Below are positions 1 through 64,000 of a stretch of DNA of 64,000 nucleotides, piece by piece. The DNA comes from an uncultured Gammaproteobacteria bacterium (GTDB taxonomy: Bacteria > Patescibacteriota > Patescibacteriia > Magasanikbacterales > UBA922): NCBI GenBank assembly GCA_964566225.1, contig CAZMHV010000003.1, forward strand, positions 91,151 to 155,150. Direction: 5' to 3'. The notes beneath the pieces are model-generated. The model worked only from the letters and a program-made list of their open reading frames with translations, made no database searches and was not told where the DNA came from. The translations under genes and the position numbers were made by a program. Each line of letters starts with the position of its first letter. Positions within the stretch are counted from its first letter, which is position 1.

Positions 1-2
1 CT

Positions 3-410
3 ATGCCACAAGGTGGAATGGATTCACTGCTCAATAAAAATCCACTCGACATTGTGGCTCACCAATACGATATTATTGCCAATGGCCTTGAACTTTCTTC
101 TGGTGCGGTGCGCAACAAAGATGCAGACATTATGTACAAAGCCTTTGAAATGGCAGGCTACACCAACGCTGATGTTGATAAAAAATTTGGTCACATGATC
201 AAAGCCTTTGAATATGGCGCACCACCTCACTGTGGTTTTGCGCCTGGTATTGATCGTTTAGTGATGCTCTTCACTGGTGAAAAAAATATTCGCAGTGTGA
301 TTCCATTCCCAAAAAATGGTAAAGCAGAAGAACCAATGGTTGGTTCACCTGCAGAAGTCGATGTGGCACAGCTCAAGGAGCTTTCGATTAAAGTGGATAT
401 CCAAAAATAA
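3..410 (+). CDS. aspS: Class II aminoacyl-tRNA synthetase C-terminal part, most likely aspartate--tRNA ligase. Its 5' end is truncated by the window edge.
   Basis: Motif-3 region [33 protein letters not shown] is typical of class IIb aaRS (AspRS/AsnRS). The ORF runs from the window start. Confidence 0.65.
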
Positions 411-412
411 CT

Positions 413-1102
413 ATGGTTGAACTCAAGCTTCAACAATTTTCCGGTCCACTCGATTTGCTTTTGAATTTGATTGAAGAACAAAAACTTCCGATTACTGAAC
501 TTTCTATTTCTGCGGTTACAGAGCAATATCTTGAATACCTCACTTCGCTTGAACAAGAAAGTCCAGATGAAATTGCAGACTTTCTCGTTGTTGCCAGTCG
601 TATTTTGCTCATGAAAGCCAAGGCAATTTTGCCAATGTTTTTGCCCGAAGAAGAAAGTGGACCATCGCTTGAAGATCAACTGCGCATTTACAAAAAGTTT
701 GTGGAAGCCAGTCGAGTGCTCAACAAAAAATGGCTCGGGCCACTGCGTTCATTTTTTCGTTTGGAACCAGTTCGCAAAGCAGAAGGATTTGTGCCACCAG
801 AAAATGCAACCACCAAATCAATGCACAAGTCCATGCTGAACTTGGTGTCCCGCCTCAAACCACCAAAACCTTTGCCACAAATTGAAATGGATAAAACCGT
901 TTCTGTGAAAGAAGTGATTGAACGCATCAAAGACCTGCTCAAAAATCACAAACAATTTGATTTTCATAAATCTCTCAAAGAACGTGAAAACAAAACAGAA
1001 GTTATCTTGGGATTTCTCGCCTTACTTGAACTCGTGAAACAACAACTCGTCCACCTTGATCAACAATCTCATTTTGGAGATATCATGGTGAGAAAAGTGT
1101 AG
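413..1102 (+). CDS. scpA: Segregation and condensation protein A (kleisin ScpA)
   Basis: N-terminus FSGPLDLLLNLIEEQKLPITELSISAVTEQYLEYL matches the conserved ScpA start. Length is 229 aa. Confidence 0.8.
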   Translation: MVELKLQQFSGPLDLLLNLIEEQKLPITELSISAVTEQYLEYLTSLEQESPDEIADFLVVASRILLMKAKAILPMFLPEEESGPSLEDQLRIYKKFVEASRVLNKKWLGPLRSFFRLEPVRKAEGFVPPENATTKSMHKSMLNLVSRLKPPKPLPQIEMDKTVSVKEVIERIKDLLKNHKQFDFHKSLKERENKTEVILGFLALLELVKQQLVHLDQQSHFGDIMVRKV

Positions 1103-1129
1103 ATATTTATAAAATACAAATTATACTGA

Positions 1130-1302
1130 GTGGGAATACTTTTCTTTTTTCATTTTTTGATATAGGTCACCATATTTGCTTCGCTCGTTCGGAAGAGAAA
1201 ATAAATTTTCTCTTCTCTCACTCGCTTGCAAATCACCACCCTCCGCGAGGGCGGCGGTCGTAGACCCCGTTTCAAAAAATGAAAAAAGAAAAGTATTCCC
1301 AC
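1130..1302. repeat. Nested palindromic element, copy 1. It has 31-bp perfect outer inverted repeats (1130-1160 and 1272-1302) around a ~111-nt core with internal hairpins.
   Basis: Left arm gggaatacttttcttttttcattttttga is the exact reverse complement of the right arm tcaaaaaatgaaaaaagaaaagtattccc. The core contains gaagagaaaat/attttctcttc and ccctc-cgc-gaggg inner inverted repeats. It shares the motif TACTTTTCTTTTTT with the element at 7299-7443. Confidence 0.7.
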
Positions 1303-1318
1303 GATATTTTCCGCACAT

Positions 1319-1870
1319 ATGTCTCTCATTTCAAAAATCGAATCCATCCTCTTTGTCGCCAGCAAACCCCTCAGCATCTCAACCCTCGCCAAATCCCTCG
1401 AAAAAAACGAAGTGGAAGTAGAAGAAGCTGTGGAGACTCTCCGCATGAAATACAATCACGAAGAATCTGGCATTCATCTTTTGCTCGATGGAAAAAATAT
1501 TCAGTTTATCACCAATCCAGAAAACGGAGAACTCATCCGTGGATTTCTCAAGCAAGAAATTGCTGGTGAACTCACCAAAGCACAACTCGAAACCCTTACC
1601 GTTATTGGTTACCGCGGTCCAGTGTCACGCAGTGAAATTGAACAAATTCGTGGCATGAACTGTTCGGTGATTTTGCGTAACCTTATGATGCGTGGTTTGA
1701 TTGAAGAACAGTCTCATGATACACTGGTACCACTGTATACACTCTCTTTTGAAGCACTGAGTCATTTGGGTATTCACTCGGTTGAAGAACTCCCTGAATA
1801 CGAAACTCTGCATGCTCATGAATATATTCAAGCAGCCATTGCTCCGGCTCAAGAGAACGTAGAAAGTTAA
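1319..1870 (+). CDS. scpB: Segregation and condensation protein B (ScpB)
   Basis: IESILFVASKPLSISTLAKSL...LTKAQLETLTVIGYRGPVSRSEIEQIRGMNCSVILRNLMMRGLIEE matches the ScpB winged-helix pattern. Confidence 0.8.
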   Translation: MSLISKIESILFVASKPLSISTLAKSLEKNEVEVEEAVETLRMKYNHEESGIHLLLDGKNIQFITNPENGELIRGFLKQEIAGELTKAQLETLTVIGYRGPVSRSEIEQIRGMNCSVILRNLMMRGLIEEQSHDTLVPLYTLSFEALSHLGIHSVEELPEYETLHAHEYIQAAIAPAQENVES

Positions 1871-1895
1871 AAGTTAAACTTTAGATTTTTTCTCC

Positions 1896-2936
1896 ATGCT
1901 TTTCAACTTCATCACCCCACCAGATCAAGATCCTTCTACCAAGTGGCGCAATCTTTTTGCTGTTGTGGTCGTTGTTTTGGGTGTTGGCTTTACGGTTGGC
2001 CCCAAAATTGGTCTTGATAAACCGGTGCTCGCGGCATCAAATAAAATTTTACCCAAAATTGTTCCTTCGTATAAACCACACAACGTTATTGGTGGAGACA
2101 TTACTGTAGAACCTCCTCGTCCACTTCCGCCACCACCACCGGTGCCGATGCTTGTAGGTGAACTCACCAGTTCCTCGGCTTTTTCGGCCAAAGGAATTTT
2201 TGTTAAAGATCTGGCGAGTAACAAAGTATTGTATGCCAAAAATGAATATGAACCAAGACCTTTGGCAAGTATTACCAAACTCATGAGTACATTGGTTTTA
2301 CTCGAACGTCCCATTGACTGGACCGCTACCAGTACTGCGGTAGAAGGAGATTTGGCAGATAACCATGTATATGCCGGAGAGTCAATGACTCTCGAAGATT
2401 TTTGGAATGCCGCACTGATTGCTTCATCAAATCGTTCTGTAGTCACTTTGGTCAAAGCTACTGGGTGGACCGAAGAACAATTTGTGGAACGCATGAATCA
2501 AAAAGCACTTGAACTTGGCATGACGGGCACACATTTTTTTGAACCTACGGGGCTTGATGAAAGTAATATTTCTACAGCATCGGATGTGGCATTACTTTTG
2601 GATGAAGCTGTGAAAAATGAAAAAATCTCTCGGGCCATGCTTGAAAAAGAATATAATTTGGATCTTATTGGTGTCAAAGCACCTCGTCATATTTGGAGTA
2701 CCAATTGGCTCTTGCTTGGCTGGGTACCACAAAATACATTTACCATTCTCGGTGGCAAAACAGGCTACATTCCAGCGGCTGGTTACAACTTTGCCATGAA
2801 GGTAAAAAATGATGCGGGTCGAGAATTGTCTGTGATTATTCTTGGCGCTGATGTGCACGAAGAACGTTTTACCGAAGCTCGAGATGTGGCTGATTCGGTG
2901 TACAAGGCATATCAATGGCCAGAACAAAATAAATAA
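1896..2936 (+). CDS. D-alanyl-D-alanine carboxypeptidase (serine peptidase S11, PBP5-like) with an N-terminal membrane anchor
   Basis: SxxK motif (LASITKLMS), SxN motif (ASSNRS), and an N-terminal hydrophobic stretch. Confidence 0.75.
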   Translation: MLFNFITPPDQDPSTKWRNLFAVVVVVLGVGFTVGPKIGLDKPVLAASNKILPKIVPSYKPHNVIGGDITVEPPRPLPPPPPVPMLVGELTSSSAFSAKGIFVKDLASNKVLYAKNEYEPRPLASITKLMSTLVLLERPIDWTATSTAVEGDLADNHVYAGESMTLEDFWNAALIASSNRSVVTLVKATGWTEEQFVERMNQKALELGMTGTHFFEPTGLDESNISTASDVALLLDEAVKNEKISRAMLEKEYNLDLIGVKAPRHIWSTNWLLLGWVPQNTFTILGGKTGYIPAAGYNFAMKVKNDAGRELSVIILGADVHEERFTEARDVADSVYKAYQWPEQNK

Positions 2937-2940
2937 AACA

Positions 2941-2971
2941 AAAATCCGACTCAAAAAAGTCGGATTTTTTT
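2941..2971. terminator. Bidirectional rho-independent terminator hairpin
   Basis: aaaatccgac-tcaaaaaa-gtcggattttttt is a GC stem flanked by A-run and T-run. It lies between the carboxypeptidase gene and the antisense tRNA. Confidence 0.6.
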
Positions 2972-2974
2972 ATG

Positions 2975-3058
2975 TGCCGCGAAAGGGGGTCGAACCCTTA
3001 TGACCTTGCGGTCGCAGGATTTTGAGTCCTGTGCGTCTGCCAGTTCCGCCATCGCGGC
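2975..3058 (-). tRNA. tRNA-Leu (anticodon CAA), long variable arm
   Basis: Reverse complement folds as acceptor GCCGCGA/UCGCGGC, anticodon stem CAGGA/UCCUG with loop CUCAAAA, a 15-nt variable arm and T-arm AAGGG-UUCGACC-CCCUU. Discriminator is A. Confidence 0.8.
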
Positions 3059-3146
3059 AAGCGATTTATCGGCTTTATTATAGGTTATATTGCAGATCTT
3101 GTCAATTCCATGGTATAATTGGATATCTTTAGTGTATTCTTTTCAC

Positions 3147-3914
3147 ATGTCCAAAGTTATTTCTGTCGTGAACCAAAAAGGTGGGGTCGGCAAGACCACT
3201 ACCACCATCAATGTTGCTGCCTATTTAGCTGAAATGGGCAAATTTGTGCTGCTTGTAGATATGGATCCACAAGCCAACGCCACCAGTGGTGTCGGGGTGT
3301 CCAAAGATACGTTGGAACATGGTCTCTATGAGGCTCTTTCCAAAGAAAAACGACTCAGTGATATTATCCACAACACCTCTCACCAGGGTCTGCGGGTTGC
3401 GCCTGCTACTGGTAATTTGGCTGGTGCCAGTATTGAACTCGTAGATGTTGATCGTCGTGAACATCAGTTACATGATTTACTTGAAGAAGTAAAACATGCG
3501 TATGATTATATTGTTATTGATTGCCCGCCTTCACTTGGACTCCTCACCATCAATAGTTTGGTGGCGGCTGATGAAATTTTGATTCCAGTACAGGCAGAGT
3601 ATTATGCACTAGAAGGTTTAGGCCAGTTGCTTCAGACTATTGGGCTTATTCAGGAACATCTCAAACCAAGCTTACAAATTTTGGGAGCAGTGATTACCAT
3701 GTTTGATAAACGTACTCGTTTATCCGAAGATGTCCTTCAGGAATTGTATAAATACTTTCCGAATAATATTTTTCGTTCTGTTATTCCTCGTACGGTTCGC
3801 TTGGCTGAAGCACCAAGTTTTGGTAAAACTATTTTGCAATATGAACCTTCTGGAAAAGGAGCAAAATCATACGAGAAGTTGGCTCGAGAAATTTTGGATA
3901 AACATTCACTCTAA
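3147..3914 (+). CDS. parA: Chromosome partitioning ATPase ParA/Soj
   Basis: Deviant Walker A KGGVGKTTTTINVAAYLA. Start chosen at the MSKVISVVNQKGG ATG; the track ORF begins upstream at 3090. Confidence 0.85.
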   Translation: MSKVISVVNQKGGVGKTTTTINVAAYLAEMGKFVLLVDMDPQANATSGVGVSKDTLEHGLYEALSKEKRLSDIIHNTSHQGLRVAPATGNLAGASIELVDVDRREHQLHDLLEEVKHAYDYIVIDCPPSLGLLTINSLVAADEILIPVQAEYYALEGLGQLLQTIGLIQEHLKPSLQILGAVITMFDKRTRLSEDVLQELYKYFPNNIFRSVIPRTVRLAEAPSFGKTILQYEPSGKGAKSYEKLAREILDKHSL

Positions 3915-3923
3915 TTTTCAATT

Positions 3924-4832
3924 ATGGCTCTTGGTAAAGGCTTAGGCTCACTTATTCCAACCAAAAAGGTAGAAACCACCACATCACAAGAAGAAATTTC
4001 TCGTGACTCTGTGAGTGTCCCTGCGGTTTCACCCAAACAAAGTTCAATCAAAAAAGAAGATCAGGTCCTGCATATTCCACTCTCTGAAATTACTCCAAAT
4101 CCAGATCAACCTCGTAAACATTTTTCACATAGTGACTTAGAAGATTTAATTGCTTCTATTAAGCTTCATGGAGTTCTCCAACCAATTTTGGTTTCTGAGA
4201 AATTAACCGGTGGGTATGAACTTATTGCGGGTGAACGACGTTTTCGAGCTTCTGAAATGGCAGGCGTTGCTACTGTTCCTGCACTTATCAAAAAAACCAA
4301 TAATCAAGAACGATTGGAGATTGCTCTGATTGAAAATATTCAGCGTCAAGATTTGAATCCTATTGAAGAAGCTTTTGCGTATCGTCGTCTTACTGAAGAA
4401 TTTGGTTTGAAGCAAGATGAAGTGGCACAGCGTGTGGGCAAAAGTCGTCCTGCGGTAACCAATACTATTCGTTTACTTGATCTGCCAGAAGTTATTCAGC
4501 GTGCTTTGATGGATGGAACACTCAGTACCAGTAAAGCACGTGCTATTTTGAGTTTGCGTTCACAAGATGAACAAATAAAAATGTTTCAAAACATGATGGG
4601 TGGGCATGTAACCGTACGTGATGTTGAAACTGCCGTTGCCCTGCAGGGGAGTCGGTCACGTAAAGGTTCTGTACGTCGTGATCCACAAATTTACGAAGTT
4701 GAAAAACAGTTAGAAGACAGGTTTGGAACCAAAGTAAAAATTACCCAAAAGGGTGAACGAGGGACGGTTGTACTGGAGTATTATTCCAAAGATGAACTCA
4801 AAAAAATGGTTGATGATTTGCTTCAAAGATAA
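3924..4832 (+). CDS. parB: Chromosome partitioning protein ParB/Spo0J
   Basis: ParB box LQPILVS...GGYELIAGERRFRASEMAGVATVPALI, immediately downstream of parA. Confidence 0.85.
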   Translation: MALGKGLGSLIPTKKVETTTSQEEISRDSVSVPAVSPKQSSIKKEDQVLHIPLSEITPNPDQPRKHFSHSDLEDLIASIKLHGVLQPILVSEKLTGGYELIAGERRFRASEMAGVATVPALIKKTNNQERLEIALIENIQRQDLNPIEEAFAYRRLTEEFGLKQDEVAQRVGKSRPAVTNTIRLLDLPEVIQRALMDGTLSTSKARAILSLRSQDEQIKMFQNMMGGHVTVRDVETAVALQGSRSRKGSVRRDPQIYEVEKQLEDRFGTKVKITQKGERGTVVLEYYSKDELKKMVDDLLQR

Positions 4833-4839
4833 AATAGAC

Positions 4840-4873
4840 ACAAAAAAACCACCGAGAAAAGGTGGTTTTTTTA
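4840..4873. terminator. Bidirectional rho-independent terminator between parB (+) and rel (-)
   Basis: aaaaaaaccacc-gagaaaa-ggtggttttttt. Confidence 0.6.
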
Positions 4874-4880
4874 TATGAGT

Positions 4881-6359
4881 TTATTTGGGTAAAACAGATT
4901 TAATCCAGTTGGGAAGTCTGGAAGATTTTTGGGATTGTTTAATATGAGTTTTGGCGGTATGTGTTTTCACAAATTCTGACCAGTCTTGACTCGGGCCTTT
5001 GCGGTTTTTATCAATTATAATTTCTACTACATCACCATTTTTGAGAGTGGTGCCGAGGTTCACCATTTTATCATTTACGAGTGCACCGGTACATTTATTG
5101 CCAATTTCACTGTGAATGTGATATGCAAAATCCACAGGTGTGGCACCTTCGGGGAGATCAATCACATCCCCCTTGGGAGTAAAGACAAAAATTCGTGTTT
5201 GCAAAAAGTCGACTTTGATTTCTTCAAGGTCAGAAAGTTTGTTCAAAATATCTCGTTGAATTTCTGCCAATTCTTTGGCCCATTGAATTTCACGACTTGG
5301 TCTGCGTGATCCATTTTCGTCATAGTGCCAGTGTGCCGCAATACCGTATTCTGCTTCTTCGTGCATGGCCACGGTACGAATTTGAAACTCTACCACCTCA
5401 CCATCGTCACCAAATACTGTGGTGTGGAGTGATTGGTAGCCATTGGGCTTTGGTTGTGAAATATAATCTTTGATACGTCCTTTGAGAGGTTTCCATACTT
5501 TGTGCAAAATCCCAAGACAGGCATAACAATCTGCCACGGTGGGGACCAAAATACGAATGGCAAAAAGGTCATAAATTTTGGTAACTTCGTTTTCTTTGCG
5601 TTTGAGTTTTTGAAAAAAACTATAGAGTCGTTTATTTCTTCCTTGAATAGATGCTACCGGAACTCCAGCTGCTTTGAGTTCCTCGAGGGCTTTGTGTTCG
5701 AGTTTGATAAAGTATTCTTCTTTGCCAGAGAGTTTTTCATCACGCATTTTTTTGATGCGTTGGTATTCGGCTGGGTAGACATATTGAAAGGCCAAATCTT
5801 CGAGTTCTCCTTTCATTTCGTCCATGCCCAAACGACTGGCAATGGGTGCATAAATTTCTAAACTTTCAAGGGCAATGCGGTATTGTTTGGGTGGGGGGAG
5901 TGACCCCAAGGTTTGCAAGTTATGAATGCGGTCAGCAAATTTAATAATCATCACGCGCACATCTTCGGCCATGGCCACAAACATTTTGCGTAGATTTTCA
6001 ATGTAGCGTTCTACACCACGGTATTTGAGTTTCCCAAGTTTGGTAATTCCGCGAACCATGGATTCAATTTCACTGCCAAAATTTTTGCCAATTTCTTCGA
6101 GTGTGACGTCTGTATCCTCAGGAACATCATGGAGCAGTGTTGCTGCCACAATAACCGGATCAATGCGCATGTTGGCCAAAATATGAGCTGCAGCGAGTGG
6201 GTGTACAATGTATGGTTCACCAGATTTACGAAATTGTCCGTTGTGGGCTTTTTCGGCAAAGTCGTAGGCGAGGCGCACCAAATCAAGGTCTGCCTTTTTG
6301 TCATAGGTAGCAATTTGGGTGAGCAATGTCTCGATAGTTTGGTTGGGAGTATTATACAT
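4881..6359 (-). CDS. rel: Short bifunctional (p)ppGpp synthetase/hydrolase (RelA/SpoT homolog). HD, synthetase and TGS domains are present; C-terminal regulatory domains are absent.
   Basis: HD motif (VHPLAAAHILANM...LLHDVPEDT), synthetase region (RIKDYISQPKPNGYQSLHTTV), and a TGS-like C-terminus (IFVFTPKGDVIDLPEGATPVDFAYHIH). Only 492 aa. Confidence 0.85.
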   Translation of the reverse strand: MYNTPNQTIETLLTQIATYDKKADLDLVRLAYDFAEKAHNGQFRKSGEPYIVHPLAAAHILANMRIDPVIVAATLLHDVPEDTDVTLEEIGKNFGSEIESMVRGITKLGKLKYRGVERYIENLRKMFVAMAEDVRVMIIKFADRIHNLQTLGSLPPPKQYRIALESLEIYAPIASRLGMDEMKGELEDLAFQYVYPAEYQRIKKMRDEKLSGKEEYFIKLEHKALEELKAAGVPVASIQGRNKRLYSFFQKLKRKENEVTKIYDLFAIRILVPTVADCYACLGILHKVWKPLKGRIKDYISQPKPNGYQSLHTTVFGDDGEVVEFQIRTVAMHEEAEYGIAAHWHYDENGSRRPSREIQWAKELAEIQRDILNKLSDLEEIKVDFLQTRIFVFTPKGDVIDLPEGATPVDFAYHIHSEIGNKCTGALVNDKMVNLGTTLKNGDVVEIIIDKNRKGPSQDWSEFVKTHTAKTHIKQSQKSSRLPNWIKSVLPK

Positions 6360-6517
6360 ACAGAAAGAAAGTCACCTTCACATTGTAGAGCATTTTAGGA
6401 TTTTTGCAAGTTTTGATTTTTGTGAATTTACAGCAAAACACCTGTGCAAAGTGTATTTGCTCTGTAAAATTATTTACTAATTTAAGCTAATTTTAGCCAA
6501 TTTGTAGAGTTTTTCTG

Positions 6518-6546
6518 TTGACAAAGTTGTCAAAAAGGAGTATAAT
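6518..6546 (+). promoter_or_regulatory. Consensus sigma70-type promoter (TTGACA-N17-TATAAT) with a palindromic -35 region, upstream of the island-A gene
   Basis: ttgacaaagttgtcaaaaaggagtataat. The sequence ttgacaa-ag-ttgtcaa is itself an inverted repeat. Confidence 0.5.
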
Positions 6547-6662
6547 GGCCTATTAAAATTCAAAATAGCCAAAAGAGTCTTGTGAGGAGTTTTTTGGGTG
6601 TTTTGGAGTGTTTAATTGTTTTCACCTTTTTTTCGCGAATGTGTTCGCGATGGAGTACTGAC

Positions 6663-7178
6663 ATGGGTTTTTTTCTCATGGTGCCGTTTTCGCTTTTCGG
6701 CATGGGCGTGGCGGTGGTTCTGGGCCTGGTTCTCTTGGCCTGGATTGGTGAGGCGGTGCTGACCGCCTTGATCTGGGCTTTCTCGATCGGGCTTGGCCTT
6801 GCGGGCTTGGTGTTTCTGTTTCGGTGGATTTACCGGGACAAAACGCCTTGGCATCTGCCGCAGGTCCAGCCTCCACCACCGTCTCCCCCGGAACCGTTTC
6901 CGCGAGTTCCTCGGGGCAGTTCACCCTCAATGGTCATCATCGAGGGGGTGCAGATTGTTGTGCAGTCAGGGGCGAATCTGCACATTCATTTGCATGCCGG
7001 CGGCGGGGAGGATCCACCAAACGTTCGTGTCGTCCCCTCACAGTCTCGTCCGGTTCGCCCGCAGGGTGAACCTGCGAAACCTTCGCCGAAAATCATCCCC
7101 CCACAGAACGGTCGTGGCCCCACCTTTGGGGACTGGAACGACCGCTATGGTGGGGGTGACGACGACGAAGACGACTGA
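6663..7178 (+). CDS. GC-rich hypothetical protein: two predicted TM helices, a Pro-rich middle (QPPPPSPPEPFP) and an acidic tail (GGGDDDEDD). Alternative in-frame starts lie at 6582 (GTG) and 6639.
   Basis: Long ORF with high third-position G/C in an AT-rich genome. A GGAG sits 7 nt before the 6663 ATG. Hydrophobic N-terminus GMGVAVVLGLVLLAWIGEAVLTALIWAFSIGLGLAGLVFLF. Confidence 0.5.
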   Translation: MGFFLMVPFSLFGMGVAVVLGLVLLAWIGEAVLTALIWAFSIGLGLAGLVFLFRWIYRDKTPWHLPQVQPPPPSPPEPFPRVPRGSSPSMVIIEGVQIVVQSGANLHIHLHAGGGEDPPNVRVVPSQSRPVRPQGEPAKPSPKIIPPQNGRGPTFGDWNDRYGGGDDDEDD

Positions 7179-7298
7179 GCTTCAACACCAAACGGCACGG
7201 GCAGCAGAGGTTTACGAAAACTCTTGCAGCTGCCCGTGCCGAGAAAGAAAAATAAACCCCCTCACAGTGGAATACTGGAGGGGATTTTTTATTTCATC

Positions 7299-7443
7299 GA
7301 GGAGAGAATTTGTACTTTTCTTTTTTGTTGGCTGCGGGATCGCTCTCATGAAGGTCCCTTCGCCCTGACGGGACTCGGGGGACCTTCATGTATTCGCTAA
7401 GTCCTCGCTCAACAAAAAAGAAAAGTACAAATTCTCTCCTCTC
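7299..7443. repeat. Nested palindromic element, copy 2. It has 32-bp perfect outer inverted repeats around a ~79-nt G+C-rich core that holds its own 12-bp inverted repeat.
   Basis: Outer arms gaggagagaatttgtacttttcttttttgttg and caacaaaaaagaaaagtacaaattctctcctc. Inner arms catgaaggtccc and gggaccttcatg. Shares TACTTTTCTTTTTT with copy 1. Lies between the convergent island-A gene and topA. Confidence 0.7.
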
Positions 7444-7463
7444 ATCAATTTTTTTAATTAAGT

Positions 7464-9782
7464 TTATTCTTCGTCAGTTTCTTTCCCTTTCTTTCCTTTT
7501 GCCTTGGTAACTTTTTTTCCTCCGCGTTTCCAGCCACCTTTTTTGGTAGGTGCTTCGTCAAGAAGTTTGGTGCAGGTTTCGAGGTCGAGTGAAGTTGGTT
7601 CTGTGTCTTTGGGGATTCGGGCATTTCGTTTGCCGTCGGTAATGTATGGTCCATAGCGACCGATTTTGACAATTACGTCACTGCCAGGAAATGTTTTGAG
7701 AAGTGATGCTGCTTGTTTTTCTTGGGCTTCCAAAATAATTTCTTTGGCGCGTGCAAAGTCAACGGTGTATGGGTCATCATTTTTTATACTGTAGTATTTG
7801 CTTCCTACTTTTACGTATGGACCAAAACGTCCAATGCCCACAATCATGTCATGGCCTTCTTCGTCTTGGCCAACATTTTTGGGAAGTTCCAAAAGTACCA
7901 AAGCTTGTTCGAGTGTAATACTTTCTGCACTCAATGTTTTTGGGATAGAAGCAAACACAGGTTTTTCCTCATCGTCTTTACTTCCTTTTTGCACAAATGG
8001 TCCAAAGCGGCCAATGCGCACAGAGATTGGTTTTTGAGATTTGGGATCAATGCCAAGTTCACGGGCTGATACAACAGATTCTTTGGAGAGTGCTTCACCT
8101 TTTTGTACAATGGATTCGTGAAATGGGTGATAGAAGGTAGCGATAATTGGTTGCCACTGTTCTTTGCCTTCCGCAATATCATCCAAATTTTCTTCCATTT
8201 GTGCTGTGAATGCGTAGTCAACAATGCTGGTGAAATGATCGACCAGTAAATCGTTTACGATAAACGCAATGTCTTTTGGTTTGAAACGTTTGTTGTCGTC
8301 GCGTTCTACATATTTATCTTCAATATTTGCCAGTGTTGGTGCGTATGTAGAAGGACGGCCAATGCCAAATTCTTCCATGGCTTTGACAATGGTAGCATCA
8401 GAGTATCGTGCAGGTGGTTCAGTAAAGTGTTGTTCTGGTTTGAGTTCATGACAATTTACGGTCTGTCCCTCTTTGAGTTCAGGCAACATTTCTTCTTTCA
8501 TGGCTTCTGGATACAGGGCAAGCCAACCTGGGAAAATCATAGATTGTCCTGTGGCGCGGAAGGTATAGTTGTTGTTTGATGTAATATCAAGAGTCGTTTT
8601 GTTGAGACGAGCTTCAGTCATTTGTGTCGCAAGTGTTCGTTTCCAAATGAGTGTATACAGTTTGAGTTGTTTGGGGTCAAGATAATTTTCCAAAGATTCT
8701 GGAGTGCGGGTAGGGTCAGTGGGGCGGATAGCTTCGTGTGCTTCTTGCGCGCCTTTACTTTTGGTTTTGAATTTTCGTGCAGAAGCGAGTTCGTATTCTT
8801 TGCCATAGGTGTCGTGAATAAATTGTTTGGCTTCACCCAAAAATTTATCTGCCAAATTCATGGAGTCAGTACGCATGTAGGTAATAAGACCCACGTGGCC
8901 TGTGCCAATGTTTACACCTTCGTAGAGTTGCTGCGCCAAGACCATGGTTTGTTTGGATGAGTATCCTAGTTTTTGATTGGCACTTTGTTGGAGTGTAGAA
9001 GTGGTAAATGGAGCCGGTGGAGTTCGTTTGGCTTCTTTTTGTTCGATGGATGAAACAGAATAATTTGCACCCTTGAGTGAGTGTAACACTTCATCCATTT
9101 TTTCTTTGGTGCCAAGTTCAAATTTATCAAGTTTTTTTCCATTGTGTGCTTGCAGCATTGCTTTCACTTCGTTTTCATTTTTTTTATTTTCTGAAAACAA
9201 CCCTTCGAGTGTCCAATATTCTTCTGGTTTGAAGGCTTGAATTTCTCGTTCACGATCCACAATGAGGCGCACCGCCACAGATTGCACGCGTCCTGCCGAG
9301 AGTCCCCGGGCTACTTTTTTCCACAAAAATGGGGAGAGTTCGTAACCCACCAGGCGGTCCAAAATACGGCGGGCTTGTTGCGCGTCCACAAGTTTTTGGT
9401 CAATATGTCTGGGGTGTGCCAGGGCCTCTTCAATGGCGTGCTGCGTAATTTCGTGAAAGACAATGCGTTTGGCCTTCTCTGGGTCAACATCAAGAATTTG
9501 GGCCAGGTGCCAAGAAATAGCTTCTCCTTCGCGGTCCTCATCGGTTGCAAATATGACTTCAGTGGCTTTTTTGGCTAAATCTTTGAGTTTCTTTACTTGG
9601 GCGCTTTTGTCTTTACTAATAATATAGTGGGGTTCAAAGGTTCCACCATCAATATCTATGCCCATTTTACTCTTTGGCAGGTCGCGTAGGTGGCCAAAAG
9701 AAGACTCCACGGCATAGGCTTTGCCGAGGAATTTGGAGATAGTTTTGGCTTTGGTAGGGGATTCTACGATGACAAGTTTCAT
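7464..9782 (-). CDS. topA: DNA topoisomerase I
   Basis: Toprim N-terminus MKLVIVESPTKAKTISKFLGK...ATDEDREGEAISWHL. Length 772 aa with a Lys-rich C-terminus. Confidence 0.9.
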   Translation of the reverse strand: MKLVIVESPTKAKTISKFLGKAYAVESSFGHLRDLPKSKMGIDIDGGTFEPHYIISKDKSAQVKKLKDLAKKATEVIFATDEDREGEAISWHLAQILDVDPEKAKRIVFHEITQHAIEEALAHPRHIDQKLVDAQQARRILDRLVGYELSPFLWKKVARGLSAGRVQSVAVRLIVDREREIQAFKPEEYWTLEGLFSENKKNENEVKAMLQAHNGKKLDKFELGTKEKMDEVLHSLKGANYSVSSIEQKEAKRTPPAPFTTSTLQQSANQKLGYSSKQTMVLAQQLYEGVNIGTGHVGLITYMRTDSMNLADKFLGEAKQFIHDTYGKEYELASARKFKTKSKGAQEAHEAIRPTDPTRTPESLENYLDPKQLKLYTLIWKRTLATQMTEARLNKTTLDITSNNNYTFRATGQSMIFPGWLALYPEAMKEEMLPELKEGQTVNCHELKPEQHFTEPPARYSDATIVKAMEEFGIGRPSTYAPTLANIEDKYVERDDNKRFKPKDIAFIVNDLLVDHFTSIVDYAFTAQMEENLDDIAEGKEQWQPIIATFYHPFHESIVQKGEALSKESVVSARELGIDPKSQKPISVRIGRFGPFVQKGSKDDEEKPVFASIPKTLSAESITLEQALVLLELPKNVGQDEEGHDMIVGIGRFGPYVKVGSKYYSIKNDDPYTVDFARAKEIILEAQEKQAASLLKTFPGSDVIVKIGRYGPYITDGKRNARIPKDTEPTSLDLETCTKLLDEAPTKKGGWKRGGKKVTKAKGKKGKETDEE

Positions 9783-9838
9783 ACACGAGGCGTGGAAAAT
9801 AAGTTTTTATAATAACTGAGTTTTGCTCTTCTGTCAAT

Positions 9839-11089
9839 CTAAGGCAAATTTGATCGAAGTTCTCCACTCAAAAATATTGAACCAGTGACCAGTAAAATGT
9901 CACTGGTTTTTGTTTGTTTTTTACTCCAGGCAAAGGCCTCTTGTGGATCTAGAAACAGTTCTATTTTTGCTGTGGGGCAGTGCTTTTTGAAAAAGGTCAT
10001 CAATGTTTTGGGGTGGGCTACTTTGCGAAAAACATTTGCTGTTTGGCGGGTGCAGGCAATGGATTTAGGTTTCATTGTCGCAAGAAGTGTCATCATTGTG
10101 GTGACGTCTTTATCTTCTGAAAATCCAACCACCAAGTGAATATTTTTTTTCATTTCACTTGCACTTTGTACGGTCGTTTTCATTTTGTCTTCGTTGTGTG
10201 CGCCATCGAGAATGATGAAAGGTTTTTGTGAGATTATTTCAAAACGGAGTGGTTGAATTGCATTTTTGATTCCGGTTTCAATCGCTTTGTGTGAAATACT
10301 TAGATGCTCAGCAATTTGAGTGCAGAGAAGAATATTTTTTTCTTTGTGTGACGTGTTTTTTGAATGTGAGAGAAAAAGTTTTGCTTTCTTTTTTTTGCAT
10401 TGTTTTTTGATTACCTCAAGAACATTTTTATTTTCGTCCATGGTAAATACACTGTATGCACCAGTAATAATACCGGCTTTTTCAAAGGCAATTTTTTCTT
10501 TGGTGTTGCCAAGAAGTTCTGTATGATCAAGTCCAATGTTGGTAATTACAGCAACATCCTTGTGTGGAATAACATTGGTTGAATCAAGTCGTCCACCAAG
10601 TCCCACTTCAATTACAGCCCACTCAACTTTTTTTTGTGCAAAGTAAAGAATTGCAATAATCGTGGTGATATCATAAAAAGAAATCATGTCATATGGGCTC
10701 GTGCGTGCATATTCATCGAGTGCTGGTTTTAATTTTTTGACAATCGAAACAAATTCTTGTTCCGTCATGATTTTGTTATTCACTTGCCAGCGTTCGCGCA
10801 GCGTGGTTGGGTGTGGTGAAATAGTGAGGCCAACCTTTTTTTTGCTTGCCTCCAAAATATATGAGAGGTAGGTTGCCACAGATCCTTTGCCACTGGTGCC
10901 AGTGACATGAATGTAGTGGGGGATTTGTTTTTCGGGGTTGCCAATGATATCCAAAAAGAACTGGATGCGGGTGAGGTATTCATTGGTTTTGGCTTTGTCA
11001 TCCATGTATTCTTTGCGTGGCATGTTGCCAAGCGAAAGAAGGTATTGTTCAGCTTGTGTGTAGTCCATAGAAAAAAATCTTCTCCCCAT
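9839..11089 (-). CDS. folC: Folylpolyglutamate synthase / dihydrofolate synthase (Mur-ligase family). The true start is probably at MDYTQAEQYL, ~11068.
   Basis: Mur-ligase P-loop HVTGTSGKGS. The FolC-like N-terminus names it FolC rather than a cell-wall Mur ligase. Confidence 0.75.
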   Translation of the reverse strand: MGRRFFSMDYTQAEQYLLSLGNMPRKEYMDDKAKTNEYLTRIQFFLDIIGNPEKQIPHYIHVTGTSGKGSVATYLSYILEASKKKVGLTISPHPTTLRERWQVNNKIMTEQEFVSIVKKLKPALDEYARTSPYDMISFYDITTIIAILYFAQKKVEWAVIEVGLGGRLDSTNVIPHKDVAVITNIGLDHTELLGNTKEKIAFEKAGIITGAYSVFTMDENKNVLEVIKKQCKKKKAKLFLSHSKNTSHKEKNILLCTQIAEHLSISHKAIETGIKNAIQPLRFEIISQKPFIILDGAHNEDKMKTTVQSASEMKKNIHLVVGFSEDKDVTTMMTLLATMKPKSIACTRQTANVFRKVAHPKTLMTFFKKHCPTAKIELFLDPQEAFAWSKKQTKTSDILLVTGSIFLSGELRSNLP

Positions 11090-11091
11090 GT

Positions 11092-11125
11092 GGCTGGGGA
11101 GAAGAAATAATTTTATTTTGTACTA
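11092..11125 (-). terminator. Rho-independent terminator for the upstream membrane-protein gene, abutting the folC start
   Basis: Minus-strand sense ttctcccca-gccaca-tggggagaa followed by a T-run. Confidence 0.45.
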
Positions 11126-11775
11126 TACTTTGGATTGAGTTGGATAAATGGAAGTGTAAGGTTCCATTTTTTGGAAGCCAAACTGAGAATATAATTGAAT
11201 GCCATGTAGGTGATACAGACTCCAATCGCCATCATCATTCGTTCTTTCCATACAATAGGGATAAGGCCAATCCAGATAGCAGCTTTCATATTGAATGCCC
11301 ATACCCACAGTGCTCCACCAACTGCATGTGCTGTAAATGTTGCACCAAGTGCACGCGCCAGCAAGAATTTATTGTAGAAAAAGTATGCAACCATTGGAAT
11401 GAGCCAGTACAGTGCATAATACCAAGCCTGGCGGCCTTCTGGATGTGCCCAAAATGCAATCATGGCAACTGCTGGAACAAGGAGTGTGTATTTGGATTTT
11501 TTACTAAAGTACAGAACGGCAAAAAGCATTGGAAAGAGTCGAATAATAGTTCCCATGTCTGTGTGAAATCCTTGCACTGCCCAATTGGTAAGTTGCATGG
11601 CAAGTACGGTGAGCATTCCAGGGAGTGAGCCAAGAAATGCACCAGCAATAGGGCCGTAAAAATCAAAGAGAGAAAATTTTACATTGGCTCCCATGAGCTG
11701 TGTAAATGGAACTTGCATTGCTCCAATCCCAAGTGCAATAAAGAGAATTATGAAAAGAATTTTTTTAGTATTCAT
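11113..11775 (-). CDS. Polytopic membrane protein, possibly an ECF-type transporter substrate-binding (S) component. Start taken at MNTKKILFIILF.
   Basis: About 6 hydrophobic helices in ~220 aa with no soluble domain. The ECF S-component assignment is inference from size, topology and its position next to folC. Confidence 0.5.
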   Translation of the reverse strand: MNTKKILFIILFIALGIGAMQVPFTQLMGANVKFSLFDFYGPIAGAFLGSLPGMLTVLAMQLTNWAVQGFHTDMGTIIRLFPMLFAVLYFSKKSKYTLLVPAVAMIAFWAHPEGRQAWYYALYWLIPMVAYFFYNKFLLARALGATFTAHAVGGALWVWAFNMKAAIWIGLIPIVWKERMMMAIGVCITYMAFNYILSLASKKWNLTLPFIQLNPKYSTK

Positions 11776-11845
11776 AGTAAAAAATATGAGTAAAATTTTT
11801 GCGTCGTTTTTGGTCAAAATTTTACAACATAGGTGCGAATTCAAA

Positions 11846-12520
11846 TTATTCTGGTCGCCATCCACCGCTGATTTCGAGGTTGGCACCGTTTATATGAGTA
11901 CTCTCATTTGAGACCAAGAATAACACGCCCCGGGCAATATCGTCAAATGGAATCACAGGCACCTCGGGACCAGGCTTTACACCCGTTGGAAGCACTCCTG
12001 GGGAGATCATATTAATGGTAACACCAGTATTTTTGTGCTCTGCGGCCAAAGATTTGGTGAGCATGAGGAGCGATGTTTTGGCCATGTAGTAGGGGGTCGT
12101 ATTGGGGCGAGCCGTAATTTGGTCACAGCCAACCGAACCAAAGTGAACAATGCGGCCAAACTTTTTTTTGCGCATGTTTGGCAGTACGGTGCTGTCGCAG
12201 TACCATGCTGTCACGAGGTTATTGTGGAGTACGTCAACCAGTTCTTGTGATTTTGTTTTTGAAAGTGGTTTAAAAATAAATCCACCAACCGTGTTGATGA
12301 GAATGTCGATGTGGGGGAGTGTGACAAACATTTTTTTGACTTCAGGTAAATTTGTGAGATCTGCTTGAACGGTTTGCGCATGTAATTTTTTGGCAAGAAG
12401 TTTGGTTTGCTTTTCACTTTTGTAGTAATGCAAAATAACGTTGTATCCTGCTGCATGCAATGTTTGTGCAATGGTTTTGCCAAGTCGTTGACCAGCTCCG
12501 GCAATAAATACGGTTTTCAT
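11846..12520 (-). CDS. Short-chain dehydrogenase/reductase (SDR) family oxidoreductase
   Basis: Rossmann motif IAGAGQRLGK, catalytic YxxxK (YYMAKTSLLMLTKSLA), and PG motif ISPGVLPT. Confidence 0.75.
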   Translation of the reverse strand: MKTVFIAGAGQRLGKTIAQTLHAAGYNVILHYYKSEKQTKLLAKKLHAQTVQADLTNLPEVKKMFVTLPHIDILINTVGGFIFKPLSKTKSQELVDVLHNNLVTAWYCDSTVLPNMRKKKFGRIVHFGSVGCDQITARPNTTPYYMAKTSLLMLTKSLAAEHKNTGVTINMISPGVLPTGVKPGPEVPVIPFDDIARGVLFLVSNESTHINGANLEISGGWRPE

Positions 12521-12524
12521 AGTG

Positions 12525-13625
12525 TTAGGTTCCAAGAATATACATCATACCTCCGATATTTTTTACCTTTCCCTGAATTTCCATGAGTGTGAGTGTACTA
12601 TTTACCACGCGATTTTCCAATTTTGAATTTTTGATTATTTCATCAATGTGAAGTGGTTCTTGTGACAGAATTTCTAAAATCTTTGTTTCTTCATGAGTGT
12701 CTCCAACAATTTTTTTGGTTTCTATCTTTTCTGTGACAATACCAAGTATATCCAAAACATCTTGTGCATTTGTGACCAGGCGTGCCCCCATCTTTAAAAG
12801 GTTGTTTGTCCCAACCGATGTGAGTGAGGTAATGTTTTGTGGCACGGCAAATACTTCTCGATTGGCATCAAGTGCACACTGTGCAGTGATGAGTGATCCT
12901 GAGTCCTGACTGGCTTCAATTACTAAAGTGCCTACGCACATTCCCGCAATGATTCTATTTCGTTTTGGAAAAGAGTAATTCTGGGGCGATGTAAATGGTG
13001 GGTATTCAGAAATAACAGCCCCACCACTTTCAATAATGGCTTCACCAAGTTTTTGGTGAATGTTGGGCGCCACAGAATTTTTATCCACTCCTCCTGCGAG
13101 TACGGCAATGGTATTTCCTTTGGCTTTGATGGTTGCATGGTGGGCAAATCCATCAACTCCGAGTGCCAGGCCACTCACAATAGTAATGCCTGCCTCAGCA
13201 AGACGTGGAATAATCATATCAACCACTTGTTTGCCATAGGGAGATATTTTTCGTGGGCCGACCACTCCGAGCCAAGGTTTGGGCTGCTCGAGTTTTCCCC
13301 GAACAAAAAGACAAAATGGAGGATCATAAATTTGTTTGAGGAGTAGCGGATATTCATCGTCATGTATGGTAATGCAATGAATTCCTTCTTTATCTAATGT
13401 TTTTTGAATTTGTTTTTCATCAATATTTTGTCTCCATTCCACAAATTCGTTGATGAATTCATCTGGCCAGAGAGTTTGCTTGAGCTGCACTGCTGTGGCA
13501 CTCCATGCATTATCAAGAGAAGAAAAGACCTGCAAGAGGTCTTTGTATTTTTTGTAGCTGATTTTAAGAAAGTAAGAGAGAAGAATTTCTTTTTGCATAC
13601 CGGGAATATGGAATACTTTTTTCAA
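12525..13625 (-). CDS. dprA: DNA processing protein DprA (Smf)
   Basis: DprA Rossmann-like core GxDGxAH (SGLALGVDGFAHHATIKA)...VLAGGVD...VISEYPP. Confidence 0.8.
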   Translation of the reverse strand: MKKVFHIPGMQKEILLSYFLKISYKKYKDLLQVFSSLDNAWSATAVQLKQTLWPDEFINEFVEWRQNIDEKQIQKTLDKEGIHCITIHDDEYPLLLKQIYDPPFCLFVRGKLEQPKPWLGVVGPRKISPYGKQVVDMIIPRLAEAGITIVSGLALGVDGFAHHATIKAKGNTIAVLAGGVDKNSVAPNIHQKLGEAIIESGGAVISEYPPFTSPQNYSFPKRNRIIAGMCVGTLVIEASQDSGSLITAQCALDANREVFAVPQNITSLTSVGTNNLLKMGARLVTNAQDVLDILGIVTEKIETKKIVGDTHEETKILEILSQEPLHIDEIIKNSKLENRVVNSTLTLMEIQGKVKNIGGMMYILGT

Positions 13626-13631
13626 AAGGTA

Positions 13632-13898
13632 TTATCTGAACAAAATTGCTGTCACAAAAGTAATAATTCCAAAGATGATTGCAGGGATGTTGCATATTAC
13701 AATAGGCCAATCTTTTTTTTCTTTCATGAGTCCATACAGTACCCAGATGAGCCCATTGAGAGCAGTTATAAACGGAAGAATCAGAGATCCTGATTGTCCT
13801 GCAATATTCAAACGAATTTGATCTATATACGAAAAGTACATGAGAATTGCGATCGTAGATCCTGTCCAACCTAAAATAGTCACTTTTTTTTCACTCAT
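13632..13898 (-). CDS. SemiSWEET / PQ-loop (MtN3-type) sugar transporter half-unit, 88 aa
   Basis: Three TM helices in ~88 aa, typical of bacterial SemiSWEETs. Confidence 0.65.
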   Translation of the reverse strand: MSEKKVTILGWTGSTIAILMYFSYIDQIRLNIAGQSGSLILPFITALNGLIWVLYGLMKEKKDWPIVICNIPAIIFGIITFVTAILFR

Positions 13899-14437
13899 AC
13901 AAGTTTCAAAATTTCATCAACACTTTTTTGAATCACATCTTTCACTTTGCCGCGTTCAAGCAGTCCAAATTTACCAAGCACAAACGATGCCGTATCTTCC
14001 ATTTTTTTGGCATTGTCACTGGCTACCCCTACTCGCACCCGAAGAAAATTTTGGGTTCCGAGGTGTTCAATAATAGAACGAACGCCATTGTGTCCGGCAT
14101 GACTGCGGTCGGTTTGTACTCGTACATCACCCAATTTCAAATCTTTGTCGTCGTTGACGACAATCAGGTCAGAAGGAGGTATTTTATAAAAATGCCCAAT
14201 CTGTGAAACCGATACACCCGATTCATTCATAAAGGTTTGAGGCTTTACCAAAATTATTTTTTTGCCATGCATGGTGACTCCACAAATTTCGGCATTAAAC
14301 TTTTTGTTCATTTCCCATTTGGAAATGCCTTCCTGTTCAAGTTTCTTGTGGAGTTCGTCAAGAATCATAAAGCCCACGTTGTGACGTGTTTTTTCATATT
14401 TTCTGCCTGGGTTTCCGAGTCCAACAATAAGTTTCAT
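13895..14437 (-). CDS. pth: Peptidyl-tRNA hydrolase
   Basis: MKLIVGLGNPGRKYEKTRHNVGF...HNG signature. Confidence 0.9.
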   Translation of the reverse strand: MKLIVGLGNPGRKYEKTRHNVGFMILDELHKKLEQEGISKWEMNKKFNAEICGVTMHGKKIILVKPQTFMNESGVSVSQIGHFYKIPPSDLIVVNDDKDLKLGDVRVQTDRSHAGHNGVRSIIEHLGTQNFLRVRVGVASDNAKKMEDTASFVLGKFGLLERGKVKDVIQKSVDEILKLV

Positions 14438-14438
14438 A

Positions 14439-15074
14439 CTATTCTTCTATATAAACACTAATTCTGTTTTCCAAATAGCGCAGTCGTGCTCTATAGTATT
14501 TCAATTTTGATTTGATGTCAAAATTGGCCAAACCACTTTGATTATTTTTTATAGCATAAACCATGGAACTTATTTCATCAAGTTCACGAAATATGGTGGT
14601 TCGAACATGAAGATGTCTTTCTGATATGAGTTCTGATTTTGATTTCAGTGAAGCAAGTTGTTTTTCGATGGCTTCAATTTGTGCATTTCTTTCTTCAAGA
14701 GATTTTTCTCTTTTGGTAGATTGGTGTGTGGCCAAATCACTCAGATAATGTTCGTTGTTCAAGTGTGATTTGAAAAATTTTTGTTCGCCATGTAGGTAGG
14801 CAAGACATTCGACTTTGCATTGTATCATTTCTTCCTCATATTCACTTTCATGAAAATAAATTTGTGGAGGTGATTGAGGAATTTTTTTTGTACCGGTGTA
14901 ATACTCCAAGAGTGACTGTTCAAGAAGAACTTTGGCTTCACTTTCTTTGAAGCTTTTTGTATTCATGCGCTTCAAAAAGAGTTGCCATTCATAGGCGACT
15001 ACTGCAAGTGGAAGAGCATCAATTATTTCATCAAGAGGAGGAATTCTTTCACGAAAGATTTCGTGTTCACTCAT
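14439..15074 (-). CDS. Hypothetical protein, coiled-coil rich, 211 aa
   Basis: Tightly packed between pth and der on the same strand. No recognisable domain. Confidence 0.5.
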   Translation of the reverse strand: MSEHEIFRERIPPLDEIIDALPLAVVAYEWQLFLKRMNTKSFKESEAKVLLEQSLLEYYTGTKKIPQSPPQIYFHESEYEEEMIQCKVECLAYLHGEQKFFKSHLNNEHYLSDLATHQSTKREKSLEERNAQIEAIEKQLASLKSKSELISERHLHVRTTIFRELDEISSMVYAIKNNQSGLANFDIKSKLKYYRARLRYLENRISVYIEE

Positions 15075-15075
15075 A

Positions 15076-16479
15076 CTATTTTTTCATTTTGGTGAGTTTA
15101 ATCACCACTGGAGTTGCATAAAAATCCATTTCTTCACGCAAACGATTTTCAACGAACTGAATATATGATCGATGAATAGAAGTTTTGTTTTTGATAAACA
15201 TTTCAAATACAGGTGGATTGGTATTGATTTGGCGGAAGCCACGAATTTCGGGGTGTCGGGTTCCTTTGCCACGAGCCGGGCGGTGTTCGAGTACTACTTT
15301 TTCAATAAAGCGTTCCAGATGTCTATTGGCATAGTCTTGGTGACGAGCCTTCCACGCGCGCATAATATGTGGAAAAATATCATGTACACGGTAGCCAGTT
15401 TTACCACTAATAAACAAAATTGGTGCAAAATCCAAGTGTGGAAAGTGTGAATATACCATTTTTTTCACTTCATTGCGTGCATGGTCAGAATTATCTGTGG
15501 CCAAGTCCCATTTGTTGATAAGGATGAGTACTGATTTGGAGTGTCGTTCCATGAGACCTCCGAGTTGCATGTCTTGCTGTGTGATTGGTTCAGAACCGTC
15601 AAGAACAAATAAAATAATATTTGATTCTTGCAAAGCATTTAAACTTCGTGTAATACCTTGTCGTTCCAGTCCTCCTTCTACCTTAGATTTGCGACGAATA
15701 CCAGCAGTATCAATAAAGTTAATTTTTTGAGTTACTTCTTTGTCACCTTCGAGATGTTTGTATACAACCAAAGTATCATGTGGTTCTCGGGTTGTGTGTG
15801 CCATTGGACTCACAATCACTTTTTCTTCACCAATGAGTTTATTGAAAAGCGAAGATTTACCCACATTTGGTTTACCAATAATACTAATTTGGATAATTTC
15901 TTTTTCGTCTGTAACATCTTTTATAACTTTTGGACGTTTGTGAGCTTTTTGGAGCAGGTGATACATGGCATCAAGCAGCTCTCCTACGTTTCTTCCGTTG
16001 TTGGCTGAAACAGGAAAGGCTTCTCCCAAACCAAATTTTCGCCATTCTGGTGAATGAATATTGGCATCAATAGAAGCCTTGTCTACTTTGTTGGCTACCA
16101 ATAAGATAGGAGCCTTGGTACCCTTGCGCAACCGTTTTACCAATTCGTATTCTTGAGGGAGAATTCCATTTTGAGCGTCAGTAACGAGTACAATAACCTC
16201 TGCTTCTTTTATAGCACGAGCAGACTGTTCAATAATTTCGGTCTCAAGGGGTACTGTTTCGTCAAAGGTAAGACCTCCTGTATCAACCAGGCGGAAATTT
16301 TTGCCACGCCACAAAACTATACCTTCGTTATTGGTGCGGGTGGTTCCAGCAATAGGGGAGACCATGGCCTTGTGAGATTCAATAAGGCGATTAAAAAGAG
16401 TCGATTTTCCAACATTAACTCGACCAACGAGTACAACGGTAGGAAGATTTTGATCGAGTAGCGTGATAGGTGTGGCCAT
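15076..16479 (-). CDS. der: Ribosome-associated GTPase Der (EngA), two GTPase domains
   Basis: Two G1 P-loops (GRVNVGKST, GKPNVGKSS) plus a C-terminal KH-like domain. Confidence 0.9.
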   Translation of the reverse strand: MATPITLLDQNLPTVVLVGRVNVGKSTLFNRLIESHKAMVSPIAGTTRTNNEGIVLWRGKNFRLVDTGGLTFDETVPLETEIIEQSARAIKEAEVIVLVTDAQNGILPQEYELVKRLRKGTKAPILLVANKVDKASIDANIHSPEWRKFGLGEAFPVSANNGRNVGELLDAMYHLLQKAHKRPKVIKDVTDEKEIIQISIIGKPNVGKSSLFNKLIGEEKVIVSPMAHTTREPHDTLVVYKHLEGDKEVTQKINFIDTAGIRRKSKVEGGLERQGITRSLNALQESNIILFVLDGSEPITQQDMQLGGLMERHSKSVLILINKWDLATDNSDHARNEVKKMVYSHFPHLDFAPILFISGKTGYRVHDIFPHIMRAWKARHQDYANRHLERFIEKVVLEHRPARGKGTRHPEIRGFRQINTNPPVFEMFIKNKTSIHRSYIQFVENRLREEMDFYATPVVIKLTKMKK

Positions 16480-16490
16480 AGAGATACAGT

Positions 16491-18014
16491 TTATTGTTTG
16501 AAATCTTCACCCAAAATGACTAAAATATCTGTAGATGAAGCAGTGTTTTCTCCAGAAGGACCACTTATGACAGGCAGATGAAGTTCGGTTTTTAATACTT
16601 GCACGGTATCAGAAAGAGGCGTATTTGTCAATATATAGATGCCACTTTTGGATCTGGGGCGTTGGACTGTATTGCCAAGACTGGTTACCGTGAGGTTTCT
16701 TTCTTCGAGTTGGCTTTTTACACGTGCGGCCAAACCTTCTCTCCAAGTACCATTTTTGACTTCGATTTTCATAAATTGTGGCAAAACTGGTGTCGATGTG
16801 GCAAGGGTTTTTTGGGTATGATCTTGAATTTCCTCAGGTTTTGGTAGGGTAGTAGGAGCCACTTGGTTTTTCATGGCAAGAGGAGTCGTTGTTGCGGTAA
16901 AGACATTGTCAATTGCTGTTTGAATTTGATTAAAATTACCAGTTTTTGGTTCCAAAATAAAGGCTCCATCAGCAGAGTATCCTTGTTTTAGAAATCCTGT
17001 AGGACTATCGTCAAGAGTCAGTGAAATAATATTTTCTGTATCAAGTTCACGTCCAAGTTTCATAAAAGCAATAATATCCGAAAATTGTAAGTTGGTAGTA
17101 ATATGTGTTTGAAGTGAATTTAATATTTCATTGATACGCAGTGGGTTAAAGAGTGTCCCAGCAGAAAGGACTTTTTGTTTCATGGCCAAAATAACTTTTT
17201 GTTGTCGTTTACTTCTGGCATAGTCAGATCCTTCACCATTATTTCCATGGCGAGAACGAGTAAATTCAAGTGCTTTTGTTCCATCCATATGTTGGAGTCC
17301 GGTCTTGAAGCTGAGTACTTTGTAACGGTTTGACTCTGGAAGTACATCTTCTTTTCCTGGAATAGGGTATTGATAGTCTGTAAATGCTTTTTCAACAGTA
17401 ATGTCTACTCCACCTACCGCATCTACCAATGCTTCGGCTGCGGTAAAATCAACCAGTATATAATACGGTATATTGATATCAAATGTTTGTTGGATTACAT
17501 TTGTCGCAAGGGCAGGACCAAGTCCTCGTTGTTTTACCTCTCCAACTGAGTTTGCGTTATTGATTTTTCGATATCCAAGTCCTGGAATCTGTACCATGAG
17601 ATCTCTCGGAATAGAGATAAAAGCAACTTTTTTAGTTTTGGTATCAATACTTGCCAAAATAATGGTATCTGTTAAGTAAGGACCATCATGTCCAGGGCCG
17701 CCTTGTCCAAGCAAAAGTACGTTGATGCGGTCTTCGTTTTCTCCTCCTAACACTTGTTTTGGTGGTGAAACTAAATTTTTAATTTTATGAAAAAACCCTT
17801 GGGGTTTTTTGGGTTGAAGCGTAATTGGGTCATAGGCATTTACATCGTCACCTGTTTGGTCGTTAAATATTGCTCGAGTGAGCAGAGCTCCTCCAAAGAA
17901 AAAAAGAAGGCAGATAAGAAGAATAAAAAAAACAGAGCGTTTTTTCGTTGGTTGCGAAGGCTCTGAATACTGTTCTTCTTCTAAATTGTTAGGATTTTCT
18001 GGTTCGTGGAGCAT
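16491..18014 (-). CDS. LytR-CpsA-Psr (LCP) family cell-envelope phosphotransferase with a LytR_C-like C-terminal domain
   Basis: LCP core INVLLLGQGGPG...TDTIILASID...ISIPRDL, with an N-terminal TM anchor. Confidence 0.8.
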   Translation of the reverse strand: MLHEPENPNNLEEEQYSEPSQPTKKRSVFFILLICLLFFFGGALLTRAIFNDQTGDDVNAYDPITLQPKKPQGFFHKIKNLVSPPKQVLGGENEDRINVLLLGQGGPGHDGPYLTDTIILASIDTKTKKVAFISIPRDLMVQIPGLGYRKINNANSVGEVKQRGLGPALATNVIQQTFDINIPYYILVDFTAAEALVDAVGGVDITVEKAFTDYQYPIPGKEDVLPESNRYKVLSFKTGLQHMDGTKALEFTRSRHGNNGEGSDYARSKRQQKVILAMKQKVLSAGTLFNPLRINEILNSLQTHITTNLQFSDIIAFMKLGRELDTENIISLTLDDSPTGFLKQGYSADGAFILEPKTGNFNQIQTAIDNVFTATTTPLAMKNQVAPTTLPKPEEIQDHTQKTLATSTPVLPQFMKIEVKNGTWREGLAARVKSQLEERNLTVTSLGNTVQRPRSKSGIYILTNTPLSDTVQVLKTELHLPVISGPSGENTASSTDILVILGEDFKQ

Positions 18015-18151
18015 AGGTAAGATGCTTGAAAGTAACTGTTAGTATACAAAAAAAAATGAATTTTGGCAATTGCTTATTTGCACACATGTTTTTTTGTTTT
18101 TTTTTCGTAAAAGTGTTATACTCTAAATAAGATTTATTTTTTTCTTTTTTT

Positions 18152-18655
18152 GTGTCAGAAATTATTCAAGAAAATACAATCTTGGGAAATCCACTCCACG
18201 AGTGGACAATTCAAGAATACGAACAGTATGAACGAGGTAACCGTTGGTACATGGTCATGGGCTTTATTGGTGTTGTCACACTTTTGTATGCTTTGATCAG
18301 TGGAAACTTTTTGTTCGCGTTGGTCATTGTTTTATTTGGAATTATTCTTTTTTTGCAATCTCACCAAACTCCACCACAACTTCCGTTTGTTATTACAGAT
18401 CTTGGTATTATTATTGGGAGAAAGTTTCATCCATTTAGTGATCTCAAATCATTTTATATCGTATATCGACCACCAGAGGTAAAAATGTTGTTTTTTCAAT
18501 CCAAGAGTGCTTTGGAACCTATGGTACGTATTCCACTTCTTGATACTGATCCTGTGGAAGTTCGTTTTTCTCTACTTCAATACTTACCCGAAGATTCAGA
18601 AAAAGAAGATGAGCCTATCAGTGATCAGCTCGCAAGAAATTTACGGTTACAATAA
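18152..18655 (+). CDS. Hypothetical membrane protein (2 TM), 167 aa, GTG start
   Basis: A terminator lies immediately downstream. No recognisable domain. Confidence 0.5.
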   Translation: MSEIIQENTILGNPLHEWTIQEYEQYERGNRWYMVMGFIGVVTLLYALISGNFLFALVIVLFGIILFLQSHQTPPQLPFVITDLGIIIGRKFHPFSDLKSFYIVYRPPEVKMLFFQSKSALEPMVRIPLLDTDPVEVRFSLLQYLPEDSEKEDEPISDQLARNLRLQ

Positions 18656-18675
18656 ATCCAAGTATAAAACAAAAA

Positions 18676-18700
18676 ACTCCCTTTTGAGGGAGTTTTTCTT
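18676..18700. terminator. Rho-independent terminator
   Basis: aactccc-ttttga-gggagtt followed by a T-run. Confidence 0.6.
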
Positions 18701-18701
18701 T

Positions 18702-18776
18702 TGGTGCACTCGCTAAGAATCGAACTTAGATTGCCAGTTCCGCAAACTGGCGTCCTATCCATTGAACGACGAGTGC
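18702..18776 (-). tRNA. tRNA, probably tRNA-Arg with anticodon GCG. CCA is encoded.
   Basis: Reverse complement folds as acceptor GCACUCG/CGAGUGC, D-stem GUUC/GGAC (one G-U pair), anticodon stem CCAGU/ACUGG with loop UUGCGGA, T-arm CUAAG-UUCGAUU-CUUAG, and 3' ACCA. The anticodon call was parsed by hand. Confidence 0.6.
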
Positions 18777-18877
18777 CTCTAAAACGAGGTTGAGTATAGC
18801 AAAGAAATTGTAAGAAGTCAAGTCAGTGTTTTGCCCGTATGGTGTTTTGTTTGGATTTTTTTGCTACAATAGGGGAT

Positions 18878-21109
18878 ATGAATCTCTTGACTCCAATTCA
18901 GGACCTCAACAGAGTAGGGAAGGTACTCTCTGGTCGTCTCCACCTCCTCGGCATTGAAACTGTCCAAGATTTGTTGTATTACTTTCCATTCCGCTACGAA
19001 GATTTTAGTAAAACCTTTATTATTGATGAGCTTCAAGAAGGCCAGCAGGTTACGATCAAAGGAACCATTGAAACCATTGCGAGCAAGCGCAGTCCTCGCA
19101 AGCGTATGATCATCACCGAAGCCATTGTGGCGGACGAAAGTGGGCGTTTGCGGGTCACCTGGTTTGGTCAGCCTTTTATTTCCAAGGTTTTGAAAGCAGG
19201 GGATGTGGTGTATTTGTCTGGCAAAATAACGGGCAATGCATTTGGGCTCCAAATGGTTGGACCAAGTTATGAAAAAAGCAAAGAGACAGCACACACTCCC
19301 AAAGATATTTTTGATACGGACGAAACCGAAAATGTTGATGCCCTGACATCTTCTCCAACCACCACACATACGGCACGCATTGTGCCCATTTATCCACTTA
19401 CCGCAGGCATCACCGAAAAACAAATGCGTTTTCTCATGGCGCAAATTATTCCGATGGCTAAAGAAGTACCTGAATGGCTCCCTGACCAGATTCAAAATGC
19501 TGCACAGGTGATTTCACTTGGGCAGGCTTTGCAGCACATTCACTTTCCAGAAAATTTTGACCATGTAAAAGCGGCAGAAAAACGTTTAAAATTTGATGAA
19601 GTGTTTTTGCTGCAGCTGCGCGCCGAAATGATGCGACAAGAAATGAAGCGATCACGTGCACCACAAATTTCATTTCAAGAAAAATTGATCAAACAATTTG
19701 TTGGGTCGCTTCCATTTGAACTGACCAAAGATCAAAAAATTGCTGCCTGGGAAATTTTGCAGGACCTTGAAAAAACTGAACCCATGAATCGGCTGATTGA
19801 AGGAGATGTGGGGTCTGGCAAAACTGTGGTGGCAGCCATGTGTATGTACAACGCAGCATTGTGTGGATTTCAAAGTGTCATTTTGGTGCCCACAGAAGTT
19901 TTGGCATTTCAGCACTTTGAATCTTTGCAGAAAATTTTTGAAAAGTTTGATGTGAAGATTGGTATTTTGACCAGAAGTCGGGCTGAAACAAATGTTCTTC
20001 ATGATTTAAAAAATATTGAAACATCTTCAAAAACAAAAAATAAAAAAGTGTCATTTGCCGAACAAAAAAGAAATGTTCTGCAAAAAATGAAAAGTGGGGA
20101 AGTGCAGATTATGGTAGGAACCCATGCATTGCTTTCGGATGATGTTACATTTCAAAAACTTGGGCTGGTGGTAGTGGATGAACAGCACCGTTTTGGTGTG
20201 GAGCAACGCAAACAGATTCGTGAAAAGTCTGGAAACAAAAAGTTGACACCACACTTTTTGAGTATGACCGCCACGCCCATTCCTCGCACTTTTGCGCTCA
20301 CGCTCTATGGAGACTTGGATTTGTCAATTATTAAAACCAAACCCGCTGGACGCAAACCTATTATGACTCGTGTGGTAGAACCTCACAATCGTCAAAAGGC
20401 ATATGAATTTATTGAAAAGCAGGTGAAAGAGGGTAGACAAGTGTTTGTTATTTGTCCACTCATTGAACAAAAAGAAGAGACCGAAGAAGAAAAAACAAAA
20501 AATAAAAAACCAGAAGCATTTGCTTCTCCAACAGATGAAAAAAAATCAGTCATGGAGGAATATGAAAAATTATCCAAGGTTGTTTTTCCACATTTGAAAG
20601 TAGCTTTTTTGCATGGCAAAATGAAATCCCAAGAAAAAGATCTCGTGATGTCTGCCTTTGCACGAGGGGAAACAGATATTTTGGTTTCAACTTCTGTGGT
20701 GGAAGTAGGTGTGAATATTCCGAATGCAACGGTAATGATGATTGAAGGTGCTGAACGTTTTGGTTTGGCACAGCTGCATCAGTTTCGTGGACGTGTGGGG
20801 CGCAGTGATCACCAATCATATTGTTTTTTGTTTACGGATTCATTTTCAGACGCAGTTGCAGAACGTCTCAAATTTTTTGAAGAAACCCTTGATGGCTTTG
20901 CACTTGCTGAATATGATTTGCAAACTCGTGGACCAGGTGAAGTGTATGGCAAAACGCAAAGTGGTCTCATGAGTATGCGCTTGGCAACCATGCATGACAC
21001 TGATATAATACGCATGGCTCGCGATGTTGCTCGAGATATTGATTTTGCAGCCTTTCCAGTGCTTCGACAAAAAGTTGAAGCCTGGGAAAAACATATTCAC
21101 CTTGAATAA
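18878..21109 (+). CDS. recG: ATP-dependent DNA helicase RecG
   Basis: Wedge/OB N-terminus, helicase motif I GDVGSGKTVVA and motif II VVVDEQHRFGVEQR. Start chosen at MNLLTPIQDL. Confidence 0.85.
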   Translation: MNLLTPIQDLNRVGKVLSGRLHLLGIETVQDLLYYFPFRYEDFSKTFIIDELQEGQQVTIKGTIETIASKRSPRKRMIITEAIVADESGRLRVTWFGQPFISKVLKAGDVVYLSGKITGNAFGLQMVGPSYEKSKETAHTPKDIFDTDETENVDALTSSPTTTHTARIVPIYPLTAGITEKQMRFLMAQIIPMAKEVPEWLPDQIQNAAQVISLGQALQHIHFPENFDHVKAAEKRLKFDEVFLLQLRAEMMRQEMKRSRAPQISFQEKLIKQFVGSLPFELTKDQKIAAWEILQDLEKTEPMNRLIEGDVGSGKTVVAAMCMYNAALCGFQSVILVPTEVLAFQHFESLQKIFEKFDVKIGILTRSRAETNVLHDLKNIETSSKTKNKKVSFAEQKRNVLQKMKSGEVQIMVGTHALLSDDVTFQKLGLVVVDEQHRFGVEQRKQIREKSGNKKLTPHFLSMTATPIPRTFALTLYGDLDLSIIKTKPAGRKPIMTRVVEPHNRQKAYEFIEKQVKEGRQVFVICPLIEQKEETEEEKTKNKKPEAFASPTDEKKSVMEEYEKLSKVVFPHLKVAFLHGKMKSQEKDLVMSAFARGETDILVSTSVVEVGVNIPNATVMMIEGAERFGLAQLHQFRGRVGRSDHQSYCFLFTDSFSDAVAERLKFFEETLDGFALAEYDLQTRGPGEVYGKTQSGLMSMRLATMHDTDIIRMARDVARDIDFAAFPVLRQKVEAWEKHIHLE

Positions 21110-21110
21110 T

Positions 21111-23504
21111 ATGAGAGAAAACATGGAAATGCGGGGAACTCCTGAAAGTAAGGAGAACCATCGTGTGGTGCGCGCGTTCATGGTGCAATCCAAATCCATT
21201 GAACGCCTTAAAGAAGAATATAAACAGATTCAGTTTGAACCCCAACAACAGAATCCGGTGCGAGATATCCGTGATTTGTTTTTGACCAAAGTTGTTTTGG
21301 CTGAAAAAAGTGAAAAGAGTGAAAAAAATCCTGGGCAAGTAATGCCAACAGGTGGTCACGTTGCTTCAAACGAAAAAGATTTGGTGCGTGCCATGCTTCG
21401 AAAAATTTTGGAAGAAACGCATTTGCGGCCAGTGAGTTTGCGTCCAATGGAAACAAATTTGAAATACACCCTTGATACGAGTCAAGGTGGTATTGATATT
21501 GATCAAAAATTTTTTATTGCCAAAATTCTTCCTTCGGATTATGCGTATCCACTTGATCCAGAAGAAGATAAAATTGCTTCTTTTCATGGACTTGATTTGG
21601 GTCAGCTTGGAAATTTGTATGCCACTGGACATATTGAAAATGAAGCTCGGTCATTGTCACTGCTGGGGAGTATGCGTTTGCCTCTTGAAGAAGTTGCAAG
21701 TGACCCCATGGTAAAGCTCAAAGATGAGTATCAAGATGTTCCCATGGAATTGTTTGGTGAGCTCACTGAAAAACTTGGTGCTGAGGAAATAAAAAAACGT
21801 GAGCAGGTACGAAAAATTTTTTTTGAAACATCGAACTTACCAAACGATGAAAAACAATTTTGGAATCGTACATTTCAAGCTGTACAAGATCGATCGTTTT
21901 TTGATTATCAAAATGTGTGGAAAGATTGTTTGCTTGCACTTCAAAAGCATCCTGATTTTGAAAAACATTTTTTTGCAGCAGTTGATGTTTCGAATTTTGA
22001 AGAAGAAATTACAGGAAGTGATTCACAGCATCTGGCAAAAGAAAGTAAAGTGGAGTCTGTCATGCGTTTTATTTATACGCTCCTCAACACGCATTATGAC
22101 TTTGATGAATATTTTGATGTAGCAGAAAAAAATGACGAACTTCGAGATTTTGTACAAAAAATAAAAAAGTTTTTGAATGGAGTATCTTCCGAAGAAGCAG
22201 GCGAAGCCTCTTTGTCCCAGTCACTTTCTGAAAAAGCCAAGTACTTGCAAAATATTGACGAAGATCTTTTGGCAGATGAGTTTTGTTCTACCTTTCATTT
22301 GAATGTTCACGATGTTGGGGTTCGTCTTGCTCGTATCAATAAATTTATTACTGGTGTGGTAGAACAGGGAATTACCCCTCAAGTGGGAATGCTGTATCAT
22401 CAAAATAAAATTTCTCCGTACTCTGAGGTGAGTGGTTCTCAGCTTGGGCAACTTATTAAATATGCTTTTAGTGTCGATGATCCTTCTTGGAGTGAAAATG
22501 CCGAATTTGTTGAGAGTAAAAAATCACAAAAAATGTCAGAGAAACAAAAAAAGTTGAAATCGTTGAATATTAAAAAACGATTGGTTTTTGAAGCTCGTAG
22601 AAATATTGCACTTTTGGTTCTTTTCAAAAAAGTTGATGATTATTATTATGATGTAATGAATCAGGGAATGCAACCCTTTGAAAAAATAAAGCAAGGATAT
22701 GTAACGTTTCCACAAATTGATGTAAATTTAGTATCTGTTCAAGATGAAAATGGACATCTTCAAGACGTTCTTGTTTTTGATGGAGAACAAAAAGAATTGC
22801 CTCAGGGTGTAATTCAACAAACAACACTTCGTTCTTTTAAAAGAGAAAATTCTGGTTCTTTGATACGCAGGCCAAAACCTGGATTTTTGGTTGGGAATGA
22901 AATTCGAACCAAGCAAATGGATTCGGTGTATCGAAAAATAATTGTGCGTGGTTTTGATGACCCGAAAGATATTCAAGATATTTATGGCCGTTCGCTTTTA
23001 ATTGTTCCGGAAATTGATGATTCTGCTTCTGAAAAATATGTGTATACTCGAGAAGAAAGAGTTTTGCAGGTTGATGGTGAGTGGAAATCTGTGAATGATT
23101 TTGCTCCGATCCTTGATATTATTGAGTATTATACCAAGCAACCGGGAATAAAAGTTTTTGACTACAAGCCAACTCCAGAATTTGGACAAAAAACAAAAAG
23201 TAGTGGGGTGGGCGGAGGAGAAATTCGCGTATCAAAATTTTATCTTGAGCATACCGACAGTAACGGGATAAAACGATACGAAGAAGTACAAGTATTTTGT
23301 CCTTCGGAAGATGGCAAAACCGCATTGTATTGGGAAAAGAAAAAGAAAGAAGATGATAAAAGATACTTTTTGGATCGTATGCTTGAAACCAAGGGACTTC
23401 GTTCTTTTTTGGAACTTATGTTTCCGACTACTATATATGGAGAACCCATGTATGCTATGAAAAAAAATCAAAAAGAACGGAAAAGGAAAAAAAGTAAATC
23501 CTAA
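21111..23504 (+). CDS. Large hypothetical protein (~798 aa). The ATG lies 1 nt after the recG stop. The N-terminus is weakly Nudix-box-like; the remainder is unknown.
   Basis: Uninterrupted ORF coupled to recG. GHVASNEKDLVRAMLRKILEE loosely fits GX5EX7REUXEE. The Lys-rich C-terminus carries GVGGGEIRVSKFY. Confidence 0.55.
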   Translation: MRENMEMRGTPESKENHRVVRAFMVQSKSIERLKEEYKQIQFEPQQQNPVRDIRDLFLTKVVLAEKSEKSEKNPGQVMPTGGHVASNEKDLVRAMLRKILEETHLRPVSLRPMETNLKYTLDTSQGGIDIDQKFFIAKILPSDYAYPLDPEEDKIASFHGLDLGQLGNLYATGHIENEARSLSLLGSMRLPLEEVASDPMVKLKDEYQDVPMELFGELTEKLGAEEIKKREQVRKIFFETSNLPNDEKQFWNRTFQAVQDRSFFDYQNVWKDCLLALQKHPDFEKHFFAAVDVSNFEEEITGSDSQHLAKESKVESVMRFIYTLLNTHYDFDEYFDVAEKNDELRDFVQKIKKFLNGVSSEEAGEASLSQSLSEKAKYLQNIDEDLLADEFCSTFHLNVHDVGVRLARINKFITGVVEQGITPQVGMLYHQNKISPYSEVSGSQLGQLIKYAFSVDDPSWSENAEFVESKKSQKMSEKQKKLKSLNIKKRLVFEARRNIALLVLFKKVDDYYYDVMNQGMQPFEKIKQGYVTFPQIDVNLVSVQDENGHLQDVLVFDGEQKELPQGVIQQTTLRSFKRENSGSLIRRPKPGFLVGNEIRTKQMDSVYRKIIVRGFDDPKDIQDIYGRSLLIVPEIDDSASEKYVYTREERVLQVDGEWKSVNDFAPILDIIEYYTKQPGIKVFDYKPTPEFGQKTKSSGVGGGEIRVSKFYLEHTDSNGIKRYEEVQVFCPSEDGKTALYWEKKKKEDDKRYFLDRMLETKGLRSFLELMFPTTIYGEPMYAMKKNQKERKRKKSKS

Positions 23505-23513
23505 ATTTTTTGT

Positions 23514-24941
23514 ATGAAAGCTCTATCCCTCGCACTCACGTATGACGATGTCCTTCTCGTTCCTCGTCGTACCCCTCTCAAATCTCGTAGTGAAGCCAAT
23601 CTCAAAACATTGTTTACCAAAAACATTGCCCTCAGTGTTCCCTTTGTGAGTTCCAACATGGCAACGGTCACAGAGCACAAAATGGCCATTGCCATGGCTC
23701 GTGAAGGTGGACTTGGTGTGATTCATCAGTTTCTCACTATTGAAGAGCAGGTCGTCGAAGTGCGACGGGTGAAAAAGAGTACGAGTTATGTGATTGATCA
23801 TCCCATTGCAGTCACACCACGTCTTACCATTCGAGAAGCCAAAGAAGTGATGGCGCGTGAAGGAGTAACAAGTTTATTGGTGATGAATGGGGAAGATTTA
23901 GTAGGAATTTTTACACTGCGTGATTATTTGTTTGAAAACAACTTAGAAAAACCAGTGCGTGAAGTAATGACTCCCAAAGAACGTTTGGTGACGGCTGAAT
24001 ATGGCATTAGCCTCGAGACTGCCAAAGAAATTTTGCATTTTCACAGGGTTGAAAAGTTGCCTTTGCTGCAAAACGGACTGGTACGAGGACTCGTGACCAC
24101 ACAAGATATTGAAAAATTGGAACGTTGGCCCGATGCTTCGCGAGATAAAAAAGGAAGGTTGATGGTGGGTGCGGCGGTGGGTGTGAAAGATACTCTCGAA
24201 AGAGGAGAGGCCCTCGTCAATGCAGGTGTAGACGTTTTGATTCTCGACGTGGCTCACGCTCATTCAGATTTTGTCATTGAGCGGCTCAAAGAATTAAAAG
24301 CAAATTTTGGTGTGGATGTGATGGTGGGGAATATTGCCACAGGTGAAGCGGCGAGAGACCTGATTGAAGCAGGTGCAGATGGAGTGAAAGTAGGCATTGG
24401 TCCCTCGGCTGTATGCACTACACGTATTATGAGTGGTTCGGGCATGCCACAGCTTACGGCTGTGATGAATGCAGTGGAAGTTGCCAAAACCTACGGCGTG
24501 CCGGTGACTGCCGACGGGGGAATGCGCTACCCAGGTGACGTTGCCAAAGCCATTGCTGCTGGAGCATCAAGTATTTACTCTGGTTCATTTTTTGCTGGTA
24601 CAGATGAAGCTCCAGGAATGATAATTATGAAAAGTGGCAAGCGATACAAAAAATACGCTGGCAGTGCATCGTACGAAAGTAATCATTTGCGCAAAGAACA
24701 TTTGGAAGGCAAAGAAGTAAAAGAAAAGATTGATGTGTTTGTAGAAGGTGTGTCGACGCTTGTTGATTACAAAGGAACGGTCCAAGATGTGGTGAAGGGA
24801 CTCAAAAAAGGTTTGCAGAGTGCAATTTCGTATTGTGGTGCTCGAAACATTGCCGAAATGCAAGAGCATGCTGAGTTTGTGCAAATTACTGGGAGTGGTT
24901 GGGAAGAAAGTAAGGCGCGTGGGATGCTCGTGTCGGAGTAG
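23514..24941 (+). CDS. guaB: IMP dehydrogenase
   Basis: Catalytic loop [20 protein letters not shown] and internal CBS pair. Length 475 aa. Confidence 0.9.
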
Positions 24942-24967
24942 AAAAAATCGAGGAGATACATTTTCTT

Positions 24968-25048
24968 TGTAAACAAAAACCGCATCAGGATTCCTCCATT
25001 CTTGCAGAGTGAACAAATTCACTTTACAAGAATGGGCTGATGCGGTTT
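24968..25048. terminator. Long imperfect nested hairpin (~80 nt) at the guaB 3' end and the island-B boundary
   Basis: Outer 13-bp arms aaaaccgcatcag / ctgatgcggtttt. Inner near-perfect inverted repeat cattcttgcagagtgaa / ttcactttacaagaatg. Confidence 0.5.
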
Positions 25049-25129
25049 TTGAATACGCGCATGCCCGGCGTAGCAGCAGCGGGAATCTCCCGCCGCGCCG
25101 TGGGTGGTCGCCTGAGGCGACCGGTTGGC

Positions 25130-25399
25130 TCAGGCGGCCTTCGCGGCGATGGTGAGCGTCGGCTTCTGGGGCTTCGCGTACAGGCGCGTGCCCGCGTTGT
25201 TCGTGATGATCACGTTCAGGTTGTGATCCTTCGCGAACTCGGCCAGGCGAGTCCCCCCGTCGTGCGTGAGGGCCGTGTAGTGGTTGTCCCAGTTCGCCGG
25301 CTTGGGCAGCCCGATCCACTCATAGTCGAACACCAGGGCCGCGAGCTGTCGAGCATCCGGTCCGTTCACAATCACCGGGATCTTGCATGCAATGTTCAT
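25130..25399 (-). CDS. GC-rich small hypothetical protein (90 aa), possibly a gene fragment
   Basis: MNIACKIPVIVNGPDARQLAALVFDYEWIGLPKPANWDNHYTALTHDGGTRLAEF... A minus-strand promoter-like TTGATT-N16-TATACT lies ~60 nt upstream. Confidence 0.4.
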   Translation of the reverse strand: MNIACKIPVIVNGPDARQLAALVFDYEWIGLPKPANWDNHYTALTHDGGTRLAEFAKDHNLNVIITNNAGTRLYAKPQKPTLTIAAKAA

Positions 25400-25518
25400 T
25401 TTGTTCGCAGATCTTTCACTTACTTGGTTGACTTCACACGCATCTTGGATGCGCGCCGCTAGTATACTCTTTTCCCACAAAAAATCAAGGTTATTTGGCT
25501 TATTTATCCACAAAACAA

Positions 25519-25548
25519 AAAACACCCCGTTTAGGGGGTGTTTTTTGA
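25519..25548. terminator. Bidirectional terminator at the radA 3' end
   Basis: aaaaaacacccc-gttta-ggggtgtttttt. Confidence 0.55.
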
Positions 25549-25574
25549 TATATTTTATGCGAATTACGGATTCT

Positions 25575-26927
25575 CTATGTATGTTTAATAAGCTCAGCAA
25601 TATTTTGTACATTCACCACTTTCAACTTGGTGTCTTGTTTCAAGGCCCCTTTTACTGTGGTCAAAACTCGTTTCATCCCCAGTTGTTCACATTCTTTCAC
25701 TCGTTTTTCCAAAAATCTCACTGACCGAATTTCTCCTCCAAGTCCTACTTCACCAAAAACTGCGAGGTCATTGCCGAGGGCCTTGTCTTTGTATGCACTC
25801 GCCACAGCCAAGGCCACGGCCAAGTCCGCACCAGGTTCATCGGCCACAATTCCACCCACCACATTCACATGCACATCGTATTGTGATAAATTCAAATTGG
25901 CTCGCTTTTGCAAAACGGCAATGAGTACATGCAAACGATTCAAATCAAAACCACTGGCTTTTCGTACAGGGTAACCAAACACCGTTTTATTTACGAGTGC
26001 CTGAATTTCAACCAGCAGGGGACGTGAACCCTCAAGTAAGCAAGTAACCACACTCCCTGGCATGCTCTCACCACGTTCAGAGAGCAATCGTTCGGACGGA
26101 TTGATCACCTCGGCCAAGCCTTCACTATTCATTTCAAACATGCCAATTTCATCAGTCGATCCAAAACGATTTTTCACTGCACGCAAAATGCGAATGTCAT
26201 GGTAGCGATCTCCTTCAAGATACAAAACTGTATCGACCAAATGTTCGAGTGTTCTTGGCCCAGCCACAGATCCTTCTTTGGTCACATGTCCAATCAAAAT
26301 AATCGCAGTACCAGAAGATTTAGCCACTTCGAGGAGTTTTACCGCACAGGCACGAACCTGTGACACATTGCCTGCTTCACCTTCAATTTCATCAGAAAAA
26401 ATAGTTTGAATCGAGTCAATAATAGCAAGAGCGGGTTTGTGTTCAATGAGTGTGGCAATAATCGTTTCTACATTAGTTTCATTGGCAAGTTGAAGTGTAG
26501 GTTTTTGTACAGGCATCCGATCAGCACGGAGTTTAATTTGTTCTACCGACTCTTCACCAGAAATATACAAAGTTTTTTCAATGGCAGTGGCAATCTGCAA
26601 ACTCAAAGTTGATTTACCAATTCCTGGTTCACCACCAAGCAAAAGAAAACTCCCTGGCACAATGCCACCCCCGAGTACGCGGTCAAGTTCATGGTTTCCG
26701 GTCAAGATTCTTTTTACATCACCAGGCTGAATATCTGACAAAGAAACTATTTTCGCAGAGGCATGTTTGGCTCCACTGGCAGATGTGCCTGTTGCAACTT
26801 TGGCGTCTTTTTGCACAGCCTCCTGAGGAATGGTGCCCCATTTTCCACATTCCAAACATCGCCCAGCCCATTTTTGGTACTGTGCGCCACAATTGGTGCA
26901 TTCAAATATTTGTTGTATTTTGGCCAT
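25575..26927 (-). CDS. radA: DNA repair protein RadA (Sms)
   Basis: N-terminal zinc finger CTNCGAQYQKWAGRCLECGKWGT, RecA-like Walker A GEPGIGKST, and a Lon-like C-terminal domain. Confidence 0.9.
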   Translation of the reverse strand: MAKIQQIFECTNCGAQYQKWAGRCLECGKWGTIPQEAVQKDAKVATGTSASGAKHASAKIVSLSDIQPGDVKRILTGNHELDRVLGGGIVPGSFLLLGGEPGIGKSTLSLQIATAIEKTLYISGEESVEQIKLRADRMPVQKPTLQLANETNVETIIATLIEHKPALAIIDSIQTIFSDEIEGEAGNVSQVRACAVKLLEVAKSSGTAIILIGHVTKEGSVAGPRTLEHLVDTVLYLEGDRYHDIRILRAVKNRFGSTDEIGMFEMNSEGLAEVINPSERLLSERGESMPGSVVTCLLEGSRPLLVEIQALVNKTVFGYPVRKASGFDLNRLHVLIAVLQKRANLNLSQYDVHVNVVGGIVADEPGADLAVALAVASAYKDKALGNDLAVFGEVGLGGEIRSVRFLEKRVKECEQLGMKRVLTTVKGALKQDTKLKVVNVQNIAELIKHT

Positions 26928-26985
26928 AGTACTCTCTACTGTAGTGCAAAAAAAATCCCTGGTCAAGTGTCAGGGATTTTTTACG

Positions 26986-28419
26986 TTAATTTTTGTCTAC
27001 ATATACGACTACCAGTAGGTTCCGCACCACCTGTTCAAGGCTCATAGTTCGTATTCGTTCATTTGCATTTCTTCCTGGGTCATTTACATTGAGAAAAATT
27101 TTGTCATCAGAAAGTGTTCCGAGTGTATTTGCTGGATTTTGTGAGTTGAGTCCAGTAAGTACCACATAATGTCCTCGGTATTCTCGTGCTACTTGACCAC
27201 TTTTGTTAAATCCTTGGCATGGTGCACAATTGTATACCAAAGGTTTTCCACTCGACATGAGGCTGAGTATTTTACTTCGTAATTTTTCTGGGCCTGTTCG
27301 TTTACTAAAAATTTCAGCTTTCATCCCTGGCCATTTTTCTTTGAGTCCCAGCTGCTCAGCATAAATGGTTGGGTACGATTGCCAGCCTCCATTACAACCA
27401 AGACCCCAGGCTGATGTTTCAAGTGGTGTTGTTTTCCAACCATAAAATGCGAGTACCATTGCTAAACTGGTGGTGCCGCAACCTCGTTGGTGAATAGTAG
27501 CACAGTCAGTACCAGTGCCTTTATATGGCCAACCAGGGGATCCAGGTTTACTTTTGGCCCAAGGACCTTCATATTGTGCAAAGTAGGGGACATTATTGTT
27601 ACTGGCGTCACCTGGTGTGGCTACTGAGGGTCCCATTTCACTTGCTGGTTCATCTGCAGGACTCACAATAACTGGAACAGGTTCAATATACTGAACTTTT
27701 AGGTTATCAAATTTGGTAAGATTAGGATTTATGAAGTATAAAATAGTATACGATGCCACGGATACAATAAGACCAATGACTGCCTTTTCAATTGCAGATT
27801 TTTGTGCGGTAATAACTTCAGCACTTCCTGCTGAACGTACCCATAAAAATCCTGCATTTATAATTATAACTACTGCTATAATGCCTGCGGCAGCAATACC
27901 ATATCGGTATGCCGCTTTAATATACTCTCCTAAAATAGGAATAGATAAATAATTGCCACCATTTTCATTGATAACTTTGGGTTTAGAAAAAGTAAGTCCT
28001 GGAATTTTTATTTTTAATTCAGGAACTGATGTGAGTTTTTTAATTTCGTCTGCACCAAGAGTTGAGTCAGTCAAAAAGTCCCAATTAGAGGTTCCCTTTG
28101 TTCCACCTTGAGGGAAAAATGTTCGTAAATTACTTCGGCAGTAGTCAAGCCCAAGAGTTCCATCACCACCATTGACACAGGCCCATTCTTCACCTGCCTG
28201 ACGTCCATACTGTTGTTCACAATCAGATGCAAATGAACAATCACAATATGCTTTATTATCTTTGGCATTTTCACAGTCATTTGAGGCACATTGAGACTTA
28301 TTGGAACATTGAAGACCAAATTTTAGTTTGTCGTCTACTGCGAGTACTGTATAGGGAAATACAAAAAATTCAAATACAAAACAGATCAGTACTCCGAAAA
28401 AAAGAAAGTGTTTTTTCAT
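26986..28419 (-). CDS. Secreted/membrane-anchored protein: signal peptide, Cys-rich region, one TM helix, and a C-terminal papain-like (C39-like) cysteine peptidase domain
   Basis: Signal peptide MKKHFLFFGVLICFVFEFFVF. Cys-rich CSNKSQCASNDCENAKDNKAYCDC. Catalytic Cys context GCGTTSLAMVLAFYG and His context YRGHYVVLTG. Confidence 0.55.
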   Translation of the reverse strand: MKKHFLFFGVLICFVFEFFVFPYTVLAVDDKLKFGLQCSNKSQCASNDCENAKDNKAYCDCSFASDCEQQYGRQAGEEWACVNGGDGTLGLDYCRSNLRTFFPQGGTKGTSNWDFLTDSTLGADEIKKLTSVPELKIKIPGLTFSKPKVINENGGNYLSIPILGEYIKAAYRYGIAAAGIIAVVIIINAGFLWVRSAGSAEVITAQKSAIEKAVIGLIVSVASYTILYFINPNLTKFDNLKVQYIEPVPVIVSPADEPASEMGPSVATPGDASNNNVPYFAQYEGPWAKSKPGSPGWPYKGTGTDCATIHQRGCGTTSLAMVLAFYGWKTTPLETSAWGLGCNGGWQSYPTIYAEQLGLKEKWPGMKAEIFSKRTGPEKLRSKILSLMSSGKPLVYNCAPCQGFNKSGQVAREYRGHYVVLTGLNSQNPANTLGTLSDDKIFLNVNDPGRNANERIRTMSLEQVVRNLLVVVYVDKN

Positions 28420-28424
28420 ATAAA

Positions 28425-29078
28425 TTACAATGAGAGTAGAGCTTTCCATCCATCAACACTGGTTGGAGGATTGATTTGTGTATTGTTGAAAAAAATTGTT
28501 GGAACAGTTTGAATACTCAGAGCTTCAGCCAGTTGTTCAATTTTTTTCATATAGGAGGTCGTGTCTGGTGCGCTTAAACAGGATGTGAGTGTTTTGGCAT
28601 TGAGTCCGATTTGTTCTGCAAGGGCAGGTAAGTTTTCTTCAGAAAGTGCCGTACTGTTGGCAAATGCAATTTCTGACCACTCAGAAAATTTATTTTGTTT
28701 TGATGCACAAAATCCATATTGTACGGCAAGTGTCGTGTCAATAGGAACTTTTTCAACAGACAGGCCTTTCCAAATAATTTTTAGTTTACCTGGATTTTGT
28801 AGCATCAGCTCTTGGAGAAGTGTAAATTCTTCTTTGCACGATTCACAACCAAAATCTCCAAAAACGATCAATGTTTTGCTTGCATTTTTGGGTCCTAAAA
28901 TTGGGTCTTCTGGAAAGAGTGGTATAACTCCCTTAGCATTGCTTTTATCTATATCTGGGAGTGTATTGGATACAGGGGTTGGGTTGAGCGGATGGTATTG
29001 GATCACTCGAATAAAAAAGAATATGCTCAGGAGTAAAAGAGCGGGAAGAAATATAAATAAAAGGTGTTTGATACTCAT
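28425..29078 (-). CDS. DsbA-like thioredoxin-fold disulfide oxidoreductase with an N-terminal anchor
   Basis: CxxC active site FGDFGCESCKEE in a thioredoxin-like context. Confidence 0.7.
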   Translation of the reverse strand: MSIKHLLFIFLPALLLLSIFFFIRVIQYHPLNPTPVSNTLPDIDKSNAKGVIPLFPEDPILGPKNASKTLIVFGDFGCESCKEEFTLLQELMLQNPGKLKIIWKGLSVEKVPIDTTLAVQYGFCASKQNKFSEWSEIAFANSTALSEENLPALAEQIGLNAKTLTSCLSAPDTTSYMKKIEQLAEALSIQTVPTIFFNNTQINPPTSVDGWKALLSL

Positions 29079-29095
29079 AGGGATACAAATGTGGT

Positions 29096-30319
29096 TTATA
29101 GTGGTACTTTAAAAAGTCCAGGTTTTCGTTTGTCTGTAAAATACATTGTCTTGCCATCATCACCCAAAAACATTTTTTCTACAACATATCCATCACTTTG
29201 CATTGGTACTACTTCTTTATTGCCGGTTTTTACATCAATACGATAGATTTGGTCGGGTGTATTATCTGAGACACTTGGTGCAATACCCGCACCTGTTTCC
29301 ATTTCTTCGGGTACGCCACAGTAAATATATTGAGCGTTTGCAAAAGAACATTTTTCTGGCCAGGTATTTACATTGAGAAGTTTTCTTTCGTTTCCAATAG
29401 AACTTGGTTCAGCATCAACAACCCACAGTTGTGGTTTGAAGTCACTTTGTGAACTGTAAACGCTATAGATAAGCTTGTCTCCACTTGGAGACCAACTACT
29501 TTTAAATCCACGACCTTCTACTACCATAGATTTAAAGTTTTCTTTGTTTTGTCCTACAAATAAAATTTCTTGTCTATCTTGATCCATTGCCTCTCCGGTT
29601 CTTGATGTTGCTAAAATTTGTTGATTTGGAGACCAACTCACATCAACTTTACTGGCATTTTCACCCATGGGTTCAATGAGTTTCAAATTATTTCCATCTG
29701 GGTTTGCAGTAATGAGCCAACGATTTTCTGGTGAGTATCCCAAACTTTTGGCAGCAATAGCAGATCCGTCTTTGTCAAAACTAAACTGTTCCCAATGTTT
29801 TGGCAAAGAGACTTGTTTTTTTTCATTAAAGTCATAAAAAATATTTGATCCATCTGGGTATTCAATAATTGATTTGGTATCCTTGGGTGACCAGGTAACA
29901 TTTTGAACATTATAAAAAACTTCATTTGAGAGGAGTTCCATTTCACCATTTGAATTTATTTTGTAAAAATGTCCATCTTGTTTGTTATAAAATCGAACTG
30001 AACCATTGGCATCAACCGATGGCTCTAATATATTTTCTGTCACCACTTGTTGTACTTGCAGTTGTCTATTTAAAATAGCTTGTTCTCGGTCACTTGGCCG
30101 ATTAGTACTGGGGAGTGATGTGGACCCTGGTGGTCTTGAAGAAATTTCTCTGTCACCTGAAGTAGGAAGTTGTCCTTTTTGTCCAGGACTGGTGATAGGT
30201 GTGGTCCCTCTCGGAGGAGCTGTTACTGATTTTTTGAAAAAAACAAAATAGAGCAGTGTACCAAGTGCCAAACACACTACCAAAAAAATGATAATGAGTA
30301 CGAGACGTTTTTTATCCAT
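29096..30319 (-). CDS. TolB-like periplasmic beta-propeller protein (PD40/WD40-like repeats) with an N-terminal TM anchor
   Basis: Repeated ...SWSP..(DG)..LI(Y)... units, e.g. VTWSPKD, VSWSPNQQ, SWSPSGDKLIY. Confidence 0.6.
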   Translation of the reverse strand: MDKKRLVLIIIFLVVCLALGTLLYFVFFKKSVTAPPRGTTPITSPGQKGQLPTSGDREISSRPPGSTSLPSTNRPSDREQAILNRQLQVQQVVTENILEPSVDANGSVRFYNKQDGHFYKINSNGEMELLSNEVFYNVQNVTWSPKDTKSIIEYPDGSNIFYDFNEKKQVSLPKHWEQFSFDKDGSAIAAKSLGYSPENRWLITANPDGNNLKLIEPMGENASKVDVSWSPNQQILATSRTGEAMDQDRQEILFVGQNKENFKSMVVEGRGFKSSWSPSGDKLIYSVYSSQSDFKPQLWVVDAEPSSIGNERKLLNVNTWPEKCSFANAQYIYCGVPEEMETGAGIAPSVSDNTPDQIYRIDVKTGNKEVVPMQSDGYVVEKMFLGDDGKTMYFTDKRKPGLFKVPL

Positions 30320-30343
30320 ACAAAAAAGATAAGACTAGTATTG

Positions 30344-31918
30344 TTATGAATTTTGTTGTTGATTTTGTGGGTTACCCTGAGATATTCCTCGGTTGATAAG
30401 TTTGTGTCTTTTTTTGCCGAGTTCTCCAATTTCTTTCCATTTTTTTTGAATAGGAAGAGTCAAATCAGATCGCTTTTTGCGCAGTGGTTTCATGTCCATT
30501 TTTATTTTTTTTCGTTCTGCTATATTTTTTCCAATACTTATAACTATTTGAACCATGTGGGCTAAAATTATCATACCGACACCGACTACCAGCAGTACGA
30601 GTCCAAGCAGTGTTGCTGCGAGCGCATAGACTACTTTACTAAAAATTATGGTATCAAGTTTCGTTATTTCTCTGTCCATCTTGCCGAGTTCTTTATCAAC
30701 TTCTCGGACTTTGGGTTCATAATTTTTTTTGATATCTTCTTTGATAGCGTCCATCTGTTGCTCGAGTTTTTTGATATCTGCTGCAAAACGCATTTGGTTC
30801 ATCATTTGTACGGCACGACTTTGTTCTTTGGGATTTTTTTCTTCTGGTCCATAGGGTTCGTCGTTGGGTTCACCTTGACCTTCTTGTTGATTTTCTCCAG
30901 GTTGTCCGTTGTTTTGTTCTGCTTCATCTGGATTTTCTCCTGGAGAACGTTGTTTGTTTCCATCCTGTTGCTCTGTGGTTGGTTCTTGATCTTGATTATG
31001 TTGTGGATTTTTTGCATTTTCTTGTTCTTTTGGAGGTTGGGTATCTCCTGCAGGTTGGTTTTCTTGTTGTCCTGTCTCTGCACCATTTTGTGGATCTACT
31101 CCACTTGGACCGTCTGGGTTTTGAGCCTGTGCAGTACTTTGGTCAAGAGCATCAAGGTTTCTTTTTTTTGCGTCGTCAATGTCATTTTGCGTGATATCAT
31201 CGTGAGGTTTATCGTTTCCCTGTGCAAGAGCTTGGTCAGCGCGGTTTGCTCTATCTTCTTTTTGTTTTTGTTCAATATCATCAAGAGCTTTTTTCTGTGC
31301 ATTGTCAATATCATTTTGGGTAATATCATCGTGAGGCTGATCATTTCCTTGTGCCAGAGCCTGGTCAGCACGGTTGGCTCTGTCCTCATTTTGTTTTTGT
31401 TCGATATCATCTGCAGATCTTTTTTGGGCATCATCAAGGTCATTTTGACTCATGTCCTGCTCTGGCTGATTACTTCCATTTTGAATAGCTCTGTCAGCAC
31501 GGTTGGCTCTGTCTTCATTTTGTTGTTGATCAGTTTCACCAAAATTTTCAAGTGTCTGTTGTGCATGTTCTACAGGATTTGCGCCTTGTTTTTGTGCACG
31601 TTTTGCAGCAAGCTCATCAATAGGTGCATCCTTTTCAGGTGAAATTTCTGTGTCATCATTTTCTGGTCGAATTGTTTGATCATTAAGACCAATAAGTGGC
31701 ATCATTGCTGACTCTTCGTTTACATTTCGAAGTGCCTTGTCAGCTTGCTCCGCTTCAAGGGCTTCAGCCATCATTTCTTTGGCCATTTCTTTAATAGGTT
31801 CCAAGTCCATGTTGACCACATGCAGTTTCACGCCATTTTCTCCACTATTTTCAATAGCATCGGTGAGGGCACCTTCAATATCAAACTCACTGTCATCAAT
31901 TTTTTCAGCAGCAGACAT
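30344..31918 (-). CDS. Acidic low-complexity, repeat-containing protein with a C-terminal TM segment (524 aa)
   Basis: Three tandem ~41-aa repeats (QNEDRANRADQALAQGNDQPHDDITQNDIDNAQKKALDDIEQK) and a hydrophobic stretch VVYALAATLLGLVLLVVGVGMIILAHMVQIV. Confidence 0.6.
   Translation of the reverse strand: MSAAEKIDDSEFDIEGALTDAIENSGENGVKLHVVNMDLEPIKEMAKEMMAEALEAEQADKALRNVNEESAMMPLIGLNDQTIRPENDDTEISPEKDAPIDELAAKRAQKQGANPVEHAQQTLENFGETDQQQNEDRANRADRAIQNGSNQPEQDMSQNDLDDAQKRSADDIEQKQNEDRANRADQALAQGNDQPHDDITQNDIDNAQKKALDDIEQKQKEDRANRADQALAQGNDKPHDDITQNDIDDAKKRNLDALDQSTAQAQNPDGPSGVDPQNGAETGQQENQPAGDTQPPKEQENAKNPQHNQDQEPTTEQQDGNKQRSPGENPDEAEQNNGQPGENQQEGQGEPNDEPYGPEEKNPKEQSRAVQMMNQMRFAADIKKLEQQMDAIKEDIKKNYEPKVREVDKELGKMDREITKLDTIIFSKVVYALAATLLGLVLLVVGVGMIILAHMVQIVISIGKNIAERKKIKMDMKPLRKKRSDLTLPIQKKWKEIGELGKKRHKLINRGISQGNPQNQQQNS
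31150..31525. repeat. Three diverged tandem copies of a ~123-bp unit inside the CDS 30344-31918
   Basis: Repeated DNA blocks ...tcattttgggtaatatcatcgtgaggctgatcatttccttgtgccagagcctggtcagcacggttggctctgtc... Boundaries are approximate. Confidence 0.6.
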
Positions 31919-31921
31919 ACG

Positions 31922-32248
31922 TTAAAAAAATATTTGGAATGAGTTTTTGAGTTGGAAGCATTCTTTATAATACTCAGTCACAATTTTATTCATTTTTTCT
32001 GTGTCAAAATTTTTTTGAGCTTTTTCAAGTTCAAGCGTACATAACTCTGCTCGTACACGAATAATTTTTTTCAAAAATTTTTTAATGGCTTCTGTATCAT
32101 GTGCTGAAACTGACTGCGCAAGTACAAGTTTATAGTGAGCAAGTTTTTCTCGGCTAAGATTTTCACGTGATTCTAATGATGAAGTAGCACTGTGTACATT
32201 TTTTTGTCTTGCTTTTTGCAGACGGATTGCTGTTTGAGTGCTGTCCAT
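31922..32248 (-). CDS. Hypothetical protein, 108 aa
   Basis: Co-directional ORF packed between clpC and the repeat-protein gene. No domain recognised. Confidence 0.45.
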   Translation of the reverse strand: MDSTQTAIRLQKARQKNVHSATSSLESRENLSREKLAHYKLVLAQSVSAHDTEAIKKFLKKIIRVRAELCTLELEKAQKNFDTEKMNKIVTEYYKECFQLKNSFQIFF

Positions 32249-32258
32249 AGGTGAACAT

Positions 32259-34811
32259 TTATCCTAAAATAACCTTGCCTTCTTTTTCTTGTAATAAAAA
32301 TTTATTTTTATGGTTTTTTTGTTCCAAGACTTCAATAGCCAAGGTATTAATCGTTTCATCGACTACTTTTTCGGTCAGTCGGGCGCCTTCATCTGCCTGA
32401 AAAGCTGACTGTGCTAATTTTTGGAGTGCTGATTTTTCGGGTGTAATAGAAAAATTGTAATTTTTTTGAAAGTTTTGACTGAGTATATCAATTCGTTTTT
32501 GTACAATCATTTCAATTTCTGTAAGTCCGAGTGATTCAAAATTAATTACAGCACTCATTCGTCCGAGGAGGGCAGAATCAAGTGAGCTGCGGAGGCGTGC
32601 TTCTACTGCTTTACTTAAATTTTTGGTATATTCTTTTTTTTCTGAATCAGAATTCAGCCGTTGGCTGCTGTGACCAAACCCAATGCCGGTTGATTTGTAG
32701 AGTTCTGATCCCAGATTGGTCGTCAGTACAATAATTGCATTTTTGAAATTAATTTTTTTGCCACTGCTATCGGTGAGTTCTCCTTCATCAAGAATTTGCA
32801 AGAGAAGTCGAATTACATCTGGGTGAGCCTTGTCAATTTCATCAAAGAGCACGACAGAAAATGGTCTTCGTTTCATTTTGTCAGTAAATTGGTTGCGTTC
32901 TTTGTACCCAATGTAGCCAGCAGGGGAGCCAAGAAGTTTGGAAATACCATGTTGTTCGGCAAATTCACTCATATCCAGCTTGAGGAGAGCTTGGTCACTG
33001 TGATAGAGTTTCTCTGCTACAAGTTTGGCCAGTGCTGTTTTACCTACTCCCGAAGGTCCTGCAAACAAAAATGAAGCGAGTGGTTTTTTTCGGCTATTGT
33101 TGAGGTAGGCACGTTTCAGTGTGGAGACCACGGTGTCAATAGCTAGGTCTTGTCCAACCAGAGTTTCTTTGAGGGCTTTGCCAAGTGTGGCAAGTTCATT
33201 CCATTCATTGGACAGTAAAACGCTTTCATCAATATGAAGTTTGTGATGCAATACACGGGCAATATCTGTTTTTTGTACAGGGGGTCTTTTTTTGGAAGAT
33301 CCTTTGGTAGCATTTTTTTTCTTATTGAGGTCAGTTAACTTTTTGTCTATTTTTTCAATTTTTTCTTTACATTTATTAGCCTCAGTAAATTTTTCATTTA
33401 CAATTGCCTCTTGTTTTTCTTTTTCCAAATTTTCTTTTTGTGCAACCAGATCAAAAATTTCTTTTTGGAGTGGAGTGGTTTTTTGTCGTACTTTTACCGA
33501 AGCAGAGCCTTCGTCAATAAGATCAATTGCTTTGTCTGGAAGAAAATTATCATGAATATATTTGATACTCATATCAACGGCTGCAACCACAGCTTCGTCA
33601 GTAATTTGGACATGATGATATTCTTCGTAATTTTTTTTGAGTCCGTGAAGAATTTTTATAGTATCATCTCTGGTTGGTTCTTCTACTACAATAGACTGAA
33701 ACCGACGTTCGAGTGCTGGATCAGAGGAAATATATTTTTTAAATTCATCGAGTGTTGTGGCCCCAATACAACGCAGTTGGCCACGAGCCAAGGCCGGTTT
33801 AAGAATGTTGGCTGCATCCATGGTTCCTTGGTTGGAACCCGCTCCAATAATATTGTGGAGTTCATCGACAAACAAAATAGTATCTTCTTTTTTGGTGAGT
33901 TCTTCAATAGTTTGTTTGAGACGGGCTTCAAATTCTCCACGGTAAATTGTTCCTGAAACAAGTAATGCCAAATCGAGTGAAAGAATTTTTTTATTGCGTA
34001 AAATATCGGGTACATTGCCCTCTGCAATACGTTTGGCAAGACCCTCTACAATAGCGGTTTTGCCCACCCCTGGTTCACCTACGAGCACTGGATTATTTTT
34101 GGTTCGTCTACAAAGAATATCGATCATTCGCTCAATTTCAAGCTCTCTGCCTATAACAGGATCGATATTTTTTTGAGCCTCTTTGGCCGTGAGATTGGTA
34201 GTGAAAACATCAAGCGCTGTGACTGGTTTTTTGGGCAGGTGTTGTTTTGAGTGAGAACCATCTGGTGAAGGTGAATTTTCTTGGTTTTCTACAATTTCTT
34301 GAATTTCTTCAATAGCTGCCGTCACATCTTCGACTTGTGGAAATTTACTGGTGCTTGAAAGTACACTGTTGAGTTCTGTATCAATTTCTTTTTTGGAAAT
34401 ACCAATATCTTTGATAAGATTATGCAAGTCTTTATCTGTGCCTACCAGTAATCCAAAGAGTAAGTGTTCAGTGCCAACATATTTGTGTTGGTACTCATAT
34501 GCTAGGAGCATAGCCTTTTCAAGTGCTGTTCGCGCAGCTTTATTGAGTTCAGGAAGTGTTTTTAGGAGAGCTGGTGGTTTTTCGTCAAATGGAAGATGTG
34601 AAATACGGTGTTCGATTTCTTCTTTGGGAATACGCAACTTTTGAATTACTTCAGCGCCAAGACATCCACTTTCATCACTCATGGCAAGCAGAAGATGGAG
34701 TGGAGAAACCTCAAAATTATGCATATTCGCTGCATATTCAATAGCTTTGGCGACGGTGTTTTTGAGGTGAGTAGAGAGGTTACTCAAAATATCTTTCGGC
34801 TGCATGGTCAA
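32259..34811 (-). CDS. clpC: Clp/Hsp100 AAA+ chaperone, ClpC-like (Clp_N domain, two AAA+ modules, short middle domain)
   Basis: Walker A GEPGVGKTA and GPSGVGKTA, ClpA/B signature regions, N-terminal Clp_N repeat. Length 850 aa. Confidence 0.85.
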   Translation of the reverse strand: MTMQPKDILSNLSTHLKNTVAKAIEYAANMHNFEVSPLHLLLAMSDESGCLGAEVIQKLRIPKEEIEHRISHLPFDEKPPALLKTLPELNKAARTALEKAMLLAYEYQHKYVGTEHLLFGLLVGTDKDLHNLIKDIGISKKEIDTELNSVLSSTSKFPQVEDVTAAIEEIQEIVENQENSPSPDGSHSKQHLPKKPVTALDVFTTNLTAKEAQKNIDPVIGRELEIERMIDILCRRTKNNPVLVGEPGVGKTAIVEGLAKRIAEGNVPDILRNKKILSLDLALLVSGTIYRGEFEARLKQTIEELTKKEDTILFVDELHNIIGAGSNQGTMDAANILKPALARGQLRCIGATTLDEFKKYISSDPALERRFQSIVVEEPTRDDTIKILHGLKKNYEEYHHVQITDEAVVAAVDMSIKYIHDNFLPDKAIDLIDEGSASVKVRQKTTPLQKEIFDLVAQKENLEKEKQEAIVNEKFTEANKCKEKIEKIDKKLTDLNKKKNATKGSSKKRPPVQKTDIARVLHHKLHIDESVLLSNEWNELATLGKALKETLVGQDLAIDTVVSTLKRAYLNNSRKKPLASFLFAGPSGVGKTALAKLVAEKLYHSDQALLKLDMSEFAEQHGISKLLGSPAGYIGYKERNQFTDKMKRRPFSVVLFDEIDKAHPDVIRLLLQILDEGELTDSSGKKINFKNAIIVLTTNLGSELYKSTGIGFGHSSQRLNSDSEKKEYTKNLSKAVEARLRSSLDSALLGRMSAVINFESLGLTEIEMIVQKRIDILSQNFQKNYNFSITPEKSALQKLAQSAFQADEGARLTEKVVDETINTLAIEVLEQKNHKNKFLLQEKEGKVILG

Positions 34812-34911
34812 AAAAATTATACATAAAAAATCGTTGCTCTGTGCACACTAGCATTTCAAACGCTTTTATTATATACTAATTTTGCCTTTTTCGCAAAGTA
34901 AATTTACTCCT

Positions 34912-36288
34912 ATGAATTTTAAAGACTCCATATTTAAAGCGTATGATATTCGCGGTCTCGTGACTGGTGAACTTTCTCCTGAATTAGCCTATCGAGTGGG
35001 TCGGGCGTTTGTGCAGGTGCTCCGCGCTGAAAGTGTTGTATTTGAAGGTAAAAAGTTGGTAGTAGGGTATGACATGCGTCCCACCAGTCTGCCTTTCAAA
35101 GAGCAAGTTATTCGAGGATTTCAAGACGAAGGAGTTGACGTGGTAGATATTGGTATGGCTTCCACCCCACTGTTTAACTTTGCCTGTGCGCATTTTGATG
35201 AATATGTGGGAGGAATTATGGTGACGGCGAGTCACAATCCTGCCGAGTACAATGGGTTCAAGCTTACCCGTGCCGATGGGTTGCCTGTAGGTAAGGGGAC
35301 TGGCATGGAAATGATTCGTGAGTTGGTACAGACTGCTGAGTTTGCAGATGCTGCGGCTCGTGGCAGTGTTTCGGTTCGAGATGTTCGTGAAGATTATTTT
35401 GCTAAGTTATTTTCTTTGGTGCCACAAGGAGAGATGTACCCTTTGAAAGTGGTGATCGACGGGGGCAATGGTATGGGAAGTGTGACTTTTTTTGAATTAC
35501 TCAAAAAATTACCGATTGATGTAGAATATTTATACATGGAACCAGATGGAACCTTTCCCAACCATGAGGCAAATCCGTTGAAAGTGGAAACACTTCGTGA
35601 TTTGCAAGCCAAAGTGCTTGAAACTGGTGCCGATTTTGGATTTGCGCTTGATGGCGATGCCGACCGTATTGGACTCGTAGATGAACAGGGGAATGTAGTG
35701 GATGCTTCGTTTGTGGGAGCACTCCTCGGCCTTGAATCACTCAAAAATAATCCTGGTATGCTGATGCTGTACGATTTACGTTCCAGTCAGATAGGCAAAG
35801 AATTGTGGGAAGCCCAAGGCGCTCGCACCCAAATGTCTATGGTAGGGCATGCGCTTATCAAAAACATGATGAAACAAACCGGAGCCAAGTTTGCGAGTGA
35901 ACTTTCACTGCATATTTTTCATGGATCTTTATACAATTTGGAGTCCAGTGATTTGTGCTTTTTGTATGTGGTGCAAATGCTTTCCCGTGAACAAAAATCA
36001 CTGAGTAGCCTGGTGGCGCCACTTCAAAAATATGCACATTCAGGTGAAATAAACTTTGAAGTAGAAAAAAAAGATGAGGCCATGCAAAAGATTGAAGAAA
36101 CTTTTTTGGGTGAAGCACAAGAAATTTCTCACCTTGATGGACTCTGGATGCGCTTTGACTGGGGATTTTTTTCTGTACGAAAATCCAATACTGAGCCAGT
36201 GCTTCGCTTGAATGTGGAGTCTCTCAGTAAAGAGATCACGGACGAAAAAGTTGGTGAAGTAAAAGGAATTATTGAAAGTTTTGCCTAA
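34912..36288 (+). CDS. Phosphomannomutase/phosphoglucomutase (alpha-D-phosphohexomutase family)
   Basis: Active-site Ser motif TASHNPAEYNGFK and the metal-binding loop FALDGDADR. Confidence 0.8.
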   Translation: MNFKDSIFKAYDIRGLVTGELSPELAYRVGRAFVQVLRAESVVFEGKKLVVGYDMRPTSLPFKEQVIRGFQDEGVDVVDIGMASTPLFNFACAHFDEYVGGIMVTASHNPAEYNGFKLTRADGLPVGKGTGMEMIRELVQTAEFADAAARGSVSVRDVREDYFAKLFSLVPQGEMYPLKVVIDGGNGMGSVTFFELLKKLPIDVEYLYMEPDGTFPNHEANPLKVETLRDLQAKVLETGADFGFALDGDADRIGLVDEQGNVVDASFVGALLGLESLKNNPGMLMLYDLRSSQIGKELWEAQGARTQMSMVGHALIKNMMKQTGAKFASELSLHIFHGSLYNLESSDLCFLYVVQMLSREQKSLSSLVAPLQKYAHSGEINFEVEKKDEAMQKIEETFLGEAQEISHLDGLWMRFDWGFFSVRKSNTEPVLRLNVESLSKEITDEKVGEVKGIIESFA

Positions 36289-36298
36289 ACAGTTTTTT

Positions 36299-36340
36299 AT
36301 AAAAATAAAAAGCTACCTGCACAAACAGATAGCTTTTTTG
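36299..36340. terminator. Bidirectional terminator-like hairpin
   Basis: aaaagctacctg-cacaaa-cagatagctttttt, with one mismatch in the stem. Confidence 0.45.
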
Positions 36341-36351
36341 TAATAATGTTA

Positions 36352-37122
36352 TTATTTCATCATGGATCGAATGATGCGCACGACCACTTTTCGTGGTGCC
36401 AGTCTCACCGCAAATGCAAAGAGTTTATTGCTGAGTCCTGGAATAATGACGGTTTTGTTTTTTTGCAAACCAGTATAGGCTACCTGCGCCACGGTTTGTA
36501 CATCCATATATCTCCACGACGGTTGAAGCTTTGAAGTAAAGGCTCGGTCTTGAAATCCTGTTGCGGTTGGTCCGGGGCAGAGCACACTCACATGCACATT
36601 GGTGCCACGCACTTCTTCAGCCAAAGCTTCAGAGAGTGAAAGTACATAGGCTTTGGTGGCAAAGTACACTGCCATAAATGGTCCTGGTTGAAATGCTGCA
36701 GTCGATGCCACGTTCAAAATTTTTCCATTGCCACGAGCCACCATTTCTTTTACAAAGAGTTTGGATAAAAGAGTGAGCGAAGTGATGTTGAGCTGAATCA
36801 TGTCAAATTCTTCTTGGAGAGCCGTTTCGGCAAATGCACCAATGTTGCCAAAGCCTGCATTGTTGACGAGCACATCAACCTGCATGTTTTTTTCTTTCAC
36901 TTTGGTAAATAATTCTTTTGCTTCCTTTGGACTCGATAAGTCACAATTAAAAATCTCTACGGTGATTTTGTAGGTTGCTTCAAATTCTTTTTTTATTTGC
37001 TCGAGTTTGTCAGTGCTTCGCGCTACCAGTACAAGGTTCGCTCCATCTTTGGCAAAAAGTTCTGCCAATGCTTTGCCAATGCCACCGGATGCTCCGGTAA
37101 TCAGTACCGTCTGTGCTGTCAT
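36352..37122 (-). CDS. SDR family oxidoreductase
   Basis: TGASGGIGKA Rossmann motif, NNAG, and catalytic YFATKAY...K. Confidence 0.75.
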   Translation of the reverse strand: MTAQTVLITGASGGIGKALAELFAKDGANLVLVARSTDKLEQIKKEFEATYKITVEIFNCDLSSPKEAKELFTKVKEKNMQVDVLVNNAGFGNIGAFAETALQEEFDMIQLNITSLTLLSKLFVKEMVARGNGKILNVASTAAFQPGPFMAVYFATKAYVLSLSEALAEEVRGTNVHVSVLCPGPTATGFQDRAFTSKLQPSWRYMDVQTVAQVAYTGLQKNKTVIIPGLSNKLFAFAVRLAPRKVVVRIIRSMMK

Positions 37123-37472
37123 AAGGGTTTCTCAAAAAATGAATAATCAGTAACAGGGTTTCCACCAAGTAAATGCTCAGTAATAATTCGTTCCAGTTTT
37201 GCTGTGTTTAATTCGTAATACAGTGTTCCTTCGGGATACACCAGTGCAATTGGACCTGCCCCACAAATACGCAAACAATCAACTTTGGATCGCATCACCG
37301 TGGCTTCGGCAGAGTCAGGTTCGAGTTCACGTAAACGATTTTTTAAGTATTCCCAGAGTTGGACACTTTGTTCTGTGGGGGCACATTTGCCACCGGTACA
37401 CAAAAAGATATGCCGTTTTTTGGTAGCATATCCTTTGAGAGTTGCAATGGTATTAAGCTCTGTTTGGTCCAT
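37119..37472 (-). CDS. Thioredoxin-like [2Fe-2S] ferredoxin family protein
   Basis: Cys pattern CTGGKC...C(LRI)CGAGP, typical of NuoE-like/Trx-like ferredoxins. The track ORF extends to 37508; the MDQTEL start was chosen. Confidence 0.55.
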   Translation of the reverse strand: MDQTELNTIATLKGYATKKRHIFLCTGGKCAPTEQSVQLWEYLKNRLRELEPDSAEATVMRSKVDCLRICGAGPIALVYPEGTLYYELNTAKLERIITEHLLGGNPVTDYSFFEKPL

Positions 37473-37473
37473 G

Positions 37474-37698
37474 TTAAGCAGCTTGTTTGAGCGTATCTTC
37501 ACTATCAAGTGTCACTCGTAAACCAGGTGGAATCTCGGCTGCTGCATTGTTGGTGTAGTAGGTTACACTTTTGGTTCCAAAGTCAATTTCAATAACTCTG
37601 GCAGCATTGGAAGCTTCTTGAACATTTGACTCAATTCTTTTCCATCCCATTTGTTCCATGAGAGTTTCTGGATTTGTTTCTTGTGATTCTGTCATCAT
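37474..37698 (-). CDS. Small hypothetical protein (74 aa)
   Basis: Co-directional ORF abutting the ferredoxin-like gene. No domain recognised. Confidence 0.3.
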   Translation of the reverse strand: MMTESQETNPETLMEQMGWKRIESNVQEASNAARVIEIDFGTKSVTYYTNNAAAEIPPGLRVTLDSEDTLKQAA

Positions 37699-37721
37699 AT
37701 TAAGTAGAAAAAATACATAAA

Positions 37722-38600
37722 TTACGCCATGCCACGGAGTTTGTTAATTCTCTCTTGAATAGGAGGATGTGTAGAAAAAAGATTTGAGAATGATTTTCCT
37801 TTGAGTGGATTGGAAATAAACAAATGTGCTGTGGCAGAATTTGCGGTTGAAAGTGGAATATTTGATCCACTGATTTTTTCAAGTGCACGTGCAAGCCCTT
37901 CGGGGTAACGTGTCAAAAGCGCTCCTGAGGCGTCAGCCAAATATTCACGTTTACGTGAAACAGCAAGTTTGATAAGTTCTGCCACGATTGGAGAAATAAT
38001 AAGGGCAACAATACCAATAACCATAAGTATAGGATGTCCTCCTTTGCGTTCGCCATCTCCACCGAGACCCAAAAGTCGGCCACGAAAAAAGAAGTCAGCC
38101 AAAAGTCCAATGGCACCAACAAGAACAACCACTATGGTCATGACACGAATATCATAATTTTTTACATGAGAAAGTTCGTGAGCAATCACGCCCTCAAGTT
38201 CTTCGTTTTCGAGTGCTTCAATAATGCCAGTGGTCAGTGCTATTGAGGCATGTTCAGGATCTCGTCCTGTGGCAAATGCATTGAGAGCAGGGGATTGAAT
38301 GATATGAACTTTGGGAACAGGAATTCCTGCGGTAATGCAGAGATTTTCTACCATGCGGTACACATAAGGATTTTCTTGTGCTGTGATTTGTTTGGCACCG
38401 CTACTGGCAAGTGCAATTTTGTCACTGGCATAGTAACTAAACAGAGACATGAGACCTGAGATAATTGCTGCCATAACAACGGCTTCATATCCATACCCAT
38501 AGAACTGATTCAAAAAAACACCAATACCAATAATGAGAGCAAGAAATACTCCAATGAGTACGGCTGTCTTTCGTTTGTTTGAATCTATTTGACTATACAT
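37722..38600 (-). CDS. htpX: Membrane zinc metalloprotease HtpX (peptidase M48)
   Basis: HExxH motif GVIAHELSHV, TM helices, and lemA adjacency. Confidence 0.85.
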   Translation of the reverse strand: MYSQIDSNKRKTAVLIGVFLALIIGIGVFLNQFYGYGYEAVVMAAIISGLMSLFSYYASDKIALASSGAKQITAQENPYVYRMVENLCITAGIPVPKVHIIQSPALNAFATGRDPEHASIALTTGIIEALENEELEGVIAHELSHVKNYDIRVMTIVVVLVGAIGLLADFFFRGRLLGLGGDGERKGGHPILMVIGIVALIISPIVAELIKLAVSRKREYLADASGALLTRYPEGLARALEKISGSNIPLSTANSATAHLFISNPLKGKSFSNLFSTHPPIQERINKLRGMA

Positions 38601-38602
38601 AT

Positions 38603-39166
38603 TTAGAATTGTACTTTTACATTTTGTCTTTCAGCAGCGTCTTCAATTTCAAAGAAGTTGTATTTTTCAAATTTCAACATTCCAGCGATCATATTATTTG
38701 GAAAAGTTTCAATTTTGGTGTTGAAATCGCGTACCATACCATTGTAAAATCGGCGTGAAGCTTGGATTTTGTTTTCTGTATCAGAAAGTTCATCCATGAG
38801 CTGTGCCATGTTTTGGTTGGCTTTCAAATCTGGGTAGGCTTCTACCGCTACACGTAGACCTCCGAGCAAGTTGCCGAGCATTCCTTCTTGTTTGGCAAGT
38901 TCAGCTGTGTTGCCAGATGATTGTGCTGCCATGGCTGCAGAACGAGCTTTGGTAATATTTTCAAGAAGTCCTTGTTCGTGTTTCATGTATCCTTTCACAC
39001 TTTCAATAAGGTTTGGAATCAGATCATGACGACGTTTGAGTTGAACATCAATATCACTCCAGGCTTCTTTGGTACGGTTGCGAAGTGTAATAAGACCATT
39101 ATAAAGGGCAATAACCCAAACAATTAAAACGCCAACGACGATGAGCACTATAATAAGTGGTGACAT
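38603..39166 (-). CDS. lemA: LemA family membrane protein
   Basis: N-terminal TM helix plus the conserved LemA core NGLITLRNRTKEAWSDIDVQLKRRHDLIPNL. Confidence 0.85.
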   Translation of the reverse strand: MSPLIIVLIVVGVLIVWVIALYNGLITLRNRTKEAWSDIDVQLKRRHDLIPNLIESVKGYMKHEQGLLENITKARSAAMAAQSSGNTAELAKQEGMLGNLLGGLRVAVEAYPDLKANQNMAQLMDELSDTENKIQASRRFYNGMVRDFNTKIETFPNNMIAGMLKFEKYNFFEIEDAAERQNVKVQF

Positions 39167-39289
39167 ATTGTAAATTAAAATTAAATATAATTAAAAACGG
39201 GATAAAATACGTATAGCCTTGAAATATTACTTTATCTATGGAATAATACTTTTATCTATTATATCACTCACTGTCCACCCGTCAACCCT

Positions 39290-40486
39290 ATGATGACCAT
39301 AATTCTCTTTATTATCGTACTCTCTTTGCTTGTTTTTGTCCATGAATTTGGACATTTTTTGGCTGCACGAAGCTTCAAAATGCGTGTTTATGAGTTTGCG
39401 CTTGGGTTTCCACCCTTGGCTATTGGTGTGTATAAAGACCCAAAAACAGGAAAATTTGTCTTTGTAAAGGGAAAAAAGAAGATTGGACGGGATGTTATCA
39501 ATGCTGGTGGTGGCAAAGAAACTACTGAGCATGCTGAATATCCTGCTACCTTATATAGTTTAAATTGGCTTCCACTTGGTGGTTTTTGTAAAATTAAGGG
39601 AGAAAATGGCGAAGAAAAAAAAGATACTGATAGTTTTGGTGGTCAAGTTTGGTGGAAACGAGTCATTGTGCTTGTAGCAGGGGTGACTATGAATTTTTTG
39701 CTCGCTGGTATACTTTTGGGGGTAGGATACATGATTGGATTGCCTACTGATATCACTGGAGGGATTGATCCCAAGGCGACTTTGGTTCACGAACCTCAGG
39801 TAATTATCCAGCAAGTTGAAAAAGGAACACCTGCTGATAGTGCTGGCATGCAATTTGGCGATATCATTCTTTCTGCAAACAATGAACCAATAAAAACTTC
39901 TGAAGAACTGAGAAACTTTATTCAGTCACGTGCCAGTCAGCTTATTGAAATAAAAGTACAAAGAAATATTGACGGCACCAAACAAGAAAAAGTTCTTTCT
40001 GTGACTCCCAAAGTTTTGGATGGCACAGACAAGACTCCACGACTTGGTGTTATTTTGGCAGATGCTGCTATTATTCGTTATCCTTGGTATTTGGCAGTTG
40101 CCAAAGGCTTTACGGGTGCTTTTTATGGACTTATCAATATTTTTGTGAGTTTTTATCTTTTGCTCAAAGGGCTTTTGTTTGGACAAGGTCTTGCCATGGA
40201 AGTTTCTGGCCCTGTTGGTATTGCCTCGGTGATTGGTCAAAGTGCCAAACTTGGTATTCAGTACCTCATCAATGTTACCGCCATGATTTCTCTGTCACTT
40301 GCAGCCATGAACATTTTGCCAATTCCCGCACTTGATGGTGGACGTGTCCTGTTTGTGCTCATTGAAAAAATTATGCGCAAACCAGTTCCCATGAAATATG
40401 AACAAATCGCACATACACTTGGATTTGTATTGTTGCTTGGTTTGATTGTTGTGGTGACGGCTCGTGATGTTATTGGATTGTTTTAA
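39290..40486 (+). CDS. rseP: RIP metalloprotease RseP (site-2 protease, M50) with a PDZ domain
   Basis: HEFGHFLAAR motif near the N-terminus, a PDZ region, and a C-terminal LDG-type motif (ALDGGR). Confidence 0.85.
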   Translation: MMTIILFIIVLSLLVFVHEFGHFLAARSFKMRVYEFALGFPPLAIGVYKDPKTGKFVFVKGKKKIGRDVINAGGGKETTEHAEYPATLYSLNWLPLGGFCKIKGENGEEKKDTDSFGGQVWWKRVIVLVAGVTMNFLLAGILLGVGYMIGLPTDITGGIDPKATLVHEPQVIIQQVEKGTPADSAGMQFGDIILSANNEPIKTSEELRNFIQSRASQLIEIKVQRNIDGTKQEKVLSVTPKVLDGTDKTPRLGVILADAAIIRYPWYLAVAKGFTGAFYGLINIFVSFYLLLKGLLFGQGLAMEVSGPVGIASVIGQSAKLGIQYLINVTAMISLSLAAMNILPIPALDGGRVLFVLIEKIMRKPVPMKYEQIAHTLGFVLLLGLIVVVTARDVIGLF

Positions 40487-40491
40487 ATTGT

Positions 40492-40842
40492 ATGAGTGAT
40501 AGTGTTGTTGTTCATGCTGAAGAAGCTTTTGAAAGAAGACGTCGTCAACATGAAATTGATAAAATGGCCCGGTTTTATCTTGTTTTTCATGCACAATTAG
40601 AAAGTTATTTGGTTCTTGCCAGATGTTCATATGAAGAAAGACTCAAATTTCATCGTAATTGTAAAATGATTTATGATAAAATAGTTCGTCAAATAGTTGA
40701 GCAAAATAAAAGTCCCTATGAAACAGATTTTGCTGAATTTTTGGAATTATTTAAGTCAGAAATAACAATAAATCCTGTATTTACGAGTATTGTTTCAACT
40801 GAAATTGTGGAACTTCTTCAACATTCACACGATTCGCTTTAA
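40492..40842 (+). CDS. Hypothetical protein (116 aa)
   Basis: Tightly packed between rseP and pheS. No domain recognised. Confidence 0.45.
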   Translation: MSDSVVVHAEEAFERRRRQHEIDKMARFYLVFHAQLESYLVLARCSYEERLKFHRNCKMIYDKIVRQIVEQNKSPYETDFAEFLELFKSEITINPVFTSIVSTEIVELLQHSHDSL

Positions 40843-40876
40843 AAAATGTTCTCCTTTAGTGTATAAGTGTACTTTT

Positions 40877-41908
40877 ATGAAAGACCAACTCGAAAAAATA
40901 AAAAAACAATTTGAAAAAGAATTAAACGATGTGAAAGATTTTTTGAAGCTTGATGAATTGGATCAGAAATTTTTTTCACGTAAGTCCGGTAAATTTACTT
41001 CCCTCATGAAAGATCTTGGGGCTGTTGCCGAAGATAAAAGAAAAGAACTTGGGCGTTTGATCAATGAAACCAAAGCAGAAGTAGAAGCCTTGTTTACCAG
41101 TAAAAAACAAGAACTTGAACAAGCAAAAATGGCACAACTTGCAAGTGAAGAATGGATCGATGTGACACAGCCTGCACTTGGTGAAGTGGCTCGTGGACAT
41201 TTGCACCCAAATACACAAATTCAATACCAACTCGAAGATTTATTTCGCTCCATGGGTTTTATGGTACAAGACGGACCTGAACTCGAGAGTGATTTTTATA
41301 ATTTCACGGCTCTCAATATTCCAAGTGATCACCCAGCGCGTGACATGCAAGATACTTTGTATATCAAAGGTCACAGTGACTGGCTCATGCGCACACAAAC
41401 TTCACCAATGCAAATTCGTGCCATGAAAAAATTTGGTGTGCCACTTCGTTTGGTGGTGCCAGGTCGTGTGTTTCGTAATGAATCCACAGATCCACGTCAC
41501 GAACATACGTTTTACCAAGTAGAAGGTGTGGTGATTGATAAAGAAATTACTTTTAGTCACATGAAAGGCGTGCTTGAAGCCGTGGCCAAATTTTTGTATG
41601 GACCCGAAACCGAAGTACGCATGCGTCCTAAGTTTTATCCATTTGTGGAGCCAGGTGTCAACGGAGAAGTGACTTGCTTTTTGTGCAAGGGCGCTGGCTG
41701 CCGTGTGTGCAAGCAAACTGGTTGGCTCGAAGTTTTTGGCGCTGGCATGATTCACAAAAATGTCTTAAAAGAAGGTGGTGTGGATAGTGAACAATACCAA
41801 GGCTTTGCGTTTGGACTTGGACTTTCACGACTCGTGATGCTTAAATATGGCATTGAAGATGTGCGTCATTTTCAAAGTGGAGATTTACGCTTTTTGAATC
41901 AATTCTAA
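40877..41908 (+). CDS. pheS: Phenylalanine--tRNA ligase alpha subunit
   Basis: Class II core NIPSDHPARDMQDTLYI and FRNE...GAG motifs. Start chosen at MKDQLEKIKKQ. Confidence 0.9.
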   Translation: MKDQLEKIKKQFEKELNDVKDFLKLDELDQKFFSRKSGKFTSLMKDLGAVAEDKRKELGRLINETKAEVEALFTSKKQELEQAKMAQLASEEWIDVTQPALGEVARGHLHPNTQIQYQLEDLFRSMGFMVQDGPELESDFYNFTALNIPSDHPARDMQDTLYIKGHSDWLMRTQTSPMQIRAMKKFGVPLRLVVPGRVFRNESTDPRHEHTFYQVEGVVIDKEITFSHMKGVLEAVAKFLYGPETEVRMRPKFYPFVEPGVNGEVTCFLCKGAGCRVCKQTGWLEVFGAGMIHKNVLKEGGVDSEQYQGFAFGLGLSRLVMLKYGIEDVRHFQSGDLRFLNQF

Positions 41909-41909
41909 T

Positions 41910-42596
41910 ATGCAGTCGAGCCAAACAGTTTGGATGGGACTGGGCATATTTGAACGACTCTATGCTGAGTCAAAGATTGAAAATTACTTTGAATCATTAA
42001 ATGATTTGCCAAATAAAAAAATTTTTATTTTGGCAGATGAAATTACTGGTTGTAACAATTTTGTATTAAGTTCAAAAAAATTTGATTTAGTAAATGACAA
42101 AAAAATTCTTGAAAACCAAATTGAAAAATCACATCAAAAATTTGTACCTAAATATAATTTTATTAACGGATTGATAAAAGAATCAGGATATCAAAAGAAA
42201 TGGAAAGTTGAATACTGGAGTATTCTCAGTAAAGACAAAGAATTTCAAAAACTTTATAGAGATATAAAAGATGCAATTGAAAGATTTGAAAATTATTACT
42301 TAAAAAAAGAAGTAATTCGTGTGACTATTTTTGGATTTGGAGCACGCTTACGAAAAAATTTTACTGAGAGTTTTGTAAATTTCGTTTTTGATAAAAATTT
42401 TTATCGATACCTCGAAACATTATCGGAGTATACTCTTGCAGAAGTTGTTGCAACATTACATTTAGCAAAAAAAGGTTATATAAAAGCAGGGCATGAAGAA
42501 GAAAAACCATTTGATGAACTTTCTACACTGTGTTATGAAAGATTTAAAAAGGAGTTTTTTCAAGATATGAATGCTCCTGAATATTATTATATTTAG
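41910..42596 (+). CDS. Hypothetical protein (228 aa), encoded on very AT-rich DNA inserted between pheS and pheT
   Basis: Uninterrupted ORF with a Lys/Glu/Phe/Tyr-rich composition. No domain recognised. Confidence 0.5.
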   Translation: MQSSQTVWMGLGIFERLYAESKIENYFESLNDLPNKKIFILADEITGCNNFVLSSKKFDLVNDKKILENQIEKSHQKFVPKYNFINGLIKESGYQKKWKVEYWSILSKDKEFQKLYRDIKDAIERFENYYLKKEVIRVTIFGFGARLRKNFTESFVNFVFDKNFYRYLETLSEYTLAEVVATLHLAKKGYIKAGHEEEKPFDELSTLCYERFKKEFFQDMNAPEYYYI

Positions 42597-42612
42597 GTAG
42601 AGTAGAGATTGT

Positions 42613-43137
42613 ATGAATGTAGCTTATATTGATGGAGCAAACTTACATCGAGGAATATTAGAACTAGGCTGGAAACTTGACTATGAACGTTTTCGTACTT
42701 TTTTGAGAGATAAATATAAGGTTGAAAAGGCGTATATTTTTATTGGTTTAGTAGGGACGCAATCAAACCTTTATACAAAATTACAAAATGGAGGATATGT
42801 AATTATATTTAAACCAACTGTTTTTGATGGAAATGGTAAAGTCAAAGGAAATTGTGACGCAGAATTAGTACTTCAAATGGTTCAAGAATTTTATGAAGAA
42901 AAGTGTGATGTTCCTGTATTAGTTTCTGGTGATGGAGATTTTTCTTGTGTTGTGAGATTTTTATCAGAAAAAGGTAAAAAGCCAATAATTTTATCTCCAA
43001 GTAGAAAACGATGTTCAATACTTTTAAAAAGATCTGATTGTCCCATTACTTTTTTAGAAGAATTAGAGAATAAAATTTCTGGGCAAAATAAAAAAGCCCC
43101 CAATAAGGACGGAACCTTACCAGGGTCTTTTTCGTAG
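42613..43137 (+). CDS. NYN-domain (LabA/YacP-Rae1-like, PIN-fold) putative ribonuclease, 174 aa
   Basis: N-terminal VAYIDGANLHRG and the acidic motif VLVSGDGDF match the NYN pattern IDGxN...SGDxDF. Confidence 0.65.
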   Translation: MNVAYIDGANLHRGILELGWKLDYERFRTFLRDKYKVEKAYIFIGLVGTQSNLYTKLQNGGYVIIFKPTVFDGNGKVKGNCDAELVLQMVQEFYEEKCDVPVLVSGDGDFSCVVRFLSEKGKKPIILSPSRKRCSILLKRSDCPITFLEELENKISGQNKKAPNKDGTLPGSFS

Positions 43138-43192
43138 TTATACCTATAATATATACTAATTTTGATTGAAAGTCAATATTCACTATCCCCAT

Positions 43193-45643
43193 ATGAAACT
43201 CAGTAAAAAATGGCTCCAAGATTTTGTTTTTTTGCCTGATTCACTTTCTGCTCTTGAGCTCGGTCGTGAACTTTCTTTGCGTACGGTAGAAGTTGAAGGT
43301 GTTGAAAATCAAGCCGCTGCTTTTGAAAATATTGTGGTCGGTGAAATCGTGTCGGTTGAAAAACATCCCAATGCTGACAAACTCAAAGTGTGTCAGGTAA
43401 GTGTGGGAAGTGAAACCGTGCAGATTGTGTGCGGTGGAAGCAACGTTGCCGAAAAGATGAAAGTGATTGTGGCCAAAGTTGGTGCCAAAGTACGTTGGCA
43501 TGGTGAAGGTGAACTCATTGAACTTGGCAATGCAACACTCCGTGGAGTCGACTCTGCCGGCATGATTTGTGCTTCAGATGAAGTTGGCCTTGCAGATGTA
43601 TATCCAAAAAAAGATGAAAAAGAAATTGTGGACTTGAGTGGCACCAAAGCCAAGGTAGGCATGAGTCTTGCTGAATTTTTGCACCTTGATGATGTGGTAC
43701 TTGAAGTAGACAACAAATCTTTGTCCAATCGTCCAGATTTGTGGGGACACTATGGCATGGCGCGTGAAATTTCTGCGCTGTACCGAAAAAAGCTCACTCC
43801 CTATGTGGTTCCAGAAATCAAAGGCAGTAGTGAAATGCATATTGATGTGAAAGTTGAAGACAGTGACCTGTGTCCACGCTACATGGCTGTGGCAATTTCT
43901 GGTATTACCATTGCACCGTCACCACAAAAAATTCAGCAGCGTCTTGAGGCCGTAGGTATTCGCCCAATCAATAACATTGTGGATATTACCAACTATGTCA
44001 TGATGGAAATTGGTCAGCCGACCCATGCGTTTGATGCTGCACGTCTTGGCAAAAAATCTATTGTGGTTCGCCGTGCCAAAGAAGGTGAAAAGTTTACGAC
44101 TCTTGATGAAAAAGAACATACCCTCAGTTCAAACATGCTCATGATTACTGATGGTGACAAGAGCTTGGCCCTGGCTGGTGTGATGGGTGGGCAAGAAAGT
44201 GGCATTAGTGATTCCACAACAACGGTTATTTTTGAATCTGCCAACTTTCAAGCGTCTTCTATTCGCAAAACTTCCACAGCTCTTGGACTTCGTACCGATT
44301 CATCTGCTCGATTTGAAAAAGGACTTGATCCTGCGAATGCTGAAATTGCTTTGAAACGTCTTGTTCAACTGACACTTGAAGTTTGTCCTACTGCCAAAGT
44401 AGTGAGTGGCGTGACAGATGTGTCAGCAGTAAAAGCAGAAACTCGTGTGATTGAAATTTCCGATGATCTTGTGAATAAAAAACTTGGTTGCACTGTGGAA
44501 CAAAAACAAGTCATTCAAATTTTGGAAAATCTTGGATTTGCTGTTGCTAAACAAAAAAAGAATTTGCTCGTGACCGTGCCAAGTTTCCGTTACAAAGATG
44601 TGGCTATCAAAGAAGATGTGGTCGAAGAAATTGCTCGTGTGTATGGCTATGAAAAAATTCCTTCAGCCATGCCAGTATTTCGTATTACTCCACCACTTGA
44701 AAACAAACTCAAAAGTTTGGAACGAAAATTAAAAGAAACATTGGCCTTTGAATGTGGATATACTGAAAGTTATAACTATTCATTTGAGTCACCCGAATGG
44801 TTGAAGCGCCTTGGCCTCGACACCTCCATGCATTTGGAATTGGAAAATCCTGTGGCCAAAGACAGACCGTACATTCGTAGAAGTCTTATTCCAAATTTGC
44901 TTGAAAATGTTGAGTCCAACAGTCATCGCTACGACGAAGTAAAAATGTTTGAAAGTGGTCGTGTGTACCGTGTAGAAAAAGCAGGGGACAGAAGTGAACC
45001 CCATGGTGCAGGCTTACTCCCACGACAAGATTTGTACTTGGGTGTGGTGTATGCCAAAAAAGGCGAAGCCGTACCATTTTTTGCTTTAAGTGGTGTGGTG
45101 CAGCAACTCTTTGCGCGCCTCAACGTCAACTACGAACTGCGAAACTCTGAACCAGAATTTGAAAAAACGGAACACACCTTTTTGCATCCAGGCCGCCATG
45201 CGTTTGTGTATGTGAATGGTGCGTGGGTTGGCACGATTGGTGAAGTGCATCCACAGGTGCAGGGGAGTGCGGGCATTGATGAACGCGTGGCAGTGCTGCA
45301 TGTAAATTTAAATCTTTTGTGTGAAAATTTGGTAGAGCAAGTTCGCTACGAACCACTCACCGTTTTCCCTGCAGTGAAACGTGATATTGCATTTGTGTTG
45401 CCTCGCACCGTGATGCACGCCTCTGTGGTGGCCGCATTGCAGGCCGTTGATCCACTCATCCGATCTGTGGAACTCTTTGACATTTACGAAGGTGAAAAAC
45501 TCGGCGCAGGCAAAAAGAGCATGGCCTACCACATTACCTATGCTTCGAGTGATCATACACTGACTGCCGAAGAGGTAGAGAAGGTGCATGGGGCAGTGCT
45601 CAAGGTTTTGGAAAAAGAATTTGAAGCGGAACTACGAAAATAA
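43193..45643 (+). CDS. pheT: Phenylalanine--tRNA ligase beta subunit
   Basis: N-terminal MKLSKKWLQDF, tRNA-binding OB, B3/4 and B5 domains, and C-terminal FDIYEG. About 817 aa. Confidence 0.9.
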   Translation: MKLSKKWLQDFVFLPDSLSALELGRELSLRTVEVEGVENQAAAFENIVVGEIVSVEKHPNADKLKVCQVSVGSETVQIVCGGSNVAEKMKVIVAKVGAKVRWHGEGELIELGNATLRGVDSAGMICASDEVGLADVYPKKDEKEIVDLSGTKAKVGMSLAEFLHLDDVVLEVDNKSLSNRPDLWGHYGMAREISALYRKKLTPYVVPEIKGSSEMHIDVKVEDSDLCPRYMAVAISGITIAPSPQKIQQRLEAVGIRPINNIVDITNYVMMEIGQPTHAFDAARLGKKSIVVRRAKEGEKFTTLDEKEHTLSSNMLMITDGDKSLALAGVMGGQESGISDSTTTVIFESANFQASSIRKTSTALGLRTDSSARFEKGLDPANAEIALKRLVQLTLEVCPTAKVVSGVTDVSAVKAETRVIEISDDLVNKKLGCTVEQKQVIQILENLGFAVAKQKKNLLVTVPSFRYKDVAIKEDVVEEIARVYGYEKIPSAMPVFRITPPLENKLKSLERKLKETLAFECGYTESYNYSFESPEWLKRLGLDTSMHLELENPVAKDRPYIRRSLIPNLLENVESNSHRYDEVKMFESGRVYRVEKAGDRSEPHGAGLLPRQDLYLGVVYAKKGEAVPFFALSGVVQQLFARLNVNYELRNSEPEFEKTEHTFLHPGRHAFVYVNGAWVGTIGEVHPQVQGSAGIDERVAVLHVNLNLLCENLVEQVRYEPLTVFPAVKRDIAFVLPRTVMHASVVAALQAVDPLIRSVELFDIYEGEKLGAGKKSMAYHITYASSDHTLTAEEVEKVHGAVLKVLEKEFEAELRK

Positions 45644-45724
45644 TTTGAAGAAGTGCAATGTGAGGGAACTCGGTTGCACTTTTTTTTACTCGGTAGAGTA
45701 GAGAATATAATTTTGAATTATACT

Positions 45725-46210
45725 ATGATAAAAATTAGTAAATTTACGGGTGATAAAAAAATGTTGATAAATCTCATGGAAGAATTGCAAGATTATTTAG
45801 TTCAAATTGATCCATTACAGTTACGAATTCGCTCATCAAAATTTGGAAAAGTATATACAGAAAATCTCTTTAAAAAAATTAACAAACACAATGGTATAAT
45901 TTATGTTGCAAAAGATAAAAAAAGTATCGTTGGTATGGTTGCTGGAATTATTGAAGAATTTACAAAAAATGATGAAGTAGAAATTGTTCAATTAAAATTT
46001 GCTCGGGTTGAAGAACTTATTGTGAACGAAAAATATCGGGGTAAAAAGATTGGTTCATTACTGATGGATAAAATTGAAAAATATTTTAAAAGTCAAAAAT
46101 GTAATTACATATACGTCAAAGTATTTGAACCCAATAAAAGAACACATAAGCTTTATGAAAAATTAGGATATCAAGATAGAATGGTAGATATGATGAAAAA
46201 AATTTTATAG
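45725..46210 (+). CDS. GNAT family N-acetyltransferase
   Basis: Acetyl-CoA binding motif IVNEKYRGKKIGSLLM. Confidence 0.7.
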   Translation: MIKISKFTGDKKMLINLMEELQDYLVQIDPLQLRIRSSKFGKVYTENLFKKINKHNGIIYVAKDKKSIVGMVAGIIEEFTKNDEVEIVQLKFARVEELIVNEKYRGKKIGSLLMDKIEKYFKSQKCNYIYVKVFEPNKRTHKLYEKLGYQDRMVDMMKKIL

Positions 46211-46235
46211 AGTTATAAAATATTTTAAATTTTCT

Positions 46236-46631
46236 ATGTCCCGTCAACGCGTCTGCGCAATCATCCTCGATAACAAAAAAATTTTCCTGGTCCGTGATTA
46301 CAAGGCAGATTTTTTTAGTATGCCTGGTGGGTCACTGGAAGAGAGTGAAGATCATACTGCGGCCATGGCGCGAGAACTCCAAGAGGAGATTGCTGTGGCA
46401 CTCACAGATATGAAATATTATTTTTCTTTTGATTTGCACAATCAAACATACAATGTGCCACAGACTGATCATGCTTACATTGTTAGCCTTGAAGGGACGC
46501 CTATTTGTTCAAGTGAAATTCGTGAGCTGGGGTGGTTTACTAAAGAAGATATTGTGTCACAAAAGGTAAAAGTGCCTGAGGCATTTTATTCAAAATTATT
46601 TCCGAAGCTTGTTGAAGAAAATTATTTATAA
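46236..46631 (+). CDS. NUDIX hydrolase
   Basis: Nudix box GGSLEESEDHTAAMARELQEEIAV. Confidence 0.75.
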   Translation: MSRQRVCAIILDNKKIFLVRDYKADFFSMPGGSLEESEDHTAAMARELQEEIAVALTDMKYYFSFDLHNQTYNVPQTDHAYIVSLEGTPICSSEIRELGWFTKEDIVSQKVKVPEAFYSKLFPKLVEENYL

Positions 46632-46639
46632 AAAATAAA

Positions 46640-46670
46640 AAACATCCACAACAAATGGATGTTTTTTCAA
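46640..46670. terminator. Bidirectional rho-independent terminator
   Basis: aaaaaacatccac-aacaa-atggatgtttttt. Confidence 0.6.
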
Positions 46671-46783
46671 CTCACCAGAAAAAGTATTTGTCTTGTAAGC
46701 TGACGGGACGTGGGGCAGCACGTCGCGAGTTGAAAGAACGAATTTCCCCTTTTCTGCCCAGGGGACGATGTGGTAGCCAGCCC

Positions 46784-47350
46784 TCAGCTGCCGATGATGT
46801 GCTCGCCGGGGTTGTCCCACCCCAGCCACACCAGGTCCCGCGCACTCGACAGGTCGCCACTGCTGAGCTCGCCGGCGTCCTGTCCCGGGTACATGGTCTG
46901 GATTTCGAAGACCCAGTGGCTTGTGTACCTCATCCTCAGCACCATGGTCATGAGGCTCGTCTTGGGGGCGAGCCGTCGACCGATGGGGAGGAAGAACGCG
47001 GTGGTCCGCTTGTTGAGCGGCTTGTACTCTCCGGCGTCGATGTCCTCCGCCGTGAGCTCGTACAGGGGGATGGTCGACGACCACCCTATGGCAGGGGGGC
47101 CGCCGAAGTCGAGCTGCAGTCGCACCGGCTTGTTGACGCTCGGCACGTTGACCAGCTTCTGGAGCTCCGCCACCAGCACCTGAGCCACCTCGGGGTCGCG
47201 AACGAAGTCGTCGAAGCAGCTCCACTCGGCGAAGTTCCCTGCCAGGGCCAACTTGCGACCGCGGAAGCAGGTTTCGGTGAGCCGCCTGCCCTGTTCGGCC
47301 GGCATGACCACCTCTACCTTCGATTTGTCCTCGAGTTCGAAAAACGGCAT
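46784..47350 (-). CDS. GC-rich hypothetical protein (188 aa)
   Basis: The minus-strand ORF has balanced amino-acid composition and G/C-ending codons. An AAAGGA RBS sits before the ATG. The opposite-strand ORF is Arg/Pro/Gly-rich antisense shadow. Confidence 0.5.
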   Translation of the reverse strand: MPFFELEDKSKVEVVMPAEQGRRLTETCFRGRKLALAGNFAEWSCFDDFVRDPEVAQVLVAELQKLVNVPSVNKPVRLQLDFGGPPAIGWSSTIPLYELTAEDIDAGEYKPLNKRTTAFFLPIGRRLAPKTSLMTMVLRMRYTSHWVFEIQTMYPGQDAGELSSGDLSSARDLVWLGWDNPGEHIIGS

Positions 47351-47472
47351 GTGCCGTCCTTTCTTCAGTGCCGGGACCGTTCCCGGTTTTTTTCTCCATT
47401 ATAGAGAGAGAAAAATCGGGAATGGTTACTACGGCAAAAAGATATCATCTTATATTATGTTTATGTATTTTT

Positions 47473-47507
47473 GTCAAGTGTTATATATTGTGGTATACTC
47501 TACTTGC
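47473..47507 (+). promoter_or_regulatory. Putative promoter TTGTCA-N17-TATACT (extended -10 TGg) for the gene at 47536
   Basis: ttgtcaagtgttatatattgtggtatact. Confidence 0.4.
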
Positions 47508-47535
47508 CTGTAACTTTTAACTCACGCGCATTGGC

Positions 47536-47886
47536 ATGCGTTTGAGAAATTCTATGGTTCTTTCAACCCCCCAAGACTTACTGTATATAGTCTTAGCCGT
47601 GTGCGCCATTTGGCTCACCATATTTTTGTGTTGGCTTTTGTATCAAGCTATTCGCATGCTCAAAAATGCGAATTCAATTATTGAAACCGTTACCAATAAA
47701 CTTGAACTCATCAATGATGCGGTACAGTTTATGCGAGAAAAAATGGATGGTGTTTCTCGCCAAATGAGTTCAGTCAGTGGAATGCTCGGGGGACTTATTG
47801 AAAAATTTGTTCTTGCCAAGCTTTCGAGTAAACTGGAAGAAAAAATGAGTGAAAAAAAAGAAACCAGTCGAAGGCGAAAAGCGTAG
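47536..47886 (+). CDS. Hypothetical small membrane protein (about 110 aa)
   Basis: One or two TM helices and a charged C-terminus. A terminator lies downstream. Confidence 0.45.
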   Translation: MRLRNSMVLSTPQDLLYIVLAVCAIWLTIFLCWLLYQAIRMLKNANSIIETVTNKLELINDAVQFMREKMDGVSRQMSSVSGMLGGLIEKFVLAKLSSKLEEKMSEKKETSRRRKA

Positions 47887-47927
47887 TTCAAATTGATTGT
47901 ATTGGATTTTCGAAAATTTTTATAAAA

Positions 47928-47958
47928 CAAAAAAGAGCCTTCGGTGGCTCTTTTTGAA
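47928..47958. terminator. Bidirectional terminator
   Basis: aaaagagcc-ttcggt-ggctcttttt. Confidence 0.55.
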
Positions 47959-47959
47959 T

Positions 47960-48802
47960 TTAAGATCGAAATAAGCTACGTAAGAGTGATACCAGTAAAA
48001 GATGGAGTAAAGAAATAAAAATGGCATAGAGAAAAATAGCAATAATAAGTGTTATGAGTGCATAACTTTTTTGGAGATAATTGTTTACTGGAATACCCAA
48101 AAATACTGGCAGTGCATTTACTAAAATAAGAAGAATAATCATCCAGACAAAACCACCCCACATGTTTTTGAGATCTTGGTCACTTGGCGCAATGTGTGAA
48201 GCAACACAAAAAGAAAGGTAGAGAAAAGCATAAAAAATACTCGTTTGTAAATTTGAGAGAGCAAAAAGATGTTGTAAAAATTGTAACAGCGAAGAAAAAA
48301 GAATTGGAAGGGTGTATTCTTCGTGTGAAATATATGAAAATATTTCTTTGGCATTGGGTACAAAATAGTAGAGCATCGCAACCAGTACTCCACTTCCAAA
48401 TATCATGGGGGCGGCTCCAATAAAAAAATTTCCGACACGTTGATAAAGACTATATGTTTGAAATTCGTGTTCTACATGGCCAAGACCTCCGGTATTTGCA
48501 TTTGGTTCAAATAATCCAATGTAGGTAACTTTGTGTCTAAAAATTTTTGCAAATACTACATGGCCAATTTCGTGAATGGGTGTCCCAAACCAGGCAGTGA
48601 GTAAAATTCCTTTCCAACCAATGGAGCGAGCATATTGATTGTTGGTCCATTTTTGCAGTTTGAGTAATATAAAACCAAGAACAAAAAAGATTCCAAAGAG
48701 ACTAAATATTTGAATGCCAACGGTTTTGAAAAGATTGAGGAGAAACTCTTGCACATGAAAAAAATAAAAGGTCACACAAACTGTGTGACCATAGTATATC
48801 AT
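47960..48802 (-). CDS. Polytopic membrane protein with an intramembrane HExxH motif (putative zinc metalloprotease, M50/DUF3267-like)
   Basis: GTPIHEIGHVVFAKIF within a hydrophobic context, and several TM helices. Confidence 0.5.
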   Translation of the reverse strand: MIYYGHTVCVTFYFFHVQEFLLNLFKTVGIQIFSLFGIFFVLGFILLKLQKWTNNQYARSIGWKGILLTAWFGTPIHEIGHVVFAKIFRHKVTYIGLFEPNANTGGLGHVEHEFQTYSLYQRVGNFFIGAAPMIFGSGVLVAMLYYFVPNAKEIFSYISHEEYTLPILFSSLLQFLQHLFALSNLQTSIFYAFLYLSFCVASHIAPSDQDLKNMWGGFVWMIILLILVNALPVFLGIPVNNYLQKSYALITLIIAIFLYAIFISLLHLLLVSLLRSLFRS

Positions 48803-48836
48803 TTTTTGCAGGGACCGGGGAGGCAGAGCTTACGCA

Positions 48837-49025
48837 TCACTTTTTTGGGGGTGTGCTCTTGGCGCTGTCTCCTCGGGGGGCTCCTTCTCGTGTGAAGAGG
48901 GCGATGACGACGATAAAGGCACCCAGGCACATGGCCGGGGCGTACTCCTTGATGTTGGGGGCAAAAATGGCTGGTCCGACAGTGGACACGAGCCCAATGA
49001 GAGCGAGAACCACGGAGTTATTCAT
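48837..49025 (-). CDS. GC-rich small two-TM protein (62 aa)
   Basis: MNNSVVLALIGLVSTVGPAIFAPNIKEYAPAMCLGAFIVVIALF..., on a ~220-bp G+C-rich patch. Confidence 0.35.
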   Translation of the reverse strand: MNNSVVLALIGLVSTVGPAIFAPNIKEYAPAMCLGAFIVVIALFTREGAPRGDSAKSTPPKK

Positions 49026-49082
49026 GAGACCTCTTTTCTGTGAGTCTTCTTTGTATATCTTGTTTTGTCGTTTTTGTCAATA

Positions 49083-49113
49083 CAAAAACGACCTTAAAGA
49101 CTAAGGTCGTTTT
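49083..49113. terminator. Bidirectional terminator at the rpmA 3' end
   Basis: aaacgacctta-aagac-taaggtcgtttt. Confidence 0.5.
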
Positions 49114-49126
49114 GAATATTGAAATA

Positions 49127-49408
49127 TTACGCTACGGGCAAAATACTCACGTATTTACTCATTTTGAGCTGACCGTCAAAACGGGTACGCTTTTTTTGAG
49201 TAAATTTCACTTTTCCAGGGATCATTGAGAACAGAGTGTCGTCTGTACCTTTTTGAACATTTTTCCCTGGGTGAATGCGAGTACCACGTTGGCGAACCAA
49301 CACTTGGCCTGCATTAACCATTTCTCCGTCGCCCACTTTCGTTCCCAAATACTGTGGATTTGAGTCACGCCCTAACCGGGTGGAACCACCGGCTTTTTTG
49401 TGTGCCAT
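49127..49408 (-). CDS. rpmA: 50S ribosomal protein L27
   Basis: [24 protein letters not shown]...[11 protein letters not shown]. Confidence 0.85.
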
Positions 49409-49542
49409 ACTTCAATGAGTAGTGGAACATCCCTATATATCCGCTTTCGCCCTTTTGGGGCTACTGCGAACGAGGGAAACCGCCCGATCCTGCCTCCCTG
49501 CAGTACCGTCGTTAACCATGTCGTAAAATTAAAAGTGGCCTT

Positions 49543-49593
49543 ATTATAGGGCAAAAGGGTTCGTTTGTCAAGGGGGCAAAATTGGGGTATACT
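49543..49593. promoter_or_regulatory. Face-to-face overlapping divergent promoters. The minus-strand one is TTGACA-N17-TATAAT for rpmA. The plus-strand one is TTGTCA-N17-TATACT for the gene at 49600.
   Basis: Plus strand ttgtcaagggggcaaaattggggtatact; minus strand ttgacaaacgaacccttttgccctataat. The two -35 hexamers are reverse complements of the same site. Confidence 0.5.
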
Positions 49594-49599
49594 AAGCAT

Positions 49600-49950
49600 A
49601 TGTATCCAATAAAATTGTACTTCAAACGACCTGGAAATTTTGTCCCACTGATTATTTCGGGGCTACTCAATCTCTTTACTTGGGGTTGGCTTTTGTTTTA
49701 TATACGCAAACAAGAAGATCCCGTATTTTTGCACTATACAGTTATTTTTGGGGTAGATTATACTGGTGACTGGAAACAAGTGTTTTTAGTACCACTTGGC
49801 GGGCTATTTATTTTGCTCCTCAATATGATGCTCGGGTGGTTATTGTTTCACAAAGATGACTTTGCAGGGTATGTACTCAATGCTGTAGCGCTTATTATCC
49901 AAATTATTCTGTTGGTTACCTCGGTGCTTTTGGTGTTGCTCAATGTATAA
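49600..49950 (+). CDS. Hypothetical small membrane protein (3 TM), probably leaderless
   Basis: The ATG lies ~7 nt after the TATACT -10. The track ORF starts at 49582 on a TTG. Confidence 0.45.
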   Translation: MYPIKLYFKRPGNFVPLIISGLLNLFTWGWLLFYIRKQEDPVFLHYTVIFGVDYTGDWKQVFLVPLGGLFILLLNMMLGWLLFHKDDFAGYVLNAVALIIQIILLVTSVLLVLLNV

Positions 49951-49953
49951 ATT

Positions 49954-51063
49954 ATGCGTGGGACTTCTTCTCATACACCGGATTATACACTTTTGACTCT
50001 GTTTGGAGTTCTTCTTGTTTTTGGGTTAATAATGCTTATTTCTGCAAGTTCTCCTGTAGGGTATGATCGTTTTCAAGATCATTATTTTTTTGTGAAACGT
50101 CAGTTGCTTTTGGGTTTTTTACCAGGTTTTTTGGGTTTTTTGTTTTTTTCCAAACTTTCTTTTCCCTCACTCAAAAAAGTTGGTCTTGGAATTTTTTATG
50201 TGAGTATTTTGATGCTTATTGCTGTTTTGATTCCAGGGCTCGGTTCAGAAAATGGGACTTTTGCACGAAGTTGGATTCATATCGCAGGCTTTTCTTTTCA
50301 ACCAGCCGAAATTATGAAGCTTGGTTTTATATTTTTTTTCGCCGCACATCTTGCCAAAGTAGGCGATACGTTGCAAGATTTTAAACAAGGATTTTTGCCT
50401 GCCTTGGCAGTCGCTATGGTTCCCATAGGCCTGCTTATTTTGCAGCCAGATATCGGGACTGCAGCCATTATGTTTGCTATTATTATGGGCATGCTTTTTT
50501 TGGCCAAGGCAGATATTTGGCATATTAATGCACTTGGGCTTTTGGCCATACTTGGGTTTGCCGTTATGATTGCCATAGCTCCGTATCGTGCTGCACGTTT
50601 TACTACTTTTTTGCATCCAGAACTTGATCCTCAGGGAATTGGGTACCATATCAACCAGGCTTCTTTGGCTATTGGGTCAGGTGGGTTCATGGGGCTTGGA
50701 TATGGACATTCACGTCAAAAGTTTCAATACCTTCCAGAAGTGCATGCTGATAGTATATTTGCCGTCATTGCAGAAGAAATGGGATTTTTTATTTCGGTAG
50801 CATTTATTCTGCTTATTATGTTTATTTGTTTGCGTGGTTTCAAAATGGCCAAATCTATCCCAGATGACTTTGGAAAGTATGTTATTTCTGGAATTTTGGT
50901 ATGGTTTTTGGTCCAGTCATTTTTTAATATCGCTGCCATGTTGGGGCTTATGCCTATTACGGGGGTGCCGTTGCCATTTGTGAGTCATGGTGGTACTGCT
51001 TTGGCGATTTCACTCTCTGCGGTTGGCGTGATCATGAATATCAGTAAACAAAGAAAAATATGA
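49954..51063 (+). CDS. ftsW: SEDS family peptidoglycan polymerase FtsW/RodA (likely FtsW, given murG adjacency)
   Basis: Ten-TM SEDS pattern with conserved segments PAEIMKLGFIFF and HGGTALAIS. Confidence 0.85.
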   Translation: MRGTSSHTPDYTLLTLFGVLLVFGLIMLISASSPVGYDRFQDHYFFVKRQLLLGFLPGFLGFLFFSKLSFPSLKKVGLGIFYVSILMLIAVLIPGLGSENGTFARSWIHIAGFSFQPAEIMKLGFIFFFAAHLAKVGDTLQDFKQGFLPALAVAMVPIGLLILQPDIGTAAIMFAIIMGMLFLAKADIWHINALGLLAILGFAVMIAIAPYRAARFTTFLHPELDPQGIGYHINQASLAIGSGGFMGLGYGHSRQKFQYLPEVHADSIFAVIAEEMGFFISVAFILLIMFICLRGFKMAKSIPDDFGKYVISGILVWFLVQSFFNIAAMLGLMPITGVPLPFVSHGGTALAISLSAVGVIMNISKQRKI

Positions 51064-52163
51064 GAGAAAGATCGATTCTGCGACTTCAAGATGCGTCATC
51101 AGCTGAAATTGAGAGAGATATTGTTTCGGCAGATTTTATTTCGGCCGAAAAAGTACGAGCCTATGCTCGTCAAATTGCACAGCAGATTCAATCTCTTAGC
51201 CAATGGAGTGACTCTGCCACATATGTTATTGACGCACTGAGTGTATCCAAAATTGCAGAGCTCGTTGGCTTGGTGTCGTCAACTGACGATGGGGAAGTTG
51301 TTCGTGATGAACAAATCAAAGAAGTGTTGGAACCCATAAGAAAAAGAGTTCTTGCTGAGTTAGCGCACTATCTCGATCCTGATCAGTATTTTCTTATCAA
51401 AGAAAAAATCGCACAAACAAATAGAAATATGATTCATGTTGTTGAAGGTCATCCTCGACAACAACCAAAAATTTTACGTGAAGTTGTGTCTCCTGAGCAA
51501 ATAAATCACAATATTGAGATCGATGTTGAAGCCTTACAACGCTTTGAACAACTCGACAAACACCCCGCATTTGTGGATATCTCGCTCTATGATCCACGAC
51601 TTGGAAAAATGGTATGCGAAAAATTAGACCTTATTACGCTTGAAGAAATTTTTGATCAAAAAGAGTTAATGCATAAGTATTCTTTTGAAGAACTCTTGGG
51701 TATACTCCTCCATCTTATGGATGGGGCACTTTTTTTGGCAAAAAATAATCTCATGATGGAAGATATTTCTTTGAAGAACAGTGGTATTGATCAAAAAACA
51801 CAAAAAGGTATATTTTTTGATATAGAAGGTCTTGCGGTACTTGGAAAAAAATCACGTTTTCGTAAGCACGAACAATTTTGGCTCCCACCTGAATTGAATT
51901 CCGAAATACAAAGTGTTGCACGAACTGAAAAAGAGATGGTATTTCAATTTGGCGTACTGCTTGAAGATATTTGGGCTCGAAAATCTCTGGGTTTTCCTGA
52001 TTTATACATTGATGCGTTGCAAGATATTATGACTCAAATGACACAAAAAAATCCGGCGAATCGTTTGACGTTACAATCTGCATATAATAGGTTGCAAAAA
52101 ATGAAAAAAGATTTAAAAAGAGAAAAAGAACAAATATCAAAAGCACCAAAGAGACTGTTCTAA
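51060..52163 (+). CDS. Hypothetical protein with a protein-kinase-like fold, inserted between ftsW and murG
   Basis: Catalytic-loop-like LMMEDISLKNSG (D...N spacing as in HRDxxxxN) and a DFG-like FFDIEG about 14 aa later. Its ATG overlaps the ftsW stop (ATGA). Confidence 0.5.
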   Translation: MRERSILRLQDASSAEIERDIVSADFISAEKVRAYARQIAQQIQSLSQWSDSATYVIDALSVSKIAELVGLVSSTDDGEVVRDEQIKEVLEPIRKRVLAELAHYLDPDQYFLIKEKIAQTNRNMIHVVEGHPRQQPKILREVVSPEQINHNIEIDVEALQRFEQLDKHPAFVDISLYDPRLGKMVCEKLDLITLEEIFDQKELMHKYSFEELLGILLHLMDGALFLAKNNLMMEDISLKNSGIDQKTQKGIFFDIEGLAVLGKKSRFRKHEQFWLPPELNSEIQSVARTEKEMVFQFGVLLEDIWARKSLGFPDLYIDALQDIMTQMTQKNPANRLTLQSAYNRLQKMKKDLKREKEQISKAPKRLF

Positions 52164-52187
52164 AATTTTTTGTTGAATGTAAAAACT

Positions 52188-53261
52188 ATGAAAATAATTT
52201 TTTCGGGTGGTGGTACCTTGGGGCCTGTTACGCCACTTCTGGCTATGAAAGAAATAATTGAACAAGTGTATCCCAATGCTGAATTTTTTTGGATTGGTAC
52301 TGTAAATGGACCAGAAAAAGAATTGGTTCAAAAAGAGGGGATACAATTTTTTGCCATTTCTTCGGGGAAACTGAGGCGCTATATTTCTATTTGGAATGTA
52401 GTTGATATTTTTCGTTTGGTAGCCGGATTTTTTCAATCTCTTAAAATTATTTGGAAACACAATCCTGATGTGTGTATCTCGGCTGGTGGCTTTGTGTCTG
52501 TACCAGTACATTTTGCAGCTTCGTTCTTGGTGGTCCCGACTTGGATCCACCAACAAGATATTCAAGTGGGACTGGCCAATCGTCTCATGAGTCCGTTGGC
52601 GCACATTATTACTGTGGCTACCAAACAGCAGCTTTCGTTTTTTTCACGCACCAAAACATTTTTGCTTGGAAATCCAATTCGCAGAGCTGTCTTTACTGGA
52701 GTGAAACAAAGTGCAAAAAAACTTTTTGGAATTGAGTCAGATCTGCCCGTGGTATTTGTTACTGGTGGGGGAACTGGGTCACTCAAGGTCAATCAAATGA
52801 TTGTTGAGGCATTGCCACAATTGCAGGGGGTTTGTGAAGTGATACATCTTTCTGGGAAAGAACGACCACATGAATTGACTGAACGTGCTGCCAAACATTC
52901 CAAATTTTATCATACCTATGAATTTTTTACTTCAGAAATGAAAGAAGCCTATGCACTGGCAGATATTGTCGTCTCTCGTGGTGGTTTTGGAACACTCACT
53001 GAAATTGCGGCACTTCACAAAGCCGCGATTCTTATTCCCAAACCTGGTCATCAAGAACAAAATGTAGCATTTTTACGAAATGCCAATGCAGCTCTGATGC
53101 TTGATGAACGGAATGACAATGGACTTATTCTTGCTGGTAAAATAAAAGAGTTACTGCATGATCATAAAATGCGAGATGATCTATCGGATCGTTTACAGAG
53201 TTTGCTTTCACCTGCAAAAAGTGAAAAGGTAATAGAAATTTTGAAAAAAATTGTTGGATAA
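52188..53261 (+). CDS. murG: Undecaprenyldiphospho-muramoylpentapeptide beta-N-acetylglucosaminyltransferase MurG
   Basis: N-terminal MKIIFSGGGTLG, GT-B fold, and C-terminal SRGGFGTLTE. Confidence 0.85.
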   Translation: MKIIFSGGGTLGPVTPLLAMKEIIEQVYPNAEFFWIGTVNGPEKELVQKEGIQFFAISSGKLRRYISIWNVVDIFRLVAGFFQSLKIIWKHNPDVCISAGGFVSVPVHFAASFLVVPTWIHQQDIQVGLANRLMSPLAHIITVATKQQLSFFSRTKTFLLGNPIRRAVFTGVKQSAKKLFGIESDLPVVFVTGGGTGSLKVNQMIVEALPQLQGVCEVIHLSGKERPHELTERAAKHSKFYHTYEFFTSEMKEAYALADIVVSRGGFGTLTEIAALHKAAILIPKPGHQEQNVAFLRNANAALMLDERNDNGLILAGKIKELLHDHKMRDDLSDRLQSLLSPAKSEKVIEILKKIVG

Positions 53262-53358
53262 TAAACACTGTGCAAAAATATTTGGTATCATACACATCAA
53301 TTTCTGTTCATAATTTGTAAACAGTGGTATAATAGGAACACTTCAGTTTCAAACATAT

Positions 53359-55170
53359 ATGCCTGCACACTATCTCAAACACGAGAATAGTCCCAAAAAT
53401 CCAATTGACGAAGATATTTGTCTCTTTGCTCAAACGCATTACCGCAATCAAATGCGTCGTTTTGGTATTAAACTTGATGATCGTAGACGTCACATGTATT
53501 TGGTGGGCAAAACCGGTATGGGAAAGTCTACGCTCATGGAAAACATGATGCTTCAAGATATTCAAAAAGGTTTTGGCATTGGGCTTGTGGATCCACATGG
53601 AGACTTAGCCGAAAAAATTATTGATTTTATTCCTGCAAATCGTATTAATGATGTTGTATACTTTAATCCAGCCGATACTGACTACCCAATTGGTTTTAAT
53701 ATTTTGGAAGTAAAGAACGAAGAACAAAAGCATCTGGTAGCCGCTGGTCTCATGGGCGTATTCAAAAAGATCTGGCCAGATGTGTGGAGTGCTCGTATGG
53801 AATATATTTTGAATAATACACTTTTAGCTTTACTCGAATATCCAGGTTCCACATTGCTCGGTATCAATCGTCTGTTATCAGACAAAAAATACCGCAACCG
53901 TGTGGTGCGTCAAGTAAAAGATCCTGTCATCAAATCATTTTGGCAAATTGAATTTGCCAGTTATAACGAACGGTATGCCCAAGAAGCGGTAGCCTCTATC
54001 CAAAATAAAATTGGACAATTTTTGTCTGCCAATGTGATTCGTAACATGGTGGCGCAGGTAAAATCTACGGTGGATGTGCGCAAAATCATGGATGAAGGAA
54101 AAATTCTTATCATGAACCTCAGTAAAGGAAGAATTGGTGAAGACAATAGTCGTCTGCTCGGTGGTATGCTTATCACCAAAATCCAGCTGGCAGCTATGGA
54201 ACGTGTGGATACTCCCGAAAAAGATCGTCGTGATTTCTTTTTGTATGTAGATGAATTTCAAAACTTTGCCACACCTTCTTTTGCTAACATTCTCTCAGAA
54301 GCGCGTAAGTATCGCCTGAGTCTTATTATGGCGCACCAATATATTGCCCAGCTTGACGAAGTTGTAGGGGATGCTGTATTTGGAAATGTGGGAACTATTG
54401 TGGCTTTTCGTGTTGGTGGAGCAGACTCAGAGATTTTGGCCAAAGAATTTGCCCCAATATTTCTCGAAGAAGACATTGTAAATTTGGCGAAATTCAACAT
54501 CATGCTCAAACTCATGATCAATGGTGTTGCCTCACAGCCATTTAGTGCTTTTTCTATGGGGCCGCTTGGATCACCGACTGGGAGTACAGAAAAAGTGATT
54601 CGTGTTTCTCGTGAACGATATGCCAAAAAACGCGAGATCATTGAAGAAAAAATTACTCGTTGGAGTGGACTCGGGCTTGGGGAAGATGATGGGGAAGGTG
54701 ATGATGATTTTGATGATGATGTTAATGATGCGCCTCCTACTTCGGCTGTGGCAACCAAATCTGCGGTTGTGGTTGCCAAGACACCTGTGCCTGTAAAATT
54801 GGGAGCACTTCCTACTCGTGATCATTTGGTTCGTAGTGGCAGTGGACAAAAATTAGATCCAAAGCCATTGTCAGAAATAAGTTTTGATACAGAACCTGAA
54901 AGCAAAGAACCCGATCAGACAGCTGTGGAGTCTCAACCAAATGAGCTACCATCAGTGGCTGTACCTTCAAATACTTTGAGGAGCGAACCTGGAACGGAAA
55001 AAAAGAAGAGAAAACGCAAACGCAAGAGAAAAAACAAAGGTGGCGGAGGTGGACAAGAGAGTATTGTGTCAGCAGCTTCTCTCCGTGCGGCTCAAGAAGA
55101 CCCCATTGAAATCAGTCCACCAGATGTGATAAGCTTTGATGATGATCCAGATCCACTTGAACTGATGTAA
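53359..55170 (+). CDS. P-loop ATPase of the HerA/FtsK/VirD4 (TraD-like coupling protein, DUF87/AAA_10-like) superfamily, with an acidic and Lys-rich C-terminal tail
   Basis: Walker A LVGKTGMGKST and Walker B FLYVDEFQNF. A long low-complexity tail ends EDDGEGDDDFDDD...KKKRKRKRKRKNKGGGGG. Confidence 0.6.
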   Translation: MPAHYLKHENSPKNPIDEDICLFAQTHYRNQMRRFGIKLDDRRRHMYLVGKTGMGKSTLMENMMLQDIQKGFGIGLVDPHGDLAEKIIDFIPANRINDVVYFNPADTDYPIGFNILEVKNEEQKHLVAAGLMGVFKKIWPDVWSARMEYILNNTLLALLEYPGSTLLGINRLLSDKKYRNRVVRQVKDPVIKSFWQIEFASYNERYAQEAVASIQNKIGQFLSANVIRNMVAQVKSTVDVRKIMDEGKILIMNLSKGRIGEDNSRLLGGMLITKIQLAAMERVDTPEKDRRDFFLYVDEFQNFATPSFANILSEARKYRLSLIMAHQYIAQLDEVVGDAVFGNVGTIVAFRVGGADSEILAKEFAPIFLEEDIVNLAKFNIMLKLMINGVASQPFSAFSMGPLGSPTGSTEKVIRVSRERYAKKREIIEEKITRWSGLGLGEDDGEGDDDFDDDVNDAPPTSAVATKSAVVVAKTPVPVKLGALPTRDHLVRSGSGQKLDPKPLSEISFDTEPESKEPDQTAVESQPNELPSVAVPSNTLRSEPGTEKKKRKRKRKRKNKGGGGGQESIVSAASLRAAQEDPIEISPPDVISFDDDPDPLELM

Positions 55171-55178
55171 TTTTTTGT

Positions 55179-57500
55179 GTGATTTTTCACCACAAACCCG
55201 CACAATTTATCCGGAGCATGCTGTTTGTTGTTTTGGGTGGGGGGACATTGTTCTTCCCACTTTTTGTGTTTCCCAAAACATTTGAAGTAGTGAACTTACC
55301 CAAGACATTTTTTTTGTTTCTGGTAGTTGGAGTACTCGTTCTTTTGTGGAGTATTGGTGCCATGCTTGAAAAAAAGTTATTGGTACGACGGAGCATGCTT
55401 GATATTCCTTTTGTACTTTTTGGAGTAGCCGTGCTTATCAGTAGTCTTTTTTCGGTATCAGTACCGGTGAGTTTTCTCGGGACTACCGATAACTTTACAC
55501 TGACTGCATTTACTATCTTTCCAGCAGTTCTTTTTGCATATCTCATTATTCAACTCATCAAAAACCGTACTTCGTTTGTCAACTTTATACAGATTTTCTT
55601 TTTGTCACATATTGTTGCTGAACTTTTGTTTTATGTCTTTCAAATTCCGTTTATAAGAAATCATGGACTTACTGATTGGTTTGGGCACAATTTTTTTAAC
55701 ACGGTAAGCACTGGCAATAGTATCTTTGGTATTTGGGTCGCTGCTTTGGGAGTACTCAGTTTTGGTACATTACTTTTGAAAGGAAGAAAAAAAATATATT
55801 ATATTTTGCCTGCAATTTCTGCGGTACTGTCACTTATTACGTTGTTTCGTCTTGGCTTTACTGTCTCGTTTGTGGTATTTGGTATTGGTCTTGGCATGCT
55901 GCTTATTTTGCCATTTTTATTTGCTCGGTCAACTTCGGTAAAGGTTTCTTTGGCACTTTTTTCAGTGTTTGTGCTCACACTGCTTTGTATTGGTTTTGGC
56001 ACTCCACAGTCATTCAAAATGCATGTCCCGGTAGAAATTGCTTTGGGAGCACAGAGTTCATTTGATTTTGTCAAAGCTGCACTTGGTGCTGATGTGAAGC
56101 AATTTTTGGTTGGAAGTGGTCCAGGAACTTTTTTGTATGATTTTTCTTTGCATCGCACTCCTGCTTTCAATACCAATGCGATTGTTTTTAATACTCGGTT
56201 TCATGCACCGTTTAGTACTTTTTTGGCCCTTCTTGTTGAGGTAGGGTTACTTGGTTCTGTCTTTTTTATTTTACTTATTCTTATTGGACTTGGCGCCATG
56301 CTCTCTACTTGGACAGAACTTCGATCTTCTTGGAAAGGATTGATTCAAGAACGAGTTGCTCCCACGCTTCATGCACAGGGATTTTCTTCCTTTGCTGAAA
56401 TTTTTGATGTGTTTGTGGTTGGTGCAGCCTGGATAGCTTTGACAGTGGGGCTCTTGGTGAGTTTTGTAGATATTGTGTCGTGGTGGACATGGTGGTGTTT
56501 TTTGGCGCTTATTATTGTAGGTATTGGTTTTGTAAACAAAAAATTTGTAGTTGAAAAAGATATTAGTTTGGTGGTTTCACCACAGTATTCATTGGCACTT
56601 TCGTTTGGTATTATTTTATTTTTTACACTTATTATTCTCTCGACTGCTTTTGGTGTACGCATGTACTTGGCCGAGTATTCTTGGGTCAAAGCATCACAGG
56701 TTTCTTCACTTGACGAGGCAGAAGCATATTTGCAGCGTTCTATTGAGTACCGTCGCAGTTATGCACCGTACCAAGTTTCATTGGCTCGTGTGTATTTGCA
56801 AAAAGCCAAAGTAGCATATGAAAAGAATAACCAAAATACTCCAGAGGTGGCCAGCTTAGTTGCGAGTGCTGCCAATGTCGCCAAAATTGCCACAGAACTT
56901 GAACCCAACAACGTAGAAAATTATGAAACTTTGGCACTCATGTATTTGAATGCACATTCGTTCGCTCCCGAGGCCAATACTTGGGCTAAAGATGCTTTGT
57001 TATCTGCGTTGCTGCTTGAACCAAGTAATGTTGTGAATCATACCCGGTTAGCACAGGTGTATATACAAGAAAACAAGTTGTCTGAAGCAGAAAAAGAATT
57101 GCAAAAAGCTATTGAACTTAAATTTGACTATGTACCTGCCTATGAAGCCTTGATTGTGCTGTATCGTGATGCCGGCAAATACAATGAAGCACTTGGGTTT
57201 TATGAAGCTTTGCTCAAAATTACTGACCCTACGGGTAATTTGCTGTTTAACTATGGGGTGCTCTTTTTCAACAGACACGAAAAAGGAGATGATGACCGCG
57301 CACAAAAATTGTGGGAGCAAGCTCTGAGGTTGGATGCAGAGAAAAAACAACCTACCAATCCAAATATTTTATATAGTCTGGGGCTGCTTTTTGAACGAAA
57401 AGGGGACAAGAGTACTGCTTTGTCGTATTATCAAAAAGTACGTGAATTGGTGCCACAAAATGATGATGTGAAGAAGAAGATACAGAGTATGTTGCGGTAG
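55179..57500 (+). CDS. O-antigen ligase (Wzy_C/WaaL-like) family polytopic membrane protein fused to C-terminal TPR repeats
   Basis: About 12 TM helices with a large loop, then a C-terminal repeated TPR-like region (AYLQRSIEYRRSYAPYQVSLARVYL..., ALGFYEALLKI..., ALSYYQKVREL). Confidence 0.65.
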   Translation: MIFHHKPAQFIRSMLFVVLGGGTLFFPLFVFPKTFEVVNLPKTFFLFLVVGVLVLLWSIGAMLEKKLLVRRSMLDIPFVLFGVAVLISSLFSVSVPVSFLGTTDNFTLTAFTIFPAVLFAYLIIQLIKNRTSFVNFIQIFFLSHIVAELLFYVFQIPFIRNHGLTDWFGHNFFNTVSTGNSIFGIWVAALGVLSFGTLLLKGRKKIYYILPAISAVLSLITLFRLGFTVSFVVFGIGLGMLLILPFLFARSTSVKVSLALFSVFVLTLLCIGFGTPQSFKMHVPVEIALGAQSSFDFVKAALGADVKQFLVGSGPGTFLYDFSLHRTPAFNTNAIVFNTRFHAPFSTFLALLVEVGLLGSVFFILLILIGLGAMLSTWTELRSSWKGLIQERVAPTLHAQGFSSFAEIFDVFVVGAAWIALTVGLLVSFVDIVSWWTWWCFLALIIVGIGFVNKKFVVEKDISLVVSPQYSLALSFGIILFFTLIILSTAFGVRMYLAEYSWVKASQVSSLDEAEAYLQRSIEYRRSYAPYQVSLARVYLQKAKVAYEKNNQNTPEVASLVASAANVAKIATELEPNNVENYETLALMYLNAHSFAPEANTWAKDALLSALLLEPSNVVNHTRLAQVYIQENKLSEAEKELQKAIELKFDYVPAYEALIVLYRDAGKYNEALGFYEALLKITDPTGNLLFNYGVLFFNRHEKGDDDRAQKLWEQALRLDAEKKQPTNPNILYSLGLLFERKGDKSTALSYYQKVRELVPQNDDVKKKIQSMLR

Positions 57501-57547
57501 GGAGTGAAAAAATAAACATGATGAAAATAATTTTGGTAAAAATAAAA

Positions 57548-57582
57548 TACCGACTGTACAAAACAATCGGTATTTTTTTCGC
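57548..57582. terminator. Rho-independent terminator
   Basis: ataccga-ctgtacaaaacaa-tcggtattttttt. Confidence 0.55.
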
Positions 57583-57710
57583 CCAAATAAAGATTCCTTC
57601 ACAAAGAAATATTTATTTGGACGGCCGGGGCGAGTGCACTGCAACGAAAGTTGCTGCGCACCCGCCCGGAGGGGTGAGTGAAGAATGGTGGCGGGGCGCC
57701 GGTGGGACGC

Positions 57711-58346
57711 TCAGCTCGGGAGGTCGATCTTGCCAACACCGAGCATTTCGTCTGTGAGGTGCTGCATGTGGAGCACCTGCCAAGTGTTCTGGACCATGGT
57801 CAGCTCCATGATGTGGCCGGGCAGGAGTGGATCCGGGGCGCTGTAGTTGGGAGTCAGATCCTGCAGCAGGGCATCGATGCGACCCGGGTGGGTGTAGACC
57901 ATGATGGTGACGCCGGGCCTGAATTGGCCCAGGTGAGCACGGACGGCTTGGGCTGACCTCATTCCAAATTCCCATACATCATGTCGATAGTATGCCTTCC
58001 TCGCGATCATGTAGACTTCGGGAGTGACTCCCTCGGCTTGCGCTTGAATCTCATCGATGTTCATCCCCGCCGGAGGTGGGCACAGGTTGAAATTCGTGAG
58101 TTCTTGGGCCGTGATCAGCTTTGCTTGACTGCCTCCAATTTCGTTGTACACCATGATTGCCTGCGCAACCATTTTGGGATCTTGCGAGCACAGGATGCTG
58201 TTGATCTGAATCCCCGCGTTGCGCAGGGCGGCGGCTCGTTCCATGAGCCGTCGCTTTTCTGTGATGTCGGGCTTACGATCGTGCCCGCACACGAAGAAAA
58301 AGCGCGACTGGGAAGAGGGGAAGAAAGGGCAGAGTTTGAGAGGCAT
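57711..58346 (-). CDS. GC-rich hypothetical protein (211 aa), start taken at MPLKLCPFF
   Basis: Strong RBS AGGAGA plus a 7-nt spacer before the ATG. N-terminal segment RFFFVCGHDRKPD. High third-position G/C. No confident domain call. Confidence 0.5.
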   Translation of the reverse strand: MPLKLCPFFPSSQSRFFFVCGHDRKPDITEKRRLMERAAALRNAGIQINSILCSQDPKMVAQAIMVYNEIGGSQAKLITAQELTNFNLCPPPAGMNIDEIQAQAEGVTPEVYMIARKAYYRHDVWEFGMRSAQAVRAHLGQFRPGVTIMVYTHPGRIDALLQDLTPNYSAPDPLLPGHIMELTMVQNTWQVLHMQHLTDEMLGVGKIDLPS

Positions 58347-58399
58347 TTGTTTTCTCCTGGTCGGTAGAGTAAGACAGAACGGCACCATTGCCGGCTCCT

Positions 58400-58460
58400 C
58401 CTCGTATAGGTAGGTAGCTTTCTACCATGGAATACTCCATTGTACAAAGCTACCCACCTG
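58400..58460. promoter_or_regulatory. Operator-like nested palindrome upstream of the island-D gene
   Basis: gtagctttctac-catggaatactccattg-gtacaaagctac has 12-bp arms with one mismatch, plus an inner catgga/tccat(t/g) inverted repeat. Coordinates are +/-1. Confidence 0.35.
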
Positions 58461-58658
58461 GCCATTCATTCTTTTTGAATTGTAAAAAACTCACTCGTAT
58501 GGTCAATAAAAAACGCTGTATAGAGCATTTTTTATTATTTTTTTCCATAATGCCGAAGTATAGCAGAAATTTGGGATTTGTCAAGGTATTGAAAATGTGA
58601 GAAGAATAGTATACGATAGGTTTAAATTTGGCTAATTACAGAAAAAATCTTAGCTACT

Positions 58659-60206
58659 GTGAAAAATAATTTCATAACTATGGAACCAAAATACTTTCAA
58701 GATGAAGATGCCTGGATGCTCGGTGAAGATATCCCAAATGCTGATTTATTTTTTTCCAATATTTGGCTGAATGGTTTTGTGAGTTTTTTTGATAAAAATG
58801 TTGGCAAGGCGTACAAAAAGATTTTGTGTAAGTATGAAGGGTATCACTTGTGGTTTTATTTTGGTGAAAAAGATTCTTTTGAAGTAGCCGAATATATTGC
58901 CGAGCGAATTGTTCATGAAGCAGGCTATGCGGCTGAGGTGAATAAAAATATTATGCTTGAAGCAGACAAGCTTCGAAATTTTAGTGAAACGATTCCTCAA
59001 ACCAATCTTGACTCTCTCCCCAATGAAGAATTGTGGAGAATTTATGAAACACACAATACTATTCATAGTGAGTACTATACTTGGTGTTGGATTCCTGTGG
59101 CAGTGGACATGTTTCACAACAACTTAACCAAAAGAGTAAAAGAATACTTGCTTTCCCTCGGTGTTTCAGCAGAAAATCTCAATGAATATTTTATTACACT
59201 CACTCAACCCACAGAAAAATCTCTTATTTTTATTGAGCAAGAAGATTTACTCAAAATTGTGCAGGAGGTCCAAAAAGATGTTGAGGCAGTTGAATTGTTC
59301 AAAACAGAATCTCTACAAAATATTTTTGAGAGGCTTTCTTTACCTTTACAAAACCTCATTACTGAACATTGGAAAAAGTATTATTACACCAAGCATTTAT
59401 GGGTGAGTGGAGAGTATACCGTTGAAGAGTATTTGCATCAAATCAAAGATGTTCTCCTGAGTGCAGAGTCTGCTACTATAATTTTGGCAAAACAATATCA
59501 AGAACTCGAAAAAGCGAAACAAAAGAGACTCGCACTTATTGAACAGTTACACATTGAAGGCCAATGGCGAACGGTTCTCGATGAATTCGGGGCATTTATG
59601 GTGACCAAAATTTATCGTCGCTATGCACAGCTTTTGGCTGTTCATCACATGTCACCAATTTTGAAAGAAATAGCGAGACGAAAATTTTTGACCGAAAAAC
59701 AAGTTCGTTTTTTGCGAGTTCCTGAAGTGAAAGAATTATTGCTGAATGATAACTACAGTGAGCAAGAGTTACTCGAGCGTACCAAAATGTGTGTGTACTA
59801 TGCAGAAAAGAATTTTGAACATGTAATGATTCGTGAAGAGGCAAGTGAATATATGAAATCTGTAGAAAAAGAAATTGATACCAGCATTACCGAGCTTCGT
59901 GGTGAAAGTGCATGTATTGGTTATGCCAAGGGCGTGGTGAAAATTATTATTCGTGCCGAAGATATGCAAAAAATGAACGAGGGAGATATTCTTGTTTCTA
60001 TTGCCACTGACCCAGATATTGTTCCTGCCATGAAAAAGGCTGCTGGAATTGTAACTGAGCAAGGTGGTGTCACTTCCCATGCTGCGATTGTTTCACGCGA
60101 GTTAGGGATTCCTTGTGTGATTGGTACTAAAATTGCAACAAAAATTTTAAAGGATGGGGATGTTGTGGAAGTGGATGCAACGAAAGGTATTATTAAAAAA
60201 ATATAA
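58659..60206 (+). CDS. Protein with a large unknown N-terminal domain and a C-terminal PEP-utilizing-enzyme mobile (phosphohistidine swivel) domain
   Basis: C-terminal GDILVSIATDPDIVPAMKKAAGIVTEQGGVTSHAAIVSRELGIPCVIGTK matches the swivel-His consensus of PPDK, PEP synthase and rifampin phosphotransferase. GTG start. Confidence 0.7.
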   Translation: MKNNFITMEPKYFQDEDAWMLGEDIPNADLFFSNIWLNGFVSFFDKNVGKAYKKILCKYEGYHLWFYFGEKDSFEVAEYIAERIVHEAGYAAEVNKNIMLEADKLRNFSETIPQTNLDSLPNEELWRIYETHNTIHSEYYTWCWIPVAVDMFHNNLTKRVKEYLLSLGVSAENLNEYFITLTQPTEKSLIFIEQEDLLKIVQEVQKDVEAVELFKTESLQNIFERLSLPLQNLITEHWKKYYYTKHLWVSGEYTVEEYLHQIKDVLLSAESATIILAKQYQELEKAKQKRLALIEQLHIEGQWRTVLDEFGAFMVTKIYRRYAQLLAVHHMSPILKEIARRKFLTEKQVRFLRVPEVKELLLNDNYSEQELLERTKMCVYYAEKNFEHVMIREEASEYMKSVEKEIDTSITELRGESACIGYAKGVVKIIIRAEDMQKMNEGDILVSIATDPDIVPAMKKAAGIVTEQGGVTSHAAIVSRELGIPCVIGTKIATKILKDGDVVEVDATKGIIKKI

Positions 60207-60233
60207 TTATACTTACAATATACGTATTTCTGT

Positions 60234-61304
60234 ATGACAAAAAAATACGACACGCACCGACGTGAATATACTATCCTTGGTATCACGGCTGTCATCGAAG
60301 CCATGGTGAGTGATATTACACACAAAGTTTATCAGGGTACCTTTCCTGAATTGTTTTCTCTTGTCGTTGATGGTGTGTATTATCACTCTCTGCCTGTGAC
60401 CGGTCGAGAACAGGCAAGTCGGTTGGTGGTGAAGAGTTTTCAAGAGAAGTCCATTGACTTGTCTGCCATGTATGAAATTTTTGATGCAGAAGTGACCAAG
60501 TATGAACAGCTTATCGATCTTCCCGAAGAACAGTTTTCCTTACAGACCATTTTAGACTTTTTTTCTTTTTATAAAGAATTATTTCCGACCGCGTATGTAG
60601 GAATGGATCCAATTGATTTCACTGATACTTTATCTCCGCAAGAAAAAGAAGAATTTTTTGACTGGGCTACCAAAATTCGTCATCGTGGTGAAGTTATTTA
60701 CAAAAGAGGAGAAATGGAATTTATTCCACGCTATTTGGCTTGGTTTGCCAAACATCACGCTTCTCTGTATCGTGTAGATCACTTACTCTACTTAGTGTGT
60801 ACTGAAATGGAAAATTTTGTGCAGAAAAATGCACCACTTCCAACACCTGAGGAACTTGAACAAAGAAAAAAAGTGTTGTATGTCCATCAATATCCACCTG
60901 GTAAGATTGAATTTTATTTTGGTGAGCAAGCTCAAAAAATGATTGATCAAAAAGAATTTTTTAAAAAAGAAGTTGACCACACCGTAAATGAAGTAAAAGG
61001 TCAAGTTGGTTACCGAGGAATTGTCACTGGAAAAGTATGTATTGTCACCAGTCGTGCTGACATGAATAAATTTCAAGACGGTGATATTATTGTTTCCGAA
61101 ATGACTGATCCGAGTTATTTGCCAATTATGAAACGAGCGCTTGCGTTTGTGACTGACGAAGGTGGAATGCTCTGTCATGCTGCCATTGTGGCTCGCGAGT
61201 TGCAAAAGCCTTGTGTGATTGGAACCAAACATGCTACAAAGGTTTTTCATGATGGTGACATGATCGAAGTGAATGCAGAGCAGGGGACGGTGAAAAAAAT
61301 ATAA
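60234..61304 (+). CDS. Paralog of the preceding gene: a shorter unknown N-terminal domain plus a C-terminal PEP-utilizing-enzyme mobile (phosphohistidine) domain
   Basis: C-terminal GDIIVSEMTDPSYLPIMKRALAFVTDEGGMLCHAAIVARELQKPCVIGTK. Confidence 0.7.
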   Translation: MTKKYDTHRREYTILGITAVIEAMVSDITHKVYQGTFPELFSLVVDGVYYHSLPVTGREQASRLVVKSFQEKSIDLSAMYEIFDAEVTKYEQLIDLPEEQFSLQTILDFFSFYKELFPTAYVGMDPIDFTDTLSPQEKEEFFDWATKIRHRGEVIYKRGEMEFIPRYLAWFAKHHASLYRVDHLLYLVCTEMENFVQKNAPLPTPEELEQRKKVLYVHQYPPGKIEFYFGEQAQKMIDQKEFFKKEVDHTVNEVKGQVGYRGIVTGKVCIVTSRADMNKFQDGDIIVSEMTDPSYLPIMKRALAFVTDEGGMLCHAAIVARELQKPCVIGTKHATKVFHDGDMIEVNAEQGTVKKI

Positions 61305-61459
61305 ATAAAAAGAATCCCAGTGATATGGGATTCTTTTTCCAAATGAAGATTCTTGTTTGAAAAATATTCATGTGGCGGAACCGACGGGCATACACATGAC
61401 TTGGAAGTCACGGCATGCGCGTCGGCGACGCGGTTCGTTCGGCTTGGCCGAGAGAGGGC

Positions 61460-62071
61460 TCAGTTGCTCGAGGTCACCGAGCCGTCGGCCGGGTTGAAAA
61501 CCTGGTAGGACAGCTCCTGCATGTCCGACACCACGAGTGCGCCGGAGGGCAGGTCATCCATGTAGTCTTCTTTGAGTACGAGGAAATCGTTGAGCCCGGG
61601 CTCGATGCTGCCCCCGTGGAAGACTACCAAGAGCAGTTCGGTGAGTTCGTCCGTGTCGCGCTCATCGAGCACCTTCGTGACCCGTCGAGCCACTGAGTCG
61701 AAGGGCTCGACACCCTCGGGCAGGGCGGACTGGTCTGCCCACCACTTGATGAACCCCTGGCCGTAGGGCGGAATGCCCTTCTCGGCGTCGCCCTTGGCGA
61801 TGGCGCCGACCCCGCCAGCCGGGTTGAGGCGGGCGTCGGGGTCGTGGACGTTGACCGTGAGGCCCCCCTCCACCAAGATGGCCTGGTATCGGGCGCCGCT
61901 CTCGATCGCCCGGGGCTCCTTGCTGGTCACCAGGTTGATGGTCCTGATGTCCTCGGATCGGCACCGCTTGAGCAGCCAGCGGGCGCTGACGTCGACCTCC
62001 TCCTTGCCGAGAGGGGTGAGCACGTTGTCCTTGTGGGCGCCGTGGCGCGCGGTGGCGACGAAGTTTCCCAT
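61460..62071 (-). CDS. GC-rich histidine phosphatase superfamily protein (phosphoglycerate-mutase-like branch)
   Basis: N-terminal RHG catalytic motif MGNFVATARHGAHKDNVLTPLGKEE. Strong RBS AGGAGA-N7-ATG. High third-position G/C. Confidence 0.6.
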   Translation of the reverse strand: MGNFVATARHGAHKDNVLTPLGKEEVDVSARWLLKRCRSEDIRTINLVTSKEPRAIESGARYQAILVEGGLTVNVHDPDARLNPAGGVGAIAKGDAEKGIPPYGQGFIKWWADQSALPEGVEPFDSVARRVTKVLDERDTDELTELLLVVFHGGSIEPGLNDFLVLKEDYMDDLPSGALVVSDMQELSYQVFNPADGSVTSSN

Positions 62072-62362
62072 GATGGGATCTCCTTGGCAAGGGACGGAGT
62101 AGTTGATTGGCCCGTCCACGATTGCTCACCAGGTAAAATTATTTTTACAGGGTGAGCAACTGTGGACCAGGCTTTTCTCTCAGGTTAATAAGCCAAATTG
62201 TAACGAACCGCAGTATGGTTATTTATAAAAAATCGCTAAAATAAGCAATTTTTATACAACTTTTACCATAACGGTAGAGTGTATCAAAAAATGTTGCTTT
62301 TGTCAATGTATTTGCTGTATACTAAGCCATATAACTGACTGAACTTTTTAATCATTCTGACT

Positions 62363-63346
62363 ATGCCACACCTCAAATTTTTCAAAGAAATCAACAAAGA
62401 CGACGTTGCTATTGCCGGTGGCAAAGGCGCGTCTCTTGGTGAAATGTCTCAAGCCGGAATTCCCGTCCCACCTGGCTGTGTTGTTTTGGCCAATGCCTTT
62501 GATCGGTTCATTGAAGAAACAGAACTCAAAGAAGAAATTGCCGCGCGTATCAAAGAGGTGAATCCTGAAGATACTGCGACCATTGATCGTGCGAGTAAAA
62601 TCCTTCGTGATGTTATCAACGACACTCCGATGCCAGAAGACCTCACCCAAGAAATCCTAGCCGCCTTCGACGAACTGAGCGCCGACCACGTCGCCGTTCG
62701 CTCCAGTGCTACTGCCGAAGATTCATCGATTGCCAGTTGGGCAGGAGAACTTGAAACCTACTTGAACACAACTCGTGACAATGTCATTGAACGCGTCAAA
62801 CACTGTTGGTCATCGCTCTTCACTCCACGTGCGATTTTTTATCGCTATGAAAAAAATTTGCACGACAGTTATGTGTCAGTAGCAGTAGTGATTCAAAAAA
62901 TGGTTCAGTCCGAAATTTCTGGTGTGGCATTTACGGTTCACCCCGTGACCGAAGACCCCAATCAAATGATTCTGGAAGCTGGTTATGGACTCGGAGAGGC
63001 GATTGTGAGTGGGCAAGTGACGCCAGATAGTTACATTATTAGTAAAACAGATATGATGATCATGGATATTCACATTGGTCATCAGAATAAAAAGTTAGTG
63101 CGTGCGCATGCTGAAGCCGAAAAGCAGGGGACACCAGACGAAGAGAACACGAAAAATATGTGGATTGACCTGCATCAAGAAGAAGGGGAAAAACAAAAAC
63201 TTACTGGCAGACAAATTATTGAGCTGGCCACCCTCTGCAAACGTATTGAGGATCACTATGGATTTCCTTGTGATATTGAATGGGCTTTTGAACAAGGCAA
63301 ATTTTACATTACGCAAAGTCGACCTATCACTACCCTCAAAAAATAA
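62363..63346 (+). CDS. Stand-alone PEP/pyruvate-binding ATP-grasp domain protein (PPDK_N, as in the N-terminal ATP-binding domain of PEP synthase and rifampin phosphotransferase)
   Basis: N-terminal VAIAGGKGASLGEMSQAGIPVPPGCVVLANAF and later VAVRSSATAEDSSIASWAGE. No swivel or TIM-barrel domains are attached. Confidence 0.75.
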   Translation: MPHLKFFKEINKDDVAIAGGKGASLGEMSQAGIPVPPGCVVLANAFDRFIEETELKEEIAARIKEVNPEDTATIDRASKILRDVINDTPMPEDLTQEILAAFDELSADHVAVRSSATAEDSSIASWAGELETYLNTTRDNVIERVKHCWSSLFTPRAIFYRYEKNLHDSYVSVAVVIQKMVQSEISGVAFTVHPVTEDPNQMILEAGYGLGEAIVSGQVTPDSYIISKTDMMIMDIHIGHQNKKLVRAHAEAEKQGTPDEENTKNMWIDLHQEEGEKQKLTGRQIIELATLCKRIEDHYGFPCDIEWAFEQGKFYITQSRPITTLKK

Positions 63347-63398
63347 CTCAAAAACACGGCCAAAACCTCTCTTTATACACATATTTTCCATTTTTCCT

Positions 63399-63427
63399 TG
63401 ACACCCTTTTTGAAACCCTATACACTA
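63399..63427 (+). promoter_or_regulatory. Putative ftsZ promoter TTGACA-N17-TACACT
   Basis: ttgacaccctttttgaaaccctatacact. Confidence 0.4.
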
Positions 63428-63442
63428 TAGGGGACTGTATTT

Positions 63443-63486
63443 ATTGAACAAAAAAACGCTGAATATCGAATAATTTTTTTGTTCAA
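63443..63486 (+). promoter_or_regulatory. 13-bp perfect inverted repeat (A/U-only stem) in the ftsZ 5' leader
   Basis: ttgaacaaaaaaa-cgctgaatatcgaataa-tttttttgttcaa, ending ~17 nt before the ftsZ ATG. Confidence 0.45.
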
Positions 63487-63502
63487 TCACAATTTCTCCT
63501 CT

Positions 63503-64000
63503 ATGCCTGAAGTAAAACCTCAAATTGAAACCTTTGCCAAAATTAAAGTAGTCGGTGTTGGTGGTTCTGGTGGATCTGCTGTTGACCGCATGGTAAAGAA
63601 TGGTATTCGTGGTGTTGATTTTATTGCCATGAATACGGATGTTCAGGCATTGCATCACAATAGTGCTCCACACAAACTTCATATTGGTAAGGCTGTGACT
63701 CGTGGACTTGGTGCTGGTATGGATCCAGAAGTAGGTAAGCGCGCTGCCGAAGAATCACAAAACGAAATTCGTGAAATGCTCAAAGACGCAGATATGGTTT
63801 TTGTTACCTGTGGACTTGGTGGTGGTACTGGTTCAGGTGCGAGTCCAGTGATTGCCGAAATTGCCAAAGACTTGGGGGCGCTTACTGTGGCTGTGGTTAC
63901 CAAACCATTTTCATTTGAAGGACCTCAACGCAAAAAAGTGGGTGAAAAAGCCTACAATGATTTGGCCAAACATGTTGATACTATTATTACGATTCCCAAT
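63503..64000 (+). CDS. ftsZ: Cell division GTPase FtsZ (N-terminal part; the 3' end lies beyond the window)
   Basis: [30 protein letters not shown]...[23 protein letters not shown] matches the tubulin signature GGGTGSG. Confidence 0.9.

What the first reader, a model, noticed from the sequence alone, without database searches (positions are those of the whole stretch)
41910..43137. Two-gene, extra-AT-rich insertion (unknown 228-aa protein + NYN/PIN-like nuclease) splitting the pheS-pheT operon
pheS and pheT are almost universally adjacent. Here ~1.2 kb of DNA that is clearly even more AT-rich than the backbone sits between them. It encodes a 228-aa protein with no recognisable domain and a 174-aa NYN-domain protein (IDGANL...VLVSGDGDF; LabA/YacP-Rae1-like predicted RNase). 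The gaps are 1 nt after pheS and 16 nt between the two genes. A nuclease plus an unknown partner, compositionally distinct and dropped into an essential operon, could be a novel toxin-antitoxin or defence-type pair, or an addiction module hitch-hiking on pheST expression. Alternatively the NYN protein could be a Rae1-like ribosome-associated RNase recruited to this operon.
Basis: partly seen in the sequence, partly recalled or inferred. Interest (0 to 1): 0.6.

Follow-up and report, generated by a model that had tools for sequence, protein, structure and literature searches.

The report
Serine-less cyclodipeptide-synthase-like gene inside pheST
Two unrelated accessory genes have landed between the two phenylalanyl-tRNA synthetase genes of a Patescibacteria genome: the "unknown" one belongs to a tiny, well-conserved branch of the tRNA-dependent cyclodipeptide synthase family that lacks that family's catalytic serine, and the other is an ordinary solitary NYN nuclease, so they are not a toxin-antitoxin or defence pair.

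Summary
ORF228 (41910-42596) and an NYN gene (42613-43137) lie between pheS and pheT. Their GC is 29%, against 41% for the window. Four of the six closest of 80 related genomes have pheS and pheT 5-41 nt apart, on a conserved rseP-pheS-pheT-DUF948 backbone.

The "pair" reading fails. ORF228 homologues sit in nine other genomic contexts, and NYN homologues in three. The two genes are never together, and ORF228 is never at pheST. In 13 of the 80 relatives the pheS|pheT junction holds other small AT-rich genes (GIY-YIG, four-helix 23S-IVS protein, NIF3, unknowns). The junction is a recurrent landing site.

- Kept: the amino-group anchor G35/Y178/E182 (AlbC numbering).
- Lost: the nucleophile Ser37 and Tyr202, both Gly in 30 of 30 sequences.
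- Gained: invariant Lys192, Glu198 and Asp202.

I read it as an aminoacyl-tRNA-binding enzyme that works without a seryl-enzyme intermediate. Its product is unknown.

The parts
40877..41908 (+). pheS (phenylalanyl-tRNA synthetase alpha). The likely start is ATG 40877 (MKDQLEKIKK), within the longer mechanical ORF 40790-41908.
   Evidence: Pfam tRNA-synt_2d 1.3e-89 and Phe_tRNA-synt_N. 53-64% identical to PheS of 80 Patescibacteria genomes.
41910..42596 (+). ORF228: a CDPS-fold protein that lacks the catalytic serine. It starts 1 nt after the pheS stop.
41937..41945 (+). Codons G10-L11-G12. G10 corresponds to AlbC G35, which is kept. G12 occupies the place of the CDPS nucleophile Ser37.
   Evidence: HMMER and hhalign alignments. 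Residue map: Gly in 30 of 30 sequences. G12 is the first residue after strand 1 in the model, as Ser37 sits in the beta3-alpha2 loop of AlbC.
42429..42443 (+). Codons Y174-T-L-A-E178. They correspond to AlbC Y178...E182, the anchor for the alpha-amino group of the aminoacyl moiety.
   Evidence: Aligned to YVLAE of solved CDPSs. Invariant in 30 of 30 sequences. Role taken from PMC3105412.
42483..42515 (+). Codons K192-A-G194-H195-E-E-E198-K-P-F-D202, the clade-specific motif KxGHxxExxxD. G194 replaces AlbC Y202 and H195 matches H203. K192 falls at pocket-1 position L200 and E198 at pocket-2 position T206.
   Evidence: Pocket positions are from PMC5816076.
42613..43137 (+). A solitary LabA/VPA0982-type NYN nuclease, 174 aa. 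The catalytic aspartates D7, D82, D107 and D109 are intact.
43138..43192 (+). A 55-nt AT-rich spacer before pheT. It shows no convincing promoter or terminator.
43193..45643 (+). pheT (phenylalanyl-tRNA synthetase beta).
   Evidence: Pfam B3_4, tRNA_synthFbeta, FDX-ACB, B5 and tRNA_bind.
40492..40842 (+). Context: an AT-rich 116-aa ORF that fills the rseP|pheS junction of the same backbone.
   Evidence: GC3 0.14. Absent from the 80 related loci. In the closest relatives (L009, L010, L012) rseP and pheS are about 58 nt apart.
45653..46210 (+). Context: an AT-rich GNAT acetyltransferase gene that fills the pheT|DUF948 junction.
   Evidence: Pfam Acetyltransf_1 2e-19. GC3 0.20. Absent from the 80 related loci.

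Best explanation
The 1.2-kb segment is a lineage-specific insertion of two unrelated accessory genes into a conserved rseP-pheS-pheT-DUF948 backbone of a Magasanikbacteria-like Patescibacterium. Each gene has its own separate distribution in other genomes. In this group the pheS|pheT junction, like the junctions on either side of it, repeatedly acquires small AT-rich genes, which are then most likely read through from the pheS promoter.

Gene 1 (ORF228) belongs to a very small, strongly conserved clade of the cyclodipeptide synthase (CDPS) / class-Ic aminoacyl-tRNA-synthetase-like superfamily. It keeps the Gly/Tyr/Glu triad that anchors the alpha-amino group of an aminoacyl moiety. It has glycine at the positions of the CDPS nucleophile Ser37 and of Tyr202. 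It has also acquired an invariant Lys, Glu and Asp lining the two substrate pockets.

My inference is that ORF228 binds the aminoacylated 3' end of a tRNA as CDPSs do, but acts on it without a covalent seryl-enzyme intermediate. The likely options are direct transfer of the aminoacyl group to an acceptor bound in the acidic second pocket, or hydrolysis. I therefore do not expect it to be a canonical cyclodipeptide producer.

Gene 2 is a solitary LabA/VPA0982-type NYN metal-dependent ribonuclease with an intact active site. It belongs to a family of thousands that is scattered through Patescibacteria housekeeping operons.

Shown: the insertion, the fold, the residue substitutions, the independence of the two genes, and the NYN type. 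Inferred: co-transcription with pheST, aminoacyl-tRNA as the ligand, and chemistry without a covalent intermediate. The confidence of 0.65 applies to the shown parts taken together. I would put the specific ORF228 mechanism at about 0.3-0.35.
For: Insertion and backbone:
- Of 80 related genomes, 61 have a pheS-pheT gap under 100 nt, and four of the six closest have 5-41 nt.
- Synteny g37722-lemA-rseP-pheS-pheT-DUF948 holds in the nearest relatives.

Recurrent landing site:
- 13 of the 80 carry 350-1,230 bp inserts at the same junction. These hold other genes: GIY-YIG, 23S_rRNA_IVP four-helix proteins, NIF3 and unknowns. The inserts are always more AT-rich than pheS and pheT.
- The only four ORFs in the window with GC3 below 0.21 all sit at junctions of this backbone.

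Independence of the two genes:
- ORF228 homologues lie next to GAPDH (three genomes), between glutaredoxin and HSP20 (three), after an AddA-like helicase, after an M17 peptidase, and in one short contig.
- NYN homologues lie before dnaE, after secY-adk, and before uvrB.
- No locus holds both genes.

Fold and homology of ORF228:
- AF2 pLDDT 89.4.
- Profile A2 hits 9gun at 6.3e-11, 6ez3 at 3.6e-9 and BtCDPS at 5.8e-9.
- Distant relatives P0149 and P0153 pass the Pfam CDPS threshold.
- hhalign gives 91% probability, E 1.2e-7.

Active site of ORF228:
- S37->G12, Y202->G194, Y178->Y174, E182->E178, H203->H195, L200->K192 and T206->E198. Each is found in 29-30 of 30 sequences.
- The S37A mutant of AlbC is inactive and forms no acyl-enzyme (PMC3105412).
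- Mean column identity is 68% over 18 homologues. The best identities, 67% for ORF228 and 64% for PheS, are similar. That argues for purifying selection.

NYN.
Against: - The residue map rests on two sequence-profile alignments plus the secondary-structure register.
- No ligand, tRNA binding or activity has been tested. A serine-less CDPS-fold protein could equally be a binding-only pseudoenzyme.
- Some distant relatives carry a Ser two residues after the Gly (GxGxS). That Ser could act as a displaced nucleophile in them. ORF228 has an invariant Phe at that position.
- Co-transcription is inferred from spacing alone.
- Only nine other ORF228 contexts and three NYN contexts were seen.
- The contig of the closest ORF228 homologue (P0002, 67% identity) was not examined.
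- The 13 inserts at pheS|pheT in relatives may include some that are inherited rather than independent events.
Confidence: 0.65

Rival explanations
1. One reading: ORF228 and NYN form a two-gene toxin-antitoxin, addiction or anti-phage defence module, in which the NYN nuclease is the toxin or effector and ORF228 is its partner.
For: The genes are adjacent, co-directional and 16 nt apart, and both are AT-rich with nearly the same GC3 of 0.17. NYN domains do occur in defence systems: PADLOC gives hits to a LabA-like NYN model at E 1.7e-7 and to HEC-09 at 8.8e-7.
Against: No co-occurrence was found in any of nine other ORF228 contexts, three NYN contexts or 80 pheS loci. ORF228 has an enzyme fold with a conserved pocket, which is not like an antitoxin. 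It gives no PADLOC hit. The PADLOC NYN hit covers only the NYN domain of a 310-residue model. NYN homologues are solitary genes inside housekeeping operons.
Confidence: 0.06
2. ORF228 is a working cyclodipeptide synthase that was placed between pheS and pheT so that it can draw on freshly made Phe-tRNAPhe, making a Phe-containing diketopiperazine.
For: It has a CDPS fold and detectable CDPS homology. Y178, E182 and G35 equivalents are retained. AlbC-type CDPSs use Phe-tRNAPhe (PMC3105412). A Parcubacteria CDPS is known to be active (PMC5816076).
Against: The catalytic Ser37 is Gly in all 30 clade members, and S37A abolishes AlbC activity. Y202 is also Gly, and the N/Y/H or X/Y/P trio is absent. 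ORF228 itself scores nothing against Pfam CDPS at E<=0.1. The pheST location is unique to this genome. No tailoring enzymes are found nearby in any context.
Confidence: 0.08
3. ORF228 is a catalytically dead CDPS/aaRS-like protein that only binds an amino acid or an aminoacyl-tRNA. It would act as a sensor, chaperone or regulator rather than as an enzyme.
For: It has lost the nucleophile but kept the amino-group anchor shared with TyrRS (G35, Y178, E182). It sits in housekeeping operons (gap-pgk, grx, pheST) rather than in biosynthetic clusters.
Against: New residues are invariant across the whole clade and are charged or polar: K192, H195, E198 and D202. Within the ORF228 family R146, R148, K149 and N150 are also invariant. 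They line the two pockets and a mobile loop. That pattern is more typical of catalysis or of a specific second substrate than of plain binding.
Confidence: 0.2
4. The NYN protein is a Rae1/YacP-like ribosome-associated RNase that has been recruited to a translation operon.
For: It has the NYN superfamily fold, is similar in size to Rae1 (about 170 aa), and sits in an aminoacyl-tRNA synthetase operon.
Confidence: 0.05

Closest known systems
Cyclodipeptide synthases (CDPS; Pfam PF16715; AlbC, Rv2275, YvmC, BtCDPS, the Parcubacteria CDPS, and the P. gingivalis putative CDPS 9GUN)
   Different: The nucleophile Ser37 and Tyr202 are both Gly, and Pro184 is not conserved. The residue trio is neither NYH nor XYP. 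Invariant Lys and Glu occupy pocket positions 200 and 206, and there is an extra invariant Asp202. ORF228 itself is not detected by the Pfam CDPS model. It sits in housekeeping operons, not with tailoring enzymes. The CDPS census in PMC5816076 explicitly discarded sequences that lack the catalytic serine.
Class Ic aminoacyl-tRNA synthetase catalytic domains (TyrRS, TrpRS)
   Different: ORF228 has no HIGH or KMSKS motif, no CP1 insertion and no anticodon-binding domain, and it is far shorter.
LabA/VPA0982-type NYN domain proteins (Pfam PF01936; PDB 2QIP; the MARF1 NYN domain)
   Different: It has no accessory domains (no OST-HTH/LOTUS, no RRM). The cellular target is unknown. It belongs to a Patescibacteria-wide subfamily of solitary 165-185-aa proteins.
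Small selfish-looking or accessory genes scattered through Patescibacteria core operons (GIY-YIG, 23S rRNA-IVS four-helix proteins)
   Same: The same junction (pheS|pheT) carries such genes in 13 of 80 relatives. All are AT-rich, co-directional and tightly spaced.
   Different: The window's cargo is different: a CDPS-like enzyme plus NYN. It has no hallmarks of a mobile element.

Membership tests
Cyclodipeptide synthase (CDPS) | Class-Ic aaRS-like Rossmann fold in a single domain of about 220-250 aa | tested here: met
Cyclodipeptide synthase (CDPS) | Match to Pfam PF16715 above the gathering score | tested here: not met
   ORF228 gives no Pfam hit at E<=0.1. Only the distant relatives P0149 (33.8 bits) and P0153 (43.1 bits) pass the 27-bit cut-off. 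Homology is visible only through profile A2.
Cyclodipeptide synthase (CDPS) | Catalytic serine (AlbC Ser37) that forms the aminoacyl-enzyme | tested here: not met
   The aligned position is G12, and it is Gly in 30 of 30 clade members. The S37A mutant is inactive (PMC3105412). Serine-less sequences are excluded from the CDPS census (PMC5816076). This is alignment-based; no 3D superposition was made.
Cyclodipeptide synthase (CDPS) | Conserved G35, Y178 and E182 (anchor for the aminoacyl amino group) | tested here: met
   G10, Y174 and E178 are invariant in 30 of 30 sequences.
Cyclodipeptide synthase (CDPS) | Subfamily trio N40/Y202/H203 (NYH) or X40/Y202/P203 (XYP) | tested here: not met
   The trio is E/D15, G194, H195. 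The tyrosine is Gly in 30 of 30 sequences.
Cyclodipeptide synthase (CDPS) | Uses two aminoacyl-tRNAs and releases a 2,5-diketopiperazine | not testable with these tools
   This needs expression with LC-MS, and aa-tRNA assays.
NYN domain nuclease, LabA/VPA0982 type (PF01936) | HMM match above the gathering score | tested here: met
   55.3 bits against 24.2, E 1.4e-14, residues 5-131.
NYN domain nuclease, LabA/VPA0982 type (PF01936) | Conserved catalytic aspartates and PIN-like fold | tested here: met
Rae1/YacP ribosome-dependent RNase | YacP-type NYN domain (sequence family and fold) | tested here: not met
Toxin-antitoxin or two-gene defence module | The two genes co-occur as a conserved neighbouring pair across genomes | tested here: not met
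   None of nine other ORF228 contexts, three NYN contexts or 80 pheS loci holds both genes.
Toxin-antitoxin or two-gene defence module | Match to a known defence or TA family | tested here: inconclusive
   PADLOC gives nothing for ORF228. For NYN it gives only domain-level hits: PDLC01154 at 1.7e-7 over positions 150-303 of 310, and HEC-09 at 8.8e-7.
Toxin-antitoxin or two-gene defence module | Toxicity of one gene that is neutralised by the other | not testable with these tools
   This needs expression assays.
Mobile genetic element insertion | Target-site duplication, terminal inverted repeats, or a transposase or integrase gene | tested here: not met
   No flanking repeats beyond short chance matches. 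There is no recombinase in the segment. No relatives of ORF228 were found in viral contigs.

The most novel reading that the evidence does not exclude
The ORF228 clade is a new class of aminoacyl-tRNA-dependent enzyme built on the CDPS scaffold. It comprises about 20 sequence clusters, seen only in Magasanikbacteria-like Patescibacteria, plus a thin fringe of distant relatives. It would work without the seryl-enzyme intermediate, using the retained Tyr/Glu anchor together with the new invariant Lys192, His195, Glu198 and Asp202. The reaction could be transfer of an aminoacyl group directly to a non-tRNA acceptor, or hydrolysis of a particular aminoacyl-tRNA. Its embedding in core operons (pheST here; gap-pgk and glutaredoxin elsewhere) would then point to a housekeeping or stress role rather than secondary metabolism.
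Probability: 0.3. Interest if true: 0.75.

Novelty: new variant of a known kind. Interest (0 to 1): 0.5.

Why it matters
CDPSs are one of the few enzyme families that divert aminoacyl-tRNAs away from translation, and surveys of the family have discarded serine-less sequences by design. Here there is a conserved serine-less clade with its own invariant pocket residues, in bacteria with minimal genomes, embedded in essential operons. That gives a concrete, cheap-to-test candidate for new aminoacyl-tRNA-dependent chemistry, or for an aa-tRNA-binding regulator.

The survey also shows that the pheS|pheT junction, usually treated as fixed, is a recurrent landing site for small accessory genes in Patescibacteria. 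This bears on how ultra-small genomes take up and express new genes. It also warns against reading any adjacent pair in such a spot as a functional module.

Tried and rejected
- Direct family searches of ORF228 against Pfam, NCBIfam, PADLOC and PHROGs gave nothing usable.
- A profile of the 18 close homologues alone found no PDB sequence match and gave no hhalign signal against CDPSs (A1 run). Only the profile widened with distant relatives worked.
- The afdb50 fold library was unavailable.
- An exact look-up of the window's own protein found no record, so the source contig could not be named beyond 'ncbi/Logan, 187,920 bp'.
- The third homologue search, with A2, added almost nothing.
- The metagenome scan gave only three short loci.
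- Viral scans gave none for ORF228 and one doubtful locus for NYN.
- Searches for target-site duplications or terminal repeats around the insert found only short chance matches.
- Promoter and terminator scans were at the level of shuffled sequence.
- No tRNA or Rfam element lies near the locus.
- I considered that AT-richness proves recent horizontal arrival, and rejected it. ORF228 and NYN homologues are 2-12 GC points below their host loci in every genome checked, and they track host GC. AT-richness is therefore a trait of these gene families.
- I considered an association of ORF228 with aaRS genes (PheRS here, AspRS in L001, a class-I aaRS in L005). I rejected it as not above what gene-dense small genomes give by chance.
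- Literature searches found no description of serine-less CDPS clades or of Patescibacteria NYN proteins.
Full report
**1. What is there**

The layout is as follows.
- pheS ends at 41908.
- A 228-codon ORF runs from 41910 to 42596.
- A 174-codon ORF runs from 42613 to 43137.
- pheT follows. Its most plausible start is the ATG at 43193 (MKLSKKWLQDF), which leaves a 55-nt AT-rich spacer.

Pfam confirms PheS, PheT and the NYN domain (PF01936, 55.3 bits against a 24.2 cut-off).

The segment is compositionally distinct.
- Its GC is 0.292, against 0.409 for the window. That is the lowest 0.4% of same-size windows.
- GC3 is 0.17 for both genes, against 0.34-0.37 for pheS and pheT.

Promoter- and terminator-like sites are no more frequent than in shuffled sequence. 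No tRNA or Rfam element lies nearby. No flanking direct or inverted repeats suggest a mobile element.

**2. It is an insertion, at a junction that is often used**

A scan of one genome per species for PheS relatives returned 80 Patescibacteria loci (Magasanikbacteria, Falkowbacteria, Uhrbacteria and others) with 53-64% PheS identity.
- In 61 of them pheS and pheT are less than 100 nt apart. Four of the six closest (L009, L010, L011, L014) have gaps of 5-41 nt.
- The nearest relatives share the order g37722-lemA-rseP-pheS-pheT-DUF948-like gene.

So the window's two genes interrupt an ancestral adjacency.

Thirteen of the 80 genomes also have 350-1,230 bp at this junction. The cargo differs each time.
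- GIY-YIG proteins: L025, L039, L043, L052.
- 23S-rRNA-IVS-type four-helix proteins: L024, L028, L034, L035, L060.
- NIF3: L024, L026.
- Unknown proteins: L012, L013, L057.

These inserts are always more AT-rich than the flanking synthetase genes. None encodes an ORF228 or NYN relative.

Within the window, only four of 59 long ORFs have GC3 below 0.21, and all four sit at junctions of this one backbone.
- ORF116 lies between rseP and pheS.
- ORF228 and NYN lie between pheS and pheT.
- A GNAT gene lies after pheT.

The picture is a core operon whose intergenic junctions repeatedly accept small accessory genes.

**3. The two genes are not a pair**

ORF228 has only 19 homologous clusters (50-67% identity) among 5.8 billion proteins. 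The few that carry a source name are labelled Magasanikbacteria or Patescibacteria. I looked at nine other genomic contexts.
- Next to GAPDH in three genomes: L001, L006, L099.
- Between a glutaredoxin gene and HSP20 in three: L004, L005, L101.
- After an AddA-like helicase and a nucleotidyltransferase-like gene: L003.
- After an M17 peptidase: L098.
- In a short contig with unknown neighbours: L102.

The NYN protein belongs to a family with more than 7,900 hits; the source names seen among the best 120 are Patescibacteria groups. Three contexts place it before dnaE, after secY-adk, and before uvrB.

A tblastn of both proteins against every locus fetched finds no locus with both genes, and no ORF228 homologue near pheS or pheT. 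ORF228 and NYN homologues are 2-12 GC points below their host loci wherever they occur. AT-richness is therefore a family trait and does not prove recent joint arrival. The defining property of a toxin-antitoxin or defence pair, conserved co-occurrence, was tested and not met.

**4. ORF228 is a serine-less member of the cyclodipeptide synthase superfamily**

Direct searches of Pfam, NCBIfam, PADLOC and PHROGs find nothing. Structure and wider profiles do.
- An AlphaFold2 model built on 18 homologues is confident: pLDDT 89.4, pTM 0.86.
- Foldseek agrees, with TM scores of 0.6-0.7.
- An exhaustive profile search of 1.84 billion representatives finds only 22 relatives. Two of the distant ones pass the Pfam CDPS threshold.
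- A profile that includes those distant relatives (A2) hits solved CDPSs by sequence: 9GUN 6.3e-11, 6EZ3 3.6e-9, BtCDPS 5.8e-9.
- That profile aligns with an AlbC/Rv2275/YvmC/BtCDPS profile at 91% probability. I confirmed the AlbC sequence against 3OQV.

The two alignments agree on the residue map.

| AlbC residue | ORF228 residue | Conservation in the clade |
|---|---|---|
| G35 | G10 | 30 of 30 |
| Y178 | Y174 | 30 of 30 |
| E182 | E178 | 30 of 30 |
| H203 | H195 | 29 of 30 |
| S37 (nucleophile) | G12 | Gly in 30 of 30 |
| Y202 | G194 | Gly in 30 of 30 |
| L200 (pocket 1) | K192 | Lys in 30 of 30 |
| T206 (pocket 2) | E198 | Glu in 30 of 30 |

D202 is a further invariant residue.

The secondary-structure register fits. 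G12 is the first residue after strand 1, as Ser37 lies in the beta3-alpha2 loop of AlbC. G194 and H195 lie at a strand-helix junction, as Y202 and H203 do.

The published work on AlbC gives the context (PMC3105412).
- Ser37 carries the aminoacyl-enzyme intermediate.
- The S37A mutant is inactive.
- G35, Y178 and E182 superimpose on the TyrRS residues that hold the substrate amino group.

The large CDPS census removed sequences that lack the catalytic serine (PMC5816076). I found no paper describing a serine-less clade.

**5. How ORF228 most likely works**

Shown:
- It has a CDPS fold.
- It keeps the amino-group anchor.
- It has no HIGH or KMSKS motifs.
- It lacks the nucleophile and Tyr202.
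- New invariant charged residues line both pockets.
- An invariant basic loop (R146, R148, K149, N150) falls in the only low-confidence stretch of the model.
- Conservation is strong: mean column identity is 68%, and the best identities (67% for ORF228; 64% for PheS) are similar.

Inferred: it binds an aminoacylated tRNA 3' end as CDPSs do, but processes it without a covalent seryl-enzyme step. The options are direct aminoacyl transfer to an acceptor held in the acidic second pocket, or hydrolysis. I rate this specific mechanism at about 0.3-0.35. A binding-only pseudoenzyme is the main alternative (about 0.2). A canonical Phe-using CDPS is unlikely (about 0.08).

The position between pheS and pheT is unique to this genome. 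It should not be read as a functional link to Phe-tRNA.

**6. The NYN protein**

- D7, D82, D107 and D109 are invariant in 16 homologues. D82 and D107 align with the catalytic aspartates of VPA0982; equivalent aspartates in MARF1 and the B. fragilis NYN are described in bioRxiv 10.1101/2024.04.08.588522.
- Only PF01936 matched in Pfam-A at E<=0.1.

It is an ordinary member of a very large family of solitary LabA-type NYN ribonucleases, and its target is unknown.

**7. Verdict**

The interpretation as a nuclease-plus-partner module is not supported.

The value of the finding lies in two places. The first is a small, conserved, uncharacterised serine-less branch of the CDPS superfamily in Patescibacteria, which is a new variant of a known kind. 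The second is the recurrent use of the pheS|pheT junction as a landing site for accessory genes.

The main caveat is that the residue map is alignment-based and no biochemistry exists.

Noticed in passing
window 40492-40842 (+), 45653-46210 (+), 46236-46631 (+): Other junctions of the same conserved backbone (rseP-pheS-pheT-DUF948) are also filled in this genome. An AT-rich 116-aa ORF with no family match lies before pheS. An AT-rich GNAT gene and a NUDIX gene lie after pheT. None of these is present in the 80 related loci. Together with ORF228 and NYN, ORF116 and GNAT are the only four of 59 ORFs with GC3 below 0.21.
   Followed up: partly
window 46626-47399 (GC 0.60, up to 0.66 locally); also 6582-7178, 25130-25612, 57711-58388, 61460-62119: There are five short GC-rich islands (GC 0.51-0.65, GC3 up to 0.87) in a 41% GC genome. 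Each holds one small ORF. Only 61460-62119 has a family match (His_Phos_1). The island at 46.6-47.4 kb has long ORFs on both strands and sits directly downstream of the pheST accessory genes. This may be foreign DNA from high-GC organisms. It remains unexplained.
   Followed up: partly
L012 7016-7743 and L013 7041-7897 (pheS|pheT junction of two of the closest Magasanikbacteria-like relatives): These genomes carry 242-aa and 285-aa proteins with no Pfam match at exactly the junction where the window has ORF228 and NYN. tblastn detects no similarity to ORF228. Their fold and function were not examined.
   Followed up: no
L001, L006, L099 (GAPDH neighbours); L004, L005, L101 (glutaredoxin ... 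HSP20): ORF228 homologues recur in two contexts: directly beside GAPDH/PGK, and directly after a small glutaredoxin gene near HSP20. This may only reflect inheritance within subclades. It could also hint at a link with thiol or redox stress. It was not tested.
   Followed up: no
L089-L092 (NYN at 4001-4543; pheT ends at about 2069): In one Parcubacteria lineage the NYN homologue lies about 2 kb downstream of pheT and directly upstream of dnaE. It is the only other case where the NYN gene is close to pheT, and it is probably coincidence.
   Followed up: no
P0140 and P0146 (distant hits of the ORF228 profile): Two hits match only the N- or C-terminal 50-60 residues of the ORF228 profile, within proteins that otherwise carry MoxR AAA_3 or peptidase U32 domains. 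These may be fusions, gene-call artefacts or chimeric contigs. This was not resolved.
   Followed up: no
window 43096-43125: An 11-bp-stem hairpin overlaps the 3' end of the NYN gene. It scores as a terminator only on the minus strand (T-run on that strand). On the plus strand it has no T tail.
   Followed up: no

Follow-up and report, generated by a model that had tools for sequence, protein, structure and literature searches.

What does a GC-rich gene, preceded by a long palindrome and without an assignable family, represent in an otherwise AT-rich neighbourhood? The DNA stretch analysed here (the window, 64,000 nucleotides) has a mean GC content of 41%, and its island D (57559-58431) reaches 56%. 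The original prediction placed there, on the minus strand, a G+C-rich ORF of 211 aa with a strong ribosome-binding site, possibly controlled through an operator-like palindrome. The ORF, which starts with MPLKLCPFFPSS, its composition and its ribosome-binding site are all as described; the control that was proposed is not. With a little more than even confidence, we consider that island D forms the GC-rich centre of a minus-strand transcription unit, complete in itself and passed on by vertical descent, that covers ~1.05 kb (roughly 57544-58600), with a paralogue named E, RNA-level stems, a fast-evolving coding sequence held at high GC and a protein that is the degenerate sister of a phosphatase.

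The unit would be driven by two conserved σ70-type promoters located in AT-rich DNA. Its leader would be dominated by a 24-bp RNA stem-loop, followed by a small GC hairpin and the Shine-Dalgarno site; after the ORF, the 3′ UTR would close with two tandem ~20-bp stem-loops and a bidirectional terminator (Table 1).

Table 1 Features of unit D and of its paralogue, module E, in window coordinates.
Feature	Position	Strand	Basis and remarks
Promoter P1, facing gene D	58557-58584	-	TTGACA-16-(TG)TATACT; 11/12 consensus positions, promoter scan
Inverted repeat between P1 and P2	58505-58536	-	TAAAAAWTGCT-N6-AGCGWTTTTT; conserved in 5/5 copies
Promoter P2	58479-58506	-	TTGACC-16-TACAAT; 10/12 consensus positions, promoter scan
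5′ UTR hairpin (the "palindrome")	58408-58459	-	24-bp stem, 4-nt loop; inverted-repeat scan, fold z = -5.6
Small GC hairpin	58380-58393	-	CGGCA-AUGG-UGCCG; inside conserved block GAGGAGGAGCCGGCAATGGTGCCGTTYTGTCT
Shine-Dalgarno site	58353-58358	-	AGGAGA, 6 nt 5′ of the ATG at 58346; read directly from the sequence
Gene D	57711-58346	-	211 aa, GC-rich, lineage-restricted; probably a degenerate His_Phos-like paralogue of E
GC-rich 3′ UTR stem-loop	57625-57669	-	About 20 bp, UUUC loop; RNA fold, z = -6.8 for the 3′ UTR
AU-rich 3′ stem-loop	57580-57623	-	20-nt arms, directly 3′ of the GC-rich one; homologous to E and L001 trailers
Bidirectional intrinsic terminator	57544-57576	.	Common to D and the convergent TPR gene (55179-57500)
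Module E	61307-62306	-	Paralogous to D, ~3 kb from it
Module E promoter P1	62278-62306	-	
Module E hairpin	62114-62167	-	25 bp
Module E CDS	61460-62071	-	His_Phos_1, with RHG
Module E 3′ hairpins		-	Two in tandem, ~20 bp
Module E terminator	61307-61338	-	

Several observations indicate that D truly encodes a protein and has a conserved control region to itself. At the three codon positions, gene D has GC contents of 0.60/0.40/0.71; the flanking genes have about 0.5/0.3/0.33. Its stop-free stretch spans 236 codons; composition-matched shuffles average 116 (s.d. 29), and 9 of 2000 reach 225. The N7 spacing first given for the ribosome-binding site is correct for the core AGGAG. An in-frame ATG further upstream, at 58388, would give a 225-aa product; this start was rejected, as its counterpart in a related contig from another sample (L001) is not in the reading frame of the ORF, and the D protein and its L001 orthologue are conserved from near the 211-aa start onwards. 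That orthologue, P0003, is intact, 215 aa long and 53% identical to D. Substitutions between the two are most frequent at the third codon position, then the first, then the second (dN/dS 0.45), the frame is kept throughout and every indel is a multiple of 3.

The locus is both real and old. An independent assembly (Logan contig L002) is 100% identical to the window over 56509-64000, covering both islands D and E, which disposes of the worry that island D is an unsupported junction artefact. In L001, the orthologue lies between the same TPR gene (79.5% amino-acid identity) and the same leader, in an island of 59% GC. The backbone of L001 has ~80% amino-acid identity to the window and its synonymous sites are saturated; the orthologous D coding sequences share ~62% of nucleotides and the backbone 75%, a modest contrast. 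From these comparisons, island D is neither a recent foreign insertion nor a chimera: it is syntenic and equally GC-rich in this relative. A compositional island thus need not be recent foreign DNA, the GC-richness of a single gene having persisted here over saturating divergence. Third-position changes from G or C to A or T (S>W) are also rare, and no homologues from outside were found.

Indeed, an exhaustive HMMER search of 1.84 billion representatives found one true homologue of D, the syntenic orthologue itself; a second match (P0004) is a coiled-coil false positive. A k-mer homologue search returned only D, and NCBIfam and PADLOC scans gave no match. Protein-pattern scans of genome and metagenome contigs revealed no relatives, and plasmids, phages and viral contigs held no homologue of D. 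For E, no relatives were found outside this lineage. By the evidence of these searches, the D protein is lineage-restricted. Four loci collected with a leader DNA pattern (L005-L008) proved to be chance matches on rescanning with the leader HMM. Our literature search found no description of such GC-rich islands.

The non-coding parts of the unit have a relative much closer by. HMMs of the leader and the trailer match only D and E within the window. Searched as a single sequence, the D leader has the E leader as its best non-self match (E = 0.006), and the trailer of D matches that of E (E = 0.05); in both cases the match is colinear and strand and order agree. With the same promoter and leader motifs, a hairpin at the same position, a GC-rich coding sequence and two 3′ hairpins, E is by sequence a paralogous module. 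Five module copies are known (D, D′, E, E′ and E″), so that comparative statistics rest on two to three sequences per family; aligned together, their leaders show invariant -35, -10, TTATGG, inverted-repeat and TTACAATT blocks. The D protein looks like an orphan because this non-coding shell is more conserved than the coding sequence: homology is recoverable from the UTRs, not from the protein.

Within the leader, the -35 and extended -10 elements of P1 are invariant in all five copies, as is the -10 block of P2, GTT..TTACAATT. The inverted repeat between the two promoters shows one compensatory A-T to T-A switch and a constant U·G pair; it could be a weak terminator or attenuator, or else a protein-binding site; if any element here regulates through its sequence, this repeat is more likely to do so than the palindrome first put forward. 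Further downstream, the block GAGGAGGAGCCGGCAATGGTGCCGTTYTGTCT is nearly identical in L001, though identity in the adjoining coding sequence falls to about 62%. The idea of a conserved leader peptide was dropped, the mini-ORF (MVK[VI]V-stop) being kept in the E family only. At the other end of the unit, the GC-rich 3′ stem-loop recurs in L001 and E as the same element with a different sequence. Transcription from P1 and P2, the transcript ends and any RNA processing are predictions from these motifs.

The palindrome itself is real, although it was initially divided wrongly: it is a single inverted repeat, whose outer part corresponds to the two 12-mers and whose apical part is the "second small palindrome" between them, and the letters quoted for it contained one g too many. 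Its 24-nt arms are 88% complementary and enclose a loop of 4 nt. When arms must reach 18 nt or more and pair to 84% or better, the 64 kb contain four hairpins (at D, at E and two at island B), and 20 locally shuffled windows contain none. The leader bearing the D hairpin folds with a z-score of -5.6; over the module copies, z-scores range from -2.9 to -5.6 for 5′ UTRs and from -5.6 to -6.8 for 3′ UTRs.

In L001, the D hairpin is kept with one compensatory and three wobble-preserving changes, its outer 14 bp being almost invariant. An analogous hairpin of 25 bp occupies the equivalent place in E, E′ and E″, similar in size and position and unrelated in sequence. Pairs were counted by hand within families, a five-way MAFFT alignment of the hairpins being out of register between them. 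The changes amount to 9 G-T cells, which are G·U in the sense-strand RNA, 3 A-C cells and one double change from A-T to G-C, which is moderate evidence for a structure of the sense strand. The sense-strand RNA folds more stably than the antisense in three of the five copies and equally in one; for E, the antisense has a small advantage in stability. All changes within the E family fall in the 5′ arm, the 3′ arm being invariant. The sequence of the 3′ arm may therefore be recognised as well, by a protein or in an alternative pairing.

The D and E coding sequences differ from this shell in both rate and composition. Between the window and a near-identical genome (L003), the flanks are 93-100% identical and the E coding sequence 65-80% (~74%), with sharp boundaries at 62109 and at the stop codon. 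For E and E′, dN is 0.26 and dS 0.49; the adjacent PEP2 gene has 0.018 and 0.205. The elevated dS could come from allele exchange instead of a higher rate, and tree incongruence, among three sequences only, points to recombination at the E locus. Altogether, the coding segment of D and E would evolve much faster than its own UTRs.

GC3 is 0.71/0.74 in D/D′ and 0.89-0.93 in the E family, for 0.33 in the genome. Neutral relaxation, even from an ancestor with GC3 = 1.0, would leave at most 0.54-0.59. Of the synonymous differences, 52-69% are exchanges between G and C in the E family, versus 4-12% in backbone genes, and among polarised third-position changes we count 32 S>S, 10 S>W and 4 W>S. We infer that the GC-richness of these coding sequences is actively maintained, by selection on composition or by GC-biased conversion, and is not the fading trace of a recent transfer. 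We take this GC-richness, kept over saturating divergence and with a spectrum dominated by G-C exchanges, as direct evidence that a force other than mutation acts on GC content on the scale of one gene.

In coupling a sharply delimited local increase of GC3 to accelerated dN and dS, and in a synonymous spectrum depleted of S>W changes, D and E resemble cases of GC-biased gene conversion, mouse Fxy being an example. In bacteria, GC-biased gene conversion is associated with recombination hot regions, and its reported effect is a few percent of GC across genes (Lassalle et al. 2015, PMC4450053), whereas here a single gene of about 0.7 kb stands 40-55 GC3 points above its genome. Selection on GC has also been described in bacteria (Hildebrand et al. 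2010, PMC2936529), and loci of the D/E type are an unusually clean natural test of one against the other.

Four other readings of the locus deserve discussion. The original one is an operator, at which a dedicated dimeric repressor would bind the DNA and control transcription of D, for instance by forming a roadblock 3′ of the promoters. In its favour, the inverted repeat far exceeds what chance would give, is placed between promoters and start codon, and is under some sequence constraint, given the near-invariant outer 14 bp in D and L001 and the invariant 3′ arm in the E family. Its arms of 24-25 bp around a 4-nt loop are nevertheless far longer than repressor half-sites. With start sites inferred from the promoter scan, it lies roughly 15 to 70 nt downstream of the P2 start and about 90 to 145 nt downstream of the P1 start, and therefore in the transcribed leader, overlapping neither promoter. 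D and E have common promoter and leader motifs and yet wholly different hairpin sequences. The palindrome search that was suggested with the operator idea as a way to find a regulon, run over the 64-kb window, gave exact matches at its own two arms only and, with two mismatches, hits at about chance level. The neighbours are TPR/O-antigen-ligase-like and PEP-utilizer genes, in which no DNA-binding domain was found, and no regulator gene is adjacent. Finally, the shape is kept mainly through sense-strand G·U changes and one compensatory pair; since G-T is a mismatch in a DNA palindrome and G·U a valid pair in RNA, this fits an mRNA structure and not an operator. We thus regard a dedicated repressor site as very unlikely. 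As for the GC-rich segment being a structured non-coding RNA or an assembly chimera, with the ORF a by-product of GC-richness, structured RNAs classically betray themselves in AT-rich genomes as intergenic blocks of high GC, the UTRs of D are strongly structured, and long antisense ORFs also exist in the island. The order GC3 > GC1 > GC2, the excess of third-position differences, the preserved frame and the well-spaced ribosome-binding site make this reading barely credible; besides, an Rfam search gave no match at the gathering threshold and none relevant at E ≤ 1, while the independent assembly crosses both junctions unchanged and the second sample has the same synteny.

More elaborate is the reading of D as a horizontally acquired or mobile single-gene cassette, whose terminal hairpins would be single-stranded DNA recombination or transposition sites (attC-like, or IS200/IS605/PATE-like) and whose GC content would reflect a high-GC donor. 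Long imperfect hairpins do stand near both edges of a sharp compositional boundary, two copies of the module lie within 4 kb, several further GC-rich single-gene islets exist in the window, and the E alleles form a star-like tree in conflict with backbone distances. Integron cassettes and IS200/IS605 elements similarly come as single-gene units, bounded by imperfect hairpins and in more than one copy. D and E, however, form no array, no integrase or TnpA was seen, no recombinase stands beside the module among the genes examined, and their hairpins have no common sequence and are internal to a transcription unit that has promoters of its own. What was duplicated includes the AT-rich leader and trailer, so the unit extends beyond the edges of its GC-rich part. 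Locus and orientation are unchanged across species despite saturated backbone dS, the D coding sequence has no second copy in the window, and GC3 exceeds the bound for neutral amelioration; the searches, which found relatives of D and E in this lineage only, and the wobble pattern, which favours RNA, point the same way. We therefore find a mobile cassette quite unlikely. The last reading, speculative and to our mind unlikely, is that D and E exemplify an undescribed kind of locus: a hairpin-bounded coding segment under local GC-biased diversification, the candidate processes being a recombination or gene-conversion hot spot, targeted repair or hypermutation. If so, the process would hold the segment at a GC3 equilibrium of 0.7-0.9 in a genome of 0.33, let the protein diverge at roughly ten times the rate of the promoter and UTRs around it until it appears as an orphan, and have the GC-rich single-gene islets A, B and C as further products. 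Diversity-generating retroelements, common in CPR lineages, also place a hypervariable coding segment in a conserved context. They are not supported as an explanation: the 64 kb contain no template repeat or other second copy of the coding sequence, no reverse transcriptase was noted near the module, and the differences span the whole coding sequence with polarised third-position changes mainly between G and C.

Returning to the vertically inherited unit, the supposed operator is better read, from its conserved shape, as a long RNA stem-loop in the 5′ leader; an intrinsic terminator or attenuator was rejected, the stem being followed by CCUAUACGAGGAGG and not by a U-tract. All copies examined carry double-stranded segments of the length (about 20 bp or more, of conserved shape) expected for RNase III substrates or protective stems: 24-25 bp on the 5′ side and two of ~20 bp on the 3′ side. 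Most probably, such long stems work at the level of the mRNA, perhaps as exonuclease barriers or RNase III-type processing sites that would set transcript stability, and are unlikely to be repressor operators. Stem-loops in 5′ UTRs set mRNA fate in the RNase III-processed leaders of E. coli rnc and pnp, and act as 5′ stabilisers in ompA and in B. subtilis aprE/ermC. D and E resemble them by a long imperfect stem, of at least about 20 bp, that would stand close to the transcript's 5′ end and upstream of the Shine-Dalgarno site, conserved in shape and not in sequence, and also have 3′ stem-loops that would block 3′ exonucleases. They differ from typical 5′ stabilisers by longer stems (24-25 bp), and from this group as a whole by the sequence-invariant 3′ arm of the E family. 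Long palindromes 5′ of start codons are in many cases better understood as leader-RNA stems than as operators, and in the present case a plausible but wrong annotation is corrected.

The identity of the protein is approached through E, which matches PF00300 (His_Phos_1) at E = 2e-8, its orthologues doing so at 1e-6. It carries RHG at the end of β1, S-x3-R and a C-terminal H-G-G; in a PDB profile search, the E family reached CobC with no better than E about 1. With RHG...H intact, the E sequence is that of a bona fide member of His_Phos branch 1 (e.g. SixA, CobC, PhoE, dPGM). D matches the same model at E = 0.2, with 11.7 bits against a gathering cut-off of 21.7, colinearly over 165 of 194 model positions, and its orthologue gives no match. 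Aligned with hhalign, the D and E families score E = 0.04-0.06, also colinearly, a score reached by 7 of 200 column shuffles; ILCSQDP of D is paired with LVTSKEPRA of E, and VYTHPGRID with VVFHGGSIE. BLASTP is not significant, the D family used as a profile against the PDB found nothing above noise, and AlphaFold2 models of D were of low confidence in two runs.

The N-terminal VCGHD of D had been taken as the hint of a hydrolase or phosphatase active site. The superfamily link is plausible, in view of E and the weak colinear signals of D; the motif, though present, is not supported as an active site, its histidine being leucine (VCGLD) in the sole homologue. At the end of strand 1, where RHG would hold the nucleophilic His, D reads FFFVCGHD and P0003 FFIVCGLD, with neither Arg nor His in register. 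The second phosphate-binding Arg, after strand 2 (S-x-x-x-R-A; SKEPRA in E), is replaced by Lys in SQDPKM (D) and by Gln in SEDPQH (P0003). Only the C-terminal His of the catalytic core (x-H-G-x after strand 3) is kept, in VYTHPGRID and VCTHEGRID, besides the Ser after β2, the T-H-x-G pattern after β3 and a compatible predicted β-α-β order. Judged by its sequence, D is at best a degenerate relative of His_Phos_1 and, if indeed His_Phos-like, could not use the canonical phospho-His mechanism with CGH/CGL in place of the RHG nucleophile. Most likely it would be a highly diverged, catalytically degenerate sister of E, and would serve as a binding or regulatory partner and not as a canonical phosphatase.

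D and E are each divergently paired with genes of a split PEP-synthase/rifampicin-phosphotransferase-like dikinase. A functional link between them is suggested by this arrangement: the fast-evolving split dikinase and the pair of an intact and a degenerate phosphatase may form an uncharacterised phosphotransfer system, possibly with a role in conflict or adaptation.

Gene D, the minus-strand ORF of island D, is probably a degenerate histidine-phosphatase-like gene carried in a hairpin-capped unit. The island is one of five sharply bounded GC-rich islets in the window, whose mean GC is 41%. The GC-rich ORF with a ribosome-binding site, as originally predicted, is confirmed, AGGAGA lying 6 nt ahead of the ATG. 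GC at codon positions 1, 2 and 3 is 0.60, 0.40 and 0.71, against roughly 0.5, 0.3 and 0.33 in the flanking genes; 9 of 2000 shuffles match the run of 236 codons free of stops, and the reading frame is kept in the single homolog, P0003. By these measures the ORF looks coding. On the whole, the original prediction was largely correct in observation and only partly so in interpretation.

Island D is neither an artefact nor recent. Its junctions, proposed for checking, are intact in an independent assembly: Logan contig L002 (run SRR16481187) is 100% identical to 56509-64000 and covers islands D and E with their junctions. A k-mer search of 5.8 billion clusters returned no relative of the gene D protein. 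Among 1.84 billion representatives it has one true relative, P0003 (53% identity), and none was found in plasmids, phages or viral contigs. P0003 is encoded on contig L001, from a different sample, in an island of 59% GC between an ortholog of the neighbouring TPR gene (79.5% amino-acid identity) and the same leader sequence. Differences between the two genes are most frequent at codon position 3, then 1, then 2, all indels in the coding sequence are multiples of three, and dN/dS is 0.45.

Upstream of gene D, two 12-mers flanking an inner palindrome had been read as a repressor operator. The palindrome is real, but these elements are the outer and apical parts of one larger inverted repeat. 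Hairpins whose arms reach 18 nt or more number four in the window (one each at D and E, two at island B), and none occurs in 20 locally shuffled windows. The D hairpin lies downstream of the predicted promoters P1 and P2, and therefore within the transcribed leader. It shares size and position, not sequence, with the hairpin of island E, a paralogous module about 3 kb away; a search for further copies of its arm found none in the 64-kb window, and no regulator gene is adjacent. The operator reading is thus unlikely, and we infer that the palindrome is a leader-RNA stem; no Rfam family matches.

The hairpins of D and of D', its copy on L001, differ by one double change from A-T to G-C and by three one-sided changes leaving G-T pairs. 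In the E family, variation is confined to the 5' arm and mostly gives T-G or G-T; the invariant 3' arm leaves room for additional sequence-specific reading. Within families, pair cells include 9 G-T (G.U on the sense strand) against 3 A-C (G.U on the antisense strand), and in three of the five copies the sense RNA fold is more stable than the antisense one, the two being equally stable in a fourth. The folds of all five 5' UTRs contain the long stem (z -2.9 to -5.6). Those of the 3' UTRs, computed for D, D' and E, contain two stems in tandem, each about 20 bp long (z -5.6 to -6.8). The 5' stem of D is not a terminator, because no U-tract follows it. Such long stems probably work at the mRNA level, either by blocking exonucleases or by serving as RNase III-type sites.

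As a sequence-specific regulatory site, should there be one, the short inverted repeat between P1 and P2 would be a better candidate than the palindrome. It is conserved in all five module copies, including the leaders on L001, L003 and L004, and shows a compensatory switch between A-T and T-A beside a constant U.G (T-G) pair. It might serve P1 transcripts as a weak attenuator or terminator, or else be bound by a protein. The -35 box of P1, which on the plus strand reads TGTCAA, stands 4 nt from a plus-strand promoter, TTGAAA-17-TACGAT, facing the PEP-utilizer gene; this back-to-back divergent arrangement (58578-58617) is kept in L001.

Features of modules D and E and of the adjoining dikinase genes (W, A or T)
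Feature	Position	Strand	Description
Island D	57559-58431		56% GC
Gene D ORF	57711-58346	minus	211 aa, within island D
D 5' hairpin (the palindrome)	58408-58459		one inverted repeat; 24-nt arms, 88% complementarity, 4-nt loop
P2	58506-58479	minus	10/12 consensus; promoter scan
P1	58584-58557	minus	11/12 consensus with TG; promoter scan
Short inverted repeat	58505-58536 (D), 62225-62256 (E)		between P1 and P2; 10+10, TAAAAAWTGCT-N6-AGCGWTTTTT
Island E	61332-62189	minus	D-like layout; whole module 61307-62306
E promoter		minus	TTGACA-17-TACACT
E leader motif		minus	TTATGG
E leader inverted repeat		minus	TAAAAATTGCT-N6-AGCGATTTTT
E leader motif		minus	TTACAATT
E 5' hairpin	62114-62167	minus	25-nt arms, 4-nt loop
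E small GC hairpin and AGGAGA		minus	ahead of GC-rich ORF
E GC-rich ORF		minus	then GC-rich 3' hairpin, then AU-rich hairpin
E bidirectional terminator			end of module
Swivel proteins (two)	58659-60206, 60234-61304		C-terminal swivel phospho-His domain
PPDK_N ATP-grasp protein	62363-63346		E=1e-102; separate from swivel proteins

D is one of two sister modules, each a hairpin-capped transcription unit with a lineage-restricted, fast-evolving gene. With the D leader alone as query, the best non-self match is the E leader (E=0.006), and the D trailer alone matches the E trailer (E=0.05); the two matches are colinear and agree in strand. In the window, profiles of leader and trailer match D and E only. 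Because these flanks are homologous across the D and E copies, the AT-rich, backbone-like DNA around island D is part of the unit, inside which the GC boundary falls. Island E has 61-66% GC, with a GC3 of 0.89. Its orthologs occur on two further contigs: P0005 on L003 (copy E', 65% amino-acid identity) and P0006 on L004 (copy E'', 55%), the latter adjoined by PPDK_N, FtsZ and NrdR genes, the same neighbours as E. When the five leaders are aligned, invariant blocks mark both promoters, TTATGG and the short inverted repeat.

Only five copies of the module are known (D, D', E, E' and E''); its function and mechanism are inferences. Its promoters, ribosome-binding site and terminators are ordinary. 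Unusual are the very long stems at both predicted mRNA ends, kept in shape only, a non-coding shell better conserved than the protein, and a GC plateau of a single gene that resists amelioration. In E-family leaders, a 5-codon mini-ORF, ATG GTN AAA RTT GTR TAA (MVK[VI]V*), is conserved and starts at the invariant TTATGG (window 62249-62266, minus; L003 38-55; L004 3764-3781); its frame is not kept in the D family.

By its sequence, gene E encodes a bona fide His_Phos_1 histidine phosphatase: the product matches PF00300 above cut-off (E=2e-8; orthologs about 1e-6) and has the motifs RHG, S-x3-R-A and H-G-G. No further relatives were found beyond its orthologs, and in the PDB CobC matched at E of about 1 only. 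The phosphatase hint originally taken from the VCGHD segment of D agrees with the weak signals to PF00300 (E=0.2, colinear across most of the model) and to the E family (hhalign E=0.04-0.06, a score reached by 7 of 200 column shuffles, with the post-beta2 Ser and post-beta3 His aligned). The His of that segment, however, is not conserved: at the RHG position D reads CGH and P0003 CGL, and the second Arg is K and Q, respectively. Structure predictions of D are of low confidence (pLDDT 47 and 53.5), and fold searches yielded nothing informative. Since the D and E shells are homologous, the most economical reading, which we favour with some reserve, makes D a paralog of E that has diverged very far and become catalytically degenerate.

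Both D and E form divergent pairs with genes of a split dikinase, PEP-synthase/rifampicin-phosphotransferase-like, the His_Phos-like genes being interleaved with them (58659-63346). From position only, we would assign D and E a role in that phosphotransfer system. The gene divergent from D (58659-60206) joins an N-terminal domain of no known function to its swivel domain; its product is 23% identical to the positional counterpart (L001 1-663), and the product of the TPR gene at the opposite flank 80%. The dikinase substrate domain thus also seems hypervariable. Two genes upstream of island D lies a TraG/VirD4/TraD-like type IV coupling ATPase (53359-55170) with a long acidic/basic low-complexity tail.

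L003 comes from a close relative of the window genome: PEP2, the PEP-utilizer gene adjoining E, has 95.8% amino-acid identity (dN 0.018, dS 0.205). Against L003, leader and trailer of E keep 93-100% identity, with 4 differences in 155 nt of 3' UTR, whereas the E coding sequence is 65-80% identical per 60-nt window and about 74% overall (159 mismatches in 612 nt, 65% amino-acid identity, dN 0.26, dS 0.49). Identity drops at 62109, 5 nt past the 5' hairpin, and recovers at the stop codon. The contrast between D and D' is milder (coding sequence about 62%, TPR gene about 75%, leader 71-78%). E, E' and E'' are almost equidistant (57-65% amino-acid identity) while backbone dS differs eight-fold, which would fit an exchange of old alleles between lineages or, alternatively, a local rate that is much higher.

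GC3 is 0.71 in D, 0.74 in D' and 0.89-0.93 in the E family, against 0.33 in backbone genes. A simple model of relaxation, run at the synonymous rate of the backbone and allowing an ancestral GC3 of 1.0, bounds present GC3 at 0.59 or less for D and 0.54 or less for E versus E''. Exchanges between G and C make up 52-69% of synonymous third-position differences in the E family and 4-12% in backbone genes; the changes that could be polarised, on the branches to E and E', number 32 S>S, 10 S>W and 4 W>S (S, G or C), a spectrum that agrees with active maintenance of GC. Because GC3 exceeds the bound and G-C exchange dominates, the GC-richness is maintained and not a passive inheritance from a donor. 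Supply by a foreign donor pool is unlikely, as replacement between conserved flanks requires donors with those same flanks, and outside homologs were not found. It is likewise improbable that a diversity-generating retroelement diversifies the coding sequence: the window holds no template copy, and the polarised changes, mainly between G and C, lack the adenine-directed pattern it would leave. The maintained GC may reflect selection on composition or GC-biased conversion (for comparison, PMC4450053 and PMC2936529).

Three further islets are GC-rich. Island C (46660-47427, 60% GC) holds a 188-aa minus-strand ORF (46784-47350) with no Pfam or PADLOC match, a TTGACA promoter of its own near 47476 and, in each UTR, small GC hairpins; it lacks the D/E leader. 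Island A (6616-7290) has a perfect TTGACA-17-TATAAT promoter (about 6519-6547) and an ORF (ATG 6665 to 7178) for a membrane protein that has no Pfam match and ends in a Pro-rich tail, followed by a GC-rich 3' hairpin; past it, a 32-bp perfect inverted repeat (7303-7334 / 7411-7442) encloses a second inner palindrome. Island B (24965-25461, minus) has a TTGATT-17-TATACT promoter, an 88-aa ORF of no family (25398 down to 25132), a GC hairpin and a nested long hairpin (outer 20-nt arms 24969-24988 / 25037-25056, inner 18-nt arms 24996-25035); at the 3' side this arrangement is similar to the one in D and E.
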